From Leidyana gryllorum EB-2025a (lineage: Eukaryota > Protista > Apicomplexa): 14,291 nucleotides of DNA. A program made the translations under genes and the position numbers. How positions within the stretch are numbered: the first letter of the stretch is position 1; each line of letters opens with the position of its first letter. The stretch covers positions 1 through 14,291 of the forward strand of contig JBLWGC010000157.1 in NCBI GenBank assembly GCA_048772705.1. Reading direction: 5' to 3'. The notes below the pieces were generated by a model. It saw nothing but the letters and a program-made list of their open reading frames with translations. It did no database searches and was not told where the DNA came from. Below, piece by piece: positions 1-14,291 of the stretch.

Positions 1-7
1 TGATTTG

Positions 8-80
8 CACCGCCCGCGGGGCTCGAACCCGCGACTGCAAGATTAAGAGTCTTGCGCTCTACCGACTGAGCTAGGGCGGC
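8..80 (-). tRNA. tRNA-Lys(CTT)
   Basis: Minus strand GCCGCCCTAGCTCAGTCGGTAGAGCGCAAGA-CTCTTAA-TCTTGCAGTCGCGGGTTCGAGCCCCGCGGGCGGTG; complete 73-nt cloverleaf, no encoded CCA. Confidence 0.95.
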
Positions 81-387
81 AGGGAAGCAAGAACACAAAA
101 CCCGATAGCCTGACATGTGAAGTGACTTTGGTACTCACCGCATCGTTGGCGTGCCAGGCGGAAGTATAAGTTTCACACCATGTCGGAGGCGCGTGACCCC
201 CCCCCATCTTAGAGCCCAGCCTTTCCATTCTCTAGCTCTAACAGACAGGGAACGCTTGGAGTGGCGGGACAGAAACCGAGCTGATCAGTGGAGAGACCCG
301 TGTTGCAGGAGACCTCGGACCCTGTAGTCACAAGCCCAGAACTCTCGCACTGAGTTGCACTACTCCAGCGTCGGATATCATGAAGGA

Positions 388-430
388 AGCTGTTTGGGCT
401 GCAGGTATGATTCTTGCTCGCTTGGAAGAA
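388..430 (+). pseudogene. degenerate 5' fragment of tRNA-Pro
   Basis: AGCTGTTTGGGCTGCAGGTATGATTCTTG...TGGAAGAA aligns to the 5' part of the tRNA-Pro at 3831; T arm missing. Confidence 0.5.
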
Positions 431-441
431 CATTGCAACTG

Positions 442-514
442 GGTCCTGTAGCTCAGTCGGCAAAGCGTGTAGCTGTTCACCACAAAGTCGCAGTTTCGAA
501 GCGTAGCAGTATCG
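442..514 (+). pseudogene. degenerate tRNA, probably Asn(GTT)-derived
   Basis: GGTCCTGTAGCTCAGTCGGCAAAGCGTGTAG-CTGTTCA-CCACAAAGTCGCAGTTTCGAA; A-box and GTT anticodon retained, T and acceptor stems broken. Confidence 0.65.
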
Positions 515-591
515 GGAGCTGCGATATCCGACGCTCTCTTAGAGGTCGCAACTCTGTATTCAACTACCGGCAGGTGCCGCCCTACTGAGTT

Positions 592-664
592 TGGACGACC
601 TGGGTATCGATCCCAGTACCTCTCGCATGCAAAGCGAGCGCTCTACCATCTGAGCTAGCCGCCC
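592..664 (-). tRNA. tRNA-Ala(TGC)
   Basis: GGGCGGCTAGCTCAGATGGTAGAGCGCTCGC-TTTGCAT-GCGAGAGGTACTGGGATCGATACCCAGGTCGTCCA; G3:U70 pair and eukaryotic Ala-type ATCG T-loop. Confidence 0.95.
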
Positions 665-724
665 AGCCGCTCTACATGGAAAACCTATTGCATCCAGTGG
701 CTGACCGACTGCCGATACAACGCC

Positions 725-804
725 TGACAAGAGTGGGATTCGAACCCACGCCCTTTCGGACTGTGGCCTTAACACAGCGCCTTAGACCACTCGGCCTTCT
801 TGCC
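725..804 (-). tRNA. tRNA-Leu(AAG), U8-to-A variant
   Basis: GGCAAGAAGGCCGAGTGGTCTAAGGCGCTGTG-TTAAGGC-CACAG, long variable arm, GGTTCGAATCC; position 8 is A instead of the conserved T. Confidence 0.85.
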
Positions 805-929
805 GGAGTGTTGTTGGCTGGCCGCTCCACGCGTTTCCCGTCCCCGGAATCTCGAGAATGGAAAGACTCTCAGGTTGGAGGCGGGCAACGCAGGTCGGCG
901 TGCCGATTCAAATCCAGCACTTAAGTGTG

Positions 930-1001
930 CTCCGAGACCGGGAATCGAACCCGGGTCTTCCGCGTGACAGGCGGAAATACTAACCACTATACTATCTCGG
1001 A
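930..1001 (-). tRNA. tRNA-Asp(GTC)
   Basis: TCCGAGATAGTATAGTGGTTAGTATTTCCGC-CTGTCAC-GCGGAAGACCCGGGTTCGATTCCCGGTCTCGGAG; perfect stems. Confidence 0.96.
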
Positions 1002-1095
1002 CGCTCTGAACACGCCTGCCTCCGACCCCAAAAGTCCTTCCATTTTGAGATTTCAAGCACAGAAAACGCGTGGAGCGGCAAGCCAACAACATCCC

Positions 1096-1178
1096 GGCAA
1101 GATGGCCGAGTGCTCGAAGGCCCTGTGTGCAGGTCGCAGTCCGAACGGGCCCCGTGGGTTCGAATCCCAGTCTTGTCA
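1096..1178 (+). pseudogene. degenerate tRNA-Leu(CAG)
   Basis: Paralog of 725-804 with D-loop GG lost, U33 changed to G and a variable-arm insertion; anticodon reads CAG. Confidence 0.75.
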
Positions 1179-1238
1179 GCCATGGTATCGGCACTCCGTC
1201 AGCCACTGGATGAATTAGGTCTTCCATGTTGTACGCAT

Positions 1239-1313
1239 GGGCGGCTAGATCAGATGGTGGAGCGCTCGCTGTGCATGCGAGAGAGGTACTGGGATCGACA
1301 GCCAGGTCGTCCA
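1239..1313 (+). pseudogene. degenerate tRNA-Ala(TGC)
   Basis: Paralog of 592-664 with D-stem, U33 and T-stem lesions and an AG insertion. Confidence 0.8.
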
Positions 1314-1402
1314 AACTCCATGCAACTTTGGCTGCAGAGAAACGGCTGGCGCGTGGTCCAAAAATGTGAATGTTGTTATTTCAATCTAGTCGAAGAGCCG
1401 CG

Positions 1403-1475
1403 GCCTACGTGGCGCAATGGATAGCGCGTTGGACTTCTAATCCAAAGGTTGCGAGTTCGAGTCTCGCCGTAGGTA
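1403..1475 (+). tRNA. tRNA-Arg(TCT)
   Basis: GCCTACGTGGCGCAATGGATAGCGCGTTGGA-CTTCTAA-TCCAAAGGTTGCGAGTTCGAGTCTCGCCGTAGGTA; intact. Confidence 0.95.
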
Positions 1476-1539
1476 GCCAAATGCTCAGCACTTTACTTCG
1501 ATGATTTGGCTGACTAGCTGCCTTCGCTGAGACATGTTG

Positions 1540-1611
1540 TCCACTGTAGTCTGAGTGGCTAGGATATGCGGCTCTCACCCGCAAGCTCCGGGCTCAAGTC
1601 CGGCAGTGGAA
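1540..1611 (+). pseudogene. tRNA-Glu(CTC), degenerate
   Basis: Paralog of 4195-4267; anticodon loop CTCTCAC, T54 changed to C, 1-nt deletion in the T stem. Confidence 0.75.
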
Positions 1612-1699
1612 GTCAGTGGTTGAAGCCAGTGAAATACTTGAGCAAAGTGCCCAGCAATCTCCGTCAATAGTGTCTGATTCGTGATCTTCGGCTTGCATT

Positions 1700-1771
1700 G
1701 CCTTCTTAGCTTAGGGGCAGAGCATGTGCTTAGTAAGCGAAAGGTCGGCGGTTCGATTCCGGCAGAAGGCT
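1700..1771 (+). pseudogene. tRNA-Thr(AGT), degenerate
   Basis: GCCTTCTTAGCTTAGGGGCAGAGCA-TGTGC-TTAGTAA-GCGAA; anticodon-stem and T-stem mismatches relative to 2962-3032. Confidence 0.75.
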
Positions 1772-1832
1772 TGACTGCATCGACTGGGCACCTGCAAAGC
1801 TTAAGTCTCTCAAGCTCCACTCATCTTAGCCG

Positions 1833-1904
1833 AGCCTCTTAGCTCAGCCACCAGAGGGTAAGTCTCTTAGCCACAAAGTCGCAGACTGGAACCTGCCAGT
1901 ACCT
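1833..1904 (+). pseudogene. highly degenerate tRNA relic (same family as 442-514)
   Basis: TAGCTCAG...CCACAAAGTCGCAG...AACCTGCCAGTACC shared with 442-514 and 4459-4530. Confidence 0.5.
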
Positions 1905-1969
1905 GAGGCACCCACTAGCTCAACGCAGACTGCCGCCGAGTCTCGTTGTGCTGAGGCTCTCTCTCGAGT

Positions 1970-2040
1970 GCACTTGTGGTCCAAGGGTAGGATGCGAGCT
2001 TCCCATGCTCACAGCCCGGGTTCGAGTCCCGGCAGGTGCA
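1970..2040 (+). tRNA. tRNA-Gly(CCC)
   Basis: GCACTTGTGGTCCAAGGGTAGGATGCGAGC-TTCCCAT-GCTCACAGCCCGGGTTCGAGTCCCGGCAGGTGCA; 71 nt, one anticodon-stem mismatch. Confidence 0.88.
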
Positions 2041-2115
2041 GCCGATCGTACAGGCTTGACCATGGCTGCAACAATGTTTTCAACCGGGGCGAAGAGCAAT
2101 GCACTTTAGACTGCT

Positions 2116-2187
2116 TGTCCGAGCCAGGAATCGAGCCTGGGTTTGCACGGCCACAACGTGCTGTCCTAACCACTAGACGACTCGGAC
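2116..2187 (-). tRNA. tRNA-His(GTG), T54-to-C variant
   Basis: GTCCGAGTCGTCTAGTGGTTAGGACAGCACG-TTGTGGC-CGTGCAAACCCAGGCTCGATTCCTGGCTCGGACA. Confidence 0.88.
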
Positions 2188-2463
2188 AAATCTTTGAGCG
2201 AGGCTGTAGAGGTAGCGAAGCATCTATCAGGATGGGATGGAACAGGAGCGTCAGACGAACTGCGTTGCAAGAAGTCCACTCCTCAACTTCGGGTGGGACG
2301 GAATTTACTCGTGGAATATCTGATGCCACCACCACAGTTAGATACGTTACCATCTAAGCACCCCGGGCCGTGAGAGTACTTCGGGGCGGCACACCGCAGC
2401 CAGAACGACATCGGTGGTCGCAACGGAAGCCATTAACACTTTGGAACTCAGAAGGAAAGTAAT

Positions 2464-2547
2464 GCACAGATGCCCGAGTGGTCTAAGGGGCCAGACTCAA
2501 GTTCTGGTAGGCGCAAGTCTGCATGGGTTCGAATCCCATTCTGTGCA
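2464..2547 (+). tRNA. tRNA-Leu(CAA)
   Basis: GCACAGATGCCCGAGTGGTCTAAGGGGCCAGA-CTCAAGT-TCTGG, long variable arm, GGTTCGAATCC, TCTGTGCA. Confidence 0.95.
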
Positions 2548-2635
2548 ACGGCGATCATCCCAAAAAAAAGCTGGAAAAGGTCACAGTAGATTCGAATCTC
2601 CATTTGTATATTCGGTTGCATGCACCCAAGTATTC

Positions 2636-2705
2636 GGCTGTTGCTCTGCTGGTATAATCCTTCCTCAGAGTGGAAGGAGTCCTGGGTTCGATTCCAGAAC
2701 AGCCC
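2636..2705 (+). pseudogene. degenerate tRNA-Pro
   Basis: GGCTGTT...GGTTCGATTCC...AACAGCCC matches the Pro gene at 3831; D arm and anticodon mutated. Confidence 0.7.
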
Positions 2706-2841
2706 TCTTGGTCGTCGGTTGACCCGACGGGACAAGTTGCCCTCACAACCAACACAGCCACCTCGTTAGCCCACTTCGGCACTCAAGGCCATTAACATCT
2801 CAAGAATCGCATTTCGGCTCCCTCTTCCATGTTGCAGACTG

Positions 2842-2912
2842 AGCAGTGTAGCTCAGTGAAAAGTGTTGGGCTCATAATCCAAAGGTTCGTCGATCGAAAC
2901 GACGCACTGCTA
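2842..2912 (+). tRNA. initiator tRNA-Met(CAT), slightly degenerate
   Basis: A1:U72 pair, GGG-CTCATAA, initiator-type GATCGAAAC T-loop; D-loop GG lost. Confidence 0.75.
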
Positions 2913-2961
2913 AGTTTGCGCAGAAGGGGAACAGTTATAGAATAGATTGCCTCGCGAGCAA

Positions 2962-3032
2962 AGCCTTCTGCCGGAATCGAACCGGCGACCTTTCGCTTAC
3001 TAAGCGAATGCTCTGCCCCAAGCTAAGAAGGC
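2962..3032 (-). tRNA. tRNA-Thr(AGT)
   Basis: GCCTTCTTAGCTTGGGGCAGAGCATTCGC-TTAGTAA-GCGAAAGGTCGCCGGTTCGATTCCGGCAGAAGGCT; A14 missing. Confidence 0.82.
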
Positions 3033-3160
3033 AATGTTAACTGGACATCACGAATGAGTCCCTATTGACGGAAGCTACTGAAGCACATTGTTCCACCACT
3101 CAATACTTCCACTGCTCCACATACCGGCAAATAGGGTGTAACTAAGTTTAGAGCTTCCTT

Positions 3161-3233
3161 GCCGCCCTAGCTCAGTCGGTAGAGCGCAAGACTTTTAATC
3201 TTGCAGTCGCGGGTTCGAGCCCCGCGGGCGGTG
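3161..3233 (+). tRNA. tRNA-Lys(TTT)
   Basis: Identical to 8-80 except at the wobble base (loop CTTTTAA). Confidence 0.95.
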
Positions 3234-3293
3234 CAAATCAATGTCTCTGGGAGTAGGAATGGAACCGTTGCCTACAAGCACACTCTGCTGGAT

Positions 3294-3366
3294 TTCCACT
3301 GCCGGGACTTGAACCCGGATCGTGCGGGTGAAAGCCGCATATCCTAGCCACTTAGACTACAGTGGA
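3294..3366 (-). tRNA. tRNA-Glu(TTC)
   Basis: TCCACTGTAGTCTAAGTGGCTAGGATATGCGG-CTTTCAC-CCGCACGATCCGGGTTCAAGTCCCGGCAGTGGAA; intact. Confidence 0.95.
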
Positions 3367-3478
3367 CAAGTTCCCCAGGTGAGGTCAACAAGACGTGGTC
3401 CGTCGGGTCAACCTACAACAAAGGGGTTGCAGTAGAAAGTGGAGGGTCCCTCTACTAAGCTCTGCAACATTGTAAGGC

Positions 3479-3551
3479 GTCTTGTGAGCTCAGTCGGCAG
3501 AGCGTGTGGCTTTTGATGACAAGCTCGCAGGTCCGGAACCTAGCAAAACCG
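3479..3551 (+). pseudogene. degenerate tRNA relic (Asn-like family)
   Basis: AGCTCAGTCGGCAGAGCGTGTGGCT...TCGCAGGTCCGGAACCTAGCA resembles 442-514; stems broken. Confidence 0.55.
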
Positions 3552-3669
3552 GCTTCAGAGGCACCCTAGACATTGACTGCGGTGCTCTCCCAATGGCACT
3601 TGTGGTTCGCGACCCTTCAAAGATGACAACGATGGGTTTGAATCCGGCCACGTGCAGCCGTACGTACTT

Positions 3670-3742
3670 TGGACGACCTGGGCATCGATCCCAGTACCTC
3701 TCGCATGCTAAGCGAGCGCTCTACCATTTGAGCTAGTCGCCC
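3670..3742 (-). tRNA. tRNA-Ala(AGC)
   Basis: GGGCGACTAGCTCAAATGGTAGAGCGCTCGC-TTAGCAT-GCGAGAGGTACTGGGATCGATGCCCAGGTCGTCCA. Confidence 0.95.
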
Positions 3743-3830
3743 GTTATGCGGACCCCATCGCATTTGTTGGTTCTCAACATAGGATGACCACTTTTTAAAC
3801 TGTCTTCAGCGGGTTACACGAATGACAGGC

Positions 3831-3902
3831 GGCTGTTTGGTCTAGTGGTATGATTCTTCCGTCGGGTGGAAGAAGTCCTGGGTTCCATTCCCAAAACAGC
3901 CC
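3831..3902 (+). tRNA. tRNA-Pro(CGG), variant
   Basis: GGCTGTTTGGTCTAGTGGTATGATTCTTCC-GTCGGGT-GGAAGAAGTCCTGGGTTCCATTCCCAAAACAGCCC; non-canonical bases at positions 32 and 57. Confidence 0.8.
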
Positions 3903-3978
3903 GCTCTGTTGTATCTTGACCCAACCTGCCCGGCAGCATGGTTCTGGGTTCGGGTGATTCCTCGGAGAAAGTCGGAGG

Positions 3979-4051
3979 GGGAGTGTAGCGCAGTCGGTAG
4001 CGCGTAGGTCTCATAATCCTGAAGTCGAGAGTTCGATCCTCTCCACTCCCA
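3979..4051 (+). tRNA. elongator tRNA-Met(CAT)
   Basis: GGGAGTGTAGCGCAGTCGGTAGCGCGTAGGT-CTCATAA-TCCTGAAGTCGAGAGTTCGATCCTCTCCACTCCCA. Confidence 0.93.
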
Positions 4052-4091
4052 CGGTCGGAATCGAAACCGCGACAAACTCATCATGCTACCA

Positions 4092-4133
4092 TTTTGCAGT
4101 CGGGAATCGCACACAGGTTATCTCGATGGCAGC
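4092..4133 (-). pseudogene. 3' half of a degenerate tRNA-Gly(GCC)
   Basis: Matches the 3' half of the fuller relic at 14077-14147; the 5' half is replaced by other sequence here. Confidence 0.5.
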
Positions 4134-4194
4134 CGACATACCATGTTTTCCAAGACGGTACGGCTCTCGGCCGAAGCCCCAACTCAACCACTCG

Positions 4195-4267
4195 TCCACT
4201 GTAGTCTAAGTGGCTAGGATATGCGGCTTTCACCCGCACGATCCGGGTTCAAGTCCCGGGAGTGGAA
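4195..4267 (+). tRNA. tRNA-Glu(TTC)
   Basis: Same as 3294-3366 except for one acceptor-stem mismatch. Confidence 0.9.
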
Positions 4268-4343
4268 GTCATTGAACTACTCTAGCAAAGTGCTCCACTA
4301 ATCTCCGTCAATAGCGATTGTTTCGTCATCTCCGGCTTCCATT

Positions 4344-4415
4344 GCCTTCTTAGTTTAGGGGCGGAGCGTTCGCTTCGTAAGCGAGAAGTCGCCGGTTCGA
4401 TTCCGGCTGAAGGCT
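4344..4415 (+). tRNA. tRNA-Thr(CGT), variant
   Basis: GCCTTCTTAGTTTAGGGGCGGAGCGTTCGC-TTCGTAA-GCGAGAAGTCGCCGGTTCGATTCCGGCTGAAGGCT; a few stem changes. Confidence 0.8.
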
Positions 4416-4458
4416 CGACTGCATCGACTGGGCACCGGCAAGCTGCTCGCAAACTCCA

Positions 4459-4530
4459 ATAATCGTAGCTCAGCCATCAGAGGTAAGTCTCTCAGCCACG
4501 AAGTCGCAGGTTTAGAACCTGCCAGTACCT
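4459..4530 (+). pseudogene. highly degenerate tRNA relic
   Basis: Paralog of 1833-1904. Confidence 0.5.
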
Positions 4531-4545
4531 GAGGCACCCACAGGG

Positions 4546-4617
4546 GGCTGTTTGGTCTAGTTATATAATTCTTTCTTCGGCTGGAAGAAGTCCTGGGTTC
4601 AATGCCACGTCTCTCCA
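4546..4617 (+). pseudogene. degenerate tRNA-Pro(CGG)
   Basis: GGCTGTTTGGTCTAG...TTCGG...GGAAGAAGTCCTGGGTTCAAT; 3' acceptor strand lost. Confidence 0.7.
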
Positions 4618-4718
4618 AGGTCGGCTACTATACGCGACTCCCACTCGTACAATCCCGAATGAAGTCCAGACCAGCTGAGACAAAATCTGAGTTGCACCAG
4701 TTGTGAGGGCTGGAACTG

Positions 4719-4790
4719 CTCCGAGACCGGGAATCGAACCCGGGTCTTCCGCGTGACAGGCGGAAATACTGACCACTATACTATCTCGGA
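4719..4790 (-). tRNA. tRNA-Asp(GTC)
   Basis: One D-loop difference from 930-1001; the upstream flank is also homologous. Confidence 0.96.
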
Positions 4791-4911
4791 CGCTAGTAAA
4801 CACGCCGGCCTCCAACCCCAGAACTCCTCGCATTTTGAAATTGGAGAAGTTTTTTAATTGGCCACCCGATAGTGAACTTTGGGTGGTCAGCATAACACAC
4901 TATATATATTA

Positions 4912-5031
4912 GCTGTCTACCATACTACATCGAAAGAGCAGGATCCCATCCGAACTCCGCCGCGAAGCGATGTAAGGCCAGGTCAGTACTGGGCTGGGGG
5001 ACCGCCCGGGAACACCAAGGAGTTGACAGCA
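4912..5031 (+). rRNA. 5S rRNA
   Basis: About 120 nt; GCTGTC/GACAGC terminal helix, CCATAC, GATCCCATCCGAACTCCG, AGTACT-GG..GGGGACC..CCGGGAA motifs; followed by TTTT. Confidence 0.93.
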
Positions 5032-5035
5032 TTTT
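5032..5035 (+). terminator. Pol III oligo-dT terminator of 5S
   Basis: TTTT directly after the 5S 3' end. Confidence 0.6.
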
Positions 5036-5311
5036 GTTCAAGATTAAATTGGCACCCGATAGTTAATGAGATGTATGATGAGACCCACCAATATAACAGT
5101 AGAGTGACACACAGTGTTGTCATACACAGTCACTGATATACTTTCACATTCACATTGAGTTGGGTGGTTAGTGGGTTAAGAGTAAATACCATGGGGATAA
5201 CTGAAAGTGAGGGGGAGGGTTGGTTGACGACGACCAGTTGGGGAAAGAAAAAATAAGGCGCTGTCCGCGCAAAGTCAAGTTTTGGCACCCGATAGTGATT
5301 AATATAAGATA

Positions 5312-5675
5312 CATTGAACATCACAGTAAGCCTCAGCAGATCGTAAGACAAAGCTTACTCTCATGCTTACAGCACCTGGATGCGTCCCAATCGTCTTTTG
5401 GGGATGCAAAGCTCCCGATCAATATTAATGTTTATCCACTTAAAGCTTTCGTCGCCGACTGTGGAATGACCTCAATCGACCAATTATACAGTGATGCCTC
5501 GATCAAGAGTACTAGGCGTTGATGTTCAGCTAGGATTCTGACTTAGAGGCGTTCAGTCATTATCCTACAAGCGTAGCTTTGCAGCACTGGCCTTTCGACC
5601 AACTGCGTTACCAGAGGCTTGAGCCAACGGTTCCTCTCGTACTAAGTTGGCTTACTGTCACAATGCCGCCTAATA

Positions 5676-5729
<54 letters not shown>

Positions 5730-5771
5730 ATTAGCGGGTGAACAATCCGACATTTTGAGACTTCTGCGTCT

Positions 5772-5809
<38 letters not shown>

Positions 5810-5832
5810 AACGTCGCTATGAACGCTTGGCT

Positions 5833-5867
<35 letters not shown>

Positions 5868-6230
5868 TCACCTCTAGCCAGAACCTTTCTGGACTTAAAG
5901 GATCGATAGGCCATGCTTTCGCAGTTCGTATTCGCACTGGAAATCAGAATCAAGCTGACTTTTCCCCTTTCAGTCTACGAGAGATTTCTGTTCTCTCTGA
6001 GTCAACCTTAGGGCATCTGCGTTGCAGTTTAGCAGATGTGCCGCCCCAGCCAAACTCCCCATCTGAATATGTCCTCTGATACGATCGGTAAGAGAACCTT
6101 AAATCTGGAACACGTAAGAAAACGTGATTCGTTGTGACAGAGTAAGTAGAGCGACAGTGGAGGTCGTGGTATTTCACTGTCGCCAAAGCTCCCACGTATG
6201 CTACACCCCCCAAGTCACTCCACAAAGTCA

Positions 6231-6268
<38 letters not shown>

Positions 6269-6275
6269 TATTTTG

Positions 6276-6310
<35 letters not shown>

Positions 6311-6365
6311 GGCGGATGGGGACAGTAGGAATCTCGTTGATCCATTCATGCGCGTCACTAATTAA

Positions 6366-6427
<62 letters not shown>

Positions 6428-6444
6428 GGCGAATTTCATCGCAA

Positions 6445-6477
<33 letters not shown>

Positions 6478-7647
6478 CGTAAAAAGCGTTGCCGCTTGTC
6501 GCAATGCTTTGTTTTAATTAAACAGTCAGATTCCTCTTGTCCGTACCAGTTCTGAGTTAGCCGGTTAATGCCAACAGGATAGCCGAAGCTCCTAGCGTAG
6601 GCCACCGCTCGTTGCAACTCCCAGAGCGAGTCACCCCACTCCAGAAAAAGCGAGAACGATGAACTGTCACTAGGCCCTGAAAGCTCGGCCCTCAGAGCCA
6701 ATCCTTTTTCCAAAGGTACAGATCTAATTTGCCGACTTCCCTCATCCGCCTTATTCTATCGACCAGAGGCTGCGAACCTAGGAGACCTGATGCGGTTTAG
6801 GGTACGGCTAGAAAGTGGAGTAAATATCCCTTGGGGTTTCAAAGGCCAATAGAAGCGCACCGGATTTCCAACAGGTGTAAGAAACTATGCCAACTTTTCA
6901 TCCTTTTCTCCAGACAAGCCGATTCAAAGGAGTGGTGTTGTCAAAGAGCAAAGATAACGCTCCCCAGGGCTTCTCCTGGCAACCCAAGTTCAGTTGTGTT
7001 ACCACAACCCCACCAACTAGTAAAGGAATTTGGGCCTTTTTCCCTTTCAGGTCAAGAGGCGAAGCCTCACTCTGAAGGAGTAAGCTTTTCCTTTAGGGCC
7101 GACTAACCCGAGGACAATTGCTGTTCTCCCGGAACCCTTATCCACTTCGGTCATCAAAGTTCTCATTTGATTAATTGCTACTACCACCAAGATCTGCACT
7201 AGAGGCTGCTCCAGCTAGTTTCACAACTAAGCCTTCTCAGCAACCCCCACGCCCTCCTACACGTCAATGCTTATTTCATTGACGGTCTGGTATCGGCCGC
7301 CCGCTTGAGCGCTATCCATTTTCAGGGCTGGTCCATTCGGCAGGTGAGTTATTACACACTCCTTAGCGGATTTCAACTTCCATGACCACCGCCCTGCTGT
7401 TTCAATGAACCAACACCTTTTATGGTGTCTGATCAGCGAGTGTTGAGCGCCTTAACCAAACGTTAGGAGCATCCCTCATCGCCAGTTCTGCTTACCAAAA
7501 CTGGCCCACTAAGAAGTATCATTCATCTACCGAGCTAACTGAATTAGCAAGGTAGCAAACCCATTTAAAGTTTGAGAATAGGTCGAGGGCGGGATGCCCC
7601 CGAGGCCTCTAATCATTCGCTTTACCGGATCTAACTGATCATTAACT

Positions 7648-7701
<54 letters not shown>

Positions 7702-8168
7702 AGTCTTTCGCCCCTATGCCCAAGTTTGACGAACGATTTGCACGTCAGTATCGCTACGAGCTTCCACCAGGGTTTCCCCTGGCTTCACCCAACTCAGGTA
7801 TAGGTCACCATCTTTCGGGTCTAAACGAAAATGCTCAGGCTCGAACTTCAAGAGTCGGCTGCTGTTGCATTGTAATTCACAGCTTTTGCTTTCACTACGC
7901 GTCTGGGTTTGACACCCTTACACTCGCACTTTCGTTTAACTCCTTGGTCCGTGTTTCAAGACGGGTCGTCTGTACATGCCACTCTCGACAACTTACAATG
8001 GCGTACCACACTTCTCGATGTTAAGAGCTTTGTCATAACCGAAGCGATAACAAGTCGTAACATACGGAAGTGATGTCGAGTAATGTAATGAGAGAAATCT
8101 CTCAAACATTGGGTCACGGACAGCCGCTTCCCCCTCAGCGATTTCAGGTATTTTAACTCTCCTTTCGA

Positions 8169-8201
<33 letters not shown>

Positions 8202-8538
8202 TGCTATCGATCTCTCACCGTTATCTAGCCGTGGATGGAGGTTACCACCCATTTTGCGCTCTACTCCCAAAGAGCGTGACTCATTAGATTACAGCTGTAC
8301 TTGAGAATGGCTGGAATAAGAACAGGGCTGTCACCTTCTCTGGCGTGCCTTTCCAGGCATCTTCTTCCCAGTTTCTCAATAGCTGCAACCTCGATGCACA
8401 ACTCCGTCAGAAACGGATTAACATCGCGGGCTTTTCCCACTTCGTTCGCCACTACTACGGGAATCCCAGTTGGTTTCTTTTCCTCCGCTTAATTATATGC
8501 TTAAATTCAGCGGGTAGCCTTGCTTGAGCTCGGATCAT
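5312..8538 (-). rRNA. 28S (LSU) rRNA, apparently full length; ends approximate
   Basis: 5' ACCCGCTGAATTTAAGCATAT; universal LSU motifs including GGGATAACTGGCTTGTGGCAGCCAAGCGTTCATAGCGACG, GTGAGCTGGGTTTAGACCGTCGTGAGACAGG and the sarcin-ricin loop AGTACGAGAGGAAC; 3' ACGATCTGCTGAG. Confidence 0.97.
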
Positions 8539-8668
8539 GATTTGAGAAGCCTACTGTAATTACCTCAACATTTCACTGTATGAGTTCTTACAGGTAGCAT
8601 CATTTAGCCAGTGACGGAAAGACACTGTATGTCATCCATTCAATCGAAATTGATTGGAGAAATCTATA
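8539..8668 (-). other. ITS2 (~130 nt)
   Basis: Spacer between 5.8S and 28S. Confidence 0.8.
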
Positions 8669-8823
8669 CGATACCGAGCCAAACATACTTCAGGCCGAGG
8701 CCAGAAGTACCTTTGCGTTCAGAGATCTGGTGAATCACGAAATTTCGCAAGTCATACTGCTTATCGCGGTTTGCTGCGTCCTTCCTCGGTGTGAGAGTCG
8801 AGTCATCCATCGCTGAGAGTTTT
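8669..8823 (-). rRNA. 5.8S rRNA
   Basis: AACTCTCAGCGATGGATGACTCG...GAAGGACGCAGCAAACCGCGATAAG...TGAACGCA; position between SSU and LSU. Confidence 0.92.
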
Positions 8824-8892
8824 TAATTCTCATTAATAATGATTTAGTCATGTTAATTCATTTAGTGCTTAGGTTGGTTGTTGTTTAACAGG
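8824..8892 (-). other. ITS1 (~70 nt, AT-rich)
   Basis: Spacer between the 18S end (GGATCATT) and 5.8S. Confidence 0.8.
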
Positions 8893-9044
8893 AATGATCC
8901 ATCCGCAGGTTCACCTACGGATACCGTGTTACGACTTCTTCATCCTCTAGATGATAAGGCTCACAACATTTCCTCACGAAGAGCGATGTAGAACAAAGCA
9001 GCTACGTAAGTCCATGTAATTTGCCGGATCATCCAATCGGTTGA

Positions 9045-9079
<35 letters not shown>

Positions 9080-9431
9080 ATCAGCACAAGGTGATGACTT
9101 GTCCTTACTAGGAATTCCTCGTTCATGACCCATAATTGCAAAGGTCAATCCCTATCACGACGGAGTTTCACAAGATTTCCCCCTTCGGACGAAGTAGGGT
9201 AGAGCTCGCTGACTCCGTCATTGTAGCGCACGTGCAGCCCAGGCCATCTAAGGGCATCACAGACCTGTTATAGGCTCGAACTTCCTTGTGATAGTCTCAC
9301 AAAGTCCCTCTAAGAAGCCAATCGCTTACAGAAGTAAACGAAGGCTAGTTAGTAGGTCGAGGTCTCGTCCGTTATCGGAATTAACCAGACAAGTCACCTC
9401 ACCGACTAAGAACGGCCATGCACCACCACCC
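8893..9431 (-). rRNA. 18S rRNA, 3' ~540 nt only; truncated by the element
   Basis: Runs from GGGTGGTGGTGCATGGCCGTTCTTAG through GTACACACCGCCCGTC to GTAGGTGAACCTGCGGATGGATCATT; homology stops abruptly at 9431. Confidence 0.96.
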
Positions 9432-9746
9432 TAGTGATACTTGCGGAACGGTTCAAAAGGTGGGTTACGGACGAGTTATTTCCGCGAGTACGTTTTTTGA
9501 GTATCGCAAAAGGGCGGTTACGTCCGGGCCGAAAGTATCTGTCCTTATGCGACAGTAGGCCGTAAAGGGGGGATATGTTGTGTTACATGTAAAGATTATG
9601 TGCTGTGAGCTCGTCTCAATGGTCGATCTGCTCCGGTAGACGGCTGATTAACGCGTGTTGTGCTATATCTTCATGCGCTATGGTACTATGGTAAGTTATT
9701 GGTTAATGTGGTATGGAAAAAGTAAGTTACCAGTCTGTCTATCTGA
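9432..9746 (+). repeat. left terminal inverted repeat (315 bp)
   Basis: Reverse complement of 11955-12270; by eye they differ by one substitution and one homopolymer indel (T6 vs A7). Confidence 0.97.
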
Positions 9747-9853
9747 CTGTCAATGGTCAAGCACGTTAACCAGCACGAAACCAGAACGAAACCAGACTGT
9801 CTCCTCTAATACTAATCGACGACCATCAACCTTCAACCTTGCGTATAGAAACA

Positions 9854-11962
9854 ATGTCCATGACGAATTCTACCCAAGTTAACACTACTGTACCCACCAG
9901 CCTCAATACTACCACTGTACCCACCTCGCTCAGTACCACCCGCCGCCTCACCCAAGCCACCCTGTCGGTGAACGCCAAAGCGCGTCGTTCCGACTCATCG
10001 ATGAGCCAAAGTTGCTCTTCCGACTCCGCCCTCGGCGCCCCTGCAACCCCGACCGCTTCTGTCACAGCCCCCCACCACCAGCTCCTCTGCGCCCTTCCCA
10101 CCGCGAGCTTCCGGCCACAAAGACGGATGCAGGGAGTCTTTGCTGACTGGTTCGCTAAGCAGCCCATCGACCTGTCACTCATTCCAGTGCCACAACTGAT
10201 GAGTGCGGTCGATGACTTCTACAGGCGGCTGTACGATTCCCTACCCGTTGACCCCGCTCGCCCCCCATACTACAGTCTGCAGAGCTGGCTGCAGTTCCAA
10301 GGTTCTCTTCCTCCCGCCCCAAGCGCCCCCCACTACGACCCGGACTGGCTCGCTTTTCTGGCTGCTGCATCGAACCACTTTGAATGTTCGGTGGCCAATC
10401 TCACCGATCGAGATGCAGCGGCCGGATTATGCATGACCGGTCCGTACGAGCCTGTCCCTCCTCCTCCTTGTCTCCGCTGCCGTGGCCCGACCGCTCCTTC
10501 TTCTCGTCCCAGCACCGCCAACACCGCCGCTCGCCCAGGGAAGCTGCTGGCCCACCTTCAGCGGGCAATGGGCGGGCACAACCTATTTGCTGTGTTGGCT
10601 GCGTTTAGTCAGGGACCGCGTCGGGCGTCACTGGTCCAATGGGGGAAGATCTCTGCGCCGTCTGACACATTCGTTGGCATTCGGCCAGACTACCGCGCCC
10701 CCCTGGAGACCGCCCTTTACCTGTCCATCCTCTACCGTCTCGAAGCGATTCGGACTCTGGACTTCTCAAGCACAACCCTCCCACCCTGCAGCCCACTGGA
10801 GTTTACTTATTGCGAAGACGGCGGCATTGCCCCCGAGGTTTTCGCTAGTGTAGTCGAGTCTGATGAAGAACACTGGAAGCAGATTCTGGTGTGCTTGAAG
10901 ACTACGGGGTACACGGGAATAGCGAAGATCAATGCCGCCGTCAGCTCGATACTCCGGAGGCTGCACGATGAGCCTCAGATCGTTGGGCTTTTCAAAGGGT
11001 TCGGGGGAGGGAAGGCTGATGCCCAGGGAGTTAGAGTTCGAGTAGCTCCTCTTCAAACCCGCCCCTTCGTGAAGGTGGAAGAAGTTCGTCAGCCCGCGAA
11101 GCTACTGGCCCGGTTGTGCCGTACAGTGAAGGACTCCGCCCTCGTCGCGGCCTGTCTGCTGCTGTACCTCACCGGTTTGCGTGGCGAGGAACTTCGACCG
11201 ATCACATGGGCCGCGTTTGCTGAGGGGGGGGTAACTATTTCTTTGAGTAAGACCGGCGGAACCAGGACCGTTCAGCTACCTGCGGGTAGCGAAACGCTCT
11301 TCCGGCGACTCCTACTCGGCTCTGCTAAGGTTCAACCCGACCCTTCTCACCGCATGCTTCCTGACCAATTTGGCTACAAGCGGCGGGCTCCCCCTTCCCA
11401 ATCGACCCAGAGTCCCACAGTTCTTTTTGCCAGCTCGAAGAAGCGTGCAAGGCTGCTGCTGACGGACCTCTTTGGCGACAAAGGCGACCGTAAGATCTCG
11501 ATGGGACTCCATTGTTGGAGACGAACCTTCATCAGATCGGTGACTGCCTGTGTCGCCAAAGCGTCCACACTGGTGGCTCACAAGCGCCTTGCAACCACGC
11601 AACGCTTCTACGCCGGCAGCGCTGGCCATCTCGAGGCAGCTGAAGAGTTGTGGACCAACTTGGTTGAAGCATGGCGGTCGATGGGGCTGACCAAGGGAGA
11701 AGGCGGGCTGAGCCATAGAGCCTTGGCGGACCTGGATTGCTCCGAGCCGCCAGCAACCTGGGTGAAGTTTAGAGAGGATTGTGGAGGGGGATTGGACACA
11801 GCGGGAGGAGATTCGGACTCCGACGAGGATGACGAAGACGACCGCGACTCAGACCTCGCATCCGACTCCGAGTCGGAATCTCCCATCGTTACACCACCAC
11901 GCTCGAGGAAGAGATGTTTGGGGGCAGAGCCGACAGAAGACAAAAGGCGGAGGATCAGATAG
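9854..11962 (+). CDS. tyrosine recombinase (phage-integrase fold), ~702 aa from the first ATG
   Basis: Box I LYLTGLRGEEL (R codon 11180), SKTGGTRTV (K 11249), GLHCWRRTF (HxxR 11510-11521), LVAHKRLATTQRFY (H 11579, Y 11609). ORF is open from 9839; first ATG at 9854 in ACAATG context. Acidic tail followed by basic RSRKR and KRRRIR. Confidence 0.92.
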   Translation: MSMTNSTQVNTTVPTSLNTTTVPTSLSTTRRLTQATLSVNAKARRSDSSMSQSCSSDSALGAPATPTASVTAPHHQLLCALPTASFRPQRRMQGVFADWFAKQPIDLSLIPVPQLMSAVDDFYRRLYDSLPVDPARPPYYSLQSWLQFQGSLPPAPSAPHYDPDWLAFLAAASNHFECSVANLTDRDAAAGLCMTGPYEPVPPPPCLRCRGPTAPSSRPSTANTAARPGKLLAHLQRAMGGHNLFAVLAAFSQGPRRASLVQWGKISAPSDTFVGIRPDYRAPLETALYLSILYRLEAIRTLDFSSTTLPPCSPLEFTYCEDGGIAPEVFASVVESDEEHWKQILVCLKTTGYTGIAKINAAVSSILRRLHDEPQIVGLFKGFGGGKADAQGVRVRVAPLQTRPFVKVEEVRQPAKLLARLCRTVKDSALVAACLLLYLTGLRGEELRPITWAAFAEGGVTISLSKTGGTRTVQLPAGSETLFRRLLLGSAKVQPDPSHRMLPDQFGYKRRAPPSQSTQSPTVLFASSKKRARLLLTDLFGDKGDRKISMGLHCWRRTFIRSVTACVAKASTLVAHKRLATTQRFYAGSAGHLEAAEELWTNLVEAWRSMGLTKGEGGLSHRALADLDCSEPPATWVKFREDCGGGLDTAGGDSDSDEDDEDDRDSDLASDSESESPIVTPPRSRKRCLGAEPTEDKRRRIR

Positions 11963-12270
11963 ACAGACTGGTAACTTACTTTTTCCATACCACATTAACG
12001 AATAACTTACCATAGTACCATAGCGCATGAAGATATAGCACAACACGCGTTAATCAGCCGTCTACCGGAGCAGATCGACCATTGAGACGAGCTCACAGCA
12101 CATAATCTTTACATGTAACACAACATATCCCCCCTTTACGGCCTACTGTCGCATAAGGACAGATACTTTCGGCCCGGACGTAACCGCCCTTTTGCGATAC
12201 TCAAAAAAACGTACTCGCGGAAATAACTCGTCCGTAACCCACCTTTTGAACCGTTCCGCAAGTATCACTA
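11955..12270 (-). repeat. right terminal inverted repeat (316 bp)
   Basis: Reverse complement of 9432-9746; contains the ORF stop codon TAG (11960-11962). Confidence 0.97.
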
Positions 12271-12447
12271 TACTTACCGGGACGGAATTTACTCGTGGAA
12301 TATCTGATGCCACCACTACAGTCAGATACGTTACCATCTAAGCACCCCGGCCCGTGAGAGTACTTCGGGGCGGCACACCGCAGTTAGAACGACATCGGCG
12401 GTCGCAACGGAAGCCATTAACACTTTGGAACTCTGAAGGAAAGTAAT

Positions 12448-12531
12448 GCACAGATGCCCGAGTGGTCTAAGGGGCCAGACTCAAGTTCTGGTAGGCGCAA
12501 GTCTGCATGGGTTCGAATCCCATTCTGTGCA
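12448..12531 (+). tRNA. tRNA-Leu(CAA)
   Basis: Identical to 2464-2547. Confidence 0.95.
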
Positions 12532-12618
12532 ACGGCGATTATCCCAAAAAAAGCTGGAAAAGGCCACAGTAGATTCGAATCTGCATTTGTATATCTGGTT
12601 GCATGCACCCAAGTATTC

Positions 12619-12687
12619 GGCTGTTGCTCTGCTGGTATAATCCTTCCTCAGAGTGGAAGGAGTCCTGGGTTCGATTCCAGAACACCC
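12619..12687 (+). pseudogene. degenerate tRNA-Pro
   Basis: Copy of 2636-2705. Confidence 0.7.
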
Positions 12688-12828
12688 TATTGGTCGTCGT
12701 TTGACTTGACCGGACATGTTGCCCTCAGAACCAACACAGCCACCTCGTTAGCCCGCTTCGGTAGGGCAGTCAGGGCAACTAACATCTCGAGGATCACATT
12801 TCGGCTACCTCTTCCATGTTGCAGACTG

Positions 12829-12900
12829 AGCAGTGTAGCTCAGTGGAAGAGTGTTAGGCTTATAACGCAAAGGTCCGTCGATCGAAACGACGCACTGCTA
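12829..12900 (+). pseudogene. initiator tRNA-Met-derived gene with anticodon mutated to TAT
   Basis: A1:U72 and GATCGAAAC retained; anticodon arm TTAGG-CTTATAA-CGCAA is mispaired. Confidence 0.75.
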
Positions 12901-12948
12901 AGTGTGCGCAGAAGGGAACAGTTGCAGGATAGATTGGCTCGTGAGCCA

Positions 12949-13019
12949 AGCCTTCTGCCCGAATCGAACCGGCGACCTTTCACTTACTAAGCGAATGCTC
13001 TGCCCCAAGCTAAGAAGGC
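12949..13019 (-). pseudogene. tRNA-Thr(AGT), degenerate
   Basis: Copy of 2962-3032 with extra anticodon-stem and T-stem mismatches. Confidence 0.72.
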
Positions 13020-13147
13020 AATGTTAAGTGGACATCACGAATGAGTCCCTATTGACGGAAGTTACTGAAGCACATTGTTCCACCACTCAATACTTCCACG
13101 GATCCACCCACCGGCAAATAGGGTGTAACTAAGTTTAGAGCTTCCTT

Positions 13148-13220
13148 GCCGCCCTAGCTCAGTCGGTAGAGCGCAAGACTTTTAATCTTGCAGTCGCGGG
13201 TTCGAGCCCCGCGGGCGGTG
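13148..13220 (+). tRNA. tRNA-Lys(TTT)
   Basis: Identical to 3161-3233. Confidence 0.95.
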
Positions 13221-13277
13221 CAAATCAATGTCTCTGGGAGTAGTGGAACCGTTGCCTACAAGCACACTCTGCTGGAT

Positions 13278-13350
13278 TTCCACTGCCGGGACATGAACCC
13301 GGATCGTGCGGGTGAGAGTCGCATATCCTAGCCACTTAGACTACAGTGGA
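13278..13350 (-). tRNA. tRNA-Glu(CTC), variant or possible pseudogene
   Basis: Positional copy of Glu(TTC) 3294-3366 with anticodon CTC, an A31:C39 mismatch and A58 changed to T. Confidence 0.72.
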
Positions 13351-13462
13351 CAACTTCCCCAGTTGAGGTCAACAAGACGTGGTCCGTCGGGTCAACCTAC
13401 AACAAAGGGGTTGCAGTAGAAAGTGGAGGGTCCCTCTACTAAGCTCTGCAACATTGTAAGGC

Positions 13463-13535
13463 GTCTTGTGAGCTCAGTCGGCAGAGCGTGTGGCTTTTGA
13501 TGACAAGCTCGCAGGTCCGAAACCTAGCAAAACCG
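13463..13535 (+). pseudogene. degenerate tRNA relic
   Basis: Copy of 3479-3551. Confidence 0.55.
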
Positions 13536-13653
13536 GCTTCAAAGGCACCCTAGACATTGACTGCGGTGCTCTCCCAATGGCACTTGTGGTTCGCGACCCT
13601 TCAAAGATGACAACGATGGGTTTGAATCCGGCCACCTGCAGCCGTACGTACTT

Positions 13654-13726
13654 TGGACGACCTGGGCATCGATCCCAGTACCTCTCGCATGCTAAGCGAG
13701 CGCTCTACCATTTGAGCTAGTCGCCC
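13654..13726 (-). tRNA. tRNA-Ala(AGC)
   Basis: Identical to 3670-3742. Confidence 0.95.
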
Positions 13727-13814
13727 GTTCTGCGGACCCCATCGCATTTGTTGGTTCTCAACATAGGATGACCACTTTTTAAACTGTCTTCAGCGGGTTA
13801 CACGAATGACAGGC

Positions 13815-13886
13815 GGCTGTTTGGTCTAGTGGTATGATTCTTCCGTCGGGTGGAAGAAGTCCTGGGTTCCATTCCCAAAACAGCCC
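13815..13886 (+). tRNA. tRNA-Pro(CGG), variant
   Basis: Identical to 3831-3902. Confidence 0.8.
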
Positions 13887-13962
13887 GCTTTGTTGTATCT
13901 TGACCCGACCTGCCTGGCAGCATGGTTCTGGGTTCGGGTGATTCCTCGGAGAAACTCGGAGG

Positions 13963-14035
13963 GGGAGTGTAGCGCAGTCGGTAGCGCGTAGGTCTCATAA
14001 TCCTGAAGTCGAGAGTTCGATCCTCTCCACTCCCA
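13963..14035 (+). tRNA. elongator tRNA-Met(CAT)
   Basis: Identical to 3979-4051. Confidence 0.93.
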
Positions 14036-14076
14036 CGGTCGGAATCGAAACCGCCGACAAACTCATCATGCTATCA

Positions 14077-14147
14077 TTTTTCAGTCGGGAATCGCACACA
14101 GGTTATCTCGATGGCAGCGAGCGACTCTTCCACTAGACCACAGATGC
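14077..14147 (-). pseudogene. degenerate tRNA-Gly(GCC)
   Basis: GCATCTGTGGTCTAGTGGAAGAGTCGCTCG-CTGCCAT-CGAGATAACCTGTGTGCGATTCCCGA; Gly-type 5' half and GCC anticodon, T arm and acceptor decayed. Confidence 0.65.
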
Positions 14148-14213
14148 AGAACACGATCTTGTAAATCTTGTACGTGGTGACAGCCATTCCTCTTAAGCCT
14201 ATCGATGCAACAA

Positions 14214-14285
14214 AGCCTTCTGCCGGAATCGAACCGGCGACTTCTCGCTTACGAAGCGAACGCTCTGCCCCTAAGCTAAGAAGAA
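14214..14285 (-). tRNA. tRNA-Thr(CGT); first two bases changed from GC to TT
   Basis: TTCTTCTTAGCTTAGGGGCAGAGCGTTCGC-TTCGTAA-GCGAGAAGTCGCCGGTTCGATTCCGGCAGAAGGCT. Confidence 0.78.
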
Positions 14286-14291
14286 AACTTC

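Follow-up and report, generated by a model that had tools for sequence, protein, structure and literature searches.

In a window of 14,291 nucleotides (the whole stretch of DNA that was analysed) we identified a 2839-bp element in which a single tyrosine recombinase ORF lies between near-identical terminal inverted repeats (TIRs), and which is a new variant among the eukaryotic tyrosine-recombinase elements, being neither a Crypton, a DIRS element nor a Starship. One side of the element is joined to a truncated 18S rRNA gene and the other to a tRNA cluster, with both breaks at one-edit copies of ACCCGATAG, a motif that is repeated in host rDNA spacers. Judged from sequence, the breaks look site-selected, and the element likely uses the motif as a landing site. 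That it is a DNA transposon landing on ACCCGATAGTGA copies, with the 18S/tRNA-cluster join arising from loss or exchange between two such sites, is a reading to which we give about an even chance; the element and its probable target motif are a sturdier result than the rearrangement. The features of the window are as follows.

1..4842, no strand assigned: tRNA cluster A, with 21 ARAGORN calls (cluster 1-4790 by Rfam and ARAGORN), internally rearranged
2287..2295, minus strand: CACCCGAAG, a motif copy with one edit, at the site in cluster A that corresponds to the right break
4843..4862, no strand assigned: third, element-free join, of cluster A to the 5S spacer
4864..5295, plus strand: exact host motif copies ACCCGATAG at 4864, 5054 and 5287, around the 5S gene and past the LSU gene (a fourth is at 100)
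4912..8821, strands as given: rest of one rDNA unit, undecayed, with 5S at 4912-5031 (plus), LSU at 5309-8537 (minus) and 5.8S at 8669-8821 (minus)
8892..9431, minus strand: 3' 30% of the 18S rRNA gene, from Rfam and comparison with relatives
9421..9431, plus strand: left junction, with CACCC as the retained half of an 18S site one edit away from the motif, whose native context is CACCC-ATAG
9432..12270, plus strand: the element (TIR, single tyrosine recombinase ORF, TIR), 2839 bp
9432..9746, plus strand: left TIR, 315 bp, whose first seven bases, TAGTGAT, repeat the 3' half of the motif
9854..11962, plus strand: tyrosine recombinase ORF, 702 residues from the first ATG, with an acidic tract and a basic tail at the C-terminus
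11955..12270, minus strand: right TIR, 316 bp, containing the stop codon of the recombinase ORF
12271..12278, plus strand: eight non-target bases, TACTTACC, which match neither side and, together with the 7 bases that follow, make up an imperfect outer arm
12279..14118, plus strand: tRNA cluster B, a 95.8% paralog of 2295-4133 on the same strand, with tRNAs from 12447

The element and its recombinase

Aligned to each other, the two TIRs show a single substitution and, within a T run, a 1-nt indel. The recombinase ORF is the sole long ORF of the element, the recombinase being its only enzyme as in Cryptons, and ORF and domain searches of the 2.84 kb found no reverse transcriptase, RNase H, DDE transposase or cargo gene. 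An internal complementary region is absent, there being inside the element no match of more than 10 nt to its ends. A 16-nt direct repeat inside the TIR (window 9454-9469 and 9507-9522, 14/16 positions alike) is a possible arm-type binding site. A pattern made from the TIR had no matches in metagenome and viral contigs, and no second copy of the element was found there.

Searched against PHROG profiles, the recombinase matched two integrase families (PHROG_1, E-value 1.2e-10, and PHROG_216, E-value 3.5e-7), and against Pfam it matched Phage_integrase (PF00589) with an E-value of 6.9e-5 and 23.1 bits, which is under the curated cut-off of 27.1. An NCBIfam profile search gave no match, and the Crypton-associated and Starship recombinase domains of Pfam had no match in the element. 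All six positions of a candidate catalytic set were present, namely TGLR(443), SK(466)TG, H553xxR556, H576 and Y586, and from the motifs of the family we presume that R443, K466, H553, R556, H576 and Y586 have the corresponding catalytic roles. With both the profile match and the R-K-HxxR-H/W-Y set found, the predicted protein is classed as a member of the tyrosine recombinase superfamily. Two structure models were of low confidence (pLDDT 38.5 and 34.9), and a Foldseek search with a low-confidence model placed HP1 integrase at the top with an E-value of 0.99, no row reaching 0.001.

Only one relative, P0001 (29% identity), was found among the 1.84 billion protein representatives scanned; it is a distant homolog on a single 2574-nt contig, and keeps box I and the HxxR motif. 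Word-indexed searches found no further homologs, an exact look-up was negative, and no relatives were found in genome, plasmid or phage collections.

Relation to known elements

The closest layout is that of Tec3, an element with long TIRs and no DDE transposase; the element here shares its combination of long TIRs and a recombinase without a DDE transposase, but is smaller and has an intact ORF. The likeness is one of layout, and the Tec3 sequence was not among the matches of any recombinase homolog search. Tec3 is not known to target a motif in RNA-gene clusters, and nothing seen in the window points to developmental excision of the present element.

The literature was covered in excerpts, in which Tec3 of Euplotes crassus is, like our element, eukaryotic and encodes a tyrosine recombinase (PMC3212892); it is present in 20-30 copies (PMC3464196), and the excerpts of PMC3464196 and PMC4157794 hold little further on it. 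Cryptons are likewise recombinase-only DNA elements of a few kb, for which a circle intermediate has been proposed (PMC3212892, Kojima and Jurka 2011), but they are described without TIRs and with 4-6-bp direct repeats (PMC3212892, PMC13465315), whereas our element has 315-bp TIRs and no direct repeat. DIRS1-type retroelements combine inverted terminal repeats with a tyrosine recombinase (PMC6681497, PMC13465315), as the element does; we rejected derivation from a DIRS element, as there is no RT/RNase H ORF and no internal complementary region. Starships are also tyrosine recombinase elements (PMC11162782), for which at least 5 distinct targets are reported; of 222 insertion sites, 23% fall in 5S rDNA (PMC11162782). 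They are, however, fungal, tens to hundreds of kb long, cargo-bearing and flanked by direct repeats, in contrast to a 2.84-kb element without cargo, whose probable target is a spacer motif rather than the 5S gene body. The excerpt of PMC12130899 contained no TIR-bearing recombinase element, and among the matches listed in literature searches, covered by title and opening of the abstract, there was no recombinase-only TIR element targeting an rDNA spacer motif.

Eukaryotic DNA elements with tyrosine recombinases are few, and the recombinase of this one has a single distant relative in so large a protein set. An element end that repeats half of a host regulatory motif would provide a concrete, testable rule for how a small, intact eukaryotic recombinase picks its target, and the element may explain the mixing of rDNA pieces into tRNA clusters in the host lineage. 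An excerpted survey of 64 apicomplexan genomes reported no Class II elements, with Cryptons sought by BLASTn only, and its authors allow that divergent Class II elements may have been missed (PMC9141347). Features of the rRNA may point to a gregarine apicomplexan as host. If the host does belong to this phylum, the element, as a DNA transposon, would run counter to the reported lack of such elements there (PMC9141347).

The left junction and the native rDNA layout

At 9431/9432 the left junction reads CACCACCACCC followed directly by TAGTGATAC, which confirms the sequence-only reading that the 18S gene stops there. For comparison we fetched 63 metagenome loci with a 26-base 18S pattern adjoining the break; some of these loci are the same contig, and their rDNA identity to the window is about 71-96%. 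In these relatives the rDNA unit is a compact tandem, 5S-LSU-5.8S-18S, with periods of 5548 (L003), 6558 (L041) and 6187 nt (L056). The closest full unit, L044, has rDNA 96% identical to the window, an 18S gene at 286-2062, and the next 5S gene about 400 nt away from where 18S starts. The break maps after base 825 of L044. Of the roughly 1777 nt of 18S the window thus retains 540 and lacks about 1237 nt (70%) together with the ETS, in agreement with the earlier estimate that the 5' two-thirds of the gene and the ETS were absent. The 63 loci, some of which share a contig, gave 67 matching 18S contexts; every one runs on as normal 18S, 64 of them as CACCC-ATAG. Neither the element nor the recombinase was found in any of the 63.

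We observed no target-site duplication at the element junctions and no 4-6-bp terminal direct repeats; since the element flanks are non-contiguous, one direct repeat could have been lost. The absence of a visible duplication had been noted from the sequence, with TA as a possible exception; we did not adopt a TA duplication, because it would need the native A that follows CCC to have gone.

Of the 63 relative loci, 29 were scanned with ARAGORN, and 28 of these gave no tRNA; among all 63 only L030 resembles the tRNA cluster of the window. Because the relatives' rDNA is a tRNA-free tandem, the tRNA cluster is not the natural neighbour of 18S, and the window therefore contains a third join, near 4850, which lacks the element. 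A tandem tRNA-rDNA super-unit was rejected for the relatives on the same layout. An rDNA pseudogene was also rejected, the window rDNA being without decay: it has 5 private changes in 3040 invariant columns, and 11 relatives range from 0 to 84. The host rDNA is eukaryotic, with very short ITS and the 5S gene inside the unit, and a literature search listed no report of a layout of this kind; a further one for the lineage, by rRNA motifs, matched no paper.

The right flank and the tRNA clusters

On the right, the match to the tRNA array from position 2295 onward that had been recognized by eye holds, and begins at 12279 after eight intervening bases (12271-12278) that the sequence-only reading did not mention. 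Clusters A and B differ by 37 transitions, 27 transversions and 13 gap columns. The right flank may also resemble a U1 snRNA 5' end, a Reb1 site and telomere repeats.

The outer arm at the right join faces an arm of the TIR across the terminal 6 bp. For a 14-bp arm, a length picked after looking, one of 3000 random flanks scored equally for this arm-6bp-arm geometry, and shorter arms were weak, 188/3000 (8 bp) and 161/3000 (10 bp) random flanks being as good; no outer arm was found at the left join. An arm, a spacer and an inverted arm is the layout described for recombinase sites in the excerpt of PMC3212892. Bases 12271-12278 may be part of a recombinase site, a carried coupling sequence of the Tn916 type, or divergence of cluster B. 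Integrases of the Tn916/CTnDOT type recombine without homology between coupling sequences and can leave non-target bases (PMC5812530, in excerpt); they belong to bacterial conjugative elements, and any likeness to the present element would be functional only.

Some further features of the clusters were seen. Within cluster A there is an element-free inverted duplication (587-886 versus 1014-1318, 83%) and a direct duplication (1539-1915 versus 4194-4541, 81%), both copies of the latter ending just past a motif-like GGCACCCAC. A degenerate tRNA-Gly-like gene, similar to L030 237-293, continues in cluster B (14086-14147) and is cut at 4133 in cluster A (4100-4133), so that the A/B homology break sits in cluster A. 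Compared with cluster A, two anticodons are changed in cluster B, Met(CAT) to ATA (window 12829-12900) and Glu(TTC) to CTC (13278-13350).

A host spacer motif at both breaks

The rDNA spacers of the relatives carry a repeated host motif, ACCCGATAG(TGA). A count of k-mers over the window, L044 and L031 spacers, with the junctions left out, gave ACCCGATAG (12 copies) and ACCCGATAGTGA (10 copies) as the top repeated words; we had first noticed the motif itself while looking at the junctions. Exact copies of the 9-mer occur in 9 of the 63 relative loci. Further loci have its core roughly 50-65 nt upstream of the 5S gene, and more distant loci lack it. From this distribution the motif is a host element, probably a protein-binding site.

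At the left join CACCC is followed by TAGTGAT, the first seven bases of the element being the 3' half of the motif; in cluster A the sequence at 2295 on the minus strand is CACCCGA-AG. Cluster A (4850 nt) and the native rRNA coding DNA (5491 nt) each contain two one-edit copies of ACCCGATAG, and in each of the two regions one copy is the site of a break; a random break falls inside a one-edit footprint with frequencies of 0.0018 and 0.0022. Allowing for a look-elsewhere effect, two randomly placed breaks would have some 9-mer repeated in the spacers in common with a probability of 5.6e-5 for 9-mers of three or more copies (10 9-mers) and 2.5e-4 for those of two or more (44 9-mers). The 7-nt match of the element end to the motif, with a chance of about 8.5e-4, is independent of these values. 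The junction evidence comprises two junctions of one element copy, and under only two of six motif definitions do both breaks lie within the motif footprint, the other four missing one break. The two breaks also differ in register, that in the cluster being at the footprint edge and the right one blurred by the eight bases. The preference for RNA-gene clusters that had been proposed earlier gains support here, in the form of a sequence motif at both breaks.

Origin of the 18S-tRNA join

In the explanation we consider to stand at about even odds, the recombinase would excise and integrate the element while tolerating mismatched overlap bases, and such tolerance would account for the base lost at the left join and the eight non-target bases at the right. 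One copy would have entered a motif-like site in 18S and another a motif-like site in a tRNA cluster, oriented opposite to the motif. The two copies would then have recombined, or the recombinase would have acted again at one end, with the 5' part of 18S, the ETS and whatever lay beyond being removed or exchanged; a local deletion would be the simplest form of this step. The near-identical TIRs and the undecayed rDNA fit a recent event, and undecayed rDNA is equally expected from a collapsed repeat. The sequence-only reading had the element joining two unrelated loci by deletion, inversion or translocation. The flanks are indeed non-contiguous, but need not be unrelated or distant: the rDNA remnant borders tRNA cluster A and cluster B is a paralog in the same orientation, which makes a local deletion as good a fit as a translocation. 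The window holds no sign of an inversion.

A possible but clearly less probable explanation is an assembly chimera, in which two site-selected insertions, one in 18S and one in a tRNA cluster, were collapsed, so that the junctions are real and the join is not. The window spans three repeat classes (tRNA clusters, rDNA and the element) and both of its ends lie in repeated tRNA genes, the relatives' rDNA is tandem and multicopy, and the rDNA of the window lacks decay, all of which speaks for such a chimera. Against it, cluster B differs by 4% from cluster A over its whole length and is for that reason a distinct locus rather than a collapsed copy; that the assembly crossed 4.6 kb of rDNA and 2.8 kb of element would suggest long-range support; and in L030, which may itself be chimeric, a retroelement and an internal 18S fragment likewise neighbour a tRNA cluster. 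No sequencing run held more than 13% of the words of the stretch, which is about the share of 18S, and 20 of the 24 runs listed held 9-13%, shares too small to bear on habitat. A chimeric join would undo only the claim of a rearrangement and leave the two junctions and the target rule untouched.

Two further explanations take opposite views of the motif. Integration might be concerted at two sites, each end joining the upstream half of a separate motif copy (one copy per end, because the element has two identical ends and the motif lacks palindromic symmetry), with every insertion deleting, inverting or translocating host DNA. Both flanks are upstream halves of motif-like sites that point into the element, the element end provides the 3' half of the motif, and inverted motif pairs 7 and 10 nt apart are present in the L024 spacer. 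Two independent insertions would, however, yield the same arrangement one time in four, and the registers of the ends differ; we think this mechanism very unlikely. We know of no precedent for concerted two-site integration, and none appeared among the matches listed in the literature searches. A broader form of the idea, that the two identical ends, each joining the upstream half of a Pol III/rDNA spacer motif, make the element a built-in rearranger by which rDNA units are cut and tRNA and rRNA clusters remixed, also seems to us rather unlikely. Alternatively, the motif match is due to chance and the join is a repair at the element end with eight filler bases in an already shuffled region. 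Cluster A does contain duplications and inversions without the element, the join near 4850 likewise lacks it, and four of the six motif definitions miss one break, but a look-elsewhere probability of at most 2.5e-4 and the independent 7-nt end match leave chance repair with little to recommend it.

Other observations in relatives

In L030 (1-7069, 18S about 77% identical) the tRNA cluster (227-1078) lies beside the internal 18S fragment (about 1167-1656); an RT/RNase H/integrase ORF of the gypsy type is found at 3265-5103 on the minus strand. Bases 1-52 of this locus recur inverted near 1660-1712, and it has motif-like sites at 496 and 768. In L024 the rDNA spacer that separates 5S from the LSU end contains a U6 snRNA gene (4454-4563) and 11 motif copies, among them the two inverted pairs. 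Spacer insertions of 2-4 kb without long ORFs were seen in L016 (7312-10320), L034 (4659-8656) and L006 (2430-4565).

Follow-up and report, generated by a model that had tools for sequence, protein, structure and literature searches.

A 2,839-bp element, composed of 315/316-bp inverted ends around one tyrosine recombinase (YR) open reading frame (ORF), was identified at positions 9432-12270 of the window, which is the whole 14,291-nt stretch of DNA that was analyzed. A truncated 18S rRNA gene adjoins the element on the left and a tRNA gene cluster on the right, and the rDNA identifies the host as a eukaryote. The element is probably a young, autonomous DNA element which is mobilized by its recombinase, favors multicopy RNA-gene loci, and would be excised as a circle and integrated without duplication of the target.

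Terminal inverted repeats of the element

The left terminal inverted repeat (TIR) covered 9432-9746 on the forward strand (315 nt) and the right TIR covered 11955-12270 on the reverse strand (316 nt), the latter overlapping the last 8 nt of the ORF, stop codon included. In the initial annotation, which was made from the sequence alone, TIRs of 315/316 bp with about two differences had been described, and this was borne out: the pair was 99.4% identical, and the 2 differences were a single substitution and an indel within a run of T. Both tips of the element ended in TA, and no direct repeat was present at the tips when the two were compared. Words of the TIR had 0 matches in the metagenome, viral and prokaryote collections.

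The outer part of the TIR was structured. In the tip at 9436-9539, which was mirrored at 12162-12266, a 16-nt inverted pair (9436-9451 and 9524-9539, 13/16 matching) and a 16-nt direct pair (9454-9469 and 9507-9522, 14/16 matching) were found. When the tip was shuffled, the direct score was reached in 0/500 cases, the inverted score in 3/500 and both scores in 0/500. Folding of the whole TIR was no better than that of shuffled sequences. Since such sub-repeats are the arrangement needed for multi-site binding by a recombinase, they are likely the recombinase binding sites of the element.

The ORF encodes a predicted tyrosine recombinase

The earlier claim of one uninterrupted ORF between the TIRs was confirmed. 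The ORF ran from 9854 to 11962 on the forward strand, started 107 nt inward of the left TIR and encoded a protein of 702 aa (P0001). It nearly filled the interior between the TIRs, which was about 2.2 kb long, and across this interior the coding frame contained 1 stop, located 5' of the ATG, and the other five frames contained 14-28 stops each. P0001 was laid out as a Thr/Ser- and Pro-rich N-terminus, followed by the YR catalytic domain and an acidic tail with two terminal basic clusters, which could serve as a nuclear localization signal. The N-terminal half had no family match in Pfam and PHROG profile searches, and weak ESM Atlas leads connected it to integrase SAM-like domains (0.89). A core-binding region may lie upstream of the catalytic domain.

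The catalytic domain was located at 11090-11650 on the forward strand, with R443, E446, K466, H553, R556, H576 and Y586. In profile searches P0001 matched PHROG 1 (integrase, E 4e-11) and PHROG 216 (E 4e-8), and the match to Pfam Phage_integrase (PF00589) had an E of 1.5e-4, weaker than the curated cut-off. The ESM Atlas matches of P0001 (0.97-0.98) belonged to integrase clusters, the top one (0.98) being a phage-integrase cluster. AlphaFold models had pLDDT of 38 and 32, and the fold search on them was uninformative. All YR catalytic residues had been reported as present in the initial annotation, and this stood for the R, K, HxxR and H: R443, E446, K466, H553, R556 and H576 aligned with both catalytic domains of P0004, a Pfam-confirmed bacterial integrase. 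The tyrosine was one residue off, as Y586 lies 10 residues past H576 compared with 9 in P0004, and F585 fills the Tyr column of P0004; Y586 is nonetheless the likely nucleophile. At the second His/Trp position P0001 has His. From these features the C-terminal half of P0001 is predicted to be a tyrosine recombinase.

No family match to RT, RNase H, gag or DDE was obtained for P0001 with Pfam and NCBIfam, as had been noted before, and neither the profile searches nor the ORF survey revealed a second mobility enzyme in the element. The Crypton domains DUF3504 and GCR1_C, the latter typical of CryptonF, were not matched in Pfam even with the E limit set at 1 for the whole ORF and at 10 for its halves. 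The Flp family had no match in Pfam either, and there was no PDB sequence match for P0001.

The domain content also bears on the reading of the element as a DIRS1-like retrotransposon minus gag and pol. DIRS1-like elements are defined by RT and internal complementary regions, and their ITRs of up to 316 bp, lack of a target site duplication (TSD) and right extension of 9-75 bp (PMC3266345) agree with what was observed at the ends of the present element. However, RT, RH and MT were absent, the HSTR motif was absent, and neither a DIRS nor a Tec3-like YR was found among the matches of the homologue searches. No internal complementary region was detected, the best interior matches of the tip/flank 14-mers having 3-4 mismatches, and this origin is largely refuted and hardly credible.

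Relatives of the recombinase

A HMMER search of 1.84 billion protein representatives at E up to 0.001 returned 5 matches for P0001, P0002-P0006. P0002 and P0005 were repetitive proteins matched over <30 residues and were dropped as homologues, and P0004 and P0006 were generic integrases. The sole lineage-level homologue was P0003, a 278-aa singleton from a 2.6-kb Logan contig, which was 28% identical to P0001 in an alignment of 221 residues that extends upstream of the catalytic core. P0003 keeps the R, E, K, HxxR and H of P0001, and no Tyr was aligned at the nucleophile position. Because these catalytic residues are kept, P0001 is not a one-off protein.

The word-indexed protein search with residues 225-625 yielded no homologue among 7,996 candidates scored, and the same search with the short domain yielded none among 1,097 candidates; a two-sequence profile search recovered P0003 alone. 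No related locus was found in viral contigs (IMG/VR, three queries), prokaryote genomes or phages, and matches in the plasmid collection were no better than E 4-9. Judged by these comparisons, the family of P0001 appears divergent and barely sampled, and phage/Xer-like rather than Crypton-like. With one 28%-identity homologue among the 1.84 billion representatives, the earlier suggestion of an undescribed family was upheld for the protein; its family is likely undescribed, being set apart from Crypton, DIRS and Tec by descriptions and profile families, and Repbase/Dfam may hold a match.

A phage-like YR in which His fills the second His/Trp position would also suit a minimal remnant of a Polinton-like virus (PLV) or virophage with YR integration and long TIRs, as PLVs and virophages combine TIRs with phage-type YRs in protist genomes (PMC4642659, PMC10120064). 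Nevertheless, the known elements are 15-30 kb long with capsid and packaging genes (PMC4642659, PMC10120064), compared with 2.8 kb here; capsid, ATPase and polymerase genes were absent from the element, and the three IMG/VR queries gave no relative. A viral remnant is highly improbable on this evidence.

The broken rDNA unit on the left

The window contained 30 tRNA calls, a 5S gene, an LSU gene, a 5.8S gene and a partial 18S gene, in keeping with the rDNA/tRNA setting that had been proposed, and the flanks were tRNA-rich with 50-58% GC. The 3' third of the 18S rRNA gene (8892-9431, reverse strand) ended exactly at the left TIR tip, and its 5' two thirds were missing. The remainder of the truncated rDNA unit occupied 4856-8891 on the reverse strand, with the 5.8S at 8669-8821 and the LSU at 5309-8537, and the 5S gene (4912-5031, forward strand) lay on the strand opposite to the unit.

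A set of 62 related rDNA loci was retrieved with the host-flank pattern. In the closest loci the 18S was 97-98% identical to that of the window, and the unit was ~6.3 kb with an opposite-strand 5S as in the window. Alignment of the related loci to the window ended exactly at 9431, that is, at the TIR tip. The 18S was uninterrupted at the junction position in 66/66 related copies from the 62 loci, and TIR and YR were absent from all 62. At conserved positions the broken rDNA had private changes at 0/369 sites in the SSU and 1/2022 in the LSU, which was within the range of the relatives. Because the broken rDNA is undecayed, the junction appears young, and the 18S break would be recent or the join a product of assembly. 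Near-identical TIRs, an open ORF and undecayed broken rDNA together indicate that the element likely moved recently, which supports the young age given to it in the initial annotation.

The same junction can be compared with a host-fixed or plasmid-derived inversion module, like half of the yeast 2-micron circle, which would flip or amplify the rDNA/tRNA arrays without transposition. A recombinase that lies between long, near-perfect inverted repeats, within a tRNA/rDNA array that has been rearranged, fits such a module. But the repeats end exactly at the 18S coding break, which is hard to explain without insertion, no copy was found across the 62 related rDNA loci, and a Pfam match to the Flp family was lacking; the module is accordingly a very unlikely explanation.

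In the native 18S a TA lies one base away from the junction, and one more base at the 18S junction would have given a TA duplication. Together with the TA at the tips, this fits a TA-targeting DDE transposase acting in trans with a one-base loss, as expected if the element were a Tec1/Tec2- or Sardine/Thon-like Tc1/mariner derivative that has lost its DDE gene, depends on mobilization in trans at TA sites and carries the YR as a passenger or resolvase. Sardine and Thon have a YR and internally palindromic TIRs of 425 bp and ~700 bp, respectively (PMC3464196), and an internal palindrome is also present in the TIR studied here. Tec1/Tec2, Sardine and Thon thus resemble the element in their long internally palindromic TIRs, YR gene and TA ends, but they have a DDE transposase (IS630/Tc1 type) and further ORFs (PMC3464196), whereas the YR stands alone here. 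A TA insertion would give one base more at the 18S junction, and the 2.2-kb interior contained no DDE remnant, the YR ORF nearly filling it and overlapping the right TIR. On balance we consider a Tc1/mariner derivative unlikely, although it is the strongest of the competing explanations.

The tRNA cluster on the right

The right flank was copy B of a tRNA cluster (12279-14118, forward strand), which shared 95.8% identity with copy A (2295-4133). An extra 8 nt at the right tip (12271-12278, forward strand) was lacking from the paralogous site near 2287-2294, and may be either native variation or a coupling sequence that was carried over. The two flanks therefore derive from different loci, the left one from the 18S gene and the right one from the tRNA cluster, and comparison of the flanks across the two tips revealed no target duplication. 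As the right tip opens on the tRNA cluster instead of the 18S, no empty site can be reconstructed. The picture of a clean insertion has to be given up for the window, as the locus is not a simple insertion.

Two candidate features of the right flank found no support. The bases at the right junction, which we take to be similar to the 5' end of U1 snRNA, were not accompanied by a U1 call in Rfam, and folding of the segment was no better than that of shuffles (z -1.1). As an old TIR, the right-flank segment gave a whole-segment score at the background median.

TIR-like words in the flanks

Look-alikes of TIR positions 32-60, 10-14 nt each, were found in both flanks. In the 18S flank, words at 9363-9385 (forward strand) resembled TIR positions 9463-9484, and in the right flank, words at 12283-12300 (forward strand) resembled TIR positions 9471-9491 and were also present in the paralogue at 2299-2316. 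For the word-sharing test, which was devised after the matches had been noticed, the 80-nt flanks were compared with the TIR tip and the best of 18 settings was granted to every pair. The sharing seen for both flanks was equalled by 6/6,670 window pairs, a joint p of about 0.001 that is post hoc, and the p for each single flank was about 0.01-0.04. As controls, shuffled TIR tips reached both counts 0, 2 and 1 times per 1,000, and interior 60-mers did so in 0/108 cases. With the whole TIR as reference the sharing was weaker (12/300 shuffles as good). Target mimicry, in which the flanks would resemble the binding words of the TIR, is a lead arising from these comparisons. TIR-like target words are not expected of Tc1/mariner elements, which also counts against a derivative of that group.

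The likeness to the extreme tip was restricted to the right flank, which fell in the top 3.2% of 22,602 30-mers, and the left flank was at background. Lox-like symmetric junctions were rejected, because the best 13-bp arm match was 8/13 at both junctions and this was reached by 27% of 1,315 random positions. The shared flank words, the tip sub-motifs and the origin of the flanks from different loci are features beyond those of the initial annotation.

Dada transposons use a DDE transposase, an enzyme unrelated to P0001. They resemble the present element in that multicopy RNA genes are entered via primary sequence (PMC8869645), a preference which is suggested here by two junctions.

Discussion

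If the element is indeed moved by its own recombinase, the enzyme would bind the repeated motifs that were observed in the outermost ~110 bp of both TIRs, pair the two tips, and cut and rejoin them via a phosphotyrosine intermediate. In Tn916-type elements a short coupling overlap is carried along on integration, and the extra 8 nt of the right tip may be a short carried-over overlap of this kind. The element would be released as a circle, after the circle-mediated movement proposed as a model for Cryptons (PMC3212892). The circle would then integrate without target duplication where host sites mimic the binding words of the element, an enrichment of such words having been observed and their causal role being presumed.

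The two precise joins of the tips to different targets point to at least two element-host junction events. In vivo, they could have arisen by recombination between two element copies, or by an intramolecular jump in which the remainder of the rDNA unit was lost; alternatively, an assembler could have walked through the repeated element. Either route, in vivo or through the assembler, implies that the element is mobile or multi-copy.

The architecture nearest to that of the element is probably found in Tec3 of Euplotes crassus, reportedly described by Jacobs et al. (2003) with long inverted terminal repeats, a single YR ORF and no DDE. Tec3 reportedly measures ~4.5 kb, has repeats of ~1.2 kb and a degenerate ORF, and is removed by the IES machinery of ciliates. 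Published recombinase-only Cryptons lack TIRs, and the one known precedent with TIRs is Tec3, whose gene is reportedly degenerate. Both Tec3, compared by its described structure, and the present element are eukaryotic YR DNA elements with long TIRs around a single YR ORF; the present one differs in its length of 2.8 kb, 315-bp TIRs, intact ORF and RNA-gene targets. Tec3 encodes a YR and is present in 20-30 copies (PMC3212892, PMC3464196), and it is classed among the ciliate YR DNA elements (PMC4157794).

Cryptons (CryptonF/S/A/I) have no TIRs; their ends carry direct repeats of 4-6 bp or lack terminal repeats altogether (PMC3212892, PMC13465315). The present element is like them in having a YR as sole mobility enzyme, no RT and no conventional TSD, but it differs in its 315/316-bp TIRs, the absence of a direct repeat and the absence of a DUF3504 or GCR1_C match. 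The element would work like a Crypton or Tec3, and under the definition applied here it falls outside the Cryptons.

In the open-access article texts searched, no YR-only TIR element was found in a gregarine or other apicomplexan, and the accessible parts of PMC12130899, PMC6431247 and PMC6681497 contain nothing on the YR-only TIR design. No class II elements are reported in a survey that covered 64 apicomplexan genomes, two of them from gregarines, and concluded that the phylum lacks DNA transposons (PMC9141347). The survey was designed for DDE transposases, with BLASTn added for Cryptons (PMC9141347), and this approach would likely miss a protein as divergent as P0001. In 290 genomes, another study found only Merlins that are probable contaminants (PMC8101967). 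The 18S and 5S genes of the window have gregarine-like features, and the host is likely a gregarine. One gregarine genome is described with 231 tRNAs and 53.8% GC (PMC9250747), which fits the tRNA-rich flanks of 50-58% GC in the window and is not diagnostic.

As the gene is intact, the ends are readable and there are two target junctions, the movement of a TIR-bounded element by a YR becomes directly testable, and genome engineers would be interested in a compact eukaryotic integrase that prefers rDNA. We put forward only tentatively, as a possibility that is still doubtful, that the element stands for an active and autonomous class of one-gene transposons, in which a phage-type YR acts on long TIRs, rRNA/tRNA arrays are targeted through the element's own subterminal words, and these arrays are reshuffled. 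In a gregarine, such an element would be the first apicomplexan DNA transposon, and if the host is truly a gregarine, the conclusion that Apicomplexa have no DNA transposons would fall.

Organization of the rDNA unit and relatives of the recombinase

The rDNA of the window (4856-9431) was compared with three related rDNA loci (L044, L014 and L031), and the unit length in this lineage was about 6.3 kb. The ITS1 and ITS2 were very short, and the 5S gene was located within the rDNA spacer on the strand opposite to the rDNA unit. A spacer motif of 13-15 nt was repeated near 4858, 5049 and 5282 of the window and was found in the relatives too.

For the tyrosine recombinase P0001 encoded by the element, P0003, on a 2.6-kb Logan contig, was the sole lineage-level homologue found. 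The generic integrase P0004 (ENA, 552 aa) contained two integrase catalytic domains in tandem.

Element junctions and the tRNA cluster

Six identical bases, matched post hoc, were shared by the paralogous "empty" site (2291-2296) and the 18S sequence running outward from the left tip of the element (9426-9431); those at 2291-2296 were four bases off the equivalent junction. At the right junction, a non-tRNA segment of about 170 nt (12270-12446) showed 97% conservation with its paralogue (2295-2462), and it starts with a U1-5'-like motif. No match to this segment was detected in Rfam, and its fold was not significant.

The tRNA cluster (1-4842 and 12279-14291) was very dense, with 30 ARAGORN calls across the window, and was composed of duplicated and inverted blocks. 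Several decayed tRNA-like copies were contained in it (e.g. 449-502, 1840-1893 and 3486-3539), and anticodon differences were seen among its paralogues. The cluster looks like the product of birth-and-death evolution.

Follow-up and report, generated by a model that had tools for sequence, protein, structure and literature searches.

We propose that the eight bases TACTTACC, which stand at positions 12271-12278 between the right end of an element encoding a tyrosine-recombinase-type protein and a block of tRNA genes, are mostly target DNA and represent the scar of an imprecise joining at a site resembling a motif of the host rDNA spacers, with the probability of this reading being put at about 0.45. 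The evidence base is one element copy with its two junctions in the window, i.e., the whole stretch of 14,291 nucleotides that was analysed, and the empty sites used for comparison are proxies (a paralog of 95.8% identity and the SSU gene of a 96%-identical relative).

The element and its recombinase

The element is composed as follows.

9432-12270, plus strand: the whole element (2,839 bp) with a TIR at each end and no target duplication
9432-9746, plus strand: left TIR, the same as the right TIR in 314 of 316 columns
11955-12270, minus strand: right TIR, with its final 7 nt, ATCACTA, being the left half of the motif copy at about 5286-5298/5299
9839-11962, plus strand: ORF of 707 aa with an integrase-family tyrosine recombinase domain, the stop codon lying within the right TIR

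The ORF is the sole long one in the element. That it encodes a tyrosine recombinase, as had been implied by an earlier reading made from the sequence only, is confirmed by the matches to PHROG 1 (E 1.6e-10) and PHROG 216 (E 2.7e-8), by the top Atlas match (PF00589, 0.98) and by the residues R448, K471, H558, R561, H581 and Y591, which a motif reading finds in the order R-K-H-R-H-Y that we take to be the catalytic pattern. The Pfam match to PF00589 (Phage_integrase) has 19 bits and thus lies below the cut-off of 27.1, and the Pfam scan of the ORF at E up to 1 gave this family alone; the searches of NCBIfam and PDB gave no match. The single-sequence structure model of the recombinase is poor, with a pLDDT of 37.5. 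We consider that this small eukaryotic element with a tyrosine-recombinase-type protein is likely to be mobile.

No second copy of the element was found by the protein searches, in the public runs or by the search of metagenome and viral contigs with the TIR-end pattern (0 matches); in the 24 public sequencing runs a fraction of 0.06-0.08 of the window words is present, and the 4 of these runs that were aligned to the empty-site block gave coverage of tRNA genes alone and none of the site. The protein searches gave no close relative of the recombinase, with one of them giving 4 weak matches, the nearest being P0002 (E 7e-5, 29%). P0002 is a 278-aa singleton that is 29% identical across the recombinase domain, has the GLHxWRR stretch in common and gave no match in PHROG or NCBIfam; it may be distantly related and belong to one eukaryotic recombinase group with the protein of the element. 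It is also noted that the TIR (9432-9746) contains sub-terminal repeats, namely CAAAAGG..GGTTACG at TIR positions 23/32 and 76/85, GTAAGTTA at TIR positions 260 and 291, and, at TIR position 102, the word of the terminal arm in inverted form, which are candidates for arm-type binding sites.

Genomic setting

The window is eukaryotic, and signatures of its SSU may be reminiscent of Amoebozoa. It begins with a tRNA cluster (1-4790), followed by the 5S rRNA gene on the plus strand (4912-5031) and, on the minus strand at 5309-9431, by the LSU, the 5.8S and the 3' third of the SSU rRNA. The parts that bear on the two junctions are as follows.

8900-9431, minus strand: 3' third of the SSU rRNA gene, with the cut following position 1238 in the numbering of a relative's SSU
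12279-14118, plus strand: second copy of the tRNA block, 95.8% identical to 2295-4133, with 64 substitutions and 7 indels
2283-2301, plus strand: empty paralogous site, of which 2283-2295 is two edits off the 13-nt motif and one edit off the 10-nt core

For comparison, 62 related rDNA loci were taken from metagenome contigs (2 of them annotated), with units of about 6.3 kb and the same 5S linkage. Past CACCACCACCC, the related SSU continues with A in 66 of 66 matches (62 loci, some overlapping) and with ATAG in 63 of the 66. Since the SSU runs on past CACCACCACCC in the relatives, the SSU of the window stops at 9431. The related rDNA loci contain neither the element nor the tRNA block, and tRNAs are present in 1 of the 30 loci scanned. 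To judge from these alignments, the two flanks of the element stem from different loci, implying a deletion or fusion junction rather than a simple insertion, and for this reason the paralog can stand in for the empty site as a proxy only.

Several other observations concern the same region. Because the rDNA of the window is without the promoter/ETS and SSU positions 1-1238, it is a fragment embedded in tRNA clusters. These clusters (1-4800 and 12279-14291) are dense, with 30 genes called on both strands, and contain shuffled duplications, which are 79-98% identical, along with a number of degenerate copies resembling tRNAs; the tRNA block and its second copy diverge at 4133/14118. In the tRNA-Met(CAT) paralog (12829-12900 versus 2842-2912) the anticodon loop is altered and ARAGORN calls tRNA-Tyr(ATA), so that it is probably a decaying copy. 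A second rearrangement join is seen at 4843-4856, where the homology to the tRNA-Asp paralog stops at 4842 and a weak rDNA-spacer homology begins from about 4834-4857, 10-20 nt beyond a motif copy. The sole locus with tRNA genes adjoining rDNA among the 30 scanned has 3 such calls (L030, 227-1078).

The right junction

Two features are distinguished at the right junction.

12271-12278, plus strand: the 8-nt junction segment TACTTACC, with a single occurrence in the window
12251-12285, no strand assigned: imperfect inverted repeat across the junction, with the inner arm in the TIR and the outer arm made of the 8-mer and the host GGGACGG

The match between the TIRs ends at 12270/9432 and the homology with the paralog begins at 12279/2295, so that the 8-mer and the junction quoted in the sequence-only reading were correctly located. 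That reading had also stated that the 8-mer belongs neither to the TIR nor to the empty site, which holds for the ungapped comparison only, as the empty paralog has ACTT at 2286-2289, with the break coming five bases later.

An anchored arm score was calculated by comparing the flank with the reverse complement of the TIR arm at spacers of 4-8. The score is 8 at the right junction and 1 at the left, and a score of 8 is reached at 9 of 18,822 background positions; the fold of the 61-nt right junction has z = -2.78, reached in 1 of 200 shuffles; the folds of the spacers are not significant (z 0.24, -1.35, -0.29 and -0.01). The inverted match that had been noticed around a 6-bp spacer thus stands as a match, but the fixed 6-nt spacer does not, as AAGTAT and ATACTT around a 4-nt CACT are also possible; no single spacer length among 4-8 fits both joins.

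The high score would be expected if the copy of the block that now adjoins the element had already read TACTTACCGGGACGG and the recombinase had taken this stretch for an outer core-site arm in a clean crossover that used TCACTA as the overlap. The empty paralog itself scores 5 (538 of 18,822), and its upstream side resembles the TIR end under lenient gap costs (top 0.6%; 4-9% under stricter ones). We regard such a clean crossover as quite unlikely, because it fits the right end only, with the left junction having no arm and the native SSU site scoring at most 4, and because two indels would have to fall within 10 nt, whereas the alignment of the paralogs shows 7 across 1,846 columns.

The distal half of the outer arm (GGGACGG) is native host flank present in the empty paralog, and target DNA can account for 11 of the 15 bases of this arm. 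With ACTT inherited, the observed arm score is reached by 76 of 256 fillers, although a 4-nt word would be shared by chance by 14% of 8-mers. Against an origin mostly from the target, the outer arm of 15 nt lies closer to the arm of the element itself (3 edits) than to the paralog (6 edits). In addition, a cluster of 6 edits in 12 columns is found in 6 of 1,834 windows of the paralog alignment, which is so rare that the right join is poorly explained by drift on its own.

It could be argued that 6-8 nt from a previous insertion site replaced the target overlap here, as coupling sequences do in Tn916 and CTnDOT, with the target's own overlap remaining at a junction now lost. The length is suitable (6-8 nt, depending on the counting of T12271 and C12278), there is no target duplication, the left end is flush, and, with the partner junction absent, the reading works without a deletion; PMC5812530 and PMC2817482 document overlaps of a non-homologous kind for Tn916 and IntDOT. 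A random 8-mer ahead of the native flank would, however, reach the score of 8 in only 244 of 20,000 draws, target DNA may make up 4 of the 8 nt, the two flanks stem from separate loci, and no donor site was found, with the 8-mer having no other occurrence in the window and being present in 2 of the 62 related loci. The transfer of a coupling sequence would also leave unexplained the motif-like site that ends at the break and the left flank that starts with the motif's right half, and we consider it unlikely.

The 8-mer might, instead, be a constant and asymmetric part of the element's right end, that is, a built-in core arm. Asymmetric ends are known in other recombinase elements, TACTT mirrors the AAGTA of the TIR, and ACTTACC, which makes up 7 of the 8 bases, recurs within the TIR at 12005 (6% chance). 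We think that a constant right end is improbable, since half of the outer arm is host flank common to the empty paralog and the hexamers at the two ends are inverted, implying inversion and no excision.

The hexamer TCACTA is inverted between 9432-9437 and 12265-12270, with no directly repeated spacers, and a loxP/FRT-type enzyme acting on inverted spacers would invert rather than excise. Given this inversion of the spacers and the lack of an arm at the left end, a loxP-like excision core is unlikely. The proposal that the junction is a recombinase core site is weakened accordingly by the inverted hexamers, the left score of 1 and the 11 outer-arm bases that may be target.

An artefact of the assembly, in which two loci were joined through a repeated element or the junction consensus is wrong, would be consistent with the flanks from different loci and with TIRs that differ by one homopolymer base. 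It is very improbable in our view: the 4,123 rRNA positions contain no window-specific indel, which makes a sequencing error at the 8-mer unlikely, the ORF of 707 codons is intact, and a mis-join within the element would keep both junction sequences real.

Some further candidates were tried and rejected. A hairpin footprint (P-nucleotide or protelomerase) is rejected because the exact mirror of the end is limited to TA, and a TA duplication because the paralog's break has no TA and the left join is one T short. On the minus strand, with the donor and acceptor consensus that we assume, the right end (12270-12278) reads as a splice donor and the left (9431-9435) as an acceptor TAG|G; on the plus strand, the 9-mer at 12270-12278 is what we take to be the U1 5' end. 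The Rfam searches gave 0 matches at the site, and U1 gave 0 at E up to 10 for both copies; in addition, once ACTT is explained only 2 bases are left (1 in 16), and the flanks are not exons. The splice-site and U1 resemblance is probably due to chance.

The rDNA-spacer motif at both ends

The copies of the motif and the left junction are located as follows.

5286-5298, minus strand: host rDNA-spacer motif TCACTATCGGGTG, copy just beyond the LSU end
5053-5065, minus strand: variant copy of the motif, adjoining the 5S 3' end
4863-4875, minus strand: motif TCACTATCGGGTG, copy upstream of the 5S
100-108, minus strand: variant of the motif core, upstream of tRNA-Lys
9427-9437, minus strand: left junction TCACTA|GGGTG, with the element end flush on the SSU rRNA, two edits from the host motif

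The core ACTATCGGG occurs 63 times in 333,341 nt, where 2.5 occurrences are expected, and is present in 17 of the 62 related rDNA loci; in the spacers of four of them (L024, L014, L044 and L031) up to 11 copies per locus flank the 5S and the LSU end. The position of the motif copies next to the LSU end and the 5S suggests that a terminator or insulator factor may bind there. A literature search with the motif core gave, among the matches listed, unrelated titles.

The terminal ATCACTA of the element belongs to the set of 62 7-mers that overlap the four canonical motif copies (0.4% by k-mer count). When up to 2 edits of the 13-mer are allowed, the window outside the spacer is matched at two places only, 2283-2295 in the empty paralog and 9427-9437 at the left junction. 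With the 10-nt core CTATCGGGTG at up to 1 edit, 6 sites are found in 21,416 nt, namely the four canonical copies and the two empty targets, i.e., the paralog site and the native SSU site as read from locus L014. The joint chance over 18 sub-frames of the motif, which was noticed after the fact, is 1.2e-5 to 1.2e-2, being below 1e-3 in 15 of the 18, and a motif-free test is weaker, with a shared 6-mer in 720 of 20,000 random pairs. As the element end is the motif's left half and both empty targets are motif-like, the two ends share the target logic. The asymmetry of the ends that had been pointed out before is therefore true of the outer arm, which the left end lacks (score 1), but not of the targets, since both empty ones resemble the host motif. 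Judged from sequence, the element probably targets the host rDNA-spacer motif.

Proposed imprecise joining at a motif-like target

Based on the imprecise-joining reading, the recombinase would engage motif-like sites via the homology carried at each TIR end, and the reaction would proceed one end at a time, or else two insertions would have recombined later. The DNA that had separated the SSU gene from the tRNA block would have been lost in the course of this. Outward from the element, both flanks read as the right half of the motif, which fits the end-wise reactions or the recombination between two insertions. Compared with a crossover within the CTA common to both, the left join would be one T short. 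At the right join the ACTT of the target would be kept and might have annealed with a short copy of the element's AAGTA made by fold-back, and 2 nt would have been gained and 4 nt lost there via repair or paralog drift. It is noted that the AC gained at the right join is accounted for by no model. The recombinase would presumably act at either join.

The pseudo-palindrome would then be largely target sequence together with the product of the joining, with no fixed loxP-like core. Since the canonical motif copies, when taken as outer arms, score at most 4, motif targeting alone does not give the palindrome, which would need an extra step of the snap-back type or the choice of an arm-like site. 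Snap-back synthesis, as described for SD-MMEJ in the part of PMC5728401 cited here, creates new microhomology and leaves longer inverted repeats. A wider form of the model, in which both identical ends carry the motif's left half, join end-wise at motif-like sites, rebuild the host site, and cut and fuse rDNA and tRNA arrays, with the 8 nt as the footprint, is doubtful, though it deserves mention.

Comparison with known systems

Tec3 of Euplotes crassus reportedly has long TIRs and a content of only the tyrosine recombinase. According to the passages cited of PMC3212892, Tec1-3 encode a tyrosine recombinase, and according to those of PMC3464196, Sardine and Thon are ciliate elements bearing a tyrosine recombinase, with ciliate elements that have TIRs and the recombinase also encoding a DDE transposase. 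Like Tec3, Tec1/Tec2, Sardine and Thon, as far as these passages describe them, the present element is a eukaryotic DNA element with long TIRs, a tyrosine recombinase gene and TA-bounded ends. Unlike the Tec elements, Sardine and Thon, it has no DDE transposase ORF, is 2.8 kb long, has TIRs that are not palindromic and shows no TA at the paralog's break, and TAG is a stop here, in a host that need not be a ciliate. The protein searches gave no sequence relative of the element, and the likeness to Tec3 is one of architecture.

In the passages cited of PMC10104507, the termini of Starships are proposed to carry target-homologous sequence and some Starships target 5S rDNA. The element resembles these fungal elements with their Captain recombinase, so far as described there, in its seemingly target-homologous ends and its probable targeting of an rDNA motif. 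Starships are large, with footprint-free excision, direct repeats and DUF3435; by contrast, the target-like hexamer here stands in opposite orientations at the left and right end, neither join is exact and the Pfam match is only Phage_integrase, with no match to a DUF3435 Captain in the Pfam scan of the ORF at E up to 1. Cryptons, for which the cited passages of PMC3212892 give no TIRs and direct repeats of 4-6 bp, are likewise eukaryotic DNA transposons with only the tyrosine recombinase, but the present element has TIRs of 316 bp and no direct repeat, and only the self-complementary TA is shared by its ends. DIRS, Ngaro and VIPER are rejected, as there is one long ORF and no reverse transcriptase match. 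The element thus resembles Tec3 in its build and a Starship in its probable targeting, and the features tested place it outside the Cryptons, the Starships and the DIRS elements.

With Tn916 and CTnDOT the element shares an integrase-family tyrosine recombinase, the lack of a target duplication and a possible foreign 6-8-mer at one end, but those elements are bacterial, need Xis and host factors, and have short imperfect ends and variable coupling sequences, whereas here there is a single copy. With loxP, FRT and dif the right junction shares inverted arms around a centre of 4-8 nt, but its arms agree in only some 12 of 15 positions and contain a bulge, are half host flank, are present at one end only and go with inverted spacers. 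No recombinase-only TIR element mimicking an rDNA-spacer motif was found in the literature searched, which consisted largely of the main texts of non-subscription papers.

Significance

The target choice and movement of eukaryotic tyrosine-recombinase DNA transposons are poorly known, and circular intermediates for Cryptons and Starships are, in the passages of PMC10104507 cited, proposed and not shown. The 8 nt alone, from one copy, carry modest weight. The element offers a compact test system, with 2.8 kb, a single gene, an intact ORF and a predicted target of 10-13 nt. If its ends mimic the host rDNA-spacer motif, site-specific recombination would be linked to the rearrangement of rDNA and tRNA arrays.
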